From Phycisphaerales bacterium (GTDB lineage Bacteria; Planctomycetota; Phycisphaerae; UBA1845), in assembly GCA_020353195.1 (NCBI GenBank), contig CP070691.1, positions 3,655,665-3,712,960 on the forward strand: a DNA stretch of 57,296 nt, written 5' to 3'. Position 1 is the first letter of the stretch, and each line of letters opens with the position of its first letter. Positions 1-57,296 of the stretch are shown here, in pieces. The translations under genes and the position numbers were made by a program. Under the pieces are notes generated by a model. That model saw nothing but the letters and a program-made list of their open reading frames with translations, was not told where the DNA came from and made no database searches.

Positions 1-261
1 CGCCCGCCCATGGTCATCTCACTGGCCAAGCGCCAGGAGGAGGTGTTCATCCAGGCCCGGTCCGCGCCGGTGCGATTGGCCCGCAACAACGAAGCCTTAC
101 GCCTGCTCCAGCAGGTTCGGGACGAAGCCCACCGCTTCGCCCAGCACTACCACCACATCCTCCGCCGCAGGAGGACGTTCGACGAGCAGGCCACCGCCAC
201 CCGGCGGGCGCCCCCGGCGAAGGCCCAATCGGGCAAGACGCGCAAGGGCAAGAAGAGTTGA
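1..261 (+). CDS. uvrC: Excinuclease ABC subunit C, 3' end (partial, runs off the window start)
   Basis: [10 protein letters not shown]...[16 protein letters not shown] is the UvrC RNase H-like endonuclease signature. The frame is open from base 1 and ends in a basic tail with no HhH domain. Confidence 0.9.
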
Positions 262-462
262 CCGCCCGATCCGCTTTTCGATTGACGCCGCCGCGATAAC
301 GATTTACGGTGGCGCGCGGGTACAATGCTCAGGGCGGAGGGCTCCGGGCCGGGTGCACCGGTCGCGGGAGGGGGCTTGGCGTCGCTTGCGTCGCCGCGGG
401 CATGTCGATACGAGCGTGAGCGTGGCACATCAGCGAAAGCACTCTGCATGGGATGATCGGCC

Positions 463-1290
463 ATGAACCCCATTGAGCGCACACACCTGGCGGACCTGAC
501 GATCGGTCGTGGCCAACCGCTGGCGCTGATCGCCGGTCCCTGCGTGATCGAATCGCGGGACCACACGTTGCGGATGGCGGATGCAATCGCCAGGATCACG
601 CGTCGTCTTGAGATTCCGTTGGTGTTCAAAGCGAGTTACGACAAAGCGAACCGGTCCAGCATCGACGGTTTCCGCGGCCCCGGGCCGAAGGAAGGTTTGG
701 TCATCCTTGCGGAAGTGCGTCGGGAGTTGGGCATCCGGATCCTGTCGGACGTACATGTCCCGGACCAGGCCGGCGTCGCCGGCGAGGTGCTCGACTGCCT
801 GCAGGTTCCGGCGTTCCTGTGCCGGCAGACCGATCTTCTGTTGGCCGTCGGGAAGACCGGCAAATGTGCGAACATCAAGAAGGGCCAGTTCATGTCACCC
901 GAGGAGATGGGGAACGTGGTGGCCAAGATCACCTCGACCGGCAATCGGAACATCCTGCTGACGGAGCGGGGCACGTTCTTCGGGTACAATCGGCTGGTCA
1001 ATGATCTGACGAGCATCGGCCGCATGCACGCGTACGCCCCCGTGGTCTTCGACGCCACGCACAGTTGCCAACTGCCCGGCGCCGCCGGCGACCAAAGCGG
1101 CGGTTTGCGGCAGTTCGTCGAACCGCTGGCGCTGGCCGCCATTGCCGCCGGCGCCGACGCCTTGTTCTTGGAGGTGCACGACCAGCCTGACCTTGCCCTT
1201 TCCGACCCCGCCACCGTCTATCCGCTCGACGATCTCGAACGGTTGCTGCGGCGCTGCCTGCGCGTCCACCAAGCCGCCCACGAAGAGTAG
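463..1290 (+). CDS. kdsA: KDO8P synthase (3-deoxy-8-phosphooctulonate synthase), metal-dependent type
   Basis: Motifs IAGPCVIE, KASYDKANRSS, QVPAFLCRQTDLL, IKKGQF, DATHS and FLEVH. The Cys in GPC marks the metal-dependent class. Confidence 0.97.
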   Translation: MNPIERTHLADLTIGRGQPLALIAGPCVIESRDHTLRMADAIARITRRLEIPLVFKASYDKANRSSIDGFRGPGPKEGLVILAEVRRELGIRILSDVHVPDQAGVAGEVLDCLQVPAFLCRQTDLLLAVGKTGKCANIKKGQFMSPEEMGNVVAKITSTGNRNILLTERGTFFGYNRLVNDLTSIGRMHAYAPVVFDATHSCQLPGAAGDQSGGLRQFVEPLALAAIAAGADALFLEVHDQPDLALSDPATVYPLDDLERLLRRCLRVHQAAHEE

Positions 1291-1300
1291 ACCCCCAATG

Positions 1301-1359
1301 CCGAACCGCGCCCGTAAGGAAGCGGGGCTTCAGTCCCGCCCGCGCCCGTAAGGAAGCGG
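1301..1359 (+). repeat. Two direct copies of a 25-bp REP-like element
   Basis: ccgaaccgcgcccgtaaggaagcgg (1301-1325) and cccgcccgcgcccgtaaggaagcgg (1335-1359), between convergent genes. Confidence 0.85.
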
Positions 1360-1413
1360 CGCCGGGGTACAATGGGCGTCACACGCCGACGTCGGCAGCG
1401 GGCACAGCGCGTT

Positions 1414-2010
1414 CTACGGAACTGGATCCGTTGATTTTCTTTCGATCGGGGTGCCGCACTCCGGGCAGATTCCGGACACGTTGCCTGTCAGGTCGTAACC
1501 GCACCGGCAACGGTGACCGGTCCGGTGCCATCGCTTCCACCCTCGGATGAGCCACCACATCACGAGGCAGCACACGCAACCCCCGAGGGCCGGCGTGACG
1601 GCCAGTAGTGCCTTCACGCTAACCAGAACCCGGTCGGGCTGCCTGGTGACCCAGTCCTTCGGCACGCCCTCGCTTGCGAAGTCCCACATCCGCAGTGCCG
1701 ATCTGGCACACCCCGCGACGAGGGGTGGGTAGATGATGTGCCACGTTCTGGTAGTCGGGCTCAGGGCGCACTTCTGAGCGAACCAGCGAACCGCGAACAG
1801 GAACACGAACCCTACGGTCCAGAGGACCGTCAGCTCGCCCGCTCGATGGTCTATCCATCCCTGTCCCGGCGACGGCCACGCGACGAGGTGGAACCCGGTC
1901 CACTGGGCCAGTGTGACGTAAGCGACCAGGAAGATGGAGAACGCGATGACTGTCCGGCCGTTGAAGGGCCAATTGTGGTTGTCCAGCAGGTTGGCTTGTC
2001 GGGCGTTCAT
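1414..2010 (-). CDS. Membrane protein with C-terminal zinc ribbon
   Basis: About 4 hydrophobic segments followed by CRCGYDLTGNVSGICPECG. Start placed at ATG 2010 (MNARQ); the longer ORF overlaps the next gene. Confidence 0.8.
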   Translation of the reverse strand: MNARQANLLDNHNWPFNGRTVIAFSIFLVAYVTLAQWTGFHLVAWPSPGQGWIDHRAGELTVLWTVGFVFLFAVRWFAQKCALSPTTRTWHIIYPPLVAGCARSALRMWDFASEGVPKDWVTRQPDRVLVSVKALLAVTPALGGCVCCLVMWWLIRGWKRWHRTGHRCRCGYDLTGNVSGICPECGTPIERKSTDPVP

Positions 2011-2117
2011 GCGAGCGACGTCGTTGCCGCTGAGGCGGTACCCGGCCGGCGGGCACAATCTGTCCGTCACGGTGGTACGTGTGGCCCGGGACTCCTGTGG
2101 TCCGCCGCCTTGGCGTC

Positions 2118-2639
2118 CTACCGGGCCGACGCTGCGGGCGGGGCTCCCGCGCCGGCCGGTATCCGCTTCTTCAGATCGTTCGCCTTGACGAGGACAAGGA
2201 TGAGCAGAACCACCGAGGCCAGAGCGGCCAGGGGCGACAGGAACCCCAGCACCGGAAGAAAACCGAGGACGACGGCTCCGGCCACACAGATACAGAAACC
2301 CATAGCGAGCTGCCCGCCGCAGTCGCCCACGTCCTGGACGCCGTTCGCGTCGAAGTAGGCCTTGAACGACTGAGCGAGCTTCGGATACACGAAGAAGTTC
2401 CACACGACGTTGAACAGCGGGATCATCAGCAGCCACACCATGCCCGGACTCTGTTGGCGATATTCTTGTGGAACGCTTTGAAAGCAGTTTGAGACGAACC
2501 AACAGATCGCCGCCTGGATGCCGAGTCCGATGACCAACCCGAAGCAACTGAGTAGCAGAATACCCATCCCGATGGCTGTGGCGGCCGCTGCTGTGTCCGC
2601 ATCGCTGAACTGGTTCGCTTGGGCAAGAAGCTGATCCAT
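2118..2639 (-). CDS. Conserved hypothetical membrane protein
   Basis: 173 aa with 3-4 TM segments and the motif PGMVWLLMIPLFNVVW; GGAGG upstream. Confidence 0.8.
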   Translation of the reverse strand: MDQLLAQANQFSDADTAAAATAIGMGILLLSCFGLVIGLGIQAAICWFVSNCFQSVPQEYRQQSPGMVWLLMIPLFNVVWNFFVYPKLAQSFKAYFDANGVQDVGDCGGQLAMGFCICVAGAVVLGFLPVLGFLSPLAALASVVLLILVLVKANDLKKRIPAGAGAPPAASAR

Positions 2640-2721
2640 CCTTGGGAACCTCCATGCAAGGTTTTGATGGGACGCTGGCGCGCGTGTCCCGGTTCCGGGT
2701 TCTCCCGGTGTCGAGACTACG

Positions 2722-4434
2722 TCACTCCTTGAGCACTACTGGAACGTAGTCCGGATACCATGTCGCTGCCCGCACGACATCCTCGATTTTGTCGTCCGGG
2801 ATGTTGCGCCCGAGGTGGTGGTCGCTGGCGTACTTGACCACGGCGCAGGCGATTCGGAAGCTCACCTCGCGGAGTTCGTCCTGATGCGGGTAGATCGCGC
2901 CGGCGTCCAGCCGGTCGGGGCTCACGCATTCCGCCATCGTGGCCGATGCGATCTCGAACATCTCGTTCGTGATCTCCCGGGCTTCCGACACCACCGCGCC
3001 CATTCCGACGCCGGGGAAGATGAACACGTTGTTGCCCTGGCCGATCACGTATCGGCGCCCGTTGTATTCGACGTCCGGGAACGGGCTGCCGGTGGCGACA
3101 ATCGCCTGCCCGCCCGTCCATTCGATGGCTTCGTGGGGTGAACACTCCGATTTGCTGTTCGGGTTGCTCAGGGGCATGACGATCGGGCGCTCCACGTGCT
3201 TGGCCATCTCCGTGATCATCGCCTGGGTGAAGGCGCCCGGCTGGGCAGTCGCCCCGATGAGGATGGTGGGTTTGACGGCCCGGATCACTTCCGCCGGTGT
3301 CAACGAGGATCCGGGGTCCAGCCCGTGATGGGCCATCGTGTCCTTGGTCAGGGCGAATTCCTGCTTGAACGGTTCGTCAATCTCGCGGCCATCGTGCAGC
3401 AGCCCCTTGCTGTCGAAAGCGACCAGGGCGCGTCGGAGGGTTTGCGCGTCGGCCCCGTCGTTTTTCATCGCGGTGCCCACCAATCGGGCGATGCCGGTGC
3501 AGGCTTCGCCCGCCCCGATGAACACGATCCGCTGCTGTGAGATCCGCTCCTTGGTGATGCGGAGCCCGGCGAAGATGCCGCCCAATACGACCGAAGCCGT
3601 CCCCTGGATGTCGTCATTGAAGCACGGAACGCGCTTCTCATAGCGCTCCAACAGATCGAACGCCCGCCTCTTCGCGAAGTCTTCCCATTGGATCACCGCC
3701 TGGGGAAAGACCTCCCGCACGCCCTGCACGAAGGCCTCGACGAACTCGAAGTACGGCTTCGTGCTCAGTCGCCGCTTGCGATAGCCCATGTACATGGGGT
3801 CTTCCAGGAGGATCGGGTTGTTGGTGCCGACGTCCAGGCTGATGGGCAGGCACTTGGACGGGTGGATGCCCGCCCCCGCCACGTACAGCGCCAGCTTGCC
3901 GATCGGAATCCCCATCCCGCCGCACCCGCAGTCGCCCAGTCCGAGGATGCGCTCGTTGTCGGTGACCACGATGAGCCGGATGTCCCGGAACGGAGCATTG
4001 CGGAGGATGTCCGGGATATCGTCGATGTCGTCGGGCGTCAGCCAAATGCCCCGGGCGGTGCGGAATATCTGGCTGAATTTCTGGCAGGCTTCACCCACCG
4101 TCGGCGTGTACACGATGGGCATCAGCTCTGCCATGTTCTCGACAAGCACCCGGTAGAACAGGACTTCGTTGCGGTCGTGCAAGGCGGCCAATCCGATGTA
4201 TCTCGTCAGATTGGAGGAGTGACTTCGGTTCTGCGCCAGCACGAGTTGGGCCTGCTCTTCGATGGTCGTCACCCGATGCGGGATCAGGCCTCGCAGGCGC
4301 AGTGCCTGCCGCTGTTCACGCGAGAACGCCGTGCCCTGGTTCGTCGACGGGTTCTTCAGCAGCCAGATGTTGCTCTTTCGAGTTTCGATCACCTGCGAAC
4401 CGCCCAGGTCATCCGTACGGTCATTGATCACCAC
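2722..4434 (-). CDS. maeA: Malic enzyme, long MaeA/SfcA-type, copy 1 (NADP-type fingerprint)
   Basis: PIVYTPTVGEAC, VVTDNERILGLGD, GIPIGKL, QWEDF, FNDDIQGT, GAGEA, PLSNP, ATGSPF, GQGNN. AGGAG precedes GTG at 4434/4431. Confidence 0.93.
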   Translation of the reverse strand: MVINDRTDDLGGSQVIETRKSNIWLLKNPSTNQGTAFSREQRQALRLRGLIPHRVTTIEEQAQLVLAQNRSHSSNLTRYIGLAALHDRNEVLFYRVLVENMAELMPIVYTPTVGEACQKFSQIFRTARGIWLTPDDIDDIPDILRNAPFRDIRLIVVTDNERILGLGDCGCGGMGIPIGKLALYVAGAGIHPSKCLPISLDVGTNNPILLEDPMYMGYRKRRLSTKPYFEFVEAFVQGVREVFPQAVIQWEDFAKRRAFDLLERYEKRVPCFNDDIQGTASVVLGGIFAGLRITKERISQQRIVFIGAGEACTGIARLVGTAMKNDGADAQTLRRALVAFDSKGLLHDGREIDEPFKQEFALTKDTMAHHGLDPGSSLTPAEVIRAVKPTILIGATAQPGAFTQAMITEMAKHVERPIVMPLSNPNSKSECSPHEAIEWTGGQAIVATGSPFPDVEYNGRRYVIGQGNNVFIFPGVGMGAVVSEAREITNEMFEIASATMAECVSPDRLDAGAIYPHQDELREVSFRIACAVVKYASDHHLGRNIPDDKIEDVVRAATWYPDYVPVVLKE

Positions 4435-4647
4435 TGCATCTCCTGTGGAAGAAGCGAAGGCCTGGATCCCGCTCGGCAGATCCAAACAACGATTCCCGCC
4501 GCTGTGGACAGCGCGCGAACGGGGATACTATAGCAAATCACGCTTGCTCTGTCGGCGCGACGGTCTCTCATTCGCCGGTTCGTCGCGGGCGGTCCTTCGC
4601 TCGCCGGGCAATGTCCAAGTCGTACGGGGGCGGGTTTCCACGGCCGG

Positions 4648-6336
4648 CTACCGCTTCCGCACGATTGGGACGTAGTCAGGATACCACATGACGCGCCGCA
4701 CGGTGGCCTCGATCTCGTAGGGCGGTATGTGCCGACCGACGTGGGTCTCGCCGGCGTGCTTGACGATGGCGCAGGCGATCCTGCGGCTCACTTCGCGGAG
4801 CTCGCTCTGGGGCGGGTAGAGGGCCCCGGATTCCAGACGATCCGCGGTCACGGAGTCGGCCAGCGTACGGGCGGCCAGGGTGAACATCTCGTCGCCGATC
4901 TCCCGGACCCCGGAGACCAAGGCCCCCAAGCCAAGCCCCGGGAAGATGAAGACGTTGTTGGCCTGGCCGATCACATGGCGCCTGCCCTGGTAGTCCACCG
5001 GCGGGAACGGGCTCCCTGTGGCGACGAGGCCGCGGCCTGCGGTCCAGGCGATAGCCTCGGACGGGGAGCATTCGGCTTTGCCGGTCGGGTTGCTCAACGG
5101 CATGATCACCGGCCGGTCAACGTGCCTGGTCATCTCCTCGATCATGCTCTGGCGGAACACGCCCGGGCAGGCCGTCGCCCCGACCAGCACCGTCGGCTTG
5201 AATGCGGTGATCACCTGCTCGGGGGTCGCGTCGGCGTCGGGAAGCCCGTAGTGCGACAGCGTGTCGGGGGTCGCCGCGAACTGCACGCAGTGCGGCTCCA
5301 TGTTGTAATTCCTGCGGACCAGGCCATGGATGTCGAACATGAGCTGGGCCCGTTGGATCGCTTTCTTGCTGGCGCCCTCGCTCCGCATGGCGGCCGCCAC
5401 CCGCCGGGCGATCCCGGTGCAGGCTTCCCCCGCCCCGATGTAGAGCACGCGCTGATCCGCGATCGAAGTCCCCGTGACCCGCTGACTCGCGAATATCCCT
5501 GCCAGGGCAACCGCGCCCGTGCCCTGAATGTCGTCATTAAAGCACAGGATCTGTTTCCGATAGCGGTCCAGAATCCGGAAAGCCTGCTTGTTGTGGAAGT
5601 CCTCCCACTGCAGCAGGGCGCGCGGAAACACCTTGAGCACCCCCTGTACGAACGCCTCGATGAAGTCGTCGTACTCCTGGCCCCGCAGACGACGCTTGCG
5701 ATAACCCAGGTACAGCGGGTCCTCCAGCAATCGCGGATTGTCCGTGCCGACGTCCAGGCTGATCGGCAGGCACTTGGACGGGTGGATTCCTGCTCCGGCC
5801 ACGTACAGCGCCAGCTTGCCGATGGGGATCCCCATCCCGCCGCAGCCCTGGTCGCCGACGCCCAGGATGCGTTCGTTATCCGTCACGACAATGAGGCGGA
5901 TGTCGGGGAGCGGTCGGTTACGCAGAATCTGCGGGATGCGATCCGCGTCGTCCGGCGTAAGCCAGATCCCCCGCGCCGTGCGGAAGATATGACTGTACTG
6001 CTGACACGCCAGACCGACCGTCGGCGTGTACACGATGGGCATGAACTCCTCCATGTTCTCCACGAGCACCCGGTAGAAGAGCACCTCGTTGCGGTCCTGC
6101 AGGCTGGCCAATCCGATGTACTTCTCCAGGTCCGTGGGTTTGGCCCGCAGGTGCTCCAGTTCGAGCGCGACCTGCTCTTCGATCGTGCACAGCCGGTGCG
6201 GCAGCATGCACCCGAGGCCCAGCTGCTCTCGCTCCTCGTATGAGAATGCGAGGCCCTTGTTCGTGTTCGGGTTCTTCAGCAGCCACACGCCGCCCTTCTT
6301 CGTCTCGATGACTTCTGGACCCGCCAGGTCTTCCAT
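4648..6336 (-). CDS. maeA: Malic enzyme, long MaeA/SfcA-type, copy 2 (NAD-type fingerprint)
   Basis: Same motif set as copy 1 with minor substitutions. GGAGG precedes ATG at 6336 (MEDLAGPE). Confidence 0.93.
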   Translation of the reverse strand: MEDLAGPEVIETKKGGVWLLKNPNTNKGLAFSYEEREQLGLGCMLPHRLCTIEEQVALELEHLRAKPTDLEKYIGLASLQDRNEVLFYRVLVENMEEFMPIVYTPTVGLACQQYSHIFRTARGIWLTPDDADRIPQILRNRPLPDIRLIVVTDNERILGVGDQGCGGMGIPIGKLALYVAGAGIHPSKCLPISLDVGTDNPRLLEDPLYLGYRKRRLRGQEYDDFIEAFVQGVLKVFPRALLQWEDFHNKQAFRILDRYRKQILCFNDDIQGTGAVALAGIFASQRVTGTSIADQRVLYIGAGEACTGIARRVAAAMRSEGASKKAIQRAQLMFDIHGLVRRNYNMEPHCVQFAATPDTLSHYGLPDADATPEQVITAFKPTVLVGATACPGVFRQSMIEEMTRHVDRPVIMPLSNPTGKAECSPSEAIAWTAGRGLVATGSPFPPVDYQGRRHVIGQANNVFIFPGLGLGALVSGVREIGDEMFTLAARTLADSVTADRLESGALYPPQSELREVSRRIACAIVKHAGETHVGRHIPPYEIEATVRRVMWYPDYVPIVRKR

Positions 6337-6626
6337 CGTATTTGTGCCTCCGATCAGTCGGGGCGGCCGACCCCAATGCCACGCTTCTCGCCGGCGCGTT
6401 GGCGCGACCTGAACGCCTCCCGCCGACACGGGGCGGGGATTCTAATCGGAACGGCGCCGCCTGTCCCGTCCGCGGCAGGCGAGCCGCGCGGATCGCGGTC
6501 GCGCCCCGCCGGCCGCCCGTCCGCCCTTCCAGCTGACCCGCCGACCGGCTATGCTCGTCGGACTCCACGGCAACGTCGGCGGCGTCTGCCCGGGCCCGGG
6601 GGCCACGGCAGGCACCGCTCCGTGAG

Positions 6627-7448
6627 GTGATCCGCGTGACCAACATCGTTCTGGCGATCGTCGGACTGGCGGCGGGCCTGCTCGGCGGGCTGCTCGGGAT
6701 CGGCGGCAGCGTCGTGATGATCCCCTGCATGCGGGAACTGCTGATCGCCGACCAGCACCTGTGTCAGGCGGCGGCGATGATCGTCAATTTCTTCGTGGTC
6801 GGCCCGTCCGTCCTGCAGCACATGCGCGCCCGGGCGGTGCTCTGGCCGGTGGTGAGCGGGCTGGCCCCCACCGCCGCCGTCGCCGTGATCGCCGGCGTGA
6901 TGCTCAGTGAGTTGCCCGTCTTTCACCGAAGCGGGGAGGTCTACCTGGCGGGGTTGTTCGGGTTGTTCCTGTTCTACGTGGCGGCCGTCAACATCGGCAA
7001 GCTGGTGGCCTACCGCGGCGGCGAGGGCGACGAGCGCTGGGACCCGGGCCGGTTGAGGTGGTACGGCCCGGTCATCGTGGGCGTCGCCGTCGGGTTGGTG
7101 GGTGGTCTGCTGGGCGTTGGCGGGGGTATCGTCTCGGTGCCGCTGCAGCAGCGGCTGCTCCGGGTACCGTTGCGCAACGCGATCGCCAACTCCGCCGCCA
7201 CGATCGTGCTGCTCAGCGTGGTCGGGGCGTCCCTGAAGAACCATCAACTGGTCACCCACCACGCCCACTCGATCGCCGATCCCGTGCTCCTTGCTGTTGT
7301 CCTGATCCCCACCGCGATTGCCGGTGGCTTTGTCGGCGGGCGTTTGACCCACGCTCTGCCCTTGCCGGCGGTCCGCGGCGCCTTCGTCCTGCTCATGCTC
7401 GCGGCGGCCATCCGAATGACGGCCCGGGCTGCCGCGTCACTGGTCTGA
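6627..7448 (+). CDS. Sulfite exporter TauE/SafE family membrane protein
   Basis: Duplicated GLLGIGG / GLLGVGGG motifs in two halves; ~8 TM segments. Confidence 0.88.
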   Translation: MIRVTNIVLAIVGLAAGLLGGLLGIGGSVVMIPCMRELLIADQHLCQAAAMIVNFFVVGPSVLQHMRARAVLWPVVSGLAPTAAVAVIAGVMLSELPVFHRSGEVYLAGLFGLFLFYVAAVNIGKLVAYRGGEGDERWDPGRLRWYGPVIVGVAVGLVGGLLGVGGGIVSVPLQQRLLRVPLRNAIANSAATIVLLSVVGASLKNHQLVTHHAHSIADPVLLAVVLIPTAIAGGFVGGRLTHALPLPAVRGAFVLLMLAAAIRMTARAAASLV

Positions 7449-7495
7449 CCTGGGGCATCACGAATTTGCCATTGCCCATCAGTTCCTGCTGGATT

Positions 7496-7628
7496 CGGAG
7501 CCGCGCTCGTAGGCAAGCGGCGCTTCGTGCGCGCTGCGGACCGCTCCCTGGCGGTCGCGGCTCGGATCGAGTGTGTTGCGTGGCGCTTCGCGCGCGCTGC
7601 GGACCGCTCCCCGACGGTCGCGGTTCGG
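7496..7628. repeat. Cluster of three REP-like copies (one forward, two reverse) including a ~49-bp direct duplication
   Basis: cggagccgcgctcgtaggcaagcgg (7496-7520), ccgctccctggcggtcgcggctcgg (7541-7565), ccgctccccgacggtcgcggttcgg (7604-7628). The flank gcgcttcgYgcgcgctgcgga is repeated before both reverse copies. Confidence 0.85.
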
Positions 7629-7826
7629 ATCAGGTCGACTCGGAGCGTGATGCGATTGAAGGGCTCGACGCGCAGAATCTGCGTCAGGACTGCCGGCCCG
7701 CGCCCCGTCAAGCCGCGGGCGCGGCAATCTGCCTGAACCGGTTCGGGCTACGCGGACGATACACCAGTGACCCGCAACTGACATGTACGGCTGCCGACGG
7801 CGGCCACGATGTGCGGAAGGAGCCCG

Positions 7827-8054
7827 ATGATGACTGTAAGAACCACGAAGCGGACGGGGCGGTTAATCGGTGAGGTCGTGCTCGCGGTGACCGCCGCGTT
7901 CGTCGCCGGCTGCGGCGACGGTGCGTTCGGCAAGGAGTTTCGGGAAGTTACCGCCCCGACCTTCGAATCCGGGGTCATGACGATCGCCGATGGTTTGCTC
8001 GAAGGTCTCTTTGCGGTCTACAACCCCGATGCGGACGCGAGCAGTTCGAATTAG
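7827..8054 (+). CDS. Small putative lipoprotein
   Basis: AAGGAG RBS, basic N-terminus, hydrophobic stretch and lipobox VAGC; 75 aa. Confidence 0.7.
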   Translation: MMTVRTTKRTGRLIGEVVLAVTAAFVAGCGDGAFGKEFREVTAPTFESGVMTIADGLLEGLFAVYNPDADASSSN

Positions 8055-8106
8055 CGTCTTCTGCCGGCGTGCGGGGCGAAGCCGCTTTCCGGGGCGAACG
8101 CCCTGC

Positions 8107-8691
8107 TCAACGCGAATCACGCCATTGCGGCAAACTTTGCCTGATCGGGCGCGGCCCCTGCGCGTCGGCCACTGCCAGCCGATCCGCCACCCGCGGGCGA
8201 TCGAGCTCGAATCGCAGCATCCGGTAGCGGCGCCGCCATGGGCCGAACTGGTGATACTCCTGCCCCCGAGGCTCGAACCCAGCCCGGACGTAGCAACGGA
8301 CCGCCGCCTCGTTGTCCGGAAAGACGATGAGGGATATCCGCTCGGCCGCCAAGGCGGAGAACCCCGTGTTGGCCAGCTTCTGCACGAGCGCGGAGCCGGT
8401 CCCTCGGCCTCGCTCGGCAGGATCCACAACCACATGGCCGATCCACAGGTGCTCTTCGTTCCTCCGCATCGGGTTCAGCTCGCCGTATCCGCTCGGGCCG
8501 TCTGCCCCGCGCTTGTGCAGCAGGAAGGCCCAGCCCGGCGCGCGGCTCCACTCGATCACCTTGCGCGCCGTCAGCGGCGGTGGGGTCGTCGGCGTCAGGT
8601 TGAACAGCTCATCGGCATCCCGCACCCACGACGCCACCGTGCGCGCAAAGCGCGGTTCAAACCGACGCAGTAGCAGGTCGCCGTTGGTCAT
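8107..8691 (-). CDS. GNAT family N-acetyltransferase
   Basis: HVVVDPAERGRGTG acetyl-CoA motif and NEAAVRCYVRAGF. Start placed at MTNGDLLLR. Confidence 0.9.
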   Translation of the reverse strand: MTNGDLLLRRFEPRFARTVASWVRDADELFNLTPTTPPPLTARKVIEWSRAPGWAFLLHKRGADGPSGYGELNPMRRNEEHLWIGHVVVDPAERGRGTGSALVQKLANTGFSALAAERISLIVFPDNEAAVRCYVRAGFEPRGQEYHQFGPWRRRYRMLRFELDRPRVADRLAVADAQGPRPIRQSLPQWRDSR

Positions 8692-8893
8692 GCCGGTTCC
8701 GGTCGGGCCGAGCCGGCCACCCATGCCGCACGGCATCGGGGCCCGCTGGTTACTATCGGCTCCCTGGCGATCGGTCATTACCGCGCCCGATCCGCCCGGA
8801 CAGAGGTTTGCACCGCATCTTCCCGCCTCCCGAGGTGCCTGCGCTGTGGTGCGGGCGCCGCTGTCGGCCGGCTTCGCCGAGCGTGCCGTCATA

Positions 8894-8935
8894 CCCTGCT
8901 CCAGGCCAGACAATCCCTGCTCAAGGTCAGACAAT
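8894..8935. repeat. 21-bp tandem duplication
   Basis: ccctgctccaggccagacaat / ccctgctcaaggtcagacaat (19/21 identical). Confidence 0.75.
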
Positions 8936-9067
8936 GCCCGGGCTCTACATGGAAATGGGGACGGCTGCCGTCAACGGCAGCCCGTTCTCAGTCGACTGCG
9001 CCAACCCGCTCCCCCAACCGACCCTCGCCGTCGGGTCCGCCCCGGCCCGGACCCTGTGTCCGGGTCG

Positions 9068-9337
9068 TCAGCTCCGGAGTTCTCGCTCGGCTTGGAGCCA
9101 GTCGGATTCCGCGCTACCCGGGCGCCCGGCCCGCGCGAGGTAGATCTCATAAGCGCGAGCCTGAATCTGTGCGACCGTGGGTTCGGAGCTGCGCTTCCGC
9201 TTCGGCTTCACTTGCGGTTCCGCGACCGAGATGGTCGGCGCGGAAGCCGATTCCGCCCCGGAGTCGGCCGACGACGCACGCGTCACCTTTTCGGTGGAGC
9301 CGTAATTGGTGTTTCTCGTTTTCGACTGTTTGCCCAT
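9068..9337 (-). CDS. DUF2934 domain protein
   Basis: C-terminal IQARAYEIYLARAGRPGSAESDWLQAERE; AGGAG upstream. Confidence 0.85.
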   Translation of the reverse strand: MGKQSKTRNTNYGSTEKVTRASSADSGAESASAPTISVAEPQVKPKRKRSSEPTVAQIQARAYEIYLARAGRPGSAESDWLQAERELRS

Positions 9338-9739
9338 GTCTTCACACTCCTGAAACCCCGAGTGCGTGTTCGATGAAGGCACAGTATCTAACACTGAACG
9401 CCCAACTCGTCAAGGCTTCGCGCGGACGGCGCGCCGGGCGGCGATCTCGGCCGGAGGGGCGGAGCCCGGGTCGGCTCAGACCCGACTGGGATCGGGACGG
9501 GCGTAGCGGCCAGCCCCGTCCCGCGCTATGCGCACCGTCGTTGCCGAAGTCCGATTGCGCTGGGGCTTTAATCCCGGCGCGTCGCGAGCGGCGTTTGGCG
9601 GCGTTTTCATCGGCTGCGGATGTCCGGCCGGCTTGCAGGGGTAGGCGCAGCTACTGGGAACGTGCTAGAGTTCGGATGGTCTGGCGATCTCGACGGGAAA
9701 CCGCCCGCGGTAGAACCCACGTGCCGGGCGGGCTTTCGG

Positions 9740-9907
9740 GCCGGTCCTTTCAGGGAGTGGAAGAGCGGTTTGACCCGTCGAAAGGCGAAGGAGGCTCGTT
9801 CCTCACGTTTCTGCGACGGGCCGCGCCCCTGCACCGGCTACGCAGTTGTCCGGTGCAGCGGCGTTGATACCGGCGTCCGCCGTTATTCTGGTTTCTGTGA
9901 GGGCACT
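9740..9907 (+). other. Dispersed intergenic element, copy A (homologous to 25455-25618, minus strand)
   Basis: The 36-nt core 9762-9797 matches copy B at 31/36, and flanking blocks are co-spaced. Confidence 0.65.
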
Positions 9908-9987
9908 TCGTGGGTGTCTCCTGACGTCCGAGACTGAACGGGGTTGGACATGCAAGCGGCGGCACCTGCCGCCCGGGTGAGGCAATC

Positions 9988-11778
9988 ATGACCGTGACCA
10001 TGGTGTTGGTGGCGTCGCTTCTGCTGCAGTGCATCGCGGTGGTTCTGGCCCTGTGGCTGATCCGCATCACGGGCAGGTGGCCGGCGTGGAGCTTCATCGC
10101 TGCGGCGATTCTGCTGATGGCGGTCCGGGGAGGCATGTCCATGCATCGCTGGATATCCCGGGATCCGTCGCATCTGCTCGACGTGGCGTTCGAGGTGGAG
10201 TGCCTGGTCGGGTCGGCCTTGGTGGTTGCGGGGGTCGCCTCGATCATTCCTCTTTTTCGATCCATTGAGTGTTCGCGAGGCGAGTTGCGTGAGAGCACGG
10301 AGTTTTCTTCGAGTCTGTTGAGCAACGCTCCGAATCCCATCCTCGTGATCAATCCGGACAGCTCGATACGGTATGTGAATCCTGCGTTGGAACGGTTGAC
10401 CGGTTTCTCTTCCGGAGAGATCGTCGGGCGCAAGCCTCCGTACCCCTGGTGGCCGGAAGACGCGGCGCAGCGCATCAGGGGTGTATTCAAGACGGCGTTG
10501 CGAACGGGCGTGCAGAAACTCGAGGAGTCCTTTCAGAAGAAGAACGGCGGGCGATTCTGGGTTGAGATAACGTCTACCGCGGTCAGCCATGACGGGGCGT
10601 TCAGGTACTACGTCTCGAACTGGGTGGACGTTACCGAGCGCAAGCGGGCGGAGGAATCCCTGAAGTCGGAGCGGGACAAATTACAGTCGCTTATGGACGG
10701 ATTGGCCACTACGGGAATCGGGGTCGACGTTGTCGGTGCTGACTACCGCATCGTGAGCCAGAACGAGATTCTGAGACAGCGGTTCGGCGACACTGCGGGA
10801 AAGTTGTGTTACGAGACCTATATGAAGCGCAGTGAGCCTTGCGACTTCTGCCGCCTGGCGGAGGCGATACGAGATAGGAAGAGGCAGAAGGTTGAGGTCG
10901 TAGCGTCTGACGGAAGGGACTACGAGGTGTTCTCGGGTCCGTTTGGCAATCCGGACGGGACTGTTGACAAAGTGGCCGAGGTGGTCGTGGACATCACCGA
11001 GCGCAAGCAGGCGGAGAAGGAACTCGCCCGGTATCGCGACCACCTGGAGGAGCTCGTCGAGCAGCGGACCCGGGAGCTGGCAGACTCGCGCGAGCAAGTG
11101 CGGCAAGCGGAACGTCTGGCGTCCATCGGCACGCTGGCGGCCGGCGTCGCTCACGAGATCAACAATCCGGTGGGCGGAATCCTCATTGCGGCCCAGGGCG
11201 CCCTTGGTGAGATCGACGGACCGCAGGACCAAAGGTACATTGCGAGATGTCTGAACGAGATTGTCGAGGATGCGAAGCGGTGCAGCCGCATTGTCAAGAG
11301 CATTCTCGGATTCGCGCGGGAGGAGCCGACCGAGAAGTGGGCCAGCGACATCAACGCGGTCGTGATGCGGAGCATCGATCTGACCCGCGAGCTGGTTGAC
11401 AATCGGGGTGCCATGGTGACACTTGAACTGGGCGAGGGTGTGTCGGCCGTGCCTCTGAACCCGATCGAATTCGAGCAGGTACTGGTCAATCTGATCACGA
11501 ACGCGGTGGAGGCCGCCGGCGAAGGTGTGCGAGTGACCGTGCGGACTGAGCGGCGTGACGCCACAGCCCGGGTCACGGTGGCCGACGACGGCCCCGGAAT
11601 GCCGCCGGAGCGGTTGAAGCACGTTTTCGACCCGTTCTACACGACGCGCCAGCGAGCGGGGGGCACCGGTCTAGGCCTGAGCGTCGTTCATGGAATCATT
11701 CAGGCGCACGGCGGGAACATCGACGTGAAGAGTCAGCCGGGACTCGGAACGGTCTTTACCATCGACTTGCCGTGTTAG
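9988..11778 (+). CDS. Membrane PAS-PAS sensor histidine kinase (NtrB-like)
   Basis: 3 N-terminal TMs, two PAS/PAC domains (DVTERK, DITERK), H-box AHEINNP, N-box NLITNA, DDGPG, FDPFYTT, GTGLGL. Confidence 0.95.
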   Translation: MTVTMVLVASLLLQCIAVVLALWLIRITGRWPAWSFIAAAILLMAVRGGMSMHRWISRDPSHLLDVAFEVECLVGSALVVAGVASIIPLFRSIECSRGELRESTEFSSSLLSNAPNPILVINPDSSIRYVNPALERLTGFSSGEIVGRKPPYPWWPEDAAQRIRGVFKTALRTGVQKLEESFQKKNGGRFWVEITSTAVSHDGAFRYYVSNWVDVTERKRAEESLKSERDKLQSLMDGLATTGIGVDVVGADYRIVSQNEILRQRFGDTAGKLCYETYMKRSEPCDFCRLAEAIRDRKRQKVEVVASDGRDYEVFSGPFGNPDGTVDKVAEVVVDITERKQAEKELARYRDHLEELVEQRTRELADSREQVRQAERLASIGTLAAGVAHEINNPVGGILIAAQGALGEIDGPQDQRYIARCLNEIVEDAKRCSRIVKSILGFAREEPTEKWASDINAVVMRSIDLTRELVDNRGAMVTLELGEGVSAVPLNPIEFEQVLVNLITNAVEAAGEGVRVTVRTERRDATARVTVADDGPGMPPERLKHVFDPFYTTRQRAGGTGLGLSVVHGIIQAHGGNIDVKSQPGLGTVFTIDLPC

Positions 11779-11799
11779 CCGATGGGGGAGTGACAGGCG

Positions 11800-13047
11800 A
11801 TGCCAAAAGTCCTTGTTGTTGACGACGAACCGCGGTACCGGGACCACATCAGCCGAGCATTGTCACTTGACGGGCACGATGTTCAGACGGCGGCGAGCGG
11901 GCGTACCGGGATTTGTGTCGGCAGCCGGTTTCGTCCGGAAGTTCTGGTAGCCGACTGGATGCTCCAGAACCACGTGCACGGGCTTCACGTCTCTGAAGTG
12001 CTGCGGACCGTTGTGCCCGAGCTTCGGACCATTCTGATCACCGGTTTCGCGTCACAGGACGTGAAGAGCGCCGCCGGCCGCCAGCGCGTGTCGAAGTTCT
12101 TCGAGAAACCGTTTGAACTGGCCGATCTTCGGGCGGCCGTCTCCGAGGTCGCGACCGCTGCGCCCGTGTCCGGCAGGCCGGTGCCGTTGGCCGTCGCCGA
12201 GGTCGACCGGGACGGTTCCATCACGTTTGCGAACCGCGCGGCGCGGGAGCTGTTCGCCACGACCGACGCGGGCGGCGGCGCGGGAGATCTCAGTGAGCTA
12301 TTCGACATGCCTGTGGCCGAGCTGATCACAGCGTCTTCCCGGCGGTGGGTGGGCGTTTCGCCACGTCTCGCGGCGCGCACGGTGTGGCACGTTCGCTCGA
12401 AGGAATGTGTTGAGGGACGCGCGTGGCTCGTTGTCATCGTCCCTGACGACGAGGCGTATCTCCGGGAGCACTCGGTTGTTCGCATGCTGCTCGGTCTGGA
12501 GCCGTCAGGTCGCGTCCGATGGCCGCTGAAAGGACGTGTACTGGTCGTTGACACCGAAGAGCTGGTTCGCCGCGCCCTGGCCGCGCAGATCGAATACGCC
12601 GGCGGAGTCTGCCATGCCGCGGAGGGCACGGACACCGCGCTTCAGACGTTCGAGCGTGATTCGGGCATCGAGGTGGTTGTCCTGGACCATGACCTGCCGG
12701 GCCGAGACGCGCAGACCCTCGTCAGGCGCCTTCGTGCCATCCGGGCGTACGTGCGCATCATCGGCACCAGCGCTCACGACCGCTCGAGCGACTTCGAGCG
12801 TATGGGAGTGAAGGAGTTCCTGCTCAAGCCCTGGACGGTCCAGGATCTGATCAATCTCCTGCTGGATCGCATCGGCCACTGCATCATGTGTGGGCTTCTG
12901 CTTCCCCTGCGACGACCGAAACCGGGCGAGGAGCCCGGGCACTGGGTATGCGCTTTCTGCGGCTGTCGCTACTCGGCCCTCTTCGACAACGGTTTCTCCG
13001 AGGATGTGATCCGGAACGCCCGACCCGCCCCGAGCACACAAACGTGA
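11800..13047 (+). CDS. Response regulator REC-PAS(like)-REC-zinc ribbon
   Basis: VLVVDDE..ADWML..ITG..EKPF; PAS-like ITFANRAARELF; VLVVDTE..LDHDLP..LKPW; C-terminal CIMC...CAFC. Confidence 0.88.
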   Translation: MPKVLVVDDEPRYRDHISRALSLDGHDVQTAASGRTGICVGSRFRPEVLVADWMLQNHVHGLHVSEVLRTVVPELRTILITGFASQDVKSAAGRQRVSKFFEKPFELADLRAAVSEVATAAPVSGRPVPLAVAEVDRDGSITFANRAARELFATTDAGGGAGDLSELFDMPVAELITASSRRWVGVSPRLAARTVWHVRSKECVEGRAWLVVIVPDDEAYLREHSVVRMLLGLEPSGRVRWPLKGRVLVVDTEELVRRALAAQIEYAGGVCHAAEGTDTALQTFERDSGIEVVVLDHDLPGRDAQTLVRRLRAIRAYVRIIGTSAHDRSSDFERMGVKEFLLKPWTVQDLINLLLDRIGHCIMCGLLLPLRRPKPGEEPGHWVCAFCGCRYSALFDNGFSEDVIRNARPAPSTQT

Positions 13048-13123
13048 CCCCCGTCATGAGGGCTGCTCGACCTGGCGAACCCGTTGTCGGCGCCGGTGCA
13101 AGCGACCGGCGGTCTTATGGTCT

Positions 13124-14569
13124 TCAGTTCCGCGGTCCCTGCGCCTCTTCCGGCGCGAGTTCGCCGATGGCTTTGCAGATGGCGGCCAGGTCATCGGCGA
13201 CCTCGACGGGGTGATTCGACCGTTTGCCCGTGGGTGGCACCGGATCGGGCCACTTGGCCGCTTTGACGTCGATACCCGTGTGGTACTTGACCGTCGCGTC
13301 GGGGTCTTTCAGGCTGTGACCCGTCAGCACGCACACCACCCGCTCACTCTTCGAGATGACGCCCTCGTCCAACAGCAGGTGTAGCCCTGCGACCGAAGCG
13401 GCCGAGGCCGGCTCGCACGAGTAGCCGTATCGACCCACCATGGCTTTGTGGTCCAGGATCGTCTCGTCGTCGATCTGGCGGACCACGCCATCCATGACGT
13501 CGAGGGCCCGCAGGGCCTTCGTGAGGTTGACGGGTCGCCCGATCTCGATCGCGCTGGCGACCGTCCGGGCCCGCTGGCCGGTTTCGTCCATCCGGCGGTA
13601 GTGATCGGCGATGGCGTCGTGGTCGACTCGGCCGGCGTTCCAGCAGAGTCCGCGCTCATTGACCATGTCGTACAGCGTGTTGGCCCCGCTCGCGTTGATG
13701 ATGGCCAAGCGGGGAACGCGGTCGACGAGGCCAAGATGGTGCAGCTCCAGGAACGCTTTGCCGAACGCGCTGCTGTTGCCGAGGTTGCCTCCGGGAGCGA
13801 TGATCCAGTCCGGCACCTGCCAGTCGAGCCCTTCGAGAACGCGATACATGATGGTCTTCTGCCCCTCGAGGCGGAACGGGTTGAGCGAGTTGAGCAGATA
13901 GATGCCCAGCTTGTCGGACATCTCGAGGACGCGGCGCATGCAGGCGTCGAAGTCACCGTCGATCTGCAGCGTCAACGCGCCGTGATCGAGAGTCTGCGAC
14001 AGCTTGCCGAAGGCGATCTTCCCGCTGCCTACGAAGACGATTCCCTGCACGGAGGGTTCACCGGCGGGCGCGGCCATGGACGCGAACATCGCCATCGACG
14101 CGCTGGTGTTGCCGGTCGACGCGCACGCCACGCGCCGACGACCGAGTCTCCGGGCCATCGTGAAACCGGCGGCCATCCCGTTGTCCTTGAAGCTGCCTGA
14201 CGGGTTGAAACCCTCGTATTGCAGGAACAGGGAGCCCGGCTTCATGTTCAGATCGAGACCCAGTCGGTCGGCCTGCTGGAGGGTCGTTCGCCCTTCGCCG
14301 ACGGTGACGATGTCTTCAAGGCGGGCGAACGGCAGCAGCTCGCGGAAGCGCCAGACGCCGCTGTAGTCGGCCCGGCCGACGAGGTCCCGCCCCGCCGTGC
14401 CCCACCGCTGTTCGAAGAACGCGAGCGACCCGGGCACGTTCACCTTGTCCCAATCGTAAACCACATCGAGCAGGCTGCCGCAGCGTCGACACGCGAACAG
14501 GACGTCGTCGACGGCGTAGTCGGCCCGGCAATCGGCGTTGATGCACTGCTGATAGACGTGATCTTCCAT
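13124..14569 (-). CDS. thrC: Threonine synthase
   Basis: NPSGSFKD (PLP lysine), CASTGNTSAS, PGGNLGN, CEPASAAS, LTGHSLKD, N-terminal zinc ribbon. Confidence 0.95.
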   Translation of the reverse strand: MEDHVYQQCINADCRADYAVDDVLFACRRCGSLLDVVYDWDKVNVPGSLAFFEQRWGTAGRDLVGRADYSGVWRFRELLPFARLEDIVTVGEGRTTLQQADRLGLDLNMKPGSLFLQYEGFNPSGSFKDNGMAAGFTMARRLGRRRVACASTGNTSASMAMFASMAAPAGEPSVQGIVFVGSGKIAFGKLSQTLDHGALTLQIDGDFDACMRRVLEMSDKLGIYLLNSLNPFRLEGQKTIMYRVLEGLDWQVPDWIIAPGGNLGNSSAFGKAFLELHHLGLVDRVPRLAIINASGANTLYDMVNERGLCWNAGRVDHDAIADHYRRMDETGQRARTVASAIEIGRPVNLTKALRALDVMDGVVRQIDDETILDHKAMVGRYGYSCEPASAASVAGLHLLLDEGVISKSERVVCVLTGHSLKDPDATVKYHTGIDVKAAKWPDPVPPTGKRSNHPVEVADDLAAICKAIGELAPEEAQGPRN

Positions 14570-14606
14570 CGCCACACTGTACGCCCGGGGCCACGGCCCT
14601 GTCCAC

Positions 14607-15995
14607 CTACGGGACATATCCGAGTGACCGCAGCCTGTCCAACTCCTCCGGTGTCAGTTCAACGGGTACCGGCTCATGGCGAGGATCGGCTCCCATGCTC
14701 TGGCGGGCGGTCTCGAGATCCCGGGTCATACGGGCGACCCGCTGCGGATCGGCGCGACTCAGATCGTTTCTCTCGAACGGATCGTTGCGCAGGTCAAAGA
14801 GCAAGGCACCGCCGTCCGCCGGCAGGACCAGCTTGTGTCCGTCCTGCAGCCAGCCCCGGTGCGGTGGTCCCCAGTGGTTTCCCTCGAAGGCGATCGGGCG
14901 CTGCGCGACCTCGCCGCCGTCCATCAGCTCGACCAGGGTTCGGCCGGCGAAGCCCGGGTCGGTGCTGATCCCCGCCAGGTCGCACAGCGTCGGCGCCAGG
15001 TCCACGTGCGCGACGGTCGCTTCAATGGTCCCCGCGTCGAATCGTCCGGGGAAGCGGATGATCAGCGGAACGCGAACGAGCTCGTCATAGAGGGTATGTC
15101 CGTGTTCGAATCCGTCATGGTCGAGGAACTCCTCGCCGTGGTCAGCCGTGAGAACGACGACGGTCGAATCCGCGAGCCCCATCGTACGCAGGCCGGTGAG
15201 CAGCCGGCCCACTTCGCTGTCGGTGTAGGCGACTTCGCCGTCGTACAGCTTCTCCGCCCGTTTGATCGACGCGCGGGTGAAGGTCGTCTTCCCCTGACGG
15301 TAGCCGCCGATCTGCCGTCGGGTCCCGAACACCCAACTCGAATCCCGGCGGTCCCGGGGGTCGGCGAATTTGTCACGGAACGGTTGCGGGGGAGCGTACA
15401 CGAGATGAGGGTCGAAGTAGTGGACCAGCAGAAAAAACGGGCGGTCGCGCGGCGCCCTGAGCCACGCCAGGGCCGCGTTCGTCGTCCGTCCGGCCGAACG
15501 CATCTGAACATTGCTGGGATACACTTCGAAGTCGACGTGATCGAAGCCCCGCGTCAGTCCGAACGGGCCGGTGAGAAACTCGACATTGACCACCGAGGCG
15601 GTGGCGTAGCCTTCATCGCGAAAGCACTCCGCCAGCGTCCGTACCCAGGGACGAAGTCGGGTGAACTTACCGGCTTGCCCGCCCGCACCGTGGTGCAACG
15701 GGTCCAACGACGTCAGCATCGAGGCCAACGACGGCAGCGTCCACGGTGAATGAGCATACGCCCGCTCGAACCGCACCCCGTCGGCAGCCAGAGCATCGAT
15801 GCGGGGCGTCGCGCCCAAATTGCTTCCGTAGCACCCCAGCTTGTCGCTGCGCAGGGTGTCCACGACGATCAGCAGGATGTCCGGGCCATCCGCCGGCTCG
15901 GGCTTCGCCGGCTCCCGCGAACAGCCCGCGAGCTGCGCGGCGACAAAGCCGATGATCGTCAGAACGAAAGTGCATGTGCGAGCGCATCCGGGCAT
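14607..15995 (-). CDS. Sulfatase-like alkaline-phosphatase-superfamily lipoprotein
   Basis: ILLIVVDTLRSD, ATPRID, SPWTLPSLASMLT, HYFDPH, TADHGEEF, DPFERND; lipobox LAGC. Confidence 0.9.
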   Translation of the reverse strand: MPGCARTCTFVLTIIGFVAAQLAGCSREPAKPEPADGPDILLIVVDTLRSDKLGCYGSNLGATPRIDALAADGVRFERAYAHSPWTLPSLASMLTSLDPLHHGAGGQAGKFTRLRPWVRTLAECFRDEGYATASVVNVEFLTGPFGLTRGFDHVDFEVYPSNVQMRSAGRTTNAALAWLRAPRDRPFFLLVHYFDPHLVYAPPQPFRDKFADPRDRRDSSWVFGTRRQIGGYRQGKTTFTRASIKRAEKLYDGEVAYTDSEVGRLLTGLRTMGLADSTVVVLTADHGEEFLDHDGFEHGHTLYDELVRVPLIIRFPGRFDAGTIEATVAHVDLAPTLCDLAGISTDPGFAGRTLVELMDGGEVAQRPIAFEGNHWGPPHRGWLQDGHKLVLPADGGALLFDLRNDPFERNDLSRADPQRVARMTRDLETARQSMGADPRHEPVPVELTPEELDRLRSLGYVP

Positions 15996-16229
15996 CAACA
16001 GCCTCCCGACCGCAGGAATGTTCCGTAATCGGCGCGGCAACCGGCAGTGATGCACTGCTGGCCGGCAGGGTCGGTCATGAACGTCACTGTAAGGTGATCG
16101 CCCCGGTTATGTCCATATGCAAGTGCGCGATTCCGCTCCGGCGCGCCGGCATCGGGGCGGGCCTTCGAGCCTGTTGTCTGACCGGCTGGAACGCCCGTGC
16201 CACATTCTGGTGGGGACCCTCAGATCCGG

Positions 16230-16257
16230 TAAAGTCCTGCCGCCGATCTTCCGAAAC
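16230..16257 (+). promoter_or_regulatory. Putative sigma28-type promoter for the PP2C gene
   Basis: TAAA-N16-TCCGAAAC versus the consensus TAAA-N15/16-GCCGATAA. Confidence 0.35.
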
Positions 16258-16336
16258 AGTATAGACGCAGGTGGCTGTCGGCACCCGGACGTGGGCCGGG
16301 CGCCGCGCATGCAACCGTCGGCGAAGAGGGCGAAAC

Positions 16337-17236
16337 GTGTCCGATCTTCCCTATCCCATGTCCTCCCACGAATCCAGCGCGACGCGGTCGATCGGCGACG
16401 GGCTTCTGAGCGTGCTCGAGAGTATGGCCGGTCACCTGACCGACCTGGAACAGAAGAGTCGCGAACTGACGGCGAACTATCAACACCTCGACGAGCAGAT
16501 TCATCTTGCCAGCCAGATCCAGCGGGCGTTGTTGCCGGACGCGGGGCACGGGCCTCGGGGCGCGCGCGTGAGCACGCTCTATCGCCCCGTGGACCGCGTC
16601 AGCGGCGATATCTACGACATCGTCCGCCTGGACGAGACGAACGTGGGCATCTCGCTTGCCGATGCCGCCGGTCACGGCGTGCCCGCCGCCTTGCTGACCG
16701 TGTTCATCAAACGGGTCTTCAAGGGCAAGGAGATCCACGCCGGATCCTATCGGATCGTGCCGCCGGACGAGATTCTCAACCGGTTGAATCGGGAACTGAA
16801 CGAAACCCGCCTCAAGCACTGCCCCTACGTCACCGCCCTGCACGCCGTGTACAGCGAGCACCTGCGCCGCCTGACCTTCGCCCGCGGAGGTACGCCCTAT
16901 CCGGTGTTGATCCCCGCCGGCGGGGCGCCCCGGCAACTGATCAGCCGCGGCGGGCTGATCGGCGCATTCGACGGCGGTGACTTCGAGTGTGTCGACGTCG
17001 ACCTGCACCCCGGGGATCGAATCCTGTTCTTCACCGACGGACTGACCGCGCTGCTGTGTGGATCGGACGGCGCCGCCCCCGGAGACGACATCACGCGGAT
17101 TCCCTGGTTCGCCGAGTTCGCTCAGTACCCGTTCGAGACCTTCCTCACCCGGATCGACCGCCTGATTGATGAGACACCGCCCGGTGCCTGGCACGGCGAC
17201 GACATCACCGTTGTGGCCATGGAAGTCGAAAACTGA
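16337..17236 (+). CDS. PP2C/SpoIIE (RsbU-like) serine phosphatase
   Basis: ASQIQRALLP, VSGDIYD, ADAAGHGVPAA, FTDGL, DDIT; N-terminal coiled coil. Start GTG 16337 (alternatively ATG 16358). Confidence 0.92.
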   Translation: MSDLPYPMSSHESSATRSIGDGLLSVLESMAGHLTDLEQKSRELTANYQHLDEQIHLASQIQRALLPDAGHGPRGARVSTLYRPVDRVSGDIYDIVRLDETNVGISLADAAGHGVPAALLTVFIKRVFKGKEIHAGSYRIVPPDEILNRLNRELNETRLKHCPYVTALHAVYSEHLRRLTFARGGTPYPVLIPAGGAPRQLISRGGLIGAFDGGDFECVDVDLHPGDRILFFTDGLTALLCGSDGAAPGDDITRIPWFAEFAQYPFETFLTRIDRLIDETPPGAWHGDDITVVAMEVEN

Positions 17237-17362
17237 CAATGCAGATGTGAGAACGGCCGAGCGCAGGTCAGGCGATCGTCAACGCCTCAACGCGAAGCCG
17301 GGTCCGGCGTTTTGTGTGTTCGCCATTTCTACTAGCCGGTTTCCCGGCGTTTCAGCGCTTTG

Positions 17363-17938
17363 TCAACCCAGCGCCCCGTCGATCATGTCGCACCACGTAT
17401 GGATGATTAGCAGGTGCGCTTCCTGGATGCGCGCGGTGGCGGTGCTGGGGATGATGATTTCGTGCTCGGCCACGTCGCACGCGGGTCTCTTCGCCGCCGG
17501 GTCGCCGCATCGGCCCAGCAGGGCCACCGTGCCCAACCCGCGCTCGCGGGCGGCCCGCAGCGCGCGGGCGATGTTCTGCGAAGCGCCAGACGTCGTCAGG
17601 CCGACCAGGCAATCCCCCGGCTGCCCCAGCCCTTGCACCTGACGGGCGAACACGTCCGCCGGGTCAAAATCGTTGGCAATGCAGGTCAGCAGCGGCCCGT
17701 CGGCACTGAGGCAGACCGCGCCGAGGCTGCGGCGCTGTCGCCGGTATCGCCCCACCAGCTCCGTGCAGAGATGCGAAGCCTGCGCCGCTGACCCTCCGTT
17801 GCCGCAGGCGAGGATCTTCTTGTCCGCGCGCAGCGTCTCGATCAGCAGCCGACCTGTTCGCCCGATGCTCGTCTCCAGTTCGCTCAGCGACGCCCGCAGG
17901 CGATCCCATTCCGTGAGGTTGTCGTTCCACGTGTTCAT
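17363..17938 (-). CDS. gmhA: Phosphoheptose isomerase (SIS domain)
   Basis: CGNGGSAAQASH, TCIAND, FARQVQGLG, TTSGAS, TARIQEAH. Confidence 0.9.
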   Translation of the reverse strand: MNTWNDNLTEWDRLRASLSELETSIGRTGRLLIETLRADKKILACGNGGSAAQASHLCTELVGRYRRQRRSLGAVCLSADGPLLTCIANDFDPADVFARQVQGLGQPGDCLVGLTTSGASQNIARALRAARERGLGTVALLGRCGDPAAKRPACDVAEHEIIIPSTATARIQEAHLLIIHTWCDMIDGALG

Positions 17939-18037
17939 GATTCCCCGCAGTCGAATTGATGTTCTCAACACCGGGCACCATCTCAGGTGCCGTGCTCATG
18001 GCCGCGCAAGCGTGACCATGCCAGCCGACCACCTAGA

Positions 18038-18082
18038 TCCTCAGTGCTCGATTCTCAATTCTGAATTCTCAGTTCTCAGTTC
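18038..18082. repeat. Degenerate heptamer tandem repeat (TTCTCAG)n
   Basis: tcctcag tgctcga ttctcaa ttctgaa ttctcag ttctcag ttc. Confidence 0.75.
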
Positions 18083-18104
18083 CCCGCCTGCCTCCGGGGC
18101 ATCC

Positions 18105-19574
18105 TTACGTAACCAGCCCCACCGCCAGGTACAGCAGCGTCGCGACCGCACCGACGGTCACCGCATACGGAAGTTGTGTCCGCACGTGATCGATGTGGTC
18201 GGACGCAGACGCCATCGACGAGACGATCGTCGTGTCCGAGATGGGCGAACAGTGGTCGCCGAACACGCCGCCGCCCAATACGGCCGCCACCGCCATCTGC
18301 GGTTCGACGCCGACGGTCTGGGCCACCGGCAGGGCGATGGGCAGCATGATGGCGAACGTGCCCCAACTCGTCCCGGTGGAAAACCCGATCGAACACGCGA
18401 CCACGAAGATCAACGGCGCGACCAGGAAAACGGGCAGATTGTCACTGACCACCGACGCTACGTAGTCGCCCGTTCCCAGCTCGGACCGACACAGCCGGCC
18501 GATGGCAAACGCCATGATCATCAGGACGCCCAGCGGCACCAGCGCCGAGGCGCCTTTGAACACGACGTCGATGTACTCCTTGAGATTCATGATCCCCTGC
18601 AGGCGATAGAGCACGCCCGCGAACACGACGGCCGTCGTGACACCCCACAGCACTCCCGTCGATCCCGAACACGCCCCCAGCACGTTCCAGAACGTCTTGG
18701 CCTTTTCCGGATCAATGTCCCGGTAGCCCGTGTAGGCCAACCCCACCGGGACCATGACCACCATGACCACGATCGGCAGGATCATGTTGAACGCGCGCGG
18801 TCGCGTCTTCGGGTCGGGCGGCAGGCTGATCACGTCGTCGGCGATCATGGGCTGCGCGCCGTCGGCATGAAGCTTGCCCTCGACGTCGGCCCGGCGCTCC
18901 GCCGTCCTCATCGGACCGTAGTCCTTCCGCGTGACCAGAATGAAGAACAACATCACCAGGCTGAGTATCGCATAGAAGTTGTAGGGAATCGCCCGCACCA
19001 GCAGCGGGACCGGCTCCGCTACGCCGAGCACCGCCAGCTGGCCCAGCACGAACGCACCCCACCCGTTGAGCGGGATCATGATGCACGTCGGGGCGGACAC
19101 CGTGTCGCAGACGTACGCGAGCTTCTCGCGCGAGATTCGCAGCTTGTCGAAGATCGGACGGGCCACCGCCCCCGTCACCAGGCAGACGACGCTCGATTCG
19201 ATGAAGGTCATCATGCCGACGGCCATCGCCAGCACGCCCGCGCTGCGCCGTCCGCGGACGATCCGCGCACCCTGCACGAAGCTGACGAACCCGTTGACGC
19301 CCGCGCTCCGCTGGATCAGCGCGATCAGCGATCCGACGAGCACGCTGAACAGAATCACCCGCGTGTTGCCCGCGTCCTCGAAGACGGCCACACAGGCGTC
19401 CAGCGACGCCACCAGGCCCGCGATCGGGTTCCAGTCGTTGACCACCCAGTACCCCACCGCGATCCCCGCAAACAGGGAGAGGAACACCTGACGGGTCACG
19501 ACGGCCAACCCGATCGCCAGCAGCGGCGGCAGAATGGACCAGATCCCATACGAGTGAATCGCGGCAACCGGCAT
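18105..19574 (-). CDS. Na+/H+ antiporter NhaC family transporter
   Basis: SILPPLLAIGLA, SREKLAY, GTSWGTF, FGDHCSPISDTT, DHVRTQLPY. Confidence 0.92.
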   Translation of the reverse strand: MPVAAIHSYGIWSILPPLLAIGLAVVTRQVFLSLFAGIAVGYWVVNDWNPIAGLVASLDACVAVFEDAGNTRVILFSVLVGSLIALIQRSAGVNGFVSFVQGARIVRGRRSAGVLAMAVGMMTFIESSVVCLVTGAVARPIFDKLRISREKLAYVCDTVSAPTCIMIPLNGWGAFVLGQLAVLGVAEPVPLLVRAIPYNFYAILSLVMLFFILVTRKDYGPMRTAERRADVEGKLHADGAQPMIADDVISLPPDPKTRPRAFNMILPIVVMVVMVPVGLAYTGYRDIDPEKAKTFWNVLGACSGSTGVLWGVTTAVVFAGVLYRLQGIMNLKEYIDVVFKGASALVPLGVLMIMAFAIGRLCRSELGTGDYVASVVSDNLPVFLVAPLIFVVACSIGFSTGTSWGTFAIMLPIALPVAQTVGVEPQMAVAAVLGGGVFGDHCSPISDTTIVSSMASASDHIDHVRTQLPYAVTVGAVATLLYLAVGLVT

Positions 19575-19634
19575 CGTGGGCGAGATTCTACCGGCCCCGG
19601 TAGTACTGCGAAAGCGGTTTGTCGCTCCAGGCGG

Positions 19635-19663
19635 TCAAGCTGTCCGGGGGCGCATGCCGATAC
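19635..19663 (+). promoter_or_regulatory. Putative sigma28-type promoter for neuC
   Basis: TCAAG-N16-GCCGATAC; the -10 element matches GCCGATAA at 7/8. Confidence 0.4.
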
Positions 19664-19831
19664 ACCGGTTGACATTCTCGGTGTTATCGGTCGTTTCGGC
19701 GGGACAGGGTCGCCGACCCGTTGCGAGAAGCAGGCCTGCCGACCCTGCATCGGACGACATGCAGCGGTTCACGTTCCCGCCGGCAACCCACTGACCTGGG
19801 AGATAGCCGAGTGACCGCAAGGCGTCACCCC

Positions 19832-20971
19832 ATGAACCGACGGAAACGACGCGTCGCCGTGATCACGGGTACGCGCGCCGAGTACGGGTTGCTCGCCTCC
19901 CCCATGCGGGCCATCGCTGAGCATTCCAAGCTCGACCTGCAACTCGTCGTCTGCGGCATGCATCTGCTCAGGAAGTTCGGCTACACGATCGCCGACGTTA
20001 TCCGAGACGGGTGGCGAATCGACGCCCGGGTGCGCATGCAGTCCGGATCGGACGGCCCCGCGACCCAGGCGGAGGGGTTGGCCGCGGGCGTCGCCGGCAT
20101 CGCCCGATTCCTGGAACGAGCGGGCACCGACATCGTTCTGATCCTGGGTGACCGCATCGAAGCCTTCGCCGGGGCCGTCGCCGGATTCACCACCGGCCGC
20201 ATCGTCGCCCACATTCACGGCGGCGACGTGGCTCCGGGGCATCTCGACGACGGACTGCGCCACAGCATCACGAAGCTGGCCCACATCCACCTGGCGGCTA
20301 CGAAGGATGCCGCGCGCCGCATTCTCCGCATGGGCGAGCGGTCCGAGCACGTTCACGTCGTCGGCGCTCCCGGGCTGGACCGCCTGTTCGAGCTGGCGGC
20401 GGCGTCCGGTCGCCGCGCTGCCCGGTCCAACCGCGCCCTGGTGGTTCAGCATCCGTGCGGGCGGTCGCCCGCCCGCGAGCGCCGGACCATGTCCGCGATC
20501 CTCCGCAGCGTTCGCTCTGCGGGGCTCGACGTGGTAGTCCTGTATCCCAACAGCGACCGCGGCCACACGGGCATCATCGAGGCCATCGAAAGCGTCCCCA
20601 GGTGGCGTGCGTCCGGTTCGCTGCGCGTGGTGCGGTCGCTGCCTCGTGACGACTACCTGTTGCTGCTGATCACGGCTCGCGTCCTGGTCGGAAACTCGTC
20701 GAGTGGAATCATCGAGGCCGGCGCCGCCGGCGTGCCCGTGGTCAACGTCGGGCGCCGCCAGCAGGGTCGGCTTCGCAACGGCCCGCACGTGGTCGACTGT
20801 GACGAGACCTGCGACGCGATCCGCCGCGCCCTCGGTCGGGCCCTGCGCCTGGGTCCCAGAATAGTCCGCCGCAGCGCCTACGGGCGGGGGGGCAGCGGAC
20901 GGCGCATCGCCGCCATCCTGGCCGATACACCGCTGTCCGACGCTCTGTGCTGCAAACAGATCACTTACTGA
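19832..20971 (+). CDS. neuC: UDP-N-acetylglucosamine 2-epimerase (hydrolysing)
   Basis: TGTRAEYG, GMHL, LGDRIE, HIHGGD, RHSITKLAHIH, PNSD, GNSSSGIIEA, NVGRRQQGR. Confidence 0.9.
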   Translation: MNRRKRRVAVITGTRAEYGLLASPMRAIAEHSKLDLQLVVCGMHLLRKFGYTIADVIRDGWRIDARVRMQSGSDGPATQAEGLAAGVAGIARFLERAGTDIVLILGDRIEAFAGAVAGFTTGRIVAHIHGGDVAPGHLDDGLRHSITKLAHIHLAATKDAARRILRMGERSEHVHVVGAPGLDRLFELAAASGRRAARSNRALVVQHPCGRSPARERRTMSAILRSVRSAGLDVVVLYPNSDRGHTGIIEAIESVPRWRASGSLRVVRSLPRDDYLLLLITARVLVGNSSSGIIEAGAAGVPVVNVGRRQQGRLRNGPHVVDCDETCDAIRRALGRALRLGPRIVRRSAYGRGGSGRRIAAILADTPLSDALCCKQITY

Positions 20972-20991
20972 CGACCTCCGCCATTCTTGGC

Positions 20992-21019
20992 TAAACCGCC
21001 GGCCCGGTCACGACGATGA
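20992..21019 (+). promoter_or_regulatory. Putative sigma28-type promoter for the HDOD gene
   Basis: TAAA-N16-GACGATGA. Confidence 0.4.
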
Positions 21020-21198
21020 ATAAGTCCGGTATGCTTCCGAACCGGCGTGTGCCGATGGCGGCGGTATTGGCGGCGTGACACGGGGCACCCAACACCGCCA
21101 GTCAACGCTTTGATGGGGTAGGAACCTCGCGGGGGCGCAACGGTGCACGTTCGTTTGGGGGTGAGGCGTGTGGCGTGCTGATAACTGGGGATCCCGGC

Positions 21199-22077
21199 AT
21201 GGCGGTCGAAGCAGAGACTCGTGAGAAGGCGGTGGTGGCCAAAGCGCTGGCGTCGATCGGCGAAATCGCCACCCTGCCCGAGGTGACGGTGAAGATCATC
21301 GAGATCGTGGAGGACTCACGAAGCACCATCAAGGACCTCCACGAGGTCATCAAGCGCGACCCGGCCCTGTCGACCAAGGTGTTGCGCGTGGTGAACTCTG
21401 CCTTCTACGGTCTGCCCGGGCAGATCGCCAGCGTGGACCGGGCGATCATTCTTCTCGGGCTCTCCGCCGTCAAGAACATCGCCATCGCCGCCTCGATCTC
21501 CCGCCTGTTTCGAGGCGGGCAGATTTCGGCTCACTTCACCGCGATGGATTTGTGGCGGCACAGTCTGGGCGTGGGCGTCGCCTCGCGGGCGATTGCCAAG
21601 GCCGCCGGCGTCGTCGGTGCGCTGGACGAGGTGATGCTCGCGGGCCTGATTCACGACCTCGGCCTGCTCCTCGAGCGACAGGCCTTCGCCGATGAACTCG
21701 CCCAGGTGATCGATCGCTGCGAAGCCGGCGAGGGGGACGTGCTCTCGCTGGAAACCGAGATCATCGGTGCCGACCATCAGGTCTTCGGCGACGCGCTGAC
21801 CACCAAGTGGCGATTCCCCCGGAACCTCCGTGCGGTCATCGGGTTCCACCACTGCCCGGACCGTCTCTCGCCTGAGTTGCAGCAGCTCGGCGCGATCATT
21901 CGCACCGCCGACATCCTCTGCTGCAAGGATAAGATCGGCTTCCATTTGACTGCCCACTCGCAGGAGTTCACCGAGGAACTGCTCGAAACCGTCGACATTA
22001 CCGTCGAGCAACTCACCGAGATCCGCGACGGGCTCGAAGACGGGCTAAGCGAAGCCGAAGCCACGCTCACCATCTAG
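21199..22077 (+). CDS. HDOD domain protein
   Basis: TLPEV, DPALSTKVLRVVNSAFYG, LWRHS, AGLIHDLG, ADHQ, KWRFP, FHH. Confidence 0.93.
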   Translation: MAVEAETREKAVVAKALASIGEIATLPEVTVKIIEIVEDSRSTIKDLHEVIKRDPALSTKVLRVVNSAFYGLPGQIASVDRAIILLGLSAVKNIAIAASISRLFRGGQISAHFTAMDLWRHSLGVGVASRAIAKAAGVVGALDEVMLAGLIHDLGLLLERQAFADELAQVIDRCEAGEGDVLSLETEIIGADHQVFGDALTTKWRFPRNLRAVIGFHHCPDRLSPELQQLGAIIRTADILCCKDKIGFHLTAHSQEFTEELLETVDITVEQLTEIRDGLEDGLSEAEATLTI

Positions 22078-22239
22078 TTTCTAGTTTCGTTTTCCGGAAG
22101 ACAGCTTCCCACCGATGGATGGTCCGTCCACCGTCAGGTGCGTGTCGCGCAGGCGGAAGCGGCAATAGCGAATCACGACCGGCTTGCTCGTTGTGAGGGG
22201 CGCGCACCGCGGGTCCACGTTCAAGACCGCAACGCCGTT

Positions 22240-23283
22240 TCACTTCAGCCGCGAGCGCAGGATCCACAAAAACAGCGGCGCACCGAGCAGCGCCGTCATC
22301 ACCCCGATAGGAATGGTCGACGCCGCCATCTCCCGCGATACGAGTTGGCCGTACCACGCCGGGAGCAACTCCGTCAACCAGTCGCAAACGATCAGAAACG
22401 TCGCCCCGATCAAGGCGGAACCCGGAAGAACGATCCGGTTGTCCGGCCCGAACACCAGCCGCACCCCGTGTGGAACGATCAGCCCCACGAACCCCACCGG
22501 ACCGCAGATCGAGACCACGGCCGCCACCGCCAACGAGGCCAGACCCAGGCACAACCCTTGCAGCACTGCCGGGTTCACACCGCGCGTCGCGCTCACCTCG
22601 TCGCCCAACTCGAACTGGTTCAGGTTCGGCGCCTGCAGGAATAGCACGATCCACACCGGAACCAGAATCACCAGCAGCGCCCGCACCTCGACCTGGCCGA
22701 CCGTCTCCAGGCTCCCCATCATCCAGCGGACGATCCGAAACGTATCATGCACGCTGGCCAGGTGTGTCACGAACATCATCATGGCTGAACAGAAGAACCC
22801 GATCGTCACGCCGGCCAGCAACAGCGCGTTGCCCGACAACCGCCGCGACGATCGGGCCAGCAGAACCACCACCCCCAGCACCGCGGCCGAACCGGCAAAC
22901 GCGCTGAAGGAAACGCTCGACAGCCCCAGAACCGTCACCCGCCAACCCGCGCTGATCGCGATCAACGCCCCCAGCGATCCGCCGCTGGCGATCCCCAGCG
23001 TATACGGTGTGGCCAGTGGATTGCGGAACAGAGTCTGAAACACCGCCCCGCACATCGCCAGCGTCGCGCCGGCCACCAGCGCCTTCACCGTGCCCGGCAT
23101 GCGAAGCACAAACGCGATGACATAGAGATCGGACTCCCTGTCGCCGGCGAAGTATGACCGCCAGGCCTCCACCAACCCGAGGCGATAGGTCCCGACCCCC
23201 GGGCTGATCGCCACTGCCAGCACCAGCAGCAGCAGGCAGCACCCCATCGCCACCGCGAATCGACGTGCGGTCAGCCGCTTCAC
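22240..23283 (-). CDS. FecCD/BtuC family ABC permease
   Basis: FQTLFRNPLATPYTLGIASG, GFVGLIVPH, PIGVMTALLGAPLF. The GTG start overlaps the ATPase stop (GTGA) and has GGAGG upstream. Confidence 0.93.
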   Translation of the reverse strand: MKRLTARRFAVAMGCCLLLLVLAVAISPGVGTYRLGLVEAWRSYFAGDRESDLYVIAFVLRMPGTVKALVAGATLAMCGAVFQTLFRNPLATPYTLGIASGGSLGALIAISAGWRVTVLGLSSVSFSAFAGSAAVLGVVVLLARSSRRLSGNALLLAGVTIGFFCSAMMMFVTHLASVHDTFRIVRWMMGSLETVGQVEVRALLVILVPVWIVLFLQAPNLNQFELGDEVSATRGVNPAVLQGLCLGLASLAVAAVVSICGPVGFVGLIVPHGVRLVFGPDNRIVLPGSALIGATFLIVCDWLTELLPAWYGQLVSREMAASTIPIGVMTALLGAPLFLWILRSRLK

Positions 23284-24122
23284 CGCGCTTCCTCCGAACG
23301 TGATTCGCCGGACGGCTCGTCCGATCGCCGCACGGGCAACACCCATCGTTGCCCGCCGTCGCCGCCAGGCCTTTCGAACCGGACCCGATACACTCGCTCC
23401 AGCACGTCGGCCCCGAGCACCTCGTCGCACCGGCCGCACGCCGCCGGTTTGCCGTCGTCGAGCAACAACAGTCGATCGCAGTATCGACCGGCCAGGTTCA
23501 GATCATGGGTCACCACGATGACACTCAATCCCGTCGCGTCCACTTGGGACCGCAACGACTCGAACACCGCGAATTGATAATAGAGGTCCAGCGCCGCAGT
23601 GGGCTCGTCCAGGACCAGCAGCTTCGGCTGCTGGGCCAGAGCCGCCGCCAGGTGCACTCGCTGGGCTTCGCCGCCCGACAGCGTGCCCATGGGCCGGTTC
23701 GCATACCGCGCCGTATCCGTCGCCTCCATCGCCGCACGCGCCGCCGCCAGGTCGTCGGCCGACTCGAACAGAAAGTAGCGCCGGTGCGGAAAACGCCCCA
23801 TGAGCACGATCTCCCCCGCCGTCGCGAACGGCGGCGCCATCGGCTGCTGCGGCAGAAACGCCGTCATCCGGGCACGACGCCGCGCCGACACGTCGGCCAG
23901 CGGTCGGCCGGACAGACGAATCGCGCCGCCGGTCGGCCTGCACAGCCCGACGGCCAATCGCAAAAGCGTGCTCTTGCCCGCCCCGTTCGGACCGATCACA
24001 CCCCACAGATGCCCGGGCTCGACGGACAGATCCACCGGCCCCAGGAAATCCGGTCGATCGACAAACCCGTACCGCAGCCGTTCCAGCTCCAGGATCGGGC
24101 AAACGGAAGAACGGTCGGCCAT
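23280..24122 (-). CDS. Iron-siderophore/cobalamin ABC ATP-binding protein
   Basis: GPNGAGKS, LSGGEAQR, LDEPT, VTHDLNLA. Confidence 0.95.
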   Translation of the reverse strand: MADRSSVCPILELERLRYGFVDRPDFLGPVDLSVEPGHLWGVIGPNGAGKSTLLRLAVGLCRPTGGAIRLSGRPLADVSARRRARMTAFLPQQPMAPPFATAGEIVLMGRFPHRRYFLFESADDLAAARAAMEATDTARYANRPMGTLSGGEAQRVHLAAALAQQPKLLVLDEPTAALDLYYQFAVFESLRSQVDATGLSVIVVTHDLNLAGRYCDRLLLLDDGKPAACGRCDEVLGADVLERVYRVRFERPGGDGGQRWVLPVRRSDEPSGESRSEEAR

Positions 24123-24307
24123 CGGCGGTACCCGCGTCGGTCATCCGGGAACGTGTTCAGCGTACTGTATGAGTGGCATGGGCAAGCAGGTCATACGATA
24201 CGCAATCGCAGGCAAAGCGTACCTCATAACGACGAGATTGTTCAAGGAGCTGAGAATAATGCTCGCCCGCGGGACTTGACCGGCCGCGACACGTCATGCC
24301 GAGCACG

Positions 24308-24350
24308 GGCACGGGCCACCCCGAAACCGCCCGACTTGGCACGGGCCACC
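24308..24350. repeat. 13-bp direct repeat, period 30
   Basis: ggcacgggccacc at 24308-24320 and 24338-24350. Confidence 0.6.
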
Positions 24351-24403
24351 TGTGGCGCCCAGTCCTTCCCCATGCCGTCCGGGACGTAGAGATTCGTCCG
24401 CGC

Positions 24404-25327
24404 TCAATCGGCGACGTCGGGATGCAACAGCGACAGCAGCTTCTCCGCCAGAAGCACCAGCCGAGGCGACGGGATCATTGCGTAGTCTTCGGTGAGGACG
24501 TGAACACGCCCGTTGCGGACCGCCGGTATCTGCCGTAGCGGATGCCATTGCTCAGCCAATTGGACGTAACCGCCGGCGGGCCGGCCGCCGGGCGAGACTT
24601 CGATGATCACCTCGGGCCTGCGGACTACGATCTCCTCAATGCTCACCTGCGGATACGCGACATCCAGATCACCGAAGACGTTCTCTCCGCCCGCCAGCTC
24701 GATCAACTCGTGCAGGTACGAGCCCTGGCCGACCGTGCCTATGTTGGCCAGCCGGTCCGGACCTCGCATCGTCAGCAGCACCTTCACCGCGGGCCGGCCC
24801 GCCGCCCGACCCTGCACCCGGGCCAGGCGCTCACGAACGCGCCGACACAGCGCGTCAGCCTGCTCGACGCGGTCGAACATGGCGCCCAATCGAGTGATCG
24901 TCTCATACACGTCGGACAGTCTGTTCGTGGGGTCGTAAAAGACGGCGATGCCGCGGTCCCGGCAGAGCTTCTCGAGTTTCTCCTGCCGCCCTCGAAGGAT
25001 GACCAGGTCCGGACCGAGCGTGACGATCGCCTCGAGATTCGGATCCCGCTGACCCCCGATCCGCGGCACGTGGGCTAGCTGCGGGGGATAAACCGTGTAC
25101 CGGCTCACCCCGACCAGCCGACTCCCGACACCCAGCTCCCAGAGGATCTCCACCGAGTTCGGCGCCAAGGCCACTATCCGCCCGGGTATGGCGCCGGTGC
25201 CGTCTGTCGCGAGGTTTTCGGACGTGCCGGAGTCACGGGCGCAACCGGCCAACATCATCAGTGTCAGGCCCGCCTGCTGCGCGGTCCGCCAACCCGGCGT
25301 CCGCCGACTTTTTGTGGCGCATCGCAC
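24404..25327 (-). CDS. BtuF-like helical-backbone periplasmic binding lipoprotein
   Basis: Lipobox LAGC, RIVALAPNSVEIL, PNLEAIV, LAGGENVF, SIEEIV, PAVRNGRV, PSPR. Start position is uncertain. Confidence 0.9.
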   Translation of the reverse strand: MRCATKSRRTPGWRTAQQAGLTLMMLAGCARDSGTSENLATDGTGAIPGRIVALAPNSVEILWELGVGSRLVGVSRYTVYPPQLAHVPRIGGQRDPNLEAIVTLGPDLVILRGRQEKLEKLCRDRGIAVFYDPTNRLSDVYETITRLGAMFDRVEQADALCRRVRERLARVQGRAAGRPAVKVLLTMRGPDRLANIGTVGQGSYLHELIELAGGENVFGDLDVAYPQVSIEEIVVRRPEVIIEVSPGGRPAGGYVQLAEQWHPLRQIPAVRNGRVHVLTEDYAMIPSPRLVLLAEKLLSLLHPDVAD

Positions 25328-25454
25328 AAAGTCAATCCGGCGTGGAACAGGCGGGTATCTGAGCGAATCCGGTTCCAGGCGTCAAGCGGCGCGATCAATC
25401 TGCACGCCCACTCCAGATCGCTCGGCATTGCGCGCTTCAACCGCAACTTCTCAG

Positions 25455-25618
25455 AGCGCCCTCGAGGCAACCGCGGGACCGGCGCTCCTGCCTGTCGAAG
25501 ACGCGCCGGAAGGCCCGTTCTGCAGTTCGGTGATGGCCGCTCGTGGTGGATACACGCGAGGTGAGCCTTCTCCCCCTTTCGGCGGGTCAAGCCGCTCTCG
25601 TGCCCCCGGATGACCGGC
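25455..25618 (-). other. Dispersed intergenic element, copy B (homologous to 9740-9907)
   Basis: Reverse complement of core 25563-25598 = agagcggcttgacccgccgaaagggggagaaggctc. Confidence 0.65.
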
Positions 25619-25884
25619 TGGCAAGGCGATCCCCAAGACGAATAATCCCTACCACACGCTGACAGGATTCTGCCGGCGGCATCCTGCTTGCGCGCATACC
25701 AGACGGACGATCTACACCCCGTTCCGAATCGCACGGACTCTCGCATGTCGCAATCCTGCATGAGGTTAGGTCAATCGGCCGCGGCGGGCAGTTCAGCCGT
25801 GCTGCCACTGCCCAGCCCGCTTCGGAGACATCGACGCGCGTCCCGGCCGGTTGCGCTCGACCCGAAAATAGTTCGATTCGGCGC

Positions 25885-25913
25885 TTGCATGTCTTTCAAC
25901 GTCCGGTTACACT
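25885..25913 (+). promoter_or_regulatory. Sigma70-type promoter
   Basis: TTGCAT (25885-25890), 17-nt spacer, TACACT (25908-25913). Confidence 0.7.
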
Positions 25914-25919
25914 AAACGC

Positions 25920-26160
25920 AGTTGAGGAGTGAGCGGAGGAAGAGGAGAGGGCCGCAGATCAGCGGCGGTGAGTGGAGCGGAGTAAGGAAGGGAACAGAGG
26001 ATCTCCGGCGAAGTCTCGCCGACCTTAACCGCGATCCACAAGAGAGCAAAAAAACCGAGAGTTGTCTCTTCCGGTGTTCTCGCCGGTTGAGTTTCACGAA
26101 TCTCTCTCTCTCCCTCCCAGGCTTGGGCTGTTCCAATAGGGCAGCCCCAGCCATTTTTTA
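25920..26160 (+). ncRNA. Candidate small RNA (GGA-rich 5' half, CU-rich 3' half)
   Basis: Lies between a sigma70 promoter and an intrinsic terminator with no credible ORF inside. It has 9 GGA in 25926-26001 and internal hairpins. Confidence 0.55.
26120..26159 (+). terminator. Rho-independent terminator
   Basis: Stem ggcttgggctgttcc-aata-gggcagccccagcc followed by atttttt. Confidence 0.75.
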
Positions 26161-26191
26161 CGCCCATTACAAACGCCCATCACGATGCAAA

Positions 26192-26371
26192 CCGAACCGC
26201 GACCGTAAGGGAGCGGCCAGCATTCAGAGCGGTCCGCCACAGGCGGATCAGGGAGCGGCCTTCAAAGCTGACCGTAAGCTAGCGCATGAGAGCAGAATTC
26301 TCCACCCAAGGTGGATCAGGGAACGGTCTGCAGCGTCAACGAGGTCCCGCTTCCTTACGAGCGCGGCTCGG
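26192..26371. repeat. Inverted pair of REP-like copies enclosing two 26-bp direct repeats
   Basis: ccgaaccgcgaccgtaagggagcgg (26192-26216) and ccgcttccttacgagcgcggctcgg (26347-26371). Inside are tccgccacaggcggatcagggagcgg (26233-26258) and tccacccaaggtggatcagggaacgg (26301-26326). Confidence 0.8.
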
Positions 26372-26429
26372 CCTGTGCAGCGCGCAACGCGCATCTGATC
26401 GGAACCGGTCGCCGGTTCCCCCCGACGCC

Positions 26430-29003
26430 TTACGCCATGCTCAGAAAAGCCACCGCACCGAGCGCTGCGAGGATGGTCAGCACGGCCAGCCAGATCGCGA
26501 TATCCCAGCGCCCGCGCCGGCCGGCAACTACGAGGCCAATCACGACCACGGGCGCCGCGAGTACCGCGACCACGGGCACTGCCCTGACGCCAGGGGGGTG
26601 GTGTGCCGCGACCGGGCCGGGTCGGCTACGCACGGTCGCCCGGAGTTTACCGGATCCCGTCGTCGAATCATCGATCACGTTCTTCTCGAGCACCCATGTC
26701 TCCTCGGCGCGCTGGACTTCGATGCGGTCCACGTATGTTGCGTGGCGCGCGAACAGCAAAGCCAGCAGGACCAGCACGATGGGAACCAGAAGCCACAACA
26801 ACCTGGCCCGCCGCCACGTCGAGCCGACGAACAGCGACACCATCAGCAGTGCGCCCGACATCACCATCGCGGCGATGACCCCCCACTTCTCCTCCGGCGT
26901 GCTCGCCCCGTAGATGCTCAGGAATGTGAGCGACGCCCCGATGCCGATCAGCGCACAGGCGATCAGAAACGGTCTGGCCGTCTCGCGCCAGAACCCTCGG
27001 CGCCGCCGCTGCGTCGTCTTCGACAGAACCGGAATCAGGAGCGAGACACTCGCGATGGAAGCCACGATGGCCGCGGTCTGGTCGTCATCGATCCTTACAA
27101 CGCCCAGCACGGGCATCAGGAACGTCCCCACCGCCGCGCCGAACAGGCAGAATGCGACCACGCTCCAGAACGCCCGCGTCACGCCCCAGCGCAGCGGGGG
27201 AAGCGGCTCCGTCGACGCCGGCTTCGCGTGACGGCTGCCCGGTTCCACCGGAATACCGAACGGAACCGTCCCCGGTTCGGCTTGGGCGGGCGGCGCAGCG
27301 GTGTCGGCCTGCACCGGCGAGGCCAGCGGCGGCGAATCGGCGTGAGGGCGGCGCCGCCAGGTGTGCTTTACCGATGCATCCTGGCTGGCTGGCGGGCCAG
27401 GCGTCAAGGCGTACAGCGGTGGCCAGAACCACGACCCCGCCTGCACGGCCAGCGAGACCGCTGCCGCGACACCACCGGCTACCCACGCCATATCAGCGTC
27501 GGCCCAATCGGCGAACATGGCCACGATGAACGCAACCACGCCCGCCGTGAAGGCGTGGCCGACACCCAGTTCCCCAGATGCGCCCGACCGGATCCGTTGA
27601 CGCCAATCGATAAACAGCACCACCGCAGCCAGCCCCATGACAAGTGGCCCCGGTTCCATATGGGTGTCGTCCGCGATGGCTCCGCCGATCGCCATCGGCA
27701 CGGCGCAGCATAAGGCCAGGATCAGGCGCTGGACCCATTCCGGCTCGGCCTGGCCCCCGATCCAGCGGATCATCCGGTGCCCCAGCGCCAACCCCAATGA
27801 CAACCCGAAGGTCAGGAATCCGGGAGCCAACCCATCGTCGTCCCGGCCAAGGCAGCCGAAGAGGATGCCCACCCCGATCGAAATGGCCGCCATGACGACC
27901 CATGCAAGGATGAACCCTCTCGTCGTCGCCGGCGGGGCGGCGACTGGCATCGAAGGCCCTCCGCCCTGGGGCGCCGCTTTCTTGCCCGCCCTGCGGTCGA
28001 GGGCCTGCATCCTGCGGGCGATTTTGTGTTCGATGCGACGAGCCCGCCGTCCCAGGCGCGGCGGCAACTCGGCGCCCCAGGCTCCCGCGGCTTCAGGCGG
28101 CGGCGGAGGCGGCGGATTCGGCGACGGGACGGGAGAATCGGGCAAGTCACGCGCCACCCGGGCGGCCGCCTGCGACAGGCTTGTCGGGTTGAAGCCGGCC
28201 AGCGAGTTCCGCACGTCGTCGACGTCGAAGATGTCGTTCACCATCTCGTCGACGGTCTGGTATCGGTCGTTCGGGTCCTTGGCGAGCGCCTTGCGAATCA
28301 CCGCCGCGAACGGCGCGGGCAAATCGTCGAGCTCCGGCTGGGCCGTCAGATGCTTCATCAGCACCTCGCCCATGCTGCCCCCTTCGAACGGCACCTTGCC
28401 CAGCAGCATCTCGTACAGGATGACACCCAGCGCGTAGATGTCGATGCCCCGCGAATAGTCCCCGCTGCCGACTTCCGGGGCCATGTAGTGCACCGTGCCC
28501 ACGCTGGCCGTCTGAGCGCTGTGACGCGAGACCGAAATGAACTTGCTCAACCCGTAATCGCCGATCTTCACGTACCCGTCGTCATAGAAAACGTTGCCCG
28601 GCTTGAGATCGCGATGAACGATGCCCCGATCGTGCAGATAGCTCAGCCCCTTGGCCAGCTCCCTCAGGAAGAACGCTGCCTTCTGGGCGCCGAGCCCGCC
28701 GGGTTGGGCGACCAGAAGATCGCGGAGCGACGGCCCGCTGACATATTCCATCAGTATGAAATAGTCGTCGTCGGCGTTCTTCTTGACGTCGAAGATCGTG
28801 ACCAGGTGCGGGCTCTTGAGGTTGATGCAGTGGGAGACGCCTCGCAGCTCGACCTGCGGGTTCTCGCGGAGGTACTTCAGCGCCACCTCGCGGCCGCCGT
28901 CGCTGATCGCGTAGTAGACCTCGCCGAACCCGCCCCGGCCCACACCGCGGTGCACGGTGTAGCCCTCGAGCGGTCGATCACCATGTTTGAACGTGAATGC
29001 CAC
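26430..29003 (-). CDS. Hanks-type Ser/Thr protein kinase with multi-TM C-terminal region
   Basis: GRGGFGEVY, VALK, HRDLKPGN, DYG, GTVHYMAPE; poly-Pro linker followed by about a dozen hydrophobic segments. Confidence 0.95.
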   Translation of the reverse strand: MAFTFKHGDRPLEGYTVHRGVGRGGFGEVYYAISDGGREVALKYLRENPQVELRGVSHCINLKSPHLVTIFDVKKNADDDYFILMEYVSGPSLRDLLVAQPGGLGAQKAAFFLRELAKGLSYLHDRGIVHRDLKPGNVFYDDGYVKIGDYGLSKFISVSRHSAQTASVGTVHYMAPEVGSGDYSRGIDIYALGVILYEMLLGKVPFEGGSMGEVLMKHLTAQPELDDLPAPFAAVIRKALAKDPNDRYQTVDEMVNDIFDVDDVRNSLAGFNPTSLSQAAARVARDLPDSPVPSPNPPPPPPPEAAGAWGAELPPRLGRRARRIEHKIARRMQALDRRAGKKAAPQGGGPSMPVAAPPATTRGFILAWVVMAAISIGVGILFGCLGRDDDGLAPGFLTFGLSLGLALGHRMIRWIGGQAEPEWVQRLILALCCAVPMAIGGAIADDTHMEPGPLVMGLAAVVLFIDWRQRIRSGASGELGVGHAFTAGVVAFIVAMFADWADADMAWVAGGVAAAVSLAVQAGSWFWPPLYALTPGPPASQDASVKHTWRRRPHADSPPLASPVQADTAAPPAQAEPGTVPFGIPVEPGSRHAKPASTEPLPPLRWGVTRAFWSVVAFCLFGAAVGTFLMPVLGVVRIDDDQTAAIVASIASVSLLIPVLSKTTQRRRRGFWRETARPFLIACALIGIGASLTFLSIYGASTPEEKWGVIAAMVMSGALLMVSLFVGSTWRRARLLWLLVPIVLVLLALLFARHATYVDRIEVQRAEETWVLEKNVIDDSTTGSGKLRATVRSRPGPVAAHHPPGVRAVPVVAVLAAPVVVIGLVVAGRRGRWDIAIWLAVLTILAALGAVAFLSMA

Positions 29004-29094
29004 GGTACTTGGCCCTCAGTCAGCAGAACCGGCTGTCAAGCCCTCTGACGGGTCGGCGGGGCGGTTTCATGCCGCTGTTCGCCGGCTCGATCAT

Positions 29095-30504
29095 CTACGC
29101 GCGTGGAACGGTGTAGACGACCATGGTTCCGGCCACGTGGTCGTGCAACCCCTGCTTCCTGTCGTCGAACCAGATGATCATGTATCCGATGAACATCGTC
29201 AGCACGTTAAGGAACTTCGCAAACGCGCGACCGAACGCGCGTCCCACGCCGCATGGCCGCCCGTCACTGCAGATGACCTTGATGTCACACGCCCTCTTGC
29301 CCAGCGTCTGGCCGTTCCACAAGCCGACCAGGAGTCCCTGGTACAGTATGATCAACCCCCCCGTTGCCTGCTCCCCGAACAGTGCCCCGATCAGGCCCAC
29401 GATCACGATGTCGATGAACGCCGAGACGACGCGAATCCAGAACCCGGCGTAGCGCAGGTTCCCCGCGGCCGCCTCCGGCGTCAGTTCGTCCGGGCGGGCA
29501 AACCCCGCAGCCGGATAGGGCGGCGGTCCCACGGGTCCGAGCCTGCCGACCCCGGCACCGGCCACGCCCGCGTCGGCCGCCAGGGCGAATGCCGGCACAG
29601 GCGGCGGTGGCGGCGGATACGGCGACGGGACGGGAGAATCCGGCAAGTCACGCGCCACCCGGGCGGCCGCCTGCGACAGGCTCGTCGGGTTGAAGCCGAC
29701 CAGCGAGTTCCGCACGTCATCGACGTCGAAGACGTCGTTCATCATCTCGTCGATGGTCTGGTATCGTGCATTCGGATCCTTGGCGAGCGCCTTGCGGATC
29801 ACCGCTCCGAACGGCGCGGGCAGGTGGTCCACCTCCGGCTGGGCCGTCAGGTGCTTCATCAGAACCTCGCCCGCGCTGCCCCCCTCGAACGGCACCTTGC
29901 CCAGCAGCATCTCGTACAGGATGACACCCAGCGCGTAGATGTCGATGCCCCGCGAGTAGTTCCCGCTGCCGACTTCCGGGGCCATGTAATGCACCGTGCC
30001 GACGCTGGCCGTCTGCACGCTGTGGCGCGACGCGGAGATGAACTTGCTCAGCCCGTAGTCGCCGATCTTCACGTACCCGTCGTCATAGAAGATGTTGCCC
30101 GGCTTGAGATCGCGATGAACGATGCCCCGATCGTGCAGGTAGCTCAGCCCCTTGGCCAGCTCCCGCAGGAAGAACGCCGCCTTCTGGACGCCGAGCCCGC
30201 CGGGTTCGGCGACCAGCAGGTCGCGGAGCGACGGCCCGCTGACGTATTCCATCACGATGAAGAAGTCGTCATCGGCGTTCTTCCTGACGTCGAAGATCGT
30301 GACCAGGTGCGGGCTCTTGAGGTTGATGCAGTGCGAGACGCCCCGCAGCTCGACCTCGGGGTTCTCGCGCAGGTACTTCAGCGCCACCTCGCGCCCCCCG
30401 TCGCTGATCGCGTAGTAGACCTCGCCGAACCCGCCCCGGCCCACGCCGCGGTGCACCGTGTAGTCCTCAAGCGGTCGATCGCCATGTTTGAACGTGAATG
30501 CCAC
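29095..30504 (-). CDS. Hanks-type Ser/Thr protein kinase with C-terminal RDD domain
   Basis: Same kinase motifs, then YAGFWIRVVSAFID...GQTLGKR...QGLHDHVAGT (RDD). GTG 30504 is equivalent to the paralog start. Confidence 0.95.
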   Translation of the reverse strand: MAFTFKHGDRPLEDYTVHRGVGRGGFGEVYYAISDGGREVALKYLRENPEVELRGVSHCINLKSPHLVTIFDVRKNADDDFFIVMEYVSGPSLRDLLVAEPGGLGVQKAAFFLRELAKGLSYLHDRGIVHRDLKPGNIFYDDGYVKIGDYGLSKFISASRHSVQTASVGTVHYMAPEVGSGNYSRGIDIYALGVILYEMLLGKVPFEGGSAGEVLMKHLTAQPEVDHLPAPFGAVIRKALAKDPNARYQTIDEMMNDVFDVDDVRNSLVGFNPTSLSQAAARVARDLPDSPVPSPYPPPPPPVPAFALAADAGVAGAGVGRLGPVGPPPYPAAGFARPDELTPEAAAGNLRYAGFWIRVVSAFIDIVIVGLIGALFGEQATGGLIILYQGLLVGLWNGQTLGKRACDIKVICSDGRPCGVGRAFGRAFAKFLNVLTMFIGYMIIWFDDRKQGLHDHVAGTMVVYTVPRA

Positions 30505-30610
30505 CGCACGCAATCCTCAGCCCACAGTCCTGATTTCCCTGGCGATTCAGCGGTCGTGCCTGCGCGGCGGAGTCTGTCCTTGACGGTTCACCGGCCGGGG
30601 CCCCGAACCG

Positions 30611-32203
30611 TCAGGCATGCCGCTGCGCCTCTTTGATCACGAAGCTGACGCCGTCTACCTCAATCGTCTCACCGAGGGGCACGGGATGGGCCTCGCTCGG
30701 CGACCCGCCGCAGGCGTCCGCCCGCACCCACAGTCGCCCCGCCCGTTCGTAGAGAACCAGCGGGCGGCTGGCGGTGCTGCACTGCGCGTGAGCCGCCGGT
30801 CCCAACCCGATCATCGCATGCCCGCACCACAGAATCACCCGCCGCACGTCGTTGGGCATTTTCGTCCCGTCGCTCATGTCCAACGTCGCGCTGGCGCTCT
30901 TGCGGCTGGGCAGGCGAAACGTGAACTTCGCCTTGCGCCCCAGCACCACACGGTCCCCGTCCTGCAGCAGGGCCTGGGTCACCGGTTGGCCGTTGACCTG
31001 CACGTCACGCGGGCTGAACAGGAAGTAGTCCTCTCCCGTCCGCGCCACGTCGGCATGCCGTTCCGCCAGATCCGAGAAGATCGGAACGTCGGCCGGATGG
31101 TCCGACGCCGCCCGTCCGATCGAGACCCGCTCGCCCCGGTGCAGGAGATAACTCCCGCCGCCGTCGACGATCAGCAGCAGACGCTCCGGCAACGGGATCG
31201 GGCTCAACTCGTGCTTCGGCAGCGCCACCGTTTCCTGCACGCGGGCCTTGCCGCCACGTTGCGCTTCGAGCCCTCTGGGTTGCGACGGGCCCCGAGCCTC
31301 GTCCATCCGTTCGCCCAGCGGCCCCGACCGCAGTGCCATCAACGCGTCATCGACGGCCTTGATGTCATCGGCCGCCCGCTGGATCCAGTCAATCTCAGGG
31401 TGCAGGTTGAGCAGACGCAGCACCGCCTGTCGCGCGTCGTCGATCCGCCAGTCCCGCAGAGCGTCGCCGGCGCTGCGGACCCGGTCCAGGGCATCTTCGA
31501 GCTCCCGGCGCAACGGCGTCTGCCGGCCCAAGTCCGCCAGCGCGTCGATCTCCTGTGCCGCCTGCCGCGGTCGTCCGCTTTCCAGCGCCGCCTTCGCGCG
31601 GTCGAGTAACAGCGTGCAGATTTTCATCTCCAGTCCGGCCGATGCCGCAGAATGCGGGTGCAGGGCTTTCGCCTGGCGAAACCGCTCCGCCGCATACGCC
31701 ACTTGGCCTCGCCCCAGCATGCCCTCGACCTCGGCGAACATCTGCTCCGCCCGTTGCCGGCGTTCGTGCGCGTGCCGCTGCAGGTGTCGCGCCTCCGGAT
31801 CGTTCGACGCCGCCTGCTCGAGCATCCGCCGACCCGCTTCCAGCGAACCCCTCTCGATCCGGTCTCGGGCGGCCTCGAGCCGCCCCTGTCGCGACAGCTC
31901 CTGCCGGCGCACCTCGTCGGCGACCACCCGGATCTGCGACCGCAATTCGGCTACCTTCTCGTCCGCCGCCCCCGACCGACCGGCTTTGTCCACGTCCAGC
32001 AGCGCCTCGGTGAACCGTTCCGCCGCAAAATGCTCGCGCGCCCGCTGGATGAGCCGTTCACCCACGGCGGCCAGCAGGGCCTGACCTCGCCGATGTTCGC
32101 GAATGTCCGGCGCCGTGCCCAGGCGGAATGCCTCGTCCAGCCGCCCGTCGCGAAGCGCCGCCTCGGCGGCTTTGATTCGAGCGTGTAGCAAACGGTTGAA
32201 CAT
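30611..32203 (-). CDS. TPR-like helical protein with C-terminal FHA domain(s)
   Basis: Helical repeats followed by VSIGRA...DVPIFSDLAERHA...VQVNG...LQDGDRVVLG. AGGAG precedes ATG 32203. Confidence 0.85.
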   Translation of the reverse strand: MFNRLLHARIKAAEAALRDGRLDEAFRLGTAPDIREHRRGQALLAAVGERLIQRAREHFAAERFTEALLDVDKAGRSGAADEKVAELRSQIRVVADEVRRQELSRQGRLEAARDRIERGSLEAGRRMLEQAASNDPEARHLQRHAHERRQRAEQMFAEVEGMLGRGQVAYAAERFRQAKALHPHSAASAGLEMKICTLLLDRAKAALESGRPRQAAQEIDALADLGRQTPLRRELEDALDRVRSAGDALRDWRIDDARQAVLRLLNLHPEIDWIQRAADDIKAVDDALMALRSGPLGERMDEARGPSQPRGLEAQRGGKARVQETVALPKHELSPIPLPERLLLIVDGGGSYLLHRGERVSIGRAASDHPADVPIFSDLAERHADVARTGEDYFLFSPRDVQVNGQPVTQALLQDGDRVVLGRKAKFTFRLPSRKSASATLDMSDGTKMPNDVRRVILWCGHAMIGLGPAAHAQCSTASRPLVLYERAGRLWVRADACGGSPSEAHPVPLGETIEVDGVSFVIKEAQRHA

Positions 32204-32433
32204 GGTTTGCTCCTGCGTCGTCAGCCCGGTACGCGGGCGCATGCTACGTGACGCCCGGGCTCGTCTCCAACCCGGTTGCCCACTGGTGAATTCGAGCCGG
32301 AGCCTCGATTATTTCGCCCGCACGCCGGCCGCGACTGCCCCGTGCCGTACCGCGGTTCGTTATCCGCCCCCGAGGTGAGCGCCGACCCGGGCCGACGGGC
32401 TGTAATCGGCTATCCAGTAAAAGGTTATGCGGC

Positions 32434-35361
32434 CTATCGGGCCTGCATCGCGTCCACGATGTTGTTGCGGGCCGCGTGACGGGCCGGTCCGATGCCGGCC
32501 AGAATACACACCCCCACCGTCAAGGCGACCCCCGACCCCACGTGACCCCAGGGAATCACTAGCGGAAACTCCATCCCCACGATCCGCTCGGTAATCAGCG
32601 CCGCGCTGCGGGACGTGTGAACACCGAGCAGGATCCCGGCGATGCAGCCCAGAATCCCCAGCGTGATCGTCTCGGCGAACACCAGCCGCACAATCTGTGA
32701 CTTCGTCGCCCCCACCGCCCGAAGCACGGCGATCTGCCGGGTCCGACTGGTGACACTCACCATCATCAGGTTCGCTACGCCCAGCGCCGCCACCGCCAGC
32801 GCCACCGCCGGCATGGCCGACATCAACAGCGTCACCTCGCGAATGTCGTGGTCGATCTGCTGCTTGAGCCGGCGAAGCGAACCGACCCATGCGTCGGATC
32901 GGCCCATGGCGAACGCGACCTTCCGCAGCACGAGTTGCTCGCGGAAGATCTCCCAGCGATTCGCCGGGCTGAGGTTCTTCCAGTCCTTGCTGAGCGCTTC
33001 CAGCACCATGAAGTAACGCCGCAGTGTCTGCGCAGTCAGTCTGTCGATGGGCGCGGATCGGTCCGCCCGCCGGGCCTCGAGTTGTGGAATCACCTTCGCG
33101 AGAATCGTCCGCTCGTTCGGCAGGCAGTCCTGCCAGTTGATGATCGCCTCGTACAACGACCGGGAGTCCAGCGCGGGGGGCTCGTCGGCGTCGAATGCGG
33201 CGGGGCGCGGGGCGAGCGGCAGTTCCACGTTCAGCATGTACATCCCGATGCGGTCGACGCCGAAAAGCTTCTCTACGTCGTCGACCGTGCCCAGGACGGA
33301 TGCCGCAGCCGCCCGCATCATGTAGCTGTCGGCATTGAAATACGTGACCGCGATATCCAGCGCCGGGGATTGCACGACCCCGGCGACTTCAAACGTCGCG
33401 AGTCTCCGCCCGACGGCAACGTGGACCTTGTCGCCGACCGTCAGTTTCAGCGAATGCGCCGCCTCGGGAGGGAGAATGATGTGTCCGCCGCGTCTGAGCT
33501 TCGCCCTCGCATCATCGAAATCCCCTTCGACGAAGCTGAGCTTGGTCATCGCCAGGAATCGGTCCAGCTCGCCGGCCACGAACATGACGTCACGCCAGCC
33601 CTGGGGGTCGTTGACGGACTCGACCGCCGGTGATTCCGGATCAGCCTTCGCGAGTCTGCAGGGAAAATCGGTGACCACCGTACAGTCCCCGACGCCGTCC
33701 AGACTCTCGACCTTCGCCCGCGTGCCGGAGGACACCCGGTTCCAGCTCCACACGAACGTCTCCGGCAGCTTCTTGGGGAAGTCCCACGCGGCGATCACGC
33801 CTTCGCCGCGGGCCGCGATGTACACGATGAGCGACAACCCCACCATCAGCATCCAGCATACGCCGGCGCTGCGCCACGGGGCCCGGCTCACCTGGTCCCG
33901 CGCCAACCGGTGGCGCAATCGCAGCACCGGCGCCACCAGCGAAACGACCGCGCCGCCGGCCAACACCGCGAACACCGGCGCGGTCAGTACATACCCGCCG
34001 TAGATCGACGCCACGCTCGCAAACGCCACGACCGGGCGAAACCAGGACTCCGCCGGTGTCTGCGCGACCATCCGGTTGTGCAGCAGGATCAACACGACAC
34101 CGGCCGCACCGGCCGCCACCGTCCACCGCAGGCGTGTGGGCCGGGCTTCGGGGTTCGCCGCCGCCAGCGGCGAGACCCGCCCGACCTGAAACACCAGCAA
34201 CACCGCACTGAGCACCGTCGTGATCCCACCGCCCGCCACCGCCAACCCCATCCCCCATCGGCTGATGGCCACTCCCTGTACGTATTCCGGAACGAATGCC
34301 GCCCCGATGCGGGTCATCCCCACGCCGATGGGCAACCCCAACGCGATCCCCATGACTCCCAGCGGGAGCACCTCGAGCATGACCAGCGCGCACAACTGCG
34401 AGCGCGTCACGCCCACGCACCGCATCAGCCCGAGCTGGCCGATTCGCTCGACGATCCCCATGCCCATCGTCGTCACGATGATGAAGAACGCCGTGAGCAT
34501 TGCCACAAACGCCACGAGGACGAGCACCATCTGCGTGACCCGCTCGGCCTCCTGCAGTTGTTCCAGACGGGCGGCTGCTGAGGTCACCTGCACGTTTGCA
34601 CCCAGCGCGGCCAGTCGATCGCCCACCTGCCTGGCGGTCTCCTTCACACGCTCGACGCTGTGGTCGTGCAGGATCGCGTCGATGACCGTCAGCTGTCCCG
34701 GCTCGTCCTTCATCCTCTGCAGGTCCGCCAGCGGCAGGATGACATTGGGCCGCTGGAACTTGGCGACCCGCCGGGCGCTGAACAGACCCACCACCTCGAG
34801 CGGCTCCTTGCTCCCCCCCTGAGTCTGTGCCATACAGATGGAATCACCGATGGCCAGATCGTATCGCCGCGCGGTTGCCGCCTCGATCATCGCCACGCCG
34901 TGCTCACCGCTCTTGATGCGTCGCCCGACGAGCCCCTCGAAATCGCGGAACAGATACTCGGTGGCCGGGTCAATCCCGATCGCGTCGACCTCTTCGTCTG
35001 ACGTGGGCCCGACTGCACGGCGCCCCGGGTCCACCTGCCCGCCCGGTTCGTCGCAGCGCGCCAGGAACATCCGCCGCTTGAGCCGGACGCTGACCTGGGC
35101 CACGTTGTCAACGGCGGCTACCTGATCTGCCAGCGATTGCTTGAGCCGTCCCCAGTGGCCAAGGGGCGGTTCGATGCTCAGGTGGCTCTTGCCCAGCCAA
35201 CGGCTGACGATCTGGTCACCGATGCTGCGGCGGACCGATTCGTAGAAGCAGGTGATGGATACGACCGTGCCCACCCCCAGCGCGATGGCGACCGTCGCCG
35301 ACACCGTCCGCCCGGGTTTAACCCGCCAGCTCCGAGTAGCGAGCCGTAACCAGCGACGCAT
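32434..35361 (-). CDS. FtsX/MacB-family ABC permease (duplicated halves)
   Basis: Two MacB_PCD/FtsX units (ERIGQLGLMRCVG; RTRQIAVLRAVGAT), C-terminal PARHAAR. Confidence 0.92.
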   Translation of the reverse strand: MRRWLRLATRSWRVKPGRTVSATVAIALGVGTVVSITCFYESVRRSIGDQIVSRWLGKSHLSIEPPLGHWGRLKQSLADQVAAVDNVAQVSVRLKRRMFLARCDEPGGQVDPGRRAVGPTSDEEVDAIGIDPATEYLFRDFEGLVGRRIKSGEHGVAMIEAATARRYDLAIGDSICMAQTQGGSKEPLEVVGLFSARRVAKFQRPNVILPLADLQRMKDEPGQLTVIDAILHDHSVERVKETARQVGDRLAALGANVQVTSAAARLEQLQEAERVTQMVLVLVAFVAMLTAFFIIVTTMGMGIVERIGQLGLMRCVGVTRSQLCALVMLEVLPLGVMGIALGLPIGVGMTRIGAAFVPEYVQGVAISRWGMGLAVAGGGITTVLSAVLLVFQVGRVSPLAAANPEARPTRLRWTVAAGAAGVVLILLHNRMVAQTPAESWFRPVVAFASVASIYGGYVLTAPVFAVLAGGAVVSLVAPVLRLRHRLARDQVSRAPWRSAGVCWMLMVGLSLIVYIAARGEGVIAAWDFPKKLPETFVWSWNRVSSGTRAKVESLDGVGDCTVVTDFPCRLAKADPESPAVESVNDPQGWRDVMFVAGELDRFLAMTKLSFVEGDFDDARAKLRRGGHIILPPEAAHSLKLTVGDKVHVAVGRRLATFEVAGVVQSPALDIAVTYFNADSYMMRAAAASVLGTVDDVEKLFGVDRIGMYMLNVELPLAPRPAAFDADEPPALDSRSLYEAIINWQDCLPNERTILAKVIPQLEARRADRSAPIDRLTAQTLRRYFMVLEALSKDWKNLSPANRWEIFREQLVLRKVAFAMGRSDAWVGSLRRLKQQIDHDIREVTLLMSAMPAVALAVAALGVANLMMVSVTSRTRQIAVLRAVGATKSQIVRLVFAETITLGILGCIAGILLGVHTSRSAALITERIVGMEFPLVIPWGHVGSGVALTVGVCILAGIGPARHAARNNIVDAMQAR

Positions 35362-36058
35362 CGCCTTCTCCGTGCGGGCTGATCTCACCGACAATCTGCC
35401 CGTCCTTGAGAACCAGGATTCGATCGGCGTAGGCGGCTCCGGCGGCTTCGTGTGTCACCGCCACGATGGTCCGCTGCTGGTCGGACGCCAAACGCCGCAA
35501 CAACCGCCAGATCTCCTCGGTGTGACGCGAGTCGAGATTGCCCGTAGGCTCGTCGGCCAGAAGGATGGCCGGATCGTTCACCAGCGCCCGCGCCAGAGCC
35601 GCCCGCTGCTGCTCGCCGCCCGACAGCGCTTGCGGACGATGGTCCGCCCGGTGGGCCAGATCGACCATCGCCAGCAACTCCCGGGTCTTCGACTCGATCA
35701 CGTTGATGTCGGCGCCGTCCACGATCAACGGCAACCCGATGTTCTCACGCGCAGACAGACTCGGGAGAAGATTGAACGCCTGAAACACCACCCCCAGGCG
35801 GCGGCGCCGAAACAGCGTCCGATCGCGATCGCCCAGGCGCGACAAATCGCGCCCCTCGATCACGATCCGACCCGACGTGGGCAGGTCCAGCCCCCCGAGC
35901 AGGTGAAGGAGCGTGCTCTTGCCCGAGCCGCTCGCCCCCATGACCGCGATGAACTCCCCGCGCGCCACCTCCAGCCGGACCCCGCACAGCGCGTGCACCA
36001 CTCCACCGGCACCGGGGAAATCCTTCCGCAGATCAAAGACCTCGAGAATCGCCGCCAT
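35318..36058 (-). CDS. LolD/MacB-type ABC ATP-binding protein
   Basis: GASGSGKSTLL, LSGGEQQR, LADEPTGNLD, VTHE. Confidence 0.95.
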   Translation of the reverse strand: MAAILEVFDLRKDFPGAGGVVHALCGVRLEVARGEFIAVMGASGSGKSTLLHLLGGLDLPTSGRIVIEGRDLSRLGDRDRTLFRRRRLGVVFQAFNLLPSLSARENIGLPLIVDGADINVIESKTRELLAMVDLAHRADHRPQALSGGEQQRAALARALVNDPAILLADEPTGNLDSRHTEEIWRLLRRLASDQQRTIVAVTHEAAGAAYADRILVLKDGQIVGEISPHGEGDASLVTARYSELAG

Positions 36059-36279
36059 CGCCGGCATTCTACGCCGCTGATCGCGCGGACGCTACCGGTC
36101 GAGTGCAACGCAACGCCGATCTCCGGACGCATCGCGGTCGCAGAAAGAAAACGCGCTCCCGAACGGGAGCGCGTGTGATGAGTCGTTTACGAGTGAATCC
36201 TCGGCCCGGTCTATTCACCGGCCTTTACGCACTGTCGCCGATCCGGGCCACCGTGATCCGCCGCGGCTCACTGCGTGCT

Positions 36280-36645
36280 TTACAGGATGCCCGGCTGACC
36301 GCGGGGCCTGCGCCTCTTCGGCTTCGGCGGGGCCTTGGGCCCGGGGGACGGCGAACCGCCGCCCGGTCGTACGGCCGGCGGCCTTCGTTCCGACCGGCCT
36401 TCCCTGGCCCGGGGTGGTCTTCGTTCACCGGACGCCCGGCGCGATGTATCACCTTTCAGGTCGGCCATCTCGCCGGGCACCGGCGCCGCCCGCATCGGGC
36501 CCGCCTGCGGCACGGGCTTATCGACCTCCTCTCCCGCAATGAGAAGGTACGCGCCACCGGCAACCACGACCGCCGCCACGACCACGATTCCGACGACCAG
36601 ACCGGTTCGGTTGGCGCCCGATTGCGCTACTTTTTTTGTCGCCAC
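36280..36645 (-). CDS. Small single-pass membrane protein with Pro/Arg-rich tail
   Basis: AAGGA upstream of GTG; one TM (LVVGIVVVAAVVVAGGAYLLI). Confidence 0.6.
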   Translation of the reverse strand: MATKKVAQSGANRTGLVVGIVVVAAVVVAGGAYLLIAGEEVDKPVPQAGPMRAAPVPGEMADLKGDTSRRASGERRPPRAREGRSERRPPAVRPGGGSPSPGPKAPPKPKRRRPRGQPGIL

Positions 36646-36733
36646 GTGCTCGTTCCTTTACGACTAATGCTGAACCCGCGCCCGTCTTCAGCTTCGAGTC
36701 AGACAGTGCTGTGACGGACACCCCGCTCTGCCG

Positions 36734-37855
36734 CTACTCGTCCCACGTCACGTTAACGACGTACATCTCAGTCTCGATGGGGGGCGACGGCAGGGTGTCG
36801 ATCTGCCAGTTCGGCCCGCGCACGATCACCCTCCTCCAGTAGTCATACGTGCTGGGGTTCCCGTAAGCAGACGGGAACTGACCGCCGAGGTCCGGCGGCG
36901 GGCATATCTTGCCCTGCATGTCAACGCTGGCGGCGTGCGCATCCGCGTACGCCACGGCGAACCTGAACTTGCGGCCATGCCAACCCAGCGTGTACGCCCC
37001 CGGCGTGTTAGAGCCGTCACACTCATCCGGCGTGTCGCTCCATTCCCAGGCCCATCGCCCGTTACCTTCGATGAAGAGCAGCGTATTGGACATCTTCGGA
37101 ATTCGCGACAGCGGGCGCAGCAGCGGGCACAGCGAATCCAGCGTCGAATCTCCGCTACAACTCCCCCCGGTCGCGATACACGTCCACAACCCGTTGACGG
37201 TATAGCTGTTGCCGTAGAAATCGTAGCAGGGTATCTCCGATTCGACCCACGGCATCAGGTACTTCGTGTGCTTGTCAGCCGCGCCGTACCAGCCGAACAT
37301 CTTGGGCCCGGTGTCAGCCGGACACCGGTAGTTGTCGAAGTCCAGGTTCTGATCACGCACAATCTGCGTGGAGTTGACGACTCTCTGCACACCGGCCTTG
37401 TAGATGTAGCGGTTCAACGGACGGTCGGCCGCGGCGCGTCCCGGAGCGCTGAACGAAGGCCCCCCCGAATACGCACCCCACGGTGACTGCAGCCCCTCCA
37501 GACCCGTCTCCCAGGACGCCCCCACGCCGCTCTTGCCGCCCCATTCGTAGGAGCGCGGAGCCCGCAGCCCCCCGCCGCCGCCTGCCGGCGGCGAGTTGAA
37601 GATCGGTGACACCGGCACCGCGCTGTTGGTCGGATCGTCGGCTGCGTACGTTGCGCTCGCCTTGGCCAGGCCGGCCAGGTTCGCCAGACACGTCGCCTGT
37701 TTGGCCTGGTCCCGCGCCTTCTTCAAGGACGGCAACAGAATCGAGATCAGCAGCGCGATGATCGACACGACCACCAGCAACTCGATCAGCGTAAACGCCG
37801 ATGTCGCGGTGATTCTCCGTGCCCCTGGAGTCCGGTCGGAAACTGCGTGCGACAT
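36734..37855 (-). CDS. Prepilin-type N-terminal cleavage/methylation domain protein (planctomycete DUF1559/H-X9-DG-like)
   Basis: [45 protein letters not shown]-terminal WH...YADAHA. Confidence 0.9.
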
Positions 37856-38310
37856 GATTTCACCCTCTAAGTGTGCATTACCGTTGCCCAACGCATCACG
37901 GCGGGTCCACGATGACCCGCGCGCTGAGCCCTCTGGTGCTTTGACGAATACTCACGCCCGTTAGCGCCATACAATATGCTACATTTTGTACATATGCGGT
38001 CCCCAGTCAATGAGGTGCACCCCTCATGCGACTGCCGCGGACGCAACCGCCCGCTTCCAACGCCAGGCGTCCGATAGCCGCGTCAGGGCTGCAAATTCCT
38101 GTCAATAACGGGGTTGCCGACGCAGCTACCGTCCAGTATGGCAACGACAATTATGTAAAAAGACGTGAGAAAAAGTAAAAAATTTGTAAAAAAAGAGAAA
38201 CCGGCCCGCGAGGTGAGCTTGAGGCTCCTCTCGCCGGCCGGTGGCAAGCTGCGGGTCTTTGTTAAAGTGTTACTGATCACGGCCCGCCGCAGGGCCGGCG
38301 TGACTCCGGG

Positions 38311-38592
38311 CTACGACGACATGCCGTCCGTCGGCCCCGAGTTGTCCTCCAGCATCTTGCGAAGGTAGTTGTTCTCTCGGCGCGTCGCCTCCAGGTCGAA
38401 CAGCATGTACTTGATCGACAGGCGAAGGAAATCGATGCTCTCCTGCAGGTTCGAGACCGTCTCCTTGAGCTGCTTGTGGCGCTCCTTGGTCTCGGCTGCC
38501 AGCGTCTCGAGCTTCTCCCGCTCACCCGCCGGCAGCGACCCGATCTCCGCCACCAGTTCCGCCAGTTTCCTCTGGAACGTTTCCTCGTTCAT
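38311..38592 (-). CDS. Small coiled-coil protein, hypothetical
   Basis: 93 aa with heptad pattern and LRLSIKYMLFDLEATRREN; purine-rich RBS. Confidence 0.8.
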   Translation of the reverse strand: MNEETFQRKLAELVAEIGSLPAGEREKLETLAAETKERHKQLKETVSNLQESIDFLRLSIKYMLFDLEATRRENNYLRKMLEDNSGPTDGMSS

Positions 38593-39218
38593 TATGGTCA
38601 CACCCTTCCCTTCCCGCATCCGATGGGAAGCCACACTCGGCACCCGCGTTGGATTCTATGCCTCGCCCCGGCCGGAGGCGCCGTCCGAGGCGATCGTTAG
38701 TGATGTTCGGCAATGCCTATGCCAGGCGTTCCGCGGGGTGTGCGGACTGCCGGGCGCAAGGCAACCTGCTGGCCGCAATGAGCTTACGCAACGGCCCGGA
38801 TCGAGGTTGGGCGCTCGTCCGCGCTGCGGATTGTTCACGCGTGTTGCCCGCGCGCAACGCGACGCGACGCTGCCGTCTACGCGGTCTGTTTTAACTGGTT
38901 GCCAATCAAGGGGTTAAGACGGCGTTGCCGCGTCGAAACGCCGTCCGGACGCGTGGCTGCCGCGTCCGGGAACACGGTCTCACGCGGTGGTTCGGGCCTG
39001 CGTCCGGGAATGTGGGTCGGCCCGGGGGTAGGAAGGGGGACGTGCTTGTCGTCGGCCGAGAGCCGGCCAGGGGCTCGTGGTGGCACCATGGCAACGCTTG
39101 GCGTATGATCCGCGCCGAGTCCAGAACCCTGTGGACCGTGCCCCGTAGCCGCCCGGGGGGATCGGACCCGCCGACCGCGGCGGCGTACGTGGAGGCGGTC
39201 GGCTGCCGGCGGATGCTC

Positions 39219-40145
39219 ATGGAAGCGGACGGTGCGGATCAATACCTGATCGAGCAGATCCGCCGGGGCAGCGAGCCGGCTTGGCGGCAGTTGATCGCCC
39301 GGTATCAGGGGCGGCTTCTCGCGTTCGCGAGGGGGCAGACTGCCAGCTTGGCCGACGCTGAGGACCTCGTGCAGGAGGTCTTTGTCGGGTTCCTGCAGTC
39401 GCTTTCCCGCTTCGATGCGGCCCGCAGTCTGGAGACGTACCTGTTCACCATCCTGCGGCACAAGCTGATCGATCAGCTGCGTCGGCGCAGGTTGCCCGTG
39501 ATCAGCGCCGCGGCCATCGGCGACGAAGGTGGATGGGACCAGGTGCTGCCCGGGGAAACGGAGACGCCCAGCGGCATCGCGGTGAAAGCCGAAGGCCGGC
39601 GGATGCAGGAGCGTGTGCTTCGTGACGCGCTGAAGGCGTTCATCCACGGATGTCGCGACCGGGGTGATTTCGACGATCTCCAGGTCGTGGAATTGCTCTT
39701 TTACGCAGGTAAGCGCAACCTCGAGGTGGCGGACCTGTTCGACATCGATCAGAAAGCGGTGGCGGGCGTCAAGTTCCGTGCGATTCAGCGGCTGCAGAAG
39801 TCGGTCGAGCAGGAGAGCCCGTCCGGCTTGGCGCAGATGGATGCCGCGCGGGCCGAGGTTACCGTCGCCCACGTGTGGCGAAAGTATCGCCTGACCTGTC
39901 TGAAGCGAAGCACGCTGGGCAGTTATCTGCTGGGCATCCTGGAGGACCCGTGGCTTTCCTACACGCAGTTTCACCTTGACGTGGTGGGCTGCCCGATCTG
40001 CCTGGCCAATCTTGAGGACCTGCAGGACGAGCAGACCGGCGCTCCCAAGCCGCTGACCGATTCGATCCTCGCGTCGAGCGTCGGGTTCCTGTCCCGCGTT
40101 TCGAACGAGGGGCAGGGCGGCGCAAGCGTGAAGGACGAAGGGTGA
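39219..40145 (+). CDS. ECF sigma-70 factor with C-terminal zinc-binding anti-sigma-like extension
   Basis: AWRQLIARYQGRL, DAEDLVQEVF, LETYLFTILRHK, region 4 EVADLFDI; C-terminal C-x24-H-x5-CPIC. Confidence 0.9.
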   Translation: MEADGADQYLIEQIRRGSEPAWRQLIARYQGRLLAFARGQTASLADAEDLVQEVFVGFLQSLSRFDAARSLETYLFTILRHKLIDQLRRRRLPVISAAAIGDEGGWDQVLPGETETPSGIAVKAEGRRMQERVLRDALKAFIHGCRDRGDFDDLQVVELLFYAGKRNLEVADLFDIDQKAVAGVKFRAIQRLQKSVEQESPSGLAQMDAARAEVTVAHVWRKYRLTCLKRSTLGSYLLGILEDPWLSYTQFHLDVVGCPICLANLEDLQDEQTGAPKPLTDSILASSVGFLSRVSNEGQGGASVKDEG

Positions 40146-40161
40146 ATCGGGCGCCCCGGGT

Positions 40162-40659
40162 TCACGTTTGCCGACACGTGAGCGGCTTGACGGGGAGTTC
40201 CATCACGATTTCGTCGTGAATCGGGATTCCGTGGTGTCCGACGTCCGGGATCTGCGGTTTGGCCTTTCGGGCCTTGTCCACCGCTCCGATGTTGACCTGG
40301 ACCATTCGGAACCCCAGCCGCTGATAGAACCCGATTGCGGGCAGGTTGTCGTTGGTGACGCTCAGCCAGATGCGCTTGATGTTGTTCTCCCGCGCGTGGT
40401 CGATGGCCATCAACGTCAGCGCGGTGCCGATGCCCTCACCCTTGAGGGTGCTGTTGAGCGTGAGAACCTCCATGGCGTCGCCGTGCACGATGTAGGTCAG
40501 CAGCCCGACGATCTTGCTGTCGCGCCAGTCGACGAACCCTTCTTCCTGGTGAGGGTAGTACGCCTTGCCGCGGCTGATCACTTTCCGGCCGTGCCAGTGG
40601 TGCTCGATGAACTCGGCGATGGCTTCGCGGTCGCTGTCTTGTATGGGGCGGCGAGGCAT
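40162..40659 (-). CDS. GNAT family N-acetyltransferase
   Basis: GEGIGTAL, VTNDNLPAIGFYQRLGF, KPQIP...IPIHDE. Confidence 0.9.
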   Translation of the reverse strand: MPRRPIQDSDREAIAEFIEHHWHGRKVISRGKAYYPHQEEGFVDWRDSKIVGLLTYIVHGDAMEVLTLNSTLKGEGIGTALTLMAIDHARENNIKRIWLSVTNDNLPAIGFYQRLGFRMVQVNIGAVDKARKAKPQIPDVGHHGIPIHDEIVMELPVKPLTCRQT

Positions 40660-40764
40660 AGCAACTGCAGTTGTAGCGGCAACGGTCCGGCTTGACCAGG
40701 GGCGGAGCGGGCCTCTATAGTCCCGAGCGGGTTCGAGCCGTATCGCGCCCCGTGAGAATCGGGA

Positions 40765-41541
40765 ATGGGCGATGCTCTGCTGGACATCGTGTTCACCGCT
40801 CCTCACCCGGACGATCTGGAGATCGGGATGGGTGGGGCGATCGCCGGCCTGGTCAAGCTCGGCTATCGGGTGGGCATGGTCCACATGACCAACGGCGAAC
40901 CCACCCCGCGGGGTGCCCCTGAGATCCGGGTCAGGGAGGCGGCCGCTGCCGCCGAGGTCCTCGGTGTCACCGCGTGGGAGATTCTCGATCTTCCCAATCG
41001 CGAGTTGATGGACGGTCCGGCGGCTCGTTGTGCGTTGGCCACCGTGCTGCGCCGTCATCGTCCGAAGGTGTTGGTCGGGATGGCGGGGCGGACTCCGGCG
41101 GGGTCGCCGGACCACTATCAGGCCCAGTTGATCACCGAGGGCACACGGTTCTACTCTCAGCTGACCAAGTGGGACGACCGGTTCGGGGGCGCGAAACCGC
41201 ACCGCGTGGATCATCTCGTGTACCGTCCGCTGCCCGGGTCGGCGGAACTGACGCATTGGCCGGGGCGCTTCGTGGTCGACATCTCTGCTACGATCCAACA
41301 GAAATGTGACGCGATTTCGTGCTACCGCTCGCAGTTTGAGGGGGAGCGGCTGGATCGACTGCTTCATTACGTCCGATCGGTGGCCGGTGCCGAGGGGGCC
41401 CGGTGCGGGTTCCGCTACGGCGAGATGTACGCTCTGCCTCACCCGCTGGGGGTTTCGGACATGATCGGCATGCTGGGTGCCCGGGAGGCTCGGCCACCGA
41501 CCGCCCCTGACGCGGGGTCCGCCTCTGATGCGGTCCGCTAG
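40765..41541 (+). CDS. PIG-L family deacetylase (BshB1-like)
   Basis: APHPDDLE, TNGEPT, SPDH, VDIS..KCDAISCYRSQF. Confidence 0.88.
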   Translation: MGDALLDIVFTAPHPDDLEIGMGGAIAGLVKLGYRVGMVHMTNGEPTPRGAPEIRVREAAAAAEVLGVTAWEILDLPNRELMDGPAARCALATVLRRHRPKVLVGMAGRTPAGSPDHYQAQLITEGTRFYSQLTKWDDRFGGAKPHRVDHLVYRPLPGSAELTHWPGRFVVDISATIQQKCDAISCYRSQFEGERLDRLLHYVRSVAGAEGARCGFRYGEMYALPHPLGVSDMIGMLGAREARPPTAPDAGSASDAVR

Positions 41542-41687
41542 CGAGAAGGTGTCCCGCCCGGCGGCCCGGCCGCCGAGAATCGCGGAACTGGACTCGCCGG
41601 CATTTCCGCCCGATAGATACAGAATCGGGACGTATGGAACGGGAATCCACCGCCTAGCCACGAGCCACGCTCAATCGGAGAATCCCT

Positions 41688-42296
41688 GTGAAGGTCTACG
41701 TCGATGACCAGCCGTACGAGTTCGCCGCCGACGACTCGCAAGCTCTTTCGTTGCTGGTCGACGAGGTCCGACGGCGAGCCGATGCCGACAGCCGGATGGT
41801 CGTGGCTGTCTGTTGCGACGGAACTGACGTCACTGGTGACGGTTTCGAGGAGACGCTGGCCACGCCGATGGGCTCTTACGAGCGGGTCGATCTCTACACG
41901 GCCGTTCCGCGCGATCTCGTGGAAGACGCGTTGGAGCAGGCCGAAGACCAGCTTGAAACCGGCGCCGGCGAGCGGGCCAAGGTTTTGGAGCTGCTCGGGG
42001 CGGGCAGGACGTCCGAAGCCGTTGCCCATCTCGGGCATTGCATGCAGAACTGGTACCAGGTGCACCAGGCGATCGCGTACTCGTTGGCCGTTTTGAACAT
42101 GGACCTCAGCGGGTTGGAGGTGGGTGGCCAATCGGTACGGGAGTTGCTGAAAGCCACGCGCGACCGGTTGTGCCAGATCAGAGATGCGCTTCAGGCTCGT
42201 GATTACGTCCTGCTCTCGGACACGCTTCAATACGAGTTCGACGAAGTGATCGACACGTGGCGGGCCATTGCCGACCTGATCCGCAAGCAGCCGTAG
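41688..42296 (+). CDS. Hypothetical protein
   Basis: 202 aa acidic and helical; GGAG before GTG; ends DYVLLSDTLQYEF. Confidence 0.75.
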   Translation: MKVYVDDQPYEFAADDSQALSLLVDEVRRRADADSRMVVAVCCDGTDVTGDGFEETLATPMGSYERVDLYTAVPRDLVEDALEQAEDQLETGAGERAKVLELLGAGRTSEAVAHLGHCMQNWYQVHQAIAYSLAVLNMDLSGLEVGGQSVRELLKATRDRLCQIRDALQARDYVLLSDTLQYEFDEVIDTWRAIADLIRKQP

Positions 42297-42719
42297 CGCG
42301 GGTGTCGGTCGATATCTCCTTCGTTCGTTGCGTCTCGTGCCCTTCTTCGGCGCGAGTTGGACGCGTTCGGCCGGCGCCGATGTGGACGTGGGGCGTCGGT
42401 TTCCCGGATGTCTTCCGTCACCCGGCGTCACGCCCGACAAGACCTTACAGAATCGTGCGCGATTGGCCAGGCCGATGGGCGCTTCGGGAGCGTACAATTG
42501 CGGCGTGGGATGACATGAGACGTGATCAGGCATGGGGGCCTGTGTCGCGGGCAGAGAGCCCGGATGCCGTGCTCATGCTCGGGTGGGCGTGCCCCCGGTC
42601 CTGCGGACGTGATCATGCCGCAAGGCCGACGCCCGCGGACAGCGGTCGGTAGTCGGTTGACGGAGCGGCGTGGTGTGGTCGCTTCCGTCTGGGGGTTTTG
42701 GAAGGCAGGTGCGGTTTTC

Positions 42720-42738
42720 GTGCTTGACGGTCAAGCAC
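42720..42738. promoter_or_regulatory. Perfect 19-bp palindrome, candidate operator
   Basis: GTGCTTGAC-G-GTCAAGCAC. Confidence 0.5.
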
Positions 42739-42807
42739 ACCGGCGCGTTTTCCGAGTGTAGTACTGACGGCGCAACGTCCGTGTAACGTGGCGACCGGAT
42801 GGCTCGA

Positions 42808-42836
42808 TGGACGCGTTGGCGTGCTCGTTCTATAAT
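42808..42836 (+). promoter_or_regulatory. Sigma70-type promoter for the S41 protease gene
   Basis: TGGACG-17 nt-TATAAT. Confidence 0.6.
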
Positions 42837-42979
42837 CGGTTGTCTGTCTTCGGGGGGGACGGGGTGCTGGCCGGGGGATGCGTCGCGGGCTGCCCTGGGG
42901 GGTATAGTATATTGGACCGGAGGGTCTGAAGCAGGTAACCAGCCCCGAGGCGCGGCTCGGGCGTAGTCGAGGAGTTACG

Positions 42980-45301
42980 ATGTTCCGATTGCCCAACAGC
43001 CGAGCATGGATTGTCGTTTTGTTTGCGGCGGTTCTGATGCCGTCGGCGATGGCGAGCGTCCGGGCGATGGAAACGGCGTCGGCGCCGGATTCCGAGCTGG
43101 ACAGCGCGTGGCTGGATGCGATCTCGTTGATCGAGCGGGGCGCCGCCGATGGTCAACTGGCCGGTGCCGACGTTTCGGACGCCGAGTCGCCGCTGGTGCG
43201 GGTGGCGCAGTGGCTGTCCGAGCGGGCGGAGCTCGAACGGTCCCGGACCGAGCTGACGAGAACCGATTTCGACACGTACGTCGCGCGAGTGCAGAAGTGG
43301 CACGAGCGGGGCAAGATCGACAAGGCGCTGGAGAACGCGCTGTACGCGTACGCCAACGCGGCGGACAAGGACGCCTTCCGCCGGGAGGCCTGGCTGGCGG
43401 CGCTCCGCAAGGATGCGATCGACAAGGCCGGCGAGCGCCGGGAGAACAAAGAGTGGCTTGAAGCCCACGCGATCTACTATGAGCTGAGCGAGATATTCGA
43501 TCAGGACACGGAGCTTCGAGATCTCCGCCACGAATGTCTGACCCACGCCCGGCTCGAGGAGCTGTACAAGGAGGGCACCGGGTGGAGCGAGCCGCTGGAG
43601 GGCATTGACCCGGACATGGTCACGGAGGCCTTGTATCGGATCGACCAGAAGTACGTGGAGGAGCCGGACTTTCGGGCCATGACCGAGGCGGGCCTGGAGC
43701 AGGTCCTGCTTCTGTTGGAGTCGCCCGCGCTTCGCGAGTTGTTCGAGTGTCTCAGTGACGACCCGCGGCGGCAGGAGTTCGAAGAGCGGTTGCGGATCCG
43801 TCTCGATCAGGTTCAGACGGCCGGGTCGCTCAACCGCCGGGAGGCGGCCTATTACTTCACGCGCATGATGCAGATCAACCGCCAGACCGTGCAGTTGCCG
43901 GAGGCGCTGCTCGCAGCGGAGTTCGTCAACGGGGCCCTGGAGGAGTTGGACGAGTTCACGTCGGTGATCTGGCCGGTGGACTACAAGGAGTTTCAGAAGC
44001 ACACGCGGGGCAATTTCATCGGCGTGGGCATCCAGATCCGCCAGAAGCTCAACGCGGACACGAAGTGCAATGAGGTCGTCGTCGTGTCGCCGCTGGAGGA
44101 CACGCCGGCGTATCGGGCGGGTATCCAGGCTGACGACGTGATCCGCAGAGTGAACGGCGAATCGCTGTGCGAGCTGGAAGTCTCGCTGTCCAAGGCGGTG
44201 GACATGATCACCGGGCCGGAAGGCACCCACGTGACGCTGACCATCTATCGCTCGTCTGAGGACAGCGAGATCGACTTCAAGCTGAAGCGCGAGCGGGTGG
44301 ACATCGGCTCCGTCAAGTCGACGCGGCGAGACGAGGTCGATGAGCAGAGGTGGAACCACTTGCTCGACCCGAAGCTGGGCATCGGCTACGCGCGGGTGAC
44401 GAATTTCCAGGAGAACACGGTTGGGGAACTGCGGGCGGTCATCGACGACCTGCTCAAGCAGCATCGCCTGCGCGGGTTCATCCTCGACCTGCGGTTCAAT
44501 CCCGGCGGACTGCTGACGTCGGCGGTGCGGATGGCGGAGCTCTTCCTCGGGCAGGACGAGATGATCGTCAGCACCAGGGGGCTGCACAGCCGTCCGTGGC
44601 CGATCAACACCGAGGAGGACGGACCGTTCAAGGATCTGCCCTTGATCATTCTGGTCAACGAGTACAGCGCGAGCGCGTCGGAGATCGTGGCCGGCGCGAT
44701 CAAGGACCACCGTCGCGGGCTGATCGTTGGCGAGCGGACCTTCGGCAAGTTCAGCGTGCAGAACGTGATCCAGCTCGTTCGCAGTGACGCCCATCTGAAA
44801 CTGACCACCGCTCACTATTACCTTCCGAGCGGGCGATCGCTGCACCGGGAAGACGATTCCACTGAATGGGGCGTCGAGCCCGACATCAAGGTCACTCTCG
44901 TGCCCAAGGAGCTCCGCAAGGTGATGGATATCCGGCGTAACGCCGATGTCATCGGGCCGCGAGGCTCGGCCAACGGCGACGCTGACGCCGCCAAGGAAAC
45001 GCCGGATCCGGCGGAGGATGCGGCTGCGCCGTCTGAGGTCGACACGCCGGCTCCCGCCGACGAGACCGGCGCTGCGGTGCCGACGACGCAACCGGCCGAC
45101 GACGAGGATGACGCTGACGAGGAGGAGGACGAGCCCGACCCCAACAATCGTCCCGAAGTGGACCCGCAACTGGAGACCGCGCTGCTGGTCATGCGGCTGC
45201 GGGTTCTGAGTGAGGATTTCCCGATTATCGCCCGCAGCAGCCGGCCCGAACCGCCGCCGGCGACCGCCAAGCTCGAGGAAGGGAAGCTGACGGCCCATTA
45301 A
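42980..45301 (+). CDS. S41 family carboxyl-terminal processing protease with N-terminal helical extension
   Basis: Signal peptide, GVGIQI and PDZ (PAYRAGI), LDLRFNPGG, SASASE, TFGK, YYLPSGR, GVEPD, DPQL; GAGGAG RBS. Confidence 0.95.
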   Translation: MFRLPNSRAWIVVLFAAVLMPSAMASVRAMETASAPDSELDSAWLDAISLIERGAADGQLAGADVSDAESPLVRVAQWLSERAELERSRTELTRTDFDTYVARVQKWHERGKIDKALENALYAYANAADKDAFRREAWLAALRKDAIDKAGERRENKEWLEAHAIYYELSEIFDQDTELRDLRHECLTHARLEELYKEGTGWSEPLEGIDPDMVTEALYRIDQKYVEEPDFRAMTEAGLEQVLLLLESPALRELFECLSDDPRRQEFEERLRIRLDQVQTAGSLNRREAAYYFTRMMQINRQTVQLPEALLAAEFVNGALEELDEFTSVIWPVDYKEFQKHTRGNFIGVGIQIRQKLNADTKCNEVVVVSPLEDTPAYRAGIQADDVIRRVNGESLCELEVSLSKAVDMITGPEGTHVTLTIYRSSEDSEIDFKLKRERVDIGSVKSTRRDEVDEQRWNHLLDPKLGIGYARVTNFQENTVGELRAVIDDLLKQHRLRGFILDLRFNPGGLLTSAVRMAELFLGQDEMIVSTRGLHSRPWPINTEEDGPFKDLPLIILVNEYSASASEIVAGAIKDHRRGLIVGERTFGKFSVQNVIQLVRSDAHLKLTTAHYYLPSGRSLHREDDSTEWGVEPDIKVTLVPKELRKVMDIRRNADVIGPRGSANGDADAAKETPDPAEDAAAPSEVDTPAPADETGAAVPTTQPADDEDDADEEEDEPDPNNRPEVDPQLETALLVMRLRVLSEDFPIIARSSRPEPPPATAKLEEGKLTAH

Positions 45302-45519
45302 CCGAGGCGGCCGGGCGATCCGCAACCGACAGATCCGAAGCCGACAATGGTACAAGCACGCGCGTCGAGCGCGTGCTTTCGTGCGCATGCACGACCGGGC
45401 CGGCGCGACCGCACCGCGTGGCGTCTGGCAAGTGGCGCCCGCCCGGACACGTCGTCAGCGGCAACCGTAACAGCGGCGATCGTGAAGGTTTGAGCTGTCG
45501 AGCCCTGGGTCGCTTTTCG

Positions 45520-47094
45520 TCAGACGCAGACCGGCCGATGGTTGTCGTCTCGGACCTGATGTTCGCTGTAGACTTTGTGCTTGAGTCGGAGCAGGCCCAG
45601 CAACCCGGCGTCGGCGCGCCGCTCCACGCAGACCGGTGCGATCAAGGGATCGCAGCCGGTTGCCTCACGCACCAGATCGCAGAAGCGCTCATTGAACGCA
45701 CGAGCCGGGTCCGCCTGCCCCGCGGCAAACTGTAGCGCCTCGGCCACGTGCCGGCACGTGTCACGCCGGATGACGCTGCAGGCGAGGTCTGCGGTGTGGG
45801 CCTTGAACGGCCCGGTGATGTGGTTCAACGACAATCGTATGGGGTGCTCGACCTGCCCGGTCGCCGGATCGGGTCGACGGAACGTATAGGCGATCTCGCC
45901 GTCGATCAGGGCCCGGTTCAGGGTGGAGACGATGGGCGCGTCGATCGAACCGAGTTGGTGGACCAGGTCCCTCGTGGGGATCATGTCGGGGCCCAGCAGC
46001 ATGAAACGTTCCCAGCTCCGGTCGCCAGCCTGCGGGTCGTGCAGGAAGCGGGCCAACGCCGATCCCACGTCGTGGGCGTCGATCAGGCGGACGCCGATGC
46101 GGTTGCCCGGTTCCTCCTGCCAGGTAATCAGGATTTCCGCCGTCCGGAAGTCCAGCCACCGTCGGGCCGTGCACGCGATGACCAGAGTGCGGGGTGTTTC
46201 ACCAGAGGCGGTCCGGTTCCATCGCGGTCCGGGCAGCGGGGGCACCATGAGCTGCTCGATGTGCGTGAGGTCCACGGGCATGACATGATCGCACCAGGCT
46301 TCGGGATGGACGGTGGGATGGTATCCGAGTTGGCCGGCTTTGCGGAGGAAGTACACCTCTGCGTCGATCGTCGGCTGGTGGGGCACGTCGACGACGTGAA
46401 ACCACGGCGGTGTCATCCGTTCGAGGACCTCACGGGCGATCAGGCAGAACGACAGGCTCGTCGCGTCGCAGGCGAACAGCGTGTCCGGCAGTTCGCCCGG
46501 TTGGCGCCGGTGATAGCGGATCCTGGCGTCGTGCGGGTCGATCGGCGATCCTCGCAACGCGGGGACCGTGACGTCCATGACGTCGGTGGTCAGGTCGAAC
46601 GGCGCGTGGCGGGTCGCTCCCGCGCCTTCCCGACGGTGGCAGATCGGTGCCGGCCCGCAGACCAGCGGCTCGTTCGTTTCCAGCAGCAGATCCAGGCCTC
46701 GCTGGGGAGCCACGATGTCGGCGCCGACGAACGCGAGATGGGTTTTGGCGTTGTCGGCCAGGAACCGCTCGACCAGCAGGTTGCGGCAGTGCGCGTCGGT
46801 GTCGGCGCGCTGCCACCACATCTCGACCGAACCCGCCCGGCGTGTGTCGCGGATCATCGCCTGCATCGAACCGAGTGCCTGCTCGTGGATTTGGCCGTTC
46901 GAGGCGAAGGCCACCACCACGTGGGGGCCGGCGGCCAGGTCGGCGCTGGCGACGGTGTGGACGCCCGGCGAAGGTGTGGTCGTTCCTTCGGGCCGAGTCG
47001 CCTCCGGACGGGCTTTGGGCCGCAGGCGACCGGCGAAGGCGGTCGCTTTCCGCTGGCGGTTCTGCCGGCGGCGTTTTCTTCTCTTGTCTGACAT
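45520..47094 (-). CDS. Protein with two degenerate GT-A (glycosyltransferase-like) domains
   Basis: CRNLLVERFL..THLAFVGADI, FCLIAREVLERMTPPWF, EVYFLRKA..G; the second half repeats the pattern (FMLLGPDM, CSVIRRD). Confidence 0.65.
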   Translation of the reverse strand: MSDKRRKRRRQNRQRKATAFAGRLRPKARPEATRPEGTTTPSPGVHTVASADLAAGPHVVVAFASNGQIHEQALGSMQAMIRDTRRAGSVEMWWQRADTDAHCRNLLVERFLADNAKTHLAFVGADIVAPQRGLDLLLETNEPLVCGPAPICHRREGAGATRHAPFDLTTDVMDVTVPALRGSPIDPHDARIRYHRRQPGELPDTLFACDATSLSFCLIAREVLERMTPPWFHVVDVPHQPTIDAEVYFLRKAGQLGYHPTVHPEAWCDHVMPVDLTHIEQLMVPPLPGPRWNRTASGETPRTLVIACTARRWLDFRTAEILITWQEEPGNRIGVRLIDAHDVGSALARFLHDPQAGDRSWERFMLLGPDMIPTRDLVHQLGSIDAPIVSTLNRALIDGEIAYTFRRPDPATGQVEHPIRLSLNHITGPFKAHTADLACSVIRRDTCRHVAEALQFAAGQADPARAFNERFCDLVREATGCDPLIAPVCVERRADAGLLGLLRLKHKVYSEHQVRDDNHRPVCV

Positions 47095-47266
47095 GGTGAT
47101 GGCCCTCGCTTCGTTGCCGGAACATCCGTATCCTCTGCCTATCGGACGATCGCCGATCGGGGTGAAGGTCGGTCGCGAAAAGCCTTTCCGGGAACCCGGC
47201 GGGCCGCGGACGGCCGACGGATTCGAGTGGCAGAGTCAGGGGAGGTCGTCGTTCGGGGAGGTGTCC

Positions 47267-48637
47267 GTGGCGGACCTCGAATCGTCGACAGCGTTGGACA
47301 CGAGCGCTTCGCCCGCGCCGTCTGAAGGAAGGTGGCCGGCGTGGACAGCGATCTTCGCGTCCGGCATCGCCCCGCGGACGCTGGCGCGGCGGACGACCCA
47401 CGTCGGGCTGCGATCCGCGTACGCGGTGCACGTGGCGGGCATTTTGCTGGCGGTGGCGGCCGTCATCTTCGTTATCTTCCTTGAGAGACTGGCGAGCGCT
47501 CTAGACTCGGCCAATCTCAGCGAGATCTGTCTGCACATGGTGAGGGACATCCAAGAGGTGCTTCGCTATTTCCACGCCCGCCCGATCGTGTGGACCATCC
47601 GCATCTTACTGAGCTTCATGGGCATCGAGGCGATCTACCTGCTGGTGGCGCTGGTGGTCATGTCGTGGGGGGCCGGTGACGAGCCGTTCGCCGTCAGTGT
47701 CCGCAGCGCCGTGCAGCGGGTCTGGCTTCACACGCCGCACGTGGCGATCGTGATCCTGACTGCGGGGTCGGTGATCATTCTGGTTGAGCGTTCCCGCGTA
47801 TTCTGGCCCGGCATGTATGGACCCGCAATGGTTGTCCTGACGCTGTGCTCATCCGGCATGTGGTTGCTTTGGGCGCTGCTCGGGGTGGTCGGCGCGCCGC
47901 GGCCGAGCCTGCCGAGCGACCTGCCGCCGATGTGCGAATGGTGCGGATACAACCTGACGCACATCCCGACCGACGGGCGGTGCTCGGAATGCGGGCGGCC
48001 GGTGATTGAATCGCTGGGGGAGGGTGTTCGGCCCGGGGTCGCCTGGCAGCGGCGCGAAGTCATTCCTCCGTTGCGTGCGTGGTGGCGTTGCACGATCGAC
48101 GGGGCGCTTCGGGCCGCAGTGCTCGGGCGTACGGTGCGGGTCACGGGCACCGGCCGCGAACACCGCGTTTTCCTGGTAACGCACCTTGTGCTGGTCTTCC
48201 TGGCGGCGGCGTTCGGCTGCGCGTGCTCCATCATTGCGACCGATGGGGCTTCGGGCCCGGAATGGGAAATTCTCCTAGCGTTGCCTTCGCTCGTGGGATG
48301 CCTGGCCGTCGGTCTGGCCGTCGGCATTGCGGTATTGGCCGCCTCGGCCGTCGGCATCGCGTTTCAGATTATGGACAAGCGGAACCTGATGCGTGCGTCG
48401 ATGCAGGTGGCCGCGTATGGGGCGGGGTTCCTTGTTTTCTGGACTGTGGTTGCGTATGGCACGGTCGTGGGCCTGGTGATGATCGAAAACGTGCTGGACG
48501 ACCTCGCGTGGGCTTTGGGCTACCCCATTGATTCTCTGGCCATCGTTCTCTGGTGCGTGCCGAACCTGTTCTGTCTGGTGGCGTACTTCTCGCTGGTGGC
48601 GCGTGGCACGGCGGCCGCGCGCTATGCGAACCGGTAG
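47267..48637 (+). CDS. Multi-pass membrane protein with internal zinc ribbon
   Basis: TM bundles on both sides of CEWCGYNLTHIPTDGRCSECG. GGAGGT precedes GTG 47267; start uncertain. Confidence 0.75.
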   Translation: MADLESSTALDTSASPAPSEGRWPAWTAIFASGIAPRTLARRTTHVGLRSAYAVHVAGILLAVAAVIFVIFLERLASALDSANLSEICLHMVRDIQEVLRYFHARPIVWTIRILLSFMGIEAIYLLVALVVMSWGAGDEPFAVSVRSAVQRVWLHTPHVAIVILTAGSVIILVERSRVFWPGMYGPAMVVLTLCSSGMWLLWALLGVVGAPRPSLPSDLPPMCEWCGYNLTHIPTDGRCSECGRPVIESLGEGVRPGVAWQRREVIPPLRAWWRCTIDGALRAAVLGRTVRVTGTGREHRVFLVTHLVLVFLAAAFGCACSIIATDGASGPEWEILLALPSLVGCLAVGLAVGIAVLAASAVGIAFQIMDKRNLMRASMQVAAYGAGFLVFWTVVAYGTVVGLVMIENVLDDLAWALGYPIDSLAIVLWCVPNLFCLVAYFSLVARGTAAARYANR

Positions 48638-48725
48638 GAGCGGGCGGTTGCCGGGGCATGTTGTCCCGCGTGAGTGCAGCCGTTGCGCAAGAGCGGTGGC
48701 AGGCGTGCAGCCGTTGCGCGTTTGT

Positions 48726-49406
48726 TCACGGCACGAACTTGTATCCGATGCTATGGACGGTGAGGATGTGCTTGGGGTTCTTGGGGTCCGGCTCCAGCTT
48801 TCGGCGCAGTGACACGATGTGGTTGTCGACGGTACGGTTCGTGGGGTAGGCTTCCAGGCCCCAGATTTCGTCGAGCATCCTGTTGCGCTCGACGGGTTGC
48901 TCGGCGTTTTCCAGCAGCATCTTGAGGATCCGGATTTCGAAGTGGCCCAGCTTGTGGGTCTGTCCTGCGCGGACGGCCGTCCCTTTGACCAGGTCGACTT
49001 CCGCGTCGCCGACAGTCATGACTTTGGACACGCCGGGTAGGGTCCCGCTGTGGCGCAGGGCGACCTTGATGCGCGCCAGCAATTCGCGGACCCCGAACGG
49101 TTTGGTGATGTAATCATCCGCGCCGGCCTCCAGCCCGCGGACGATGTCGATCTCCTGGCTCTTGGCGGTCAGCATGAGGATGGGGACGCTGTAGCCCGCC
49201 TCGCGGAGCTTGCGGCAGACGGTGATCCCGTCGAGCCCGGGCATCATCACGTCGAGGAGAACCAGATCCGGTCGATCGCGGCCGACCGCTTCCAGGGTCT
49301 GCGGCCCGTCGGTGGCTTCGATGACCTCGTATCCTTCGAACTGCAGGTTGTCCCGCAGTCCCATGAGCATGGCCGGTTCGTCTTCGGCGACGAGGATTCT
49401 GGACAT
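48726..49406 (-). CDS. OmpR/PhoB-family response regulator
   Basis: ILVAEDE, LLDVMMP, LTAK, GADDYITKPF, RTVDNHI..LRRKLE, GYKF. Start overlaps the kinase stop. Confidence 0.96.
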   Translation of the reverse strand: MSRILVAEDEPAMLMGLRDNLQFEGYEVIEATDGPQTLEAVGRDRPDLVLLDVMMPGLDGITVCRKLREAGYSVPILMLTAKSQEIDIVRGLEAGADDYITKPFGVRELLARIKVALRHSGTLPGVSKVMTVGDAEVDLVKGTAVRAGQTHKLGHFEIRILKMLLENAEQPVERNRMLDEIWGLEAYPTNRTVDNHIVSLRRKLEPDPKNPKHILTVHSIGYKFVP

Positions 49407-51073
49407 CAGGATGATTCCTTCAGGTGTTTGGGGTTCGGATTCTGCGGTAAGAATATACGAAACTCGCTGCCTTTGACCAGGCGCGACTCGACGTCGATGT
49501 ACCCGCCGTGGGCGTCGACGATGCGCTTGCACAGCGCCAGCCCCAATCCGGCTCCGCGCCGCTTGCGGACGCGATCGTCGGTGGCCCGGAAGAACCCGTC
49601 GAACAGGTGCGCCCGGTCCTCCGGGCGGATTCCGATGCCCCGGTCGCGGACCGCGATCAGCACACCGTGGCGGCCCCGGCGGGTCTCCGGCGCCACGTCA
49701 ACGGCAAGGAACTTGTCGTCGGCGCTGTATTTCACGGCGTTGCTGATCAGGTTGAGCACGACCTGGCTGATGGCGTCCGCGTCGCCTTGGATCTCCGGCA
49801 GATCGTCGGCGACGATGCACCGATGCTCGAATGCGTGGTGATCCAGCTCATGGCGATAGGAGTCGTACGTCGAACGGACGACCTGCCCCACGTGCATGGG
49901 CTCCATGCGTGGCGGCTTGCGTAAGGCGTCGATGCGGGCGAAGTCCAGGATATTGTCGATCAGATGCGTCAGGCGCGTGCTCTCGCGGGTGATGATCTCG
50001 TGATACTCCGTGATCTTGTCCGGCGAGGTGACCCGCCCGGCGAGGAGCGTCTCCCCGAACATCCGGATCAGGGCGAGCGGCGTCTTGAGCTCGTGGGAGA
50101 CCTGGGCGATGAAGTTGCCTTTCATCCGCGACAGCGCGATCTCGTGCTGGGCGAGGCGGTTCATCGCGCGGATCGCCAGCAGCAAGGCCACCAATCCCAG
50201 CAGTGTTGCGCTACTGTAGAGGAGCGACTGCCACATCCCCGCGGCTTCCTGCTCCAGGATGAAGTCGATGGACGGCTGGACGGACCAGAACGGGAACATC
50301 GGCCCGAGCAATTCGGACCAGACGTCGCCGCGGCGGGGCCAGAGATTGATCTCGGGGCGGGCGTCGACGAGGGCAAGCTCTCCGCCGGCGGTGATCAAGG
50401 GCTCGACGAGGTCGCGGCGCAGGCGATCGAGATCCAGCACGACCGCCGCCACCACCACCGTGCCGTCCTTCCGGCGAACCGCACCGTAGGGGACGACCAC
50501 CGGCTTGCCCGCGATCACCTCGCGGAAGAAGCTGTAGGGCTCGGGCCGCAGATTCTCCTGGACGGCCTGGAGCAAGTCGTCCAGCCGGGGCTGCAGGAGT
50601 GATTGCAGCCGCTCAATGTCCGTTCGCGGCGCGGATTCCGTGTTCGGGCGCGGACAGGAATACCAGGTCTGCCCGTCCCAGACGAACGCGTCTCCCGGCC
50701 AGACGGGCTGGGCATCGAAGGGCTCATCGCCAGGCGTTTCACCGTCGGCGGGCGACCTCTCGGGCGGCTCCTGATCGGTGGGCTGATCAGCAGCTGGCGG
50801 ACCGCCCGGGGCGTCATCGGCCGTGATCGCCGTGCCGCACTGGAGGCCGACGTCGTCCAAGGCGGGCCCGATCGTCGCTGCCAGCTCCTGCTGAACGGTG
50901 GCGATCCGGCGATACGCCTCGGGACGCAGTTCGAGGATTCGTCCTTTCGCGAGCGATTTCGACTGGCGCACCGCGAGGATCAAGCACGACGCCGACAGCA
51001 GCACCGCCAACGTGACCACGCCTACCACGAGGTTTCGGGATGTTGCCGGACTGTCCGAACCTGAGCTGGCCAT
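49406..51073 (-). CDS. Sensor histidine kinase
   Basis: 2 TMs, VSHELKTPL, NLISNAVKYS, DRGIG, GAGLGL. Confidence 0.95.
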   Translation of the reverse strand: MASSGSDSPATSRNLVVGVVTLAVLLSASCLILAVRQSKSLAKGRILELRPEAYRRIATVQQELAATIGPALDDVGLQCGTAITADDAPGGPPAADQPTDQEPPERSPADGETPGDEPFDAQPVWPGDAFVWDGQTWYSCPRPNTESAPRTDIERLQSLLQPRLDDLLQAVQENLRPEPYSFFREVIAGKPVVVPYGAVRRKDGTVVVAAVVLDLDRLRRDLVEPLITAGGELALVDARPEINLWPRRGDVWSELLGPMFPFWSVQPSIDFILEQEAAGMWQSLLYSSATLLGLVALLLAIRAMNRLAQHEIALSRMKGNFIAQVSHELKTPLALIRMFGETLLAGRVTSPDKITEYHEIITRESTRLTHLIDNILDFARIDALRKPPRMEPMHVGQVVRSTYDSYRHELDHHAFEHRCIVADDLPEIQGDADAISQVVLNLISNAVKYSADDKFLAVDVAPETRRGRHGVLIAVRDRGIGIRPEDRAHLFDGFFRATDDRVRKRRGAGLGLALCKRIVDAHGGYIDVESRLVKGSEFRIFLPQNPNPKHLKESS

Positions 51074-51343
51074 CTCTGCGAACGCCTCGCGCCGGCGCGG
51101 GCGGAACCGTTCCCCGGATCAGGCGGCCATCCCACCCCGCCGAACGCCACGACTGGACCGGGGGCGCCCAATATGATACCACGCCGGCGGCCCGCAGGCG
51201 CGGGAGCGGGCTACGGATCGACCGCTATGACGGGGGCGGTTTGGCGCGAGAGGTGGAAATGGTACCATATTGGTGCTATATTTGGGCGTCAGCCGGGGTT
51301 GCCCGGCATCGCAAGCACCACCCGAACCGCGAGGCCAAGCCGG

Positions 51344-52423
51344 ATGAGCACGCCAACGAAAGACGCCATCATCGAGCAACTGCGGACCGTCGACGATCCG
51401 GAGCTCCACCAGGACATCGTCACACTGAACATGGTCAGGAACGTCACCACCGACGGCGGGAACGTGGTCGTCGAGGTCGAGTTGACCACGCCTGCCTGTC
51501 CGATGAAGGGCACGATCCGCCGTGATGTGGAAGCTGCGGTCGGGAGAGTGCCCGGCGTAACGAACGTGTCGGTGGAATTCAGCGCCCGGGTGCGTGGACA
51601 GGCAAAGACGGTCGTCCAGATGCCCGGTGTCAAGAATGTCATCGCCGTCGGTGCGGGCAAGGGCGGCGTGGGCAAGAGCACGGTGGCGGCGTTGCTGGCG
51701 GTCGGGCTGAAGCGCGAAGGGGCCCGCGTGGGTCTGTTGGACGCGGACGTCTACGGACCGTCGATCCCGACGCTCATGGGTGTGGAAGGGTCCAGGCTCG
51801 GCGTGCGCGACGACAAGATCATTCCGATCGAAGCCGTCGGCGTGAAGCTGATCAGCATCGGGTTCTTCATTGATCCGGAGCAGGCGGTGGTCTGGCGCGG
51901 GCCGATGGTCCACGGCGCGGTGCAGCAGTTTCTCGGCGACGTCGACTGGGGCGAGCTGGATTACCTGGTGGTCGACCTGCCGCCGGGGACCGGCGACGTG
52001 CCGCTGACCTTGTCGCAGTCGATCCCGATGACCGGCTCGGTCATCGTGTGTACGCCGCAGGATCTGGCTCTGTCCGACGCCCGGCGGGCGATCATGATGT
52101 ACGAGAAGCTCAACGTGCCTTGCCTGGGCATTGTCGAGAACATGAGCTATTACGTCTGCCCGAACTGCCGGCACCGGGACGCCATCTTCGATCACGGCGG
52201 GGCGAAGCGGGCGGCCGGTGAGCTGAACGTCCCGTTTCTGGGCGAGATTCCGCTGAACGCCGATCTGCGCGTCTTCGCCGACGAGGGGACGCCGCAGAAG
52301 TGCTTCAACACCGCTGACGACGAGCTTCGGGCGGCCGTCACCCACGTTGTCCGGGCGGTGGCGGGTCAGGTCAGTGTCCGCGCATCGATGGGGCAGGCCC
52401 AGCCGACGCTGTCGGTGGAGTGA
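51344..52423 (+). CDS. mrp: Mrp/NBP35 (ApbC) Fe-S cluster carrier ATPase
   Basis: DPELHQDIV, LTTPACP, GKGGVGKST, DADVYGPS, WRGPM, DLPPGTGD, ENMS..CPNC. Confidence 0.95.
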   Translation: MSTPTKDAIIEQLRTVDDPELHQDIVTLNMVRNVTTDGGNVVVEVELTTPACPMKGTIRRDVEAAVGRVPGVTNVSVEFSARVRGQAKTVVQMPGVKNVIAVGAGKGGVGKSTVAALLAVGLKREGARVGLLDADVYGPSIPTLMGVEGSRLGVRDDKIIPIEAVGVKLISIGFFIDPEQAVVWRGPMVHGAVQQFLGDVDWGELDYLVVDLPPGTGDVPLTLSQSIPMTGSVIVCTPQDLALSDARRAIMMYEKLNVPCLGIVENMSYYVCPNCRHRDAIFDHGGAKRAAGELNVPFLGEIPLNADLRVFADEGTPQKCFNTADDELRAAVTHVVRAVAGQVSVRASMGQAQPTLSVE

Positions 52424-52490
52424 TCACCTGGGAGTGCTTCTCACTTCGCGTGTCAGGCAGCGGCGGGCTTGGAAGTGAAAGGACGGATTT

Positions 52491-53483
52491 GTGGACCGGA
52501 TCCAACTTGTGCAAAGCGTGCTGGAAGGGCGCCGGCCGGATCGGCCTCCGCTGAGCTTCTGGTGTCACTTTCCTGCCGATCAGGTCTGGGGGCGAGCGGC
52601 CGTCGACGCGCACATGGCCCACCTGGAGGCGTGGGACCTCGATTTCCTCAAGGTGATGAACGACAACGGCTATCCGCACGACGGGCGGATTCGCGACGCC
52701 GCCGACCTGGCGTCGCTGACGGTGCTCGACGGCGACGAAGCGGGTTTCGCCCGGCAGCTCGATCTCCTGGCCGACCTCAAACGGGAGCTGGCCGGCCGGG
52801 TGCTGATGACGACCACGGTTTTCAACGCCTGGGCGACGCTGCGGCGGCTCGTCGGCCCGCCGAAGGTCAAGCACGGTCCGCCCGACCTCACGTCGGTCAA
52901 TGGGCCCAGCTCGACGATCAAGCGCTTCTTGGCCGACGACGCGCAGGCGGTGACGACGGCCCTTCGCACGATCGGCGCCAGCCTGGCCAACTTCGCCCGC
53001 CGGTGCGTCGAAGCCGGCGCGGACGGAGTGTTCCTGTCCGTTCGGGACGACTGGGTGGACTCGCCCGGCGCGGGGGAATCACTGTACCGGCGGCTGGTCC
53101 GGCCGACCGACCTGGACATCCTGGCCGGCGCCGCCGGCGGGCGATTCAACATGGTTCACGTGTGTGGCAAGGCGGTTGATTTCCGTGCGTTTGCCGAGTA
53201 CCCGGCGCACGTGATCAACTGGGCGGACCGCGCGGCGGGTCCGGCCATCCGCGACGTTTCCGGCTGGGCCAAACCGGCGCTGAGCGGCGGTGTGGACAAC
53301 CTGTCGACGCTGCCCGACGGCACGCCCGACGACGTTTGCCGGGAGGTGGCGGACGCCTTGGGTCAGGCCGGTGACCGCCCCCTTATCATCACGCCGGGTT
53401 GCACGTATGATCCCCAAGTCGTGCCCCGGGCGAATCTGGAGGCGCTGTGCCGCGCGGTGCGGACGGAGAAGAGTACTGACTGA
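52491..53483 (+). CDS. Uroporphyrinogen decarboxylase-like (URO-D/CIMS) protein
   Basis: PDRPPLSFW, EAGADGVF, HVCG, GGVD, TPGC. Confidence 0.8.
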   Translation: MDRIQLVQSVLEGRRPDRPPLSFWCHFPADQVWGRAAVDAHMAHLEAWDLDFLKVMNDNGYPHDGRIRDAADLASLTVLDGDEAGFARQLDLLADLKRELAGRVLMTTTVFNAWATLRRLVGPPKVKHGPPDLTSVNGPSSTIKRFLADDAQAVTTALRTIGASLANFARRCVEAGADGVFLSVRDDWVDSPGAGESLYRRLVRPTDLDILAGAAGGRFNMVHVCGKAVDFRAFAEYPAHVINWADRAAGPAIRDVSGWAKPALSGGVDNLSTLPDGTPDDVCREVADALGQAGDRPLIITPGCTYDPQVVPRANLEALCRAVRTEKSTD

Positions 53484-53514
53484 CCCGGGGCTCACCGATA
53501 AGGAAGCCGCCAGC

Positions 53515-53976
53515 GTGGAACAGACACTGATCATTCTGAAACCGGATTGCATTCAACGGCGGCTCATCGGGCGGCTCATCCAGCGGCTCGAGGACAAGGG
53601 CCTGATCATCGCCGCGATGAAGCTGATGCAGATGCCGCCGGCGTTGGCCGAACGTCTGTACGAGCCTCACCGGGGCAAACCGTTTCACGACCATCTGGTC
53701 GAGTACGTCACGTCCGGACCGGTGGTCGTGATGGTCGTGCGTGGGGCCCGGGCGATTGGCGTGTGCCGGAAGCTGATGGGCAAGACGTTCGGCTATGACG
53801 CGGAGGCCGGCACGATCCGCGGCGACTTCGGGCTGAGCACCACGTACAATCTGGTCCATGGCAGCGATTCGCCCGAGACGGCGGAGACCGAGATCGCGCT
53901 GTTCTTCGAGCGGGCGGATATCGTTGACTATGCAACCGCGGCCGATCCGTGGGTCTTGAAGGAAGGCGAAGTCTAG
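53515..53976 (+). CDS. ndk: Nucleoside diphosphate kinase
   Basis: EQTLIILKPD, GKPF, TSGPVV, GTIRGDFG, NLVHGSDS; GTG start. Confidence 0.97.
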   Translation: MEQTLIILKPDCIQRRLIGRLIQRLEDKGLIIAAMKLMQMPPALAERLYEPHRGKPFHDHLVEYVTSGPVVVMVVRGARAIGVCRKLMGKTFGYDAEAGTIRGDFGLSTTYNLVHGSDSPETAETEIALFFERADIVDYATAADPWVLKEGEV

Positions 53977-54094
53977 CCACGACGGTTCTCCTGTGGGGCC
54001 GGTTGGCCGGCCGGCCGGTGCCCCGCGGCGCAGGGGGCAACCGTTGACGAAACGTCGCGACGAATCCCGAGTAGGCCAACGGGGAGACCAGACC

Positions 54095-54448
54095 ATGAAA
54101 ATCCAGGACATCCAGTCGCACGAGCAGGCGCCGCTGACGATGGACGGCGCCACGAAGGCCAGGATACGGGTCCTGATCGGCCCGGACGAGAACGCGCCGA
54201 ACTTTTACATGCGCCACGTTGAGGTCGAACCCGGCGGATGCACGCCGCACCATGCCCACGATTACGAGCACGAGATCATCGTGCTCAAGGGTGGAGGTAC
54301 GGCCAAGGCGCCTGACAGTGATCGGCCGTTCAAAACCGGTGACGTGATCTACGTGCCGCCCGGCGAGACGCATCAGCTTGTCAACACATCCACCGCGCCG
54401 TGCGAGCTGATCTGCCTGATCCCCGCCCCGAGGGACTGCTCGCGGTAA
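54095..54448 (+). CDS. Cupin domain protein
   Basis: TPHHAHDYEHE...GDVIYVPPGETH; GGAG RBS. Confidence 0.9.
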   Translation: MKIQDIQSHEQAPLTMDGATKARIRVLIGPDENAPNFYMRHVEVEPGGCTPHHAHDYEHEIIVLKGGGTAKAPDSDRPFKTGDVIYVPPGETHQLVNTSTAPCELICLIPAPRDCSR

Positions 54449-54545
54449 GACGGGTACGTATCGGTGCGCCCGACCGGTCGCCGCGGGCGATGTCATGCCG
54501 CGCGCGTGGTTCGAACGACGGGGCGGCTGAAGCCGGCTCTGCAAC

Positions 54546-55925
54546 TCATCGATCCTGCAAACCGCGCTGCACGGCGGCGGTGTCCACCTGGCGCACGTTG
54601 CCGTTGTGGCCGGCGGCGGCGATGGCCGCGGCGCAGCCGGCGGCTTGGCCGGTGGCCAGACATGTAGGCATCGTGCGGATCGCGCCTTGGACGGCCCGAT
54701 CCGTGCTGATGCACCGGCCCGCGACCAGGACGTTGATCAGATTGCGGGGGATCAGGCAGCGGTACGGGATGCCGTGGGATTCGGCGGGTCCGTATTGACA
54801 GGTGCGATCGTTCGAGTCGCTCTGTTTGCCCGCATCGGCCTCCAGGTCCTGCCGGGAGGGGTGAATATCGATGTAGTAGCTGTTGCGGGCGATGTCGTCC
54901 GGGAAGGTCCGCCGGGCGAGGTAGTCGTCGAGTGTCAAGATGTAGTCACCGACGATGCGCCGCGTCTCCCGAACGCCGATCTGCACGCCGCTGGTGACCA
55001 GGTAGGCGCTTTCGCAGCCCGGGCAGTACTTCCGGACGAAGTCCGTCAGGTGGCGGATGAGTCGGCGCCCTTCGATCTGGGCCCTGGTGAGCTGCTCGGC
55101 ATCCGTGCCGTCGACGTCGAACACGTGGCTGAAGTTCAGACCGATCGTGCTGGGTGACTGGTACGCGACGTTGGCTGCCTGCTCGACAACGTTGAGGTCG
55201 CCGGCTGTCTTGGCTTCGGCGATCACCTCTCTGAGCAGCAGGTTCCTGCCGTCGTGGGCCCATAGAAACTCCTGGAACGTCCGGTTGTCGATGCCGGCCA
55301 GCACGAAGCACATCGTGCATGGCTGGAGTTCGCCGGTGACCGGATCGCCCTTCTCGAACGGCGCGCCGGCGGCGGCGGCGACGTCCGCGTCGCCCGTGCA
55401 GTCCACGATGACCCGGGCGGTCACGCGCTGGATGCCCGATTTGTTGTGGATCACGATCGAGGAAACGGTGCCGCGCTGCCCACCGACGGCGTCGATGAAT
55501 CGCGTGAGGAACAGAATCCGCGCCCCTGCCGACAGTACTCGCTGTTCGTAGATGACCTTGAGCCGTTCGGTATCGATAGGCACCCAGTCGTACGCGTCGG
55601 GGTCGATGTGGGGCATCGAGGATTTCATCTCTTCGAGAATCTCCAGGCCGACGCCCCGAACGAGAGGTTTCTGGCCGTCCGTGAACGGGCAGAACGCCGG
55701 GACCAGCCCGGCCGTACCCATCCCGCCCAGGAATCCGAACTGCTCGACGAGCAGGGTGTCGGCCCCTTCGCGGGCGGCGGCGATCGCGGCGGCGGCCCCG
55801 GCCGGGCCCCCGCCGACGACGAGGACGTCCGCGTCGCGGGCGGGCGTCAGGCTCGCCCAGGCCCGGTGCAGCTTCGCGGCGGTGTTCCCTTGGCCGTCGG
55901 ATTGCCTGTCGCCTTGTGTCGTCAC
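54546..55925 (-). CDS. FAD-dependent oxidoreductase (FAD_oxidored family)
   Basis: VVGGGPAG, LGGMGT, DCTGDAD, GVRETRR, IPYRCL, AGRCIS, TGQAAG. Start overlaps the upstream stop. Confidence 0.92.
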   Translation of the reverse strand: MTTQGDRQSDGQGNTAAKLHRAWASLTPARDADVLVVGGGPAGAAAAIAAAREGADTLLVEQFGFLGGMGTAGLVPAFCPFTDGQKPLVRGVGLEILEEMKSSMPHIDPDAYDWVPIDTERLKVIYEQRVLSAGARILFLTRFIDAVGGQRGTVSSIVIHNKSGIQRVTARVIVDCTGDADVAAAAGAPFEKGDPVTGELQPCTMCFVLAGIDNRTFQEFLWAHDGRNLLLREVIAEAKTAGDLNVVEQAANVAYQSPSTIGLNFSHVFDVDGTDAEQLTRAQIEGRRLIRHLTDFVRKYCPGCESAYLVTSGVQIGVRETRRIVGDYILTLDDYLARRTFPDDIARNSYYIDIHPSRQDLEADAGKQSDSNDRTCQYGPAESHGIPYRCLIPRNLINVLVAGRCISTDRAVQGAIRTMPTCLATGQAAGCAAAIAAAGHNGNVRQVDTAAVQRGLQDR

Positions 55926-56845
55926 GTGTCACCCGGGTTCGGTGCCAATCCGAACCGCTCGCAATAGCGCCGGAACAGGTTCCGGGCGCCGGGATACTCC
56001 GAGTGCGGGCTCATGAAGTGGGAAAACTCGAAGGTGATCAGCTTGTCCACGCCGGTCTGGCGGGCGACCTGGAGCTTGTATTCCAGCCTTCGCCAGTCGA
56101 TCGGTGGGAACTTGATGGGCATGTCCCGATCGAAGGTCTCCACGTTCGACCAGCAGGTGATGCCGGCCTGCCGGGCCAGGCGCAGGTTGGCGGCCAGATA
56201 GTCCGGCAGGTCGAGGTAGTCGACGTGACCGTCCTGGAACGCGACGATGTCGATACGCCCTTTGATGCGATCGAAGATGGCGCCCCACTCGTCTTCGTGC
56301 CGGGCCCGGGAAATGGCGATCACGCCGTCCGGTGCTTTTGTTCCGGCGATATAGGGCGAGATGAGCGTCGGCAGGTCCGGTGTCAGCGATTTAGCATGAT
56401 CGGCGGCGGCCACGACCAGGTCCACCTGCTCGGGGTGGTTGCGTGACAGTTCGAAGGTCAGGTACCACCCGGCGAACGCCGGGTGCTGCCCGAAGCGCCG
56501 GTGGACCTCGTCCATGAAGTCGCGGTTGACCGCGAGTGCCCGTTGCCCCTGTGTCGCCCAATCGCCGGGATCGTAGATGCCCCAGAGCAACTGCATCCCG
56601 TTGGCGTCGGCCAGGTCGAGGAAAAGCCGACCTAAGTCCTGGCCGGCGGGCAGCATGCGGCGGTGTTTGCCCAGTGCGGCCGAGTCGAACACCGCCCGGT
56701 CCCGGTAGCCGGCGCGGATGAGGATGACGGTGTCGATTCCGATCCGGCCCATCACGTCGAAGTCGGCGGCCCATTCGTCGGGGCCCCAGTTCTGGCTGGG
56801 AATGTCGTGGGTGATCTCGTCGAGGAACGTGCCGGTGATCCGCAT
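55922..56845 (-). CDS. DUF4434 domain protein (putative glycoside hydrolase-like TIM barrel)
   Basis: ITGTFLDEITHDIPSQNWG, GIDTVI, GWYLTFE, FQDG, WSNVETF, TFEFSHF. Confidence 0.8.
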   Translation of the reverse strand: MRITGTFLDEITHDIPSQNWGPDEWAADFDVMGRIGIDTVILIRAGYRDRAVFDSAALGKHRRMLPAGQDLGRLFLDLADANGMQLLWGIYDPGDWATQGQRALAVNRDFMDEVHRRFGQHPAFAGWYLTFELSRNHPEQVDLVVAAADHAKSLTPDLPTLISPYIAGTKAPDGVIAISRARHEDEWGAIFDRIKGRIDIVAFQDGHVDYLDLPDYLAANLRLARQAGITCWSNVETFDRDMPIKFPPIDWRRLEYKLQVARQTGVDKLITFEFSHFMSPHSEYPGARNLFRRYCERFGLAPNPGDT

Positions 56846-57038
56846 CCTGTTGTCTCTCTGCGAGCCCAGTCGGCCCTTCTCGTCGCGCTGCCGGCGGCGA
56901 ATGACTCCGCGGAGCTGCTGCGGCGGCGGGTCATTATACCGGGTTGCGCCTCCGTGCGGCAGGGAACGAGCGGCTGGAGTTGCGCGTAGTATCGGTGGCC
57001 ACAGACCGGCTCGGTGCCGTCAACCGTCAGGATTTCGT

Positions 57039-57296
57039 CTACTTCCTCCGCGTGTATTCCATCTGGAACAGGCTGAACTCGGTGGCGTTGGGCATCAGTT
57101 GATACATTTCGAATGTGAACTTGTCGTCGTTGATGCGGCGCATCACGGACTTGCTCATTGTGTCCTGCTCGCCGGTGACCGGGTCGTCCGAGACACCGTA
57201 ATAGGTGCAAACCTCTCCTGTCGGGTCACAGTCGCCGGTCGCCGTCATGATCCCCGAGCTCATGTTGTCGACCCACACGGACACGTATTTCTTCTT
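57039..57296 (-). CDS. DUF1579 family protein, 3' part (partial)
   Basis: KKKYVSVWVDNMSSG...TFEMY...MEYTR; open to the window end. Confidence 0.75.
   Translation of the reverse strand, partial: KKKYVSVWVDNMSSGIMTATGDCDPTGEVCTYYGVSDDPVTGEQDTMSKSVMRRINDDKFTFEMYQLMPNATEFSLFQMEYTRRK

Follow-up and report, generated by a model that had tools for sequence, protein, structure and literature searches.

The Qrr1-5 RNAs of Vibrio are sigma54-dependent, multicopy small RNAs (sRNAs) that share an invariant core, are encoded by dispersed genes, and depend on Hfq. In the Firmicutes, the C-rich-seed sRNAs LhrC1-5 (Listeria) and RsaE/RoxS display short UCCC/CCCC motifs in a number of loops, and have neither an adjacent partner protein gene nor a leader that masks the seed in cis. 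The RNAs described here, which are characterized by a tract rich in C and U (the CU tract), resemble both groups in part. The features shared with Qrr1-5 are the sigma54-type promoter, the several near-identical copies, and the long invariant seed, although the Qrr genes are not arranged in tandem behind a protein gene, require Hfq, and are unrelated in sequence to the CU-tract family. The resemblance to LhrC1-5 and RsaE/RoxS lies in the multicopy or tandem arrangement and in the unpaired C/U-rich motifs, which would pair with Shine-Dalgarno (SD) regions, although the RNAs considered here have no match in Rfam.

The closest analogue is the system formed by CcaF1 (DUF1127) and the “cuckoo” RNAs CcsR1-4 of Rhodobacter sphaeroides and other Alphaproteobacteria. 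The CcsR RNAs derive, according to PMC8034643, from the 3′ UTR of ccaF1 and carry CCUCCUCCC anti-SD loops, while the CcaF1 protein of Rhodobacter binds these sRNAs and affects their maturation. The features in common are the tandem homologous sRNAs with a C/U-rich, anti-SD-like motif in the 3′ region of a small-protein gene, the presence of further copies with their own promoters, and the involvement of an alternative sigma factor.

The tandem units found here downstream of a small-protein gene have an architecture of the CcsR type, which does not amount to homology. There is no relation in either sequence or Rfam family (ar14 and its relatives), and the motif lies here in a 17-20-nt tract, predicted to be single-stranded, between two hairpins, rather than in the hairpin loops themselves. 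The putative partner is a protein of ~65 aa, modelled as a beta-barrel, with no match to DUF1127 or to any other Pfam family, the promoter is of the sigma54 type rather than being RpoHI/HII-dependent, and the phylum is a different one.

Organization of the Locus

In the window, that is, the whole stretch of 57,296 nt of Phycisphaerales DNA that was analysed, positions 25885-26159 of the plus strand form a conserved non-coding RNA gene of ~240 nt, which belongs to a family absent from Rfam. The gene has a sigma70-type promoter of its own and an intrinsic terminator (Table 1), and is the “orphan” paralogue of an sRNA family of the Phycisphaerae. The promoter, the GGA-rich 5′ part, the CU tract, and the terminator of the original prediction were all recovered in place, and both neighbours of the RNA are located on the opposite strand, as it had reported.

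Table 1. Features of the orphan RNA gene and its neighbours (positions are those of the window).
Feature	Position	Strand	Basis and remarks
−35-like hexamer TTGCAT	25885-25890	+	Read in the sequence; TTGCA(A/T) equally spaced from the RNA body in 20/20 orphan homologues
−10-like hexamer TACACT	25908-25913	+	17-nt spacer; TAAACT, TAGACT, TAAATT, TAAGGT, etc., in the homologues, with equal spacing
Purine-rich 5′ leader AGUUGAGGAGUGAGCGGAGGAAGAGGAGAGGG	25920-25951	+	25935-25949 is the predicted partner of the CU tract
Internal purine motif GGAGCGGAGUAAGGAAGGGAACAGAGG	25974-26002	+	Core GGAAGGGA..GAGG common to the orphan-type RNAs
Internal hairpin CGGCGAAGUCUCGCCG	26006-26021	+	In the predicted MFE structure; the genus version is GGCGGUGUCUCGCCGCC
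5′ hairpin of the canonical unit CCGGUGUUCUCGCCGG	26071-26086	+	Listed by the scan; 3/4 consensus pairs compensatory in alignment A3
A/U-rich linker UUGAGUUUCACGAAU	26087-26101	+	Counterpart of the (C)AUAGA linker of the family
CU tract CTCTCTCTCTCCCTCCCAGG	26102-26121	+	Invariant form CUCUCUCUCUCCCUCCCAGG; contains the anti-SD-like CCUCC
Intrinsic terminator	hairpin 26120-26152, then A, T6 at 26154-26159	+	Read in the sequence, and predicted by folding
Periplasmic-binding protein gene	24404-25327	−	PF01497, E 3e-31
Ser/Thr kinase gene	26430-29003	−	PF00069, E 2e-49

The description of the promoter as near-consensus sigma70 goes too far, given that TTGCAT agrees with TTGACA at three of six positions and TACACT agrees with TATAAT at four of six, and the site was not listed in a consensus scan. 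The case for this promoter comes from its retention in 20/20 homologous loci, and not from its match to the consensus. The transcription start is placed near 25920, 7 nt past the −10 hexamer, and the leader would be the extreme 5′ end of the RNA, insofar as this start is derived from the promoter.

The same scan picked up the small 5′ hairpin of the unit (26071-26086) alone, and missed the main terminator because of a bulge, so that the evidence for the terminator, too, lies in its conservation. The stem of the terminator has 11 pairs and a single U.C mismatch, as well as an inner CC/GG.

Conservation and Lack of Coding Capacity

In a search of 40 relatives, all five of the same-genus genomes were found to keep the region 25972-26162, with 74-78% identity, and the binding-protein gene upstream of the orphan RNA is syntenic in 5/5 of these genomes. 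Beyond the genus, none of the 14 other orphan loci shares the neighbours of the locus in the window. The orphan-type homologues collected are 20 loci from several families, and in 20/20 of them a TTGCA(A/T)-N16-18-TAnRnT element precedes a purine-rich start by a constant distance, while a terminator hairpin with a U-run closes the unit, also in 20/20, at lengths of 191-344 nt. The proposal of a self-contained orphan sRNA transcription unit is thus borne out by the conservation of the promoter, the body, and the terminator.

The locus might instead be a small-protein gene on either strand, or the relic of a repeat or a terminator, although this appears extremely improbable. The window does contain ORFs here, including a TTG ORF at 25922-26398 (+) and minus-strand ORFs that start with ATG (80 and 86 aa), but their frame, length, position, and very presence vary among the 20 homologues, neither strand of which has a conserved ORF, in agreement with the original view that there is no credible ORF in the unit. 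ORFs of at least 40 aa are absent from the plus strand of three homologues (L014, L109, and L047) and from the minus strand of two others (L025 and L039), the translations of the window ORFs have no Pfam match, and the plus-strand TTG ORF extends into dispersed REP-like repeats. There are only two loci per genome, and these are always found in the same contexts, so that a selfish repeat is also a poor fit.

A Family of CU-Tract RNAs

Sequences 83-100% identical to the last ~60 nt of the RNA are found in other families of the order, where they frequently form tandem arrays. Each unit is composed of a variable 5′ hairpin, an A/U-rich linker, which is commonly (C)AUAGA, the invariant tract CUCUCUCUCUCCCUCCC, predicted to be single-stranded, and a closing hairpin with the invariant foot CCAGG(C)/(G)CCUGG, in which the 3′ side, GCCUGG(G), leads into a U-run or into the following unit. 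The locus in the window has this same composition, with a 5′ hairpin, an A/U-rich linker, a CUCUCUC..CCCUCCCAGG tract, and then a hairpin, and in most of the units of the family a 5′ hairpin is located at the equivalent place. The CU tract, which had been highlighted earlier as CUCCCUCC, proves to be the unvarying core of a large family of sRNAs.

The exact 18-mer core of the tract was found in 117 public loci, nearly all of them in MAGs of Phycisphaerae/Planctomycetota, and the labels of the 117 stretches of the genome collection are nearly all Phycisphaerae, Sedimentisphaerales, Phycisphaerales, or Planctomycetota. No variation in the tract is seen among 36 aligned units, and the closing hairpin has 13 consensus pairs, eight of which are compensatory (alignment A2). 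The loci with the exact 18-mer contain 141 distinct units, of which 121 have this hairpin, while the other 20 are, by appearance, chance matches or REP-like/unrelated ones. Over the 121 units, the linker has an A in 76% of the cases at position −6, and a C in at most 2% at positions −1 and −3.

When up to one mismatch is allowed, the tract is found in 27 of 301 sampled genomes of the class, which over-counts the family by approximately six genomes, because the one-mismatch variant CTCCCTCTCCCTCCCAGG of G048, G101, G120, G148, G152, and G155 is part of a different element, a REP-like inverted repeat; the reversed control pattern is found in 0/301. In the four loci of this repeat that were read, CTCCCTCTCCCTCCCAGG is followed by GAGAGGGC.GGGGTGAGGG.

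A search of Rfam 15 with the whole window at the gathering score returned no matches, and four tandem arrays of the family also had no match in Rfam. When the region 25600-26500 was searched at E up to 10, only two unrelated weak matches were recovered. Two described types of RNA were considered and rejected. In the case of 6S RNA, there is no 6S match in Rfam, an intrinsic terminator is present, and a multibranched fold is predicted. The type III toxin-antitoxin systems (ToxIN-like) have RNA repeats upstream of the gene of an endoribonuclease toxin of ~170 aa, whereas the repeats considered here are located downstream of a gene that encodes a barrel protein, the core of which is ~65 aa long, and many of the loci have a single unit.

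The Small-Protein Operon and its Sigma54-Type Promoter

A co-oriented small-protein gene immediately precedes the units in 57 of the 117 loci, at a distance of 3-430 nt from the first, and 1-4 tandem units follow it, with a period of ~95-110 nt. The second locus of the same genome as the window (G000:C1:1608440-1608990) is of this type, with the small-protein gene and two units, the second of which bears the terminator, while the copy in the window is of the orphan type, with no small-protein gene.

A sigma54-type −24/−12 element, GGCA[CT]-N5-nTGC, is present upstream of the small-protein gene in 45 of the 57 distinct loci, and the controls yielded three occurrences on the opposite strand and none in the downstream 200 nt. 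The rpoN gene was not found in the assembly to which the window belongs, either with PF04552, PF04963, and TIGR02395 or with an RpoN-box regular expression, although five strong bEBP AAA+ domains are present. This assembly is ~78% complete, with many N gaps, to which the missing rpoN is attributed, and the gene is present in all four of the more complete relatives searched.

The small protein has a conserved core of ~65 aa (alignment A1), with no Pfam match at E up to 0.1 and no NCBIfam match. It is modelled as an SH3-like small beta-barrel (mean pLDDT 80.5), and the closest solved folds to this model are Tudor, KOW, PetP, and NdhS. The best VIA-align result (Z 7.7, rmsd 1.8 Å over 56 residues) is that of a generic small barrel, Foldseek found nothing in the PDB at E ≤0.001, the E-values being 0.04 or worse, and the matches in the ESM Atlas, all of which are below 0.9, provide PetP-like and DUF3104 clusters as leads only. 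A generic barrel match of this kind, made with a predicted model, reveals no function of the small protein.

The small protein was found in 20 of the 301 sampled genomes of the class, and in 12 of these it is adjacent to the tract by coordinates. The protein and the tract are separated by contig ends in G081, and six further genomes have variant CU units just downstream of the gene, such as CUCUCUCCUCCAGG and CUCUCUCCCUCCCCAGG. In the remaining genome, G160, the gene is at a contig edge, and is outside the adjacency count.

Hfq (PF17209) was not found in any of the five genomes searched, four of which are 94-99% complete, and a private partner protein is plausible for this reason. In an alternative reading, the invariant CU tract and the foot of the hairpin would represent the recognition site of a protein, either the SH3-like small protein or, for example, ribosomal protein S1, in which case the units would store, titrate, or deliver the protein, with the orphan RNA as a regulated competitor. 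The absence of Hfq from these searches agrees with this possibility, as does the tight linkage of the RNA to the small-protein gene. The modelled barrel also shares a broad fold group with the KOW and Tudor domains, and 18-20 nt do not vary from family to family, in contrast to the covarying hairpins on either side, a pattern that could equally mean recognition by a protein. This reading is nevertheless rather unlikely, considering that 14 of the 27 tract-match genomes have no detectable small protein, with at least six of these 14 carrying the REP-like element instead, and that the fold match of the small protein is a generic one.

Predicted Fold and Proposed Masking of the CU Tract

The 241-nt RNA has a predicted minimum free energy (MFE) of −101.3 kcal/mol (z = −3.5), and none of 200 shuffled sequences folds as well. 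In the MFE structure, RNA positions 16-30 pair with positions 183-198, which brings the 5′ leader together with the CU tract, and an equivalent pairing, between the tract and the initial ~30 nt, is predicted in the MFE structures of 20/20 orphan RNAs. The consensus structure computed with RNAalifold for 12 orphan RNAs also contains this 5′-3′ helix, with nine pairs, each in 9-12 of the 12 sequences. The pairing of the CU tract with the 5′ end of its own RNA, which was one part of the second alternative originally offered, is thus predicted both in all 20 homologues and in the consensus. Because the CU side never varies, the variation in the helix is one-sided, with A/G opposite U and no compensatory changes.

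When the 30-nt windows of each locus are ranked by their predicted pairing with the tract, the 5′ window is within the best 1% in 20/20 loci, and the few windows that outrank it include the antisense of the tract itself. The columns of the internal GGAAGGGA..GAGG motif are conserved and lie outside every consensus helix (alignment A3), and the GGA motifs of this internal purine motif have predicted probabilities of being unpaired, P(unpaired), that range from 0.03 to 0.85. Overall, the paralogue in the window consists of a complete canonical unit (26071-26159) with a purine-rich extension of ~150 nt upstream.

A Proposed Anti-SD-Like Mechanism and its Alternatives

The 3′ end of the 16S rRNA of this genome is GGAUCACCUCCUUUCU, and GGAG/GAGG/AGGA motifs have a peak at −14..−10 before the start codons (0.065 vs a background of ~0.01), which indicates that the organism uses SD-led initiation. 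The location of a single-stranded, CCUCC-containing tract between hairpins is, in turn, the layout expected of an SD-masking sRNA. The best reading of the locus, which we judge to be about evenly balanced between right and wrong, is that of an anti-SD-like base-pairing sRNA with a seed that is masked in cis. The CCUCC of the CU tract would be the seed, and would pair with purine-rich sequences of the SD type in mRNAs, while the adjacent small protein of the operon loci may help to process the RNAs or serve as their chaperone, much as CcaF1 does with CcsR1-4. In the paralogue found in the window, the GA/GGA-rich 5′ leader would hold the seed in a terminal helix, and the masked RNA would have to open or be cleaved before it could act.

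The original suggestion of a CU tract that targets SD sites or pairs back with the 5′ end of its own RNA fits the data best. Outside the loci themselves, the genome has no long perfect complement of the tract, only sites of 10-14 nt, and a duplex scan of crudely defined start regions of the same genome returned many near-equal scores, from −25 to −28 kcal/mol, with no clear winner. Base pairing is a mechanism that we infer, since no target could be named.

The orphan RNA might also act on other RNAs of the same family, with its GA-rich leader and internal GGAAGGGA titrating the free CU tracts of the sRNAs of the sigma54 operon, which would result in an antagonistic circuit with two promoters. 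The orphan locus and the operon locus are found together in the genome of the window and in G003, G007, and G180, their promoters are of different types (sigma70-like in the orphan and sigma54-like in the operon), and internal 30-nt windows of the 20 orphan RNAs pair with the tract at −9.9 to −19.6 kcal/mol. The leader is, however, predicted to be already engaged in cis by the tract of its own RNA, the orphan RNA retains a complete canonical unit, and some genomes have the orphan type with no detectable operon (G138, G207, and G028, for example), all of which make such a sponge quite improbable.

A broader, and still unlikely, arrangement would be a dedicated, three-part riboregulatory module of these Phycisphaerae, in which Hfq was not found. 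The sigma54 operon would provide an SH3-like chaperone and tandem sRNAs that mimic the anti-SD and damp SD-led translation, while the sigma70-driven RNA of the window, which has both the seed and its complement, would serve as a switchable antagonist (a sponge) or as a reserve. If this were true, it would be a circuit of sRNA, anti-sRNA, and chaperone without a described counterpart in the PVC superphylum.

Possible Relationship with CsrA

In the FliW-CsrA systems of Bacillus, the antagonist of CsrA is a protein. The alternative put forward in the original prediction was that of a CsrA titrator, in which case the GGA-rich 5′ and middle parts of the RNA would bind and titrate the CsrA of the genome, in the manner of CsrB, RsmY, and RsmZ. 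The likeness to CsrB/CsrC/RsmX/Y/Z is found in the purine-rich RNA with repeated GGA, which is encoded by an orphan unit with its own promoter and terminator. The genome encodes one csrA gene, as this alternative presupposed, and there are 3-9 GGA motifs per orphan homologue. The RNA of the window has nine, and the count given for its first ~80 nt was exact (RNA positions 7-80, counted from 25920), although these motifs reflect mostly the purine-rich tract, rather than a specific enrichment of GGA.

The predicted fold provides a mixed picture of the accessibility of these motifs. The conserved GGAAGGGA..GAGG motif is in no consensus helix and is apparently unpaired, but the P(unpaired) values predicted for the nine GGA motifs are 0.87, 0.01, 0.33, 0.02, 0.03, 0.34, 0.34, 0.07, and 0.85, so that only two of the nine reach 0.8. 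Four of them are at or below 0.07 because they are paired with the CU tract. In addition, no Csr/Rsm family was recovered from Rfam, not even with E-values of up to 10 allowed, and the strongest conservation is that of the CU tract, which would be superfluous in a CsrA sponge.

The genomic context points in the same direction, given that csrA is located directly after fliW, the gene of its protein antagonist. The csrA gene is present in 41/41 relatives and the RNA in 18/41, a distribution which renders their co-occurrence uninformative. With its GGA motifs mostly paired in the predicted fold, no match to a Csr/Rsm family, the conservation centred on the CU tract, and csrA beside fliW, the locus differs from the known sponges, and the claim of a CsrA titrator gains no support. 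The RNA of the window is probably not a CsrA sponge, and this function must be considered decidedly unlikely.

Significance and Evidence of Expression

Very few sRNAs have been annotated in the PVC group, for which a table in a 2022 review has eight distinct sRNA families in all (PMC9029176). No paper on the sRNAs of the Phycisphaerae or the Planctomycetes was among the full-text literature matches listed, which is not proof of their absence. The locus provides a tangible, broadly conserved entry point to an sRNA family with an anti-SD-like tract that is invariant over 20 nt, and with a small protein of its own that corresponds to no known family. The system also offers two classes of promoter and a paralogue that would be naturally self-masked. 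If the mechanism holds, it would represent a second, independent invention of a module of the CcaF1-CcsR type, and a candidate answer to the question of how base-pairing sRNAs are handled in lineages in which Hfq was not found.

A possible trace of expression was found in one aquatic metatranscriptome run, in which 0.04 of the sampled words were present and the cover was limited to a single 235-nt contig, with none elsewhere. The contig extends 13 nt beyond the T-run, and may be the product of DNA carry-over; the start, end, and strand of the transcript are not readable from it. It matches positions 26093-26158 with one difference, and its upstream part consists of 156 nt that are unlike the window and resemble the orphan RNA of the relatives. 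The contig would be compatible, if weakly so, with an abundant RNA of a relative.

Related CU-tract loci

GA-rich sequence like the leader of the orphan RNA also occurs within an operon-borne array. At one relative's locus (G208:C30:12500-15900), the gene of the small SH3-like barrel protein is present in two copies on a single contig, and the array behind the first copy contains long GA-rich spacers (GGUAGAGAGG..GGGAGAGAAAC..GGGAGAGAGCUGAGGGAGAGG) immediately 5' of the CU-tract units. These spacers are the operon-borne counterpart of the GA leader of the orphan RNA in the window. A separate GA-repeat region (..AGAGAGAGAGCGCGAGGGAGAGAGCGAGAAGCCGAGAGAGAGAGCGG..), with several stretches complementary to the CU tract, lies outside the window on the reverse strand of the window's own genome (G000:C1, ~973171).

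This genome has a second CU-tract locus, in which a sigma54-type element (GGCACAGCTCGTGC) accompanies the small barrel protein gene, one canonical unit and a second unit, whose tract is shortened (CUCUCUCCCCCAGG) and which bears the terminator. The genome has five bEBP-type AAA+ genes, despite which no match to rpoN was found in its assembly, which is scaffolded and incomplete, given that the "single contig" includes 17,531 N in total, and the listed runs are all 100 N long.

In this genome, fliW (PF02623, E 6e-37) is located immediately 5' of csrA (PF02599, E 7.5e-25), which is single-copy.

Table. Coordinates of the features (G000, own genome; G120, a relative; C, contig; L, locus)
Feature	Location	Remarks
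fliW-csrA pair	G000:C1:2831663-2832450 (L010/L146)	both genes same strand; outside window
Second CU-tract locus	G000:C1:1608440-1608990 = L002 1148-1680	outside window
L142	G120:C10:4000-5600	holds one-mismatch variant CTCCCTCTCCCTCCCAGG
REP-like element core	window ~26191-26219	
REP-like element, second copy type	window ~26347-26390	

Other repetitive elements

The one-mismatch variant of the tract, at the four loci examined (L142-L145), is part of a different inverted-repeat element (…GGGAGAGGGC.GGGGTGAGGG). At L142, a long tandem repeat with a period of ~22-23 nt (GCCGGAGMCRCATTTCCWYTTS-like) is found upstream of this element.

In the window, the region between the terminator of the orphan RNA and the stop of the kinase gene (26165-26430) is made up of a dispersed REP-like element, for which a genome-wide search recovered 55 matches, frequently in clusters.
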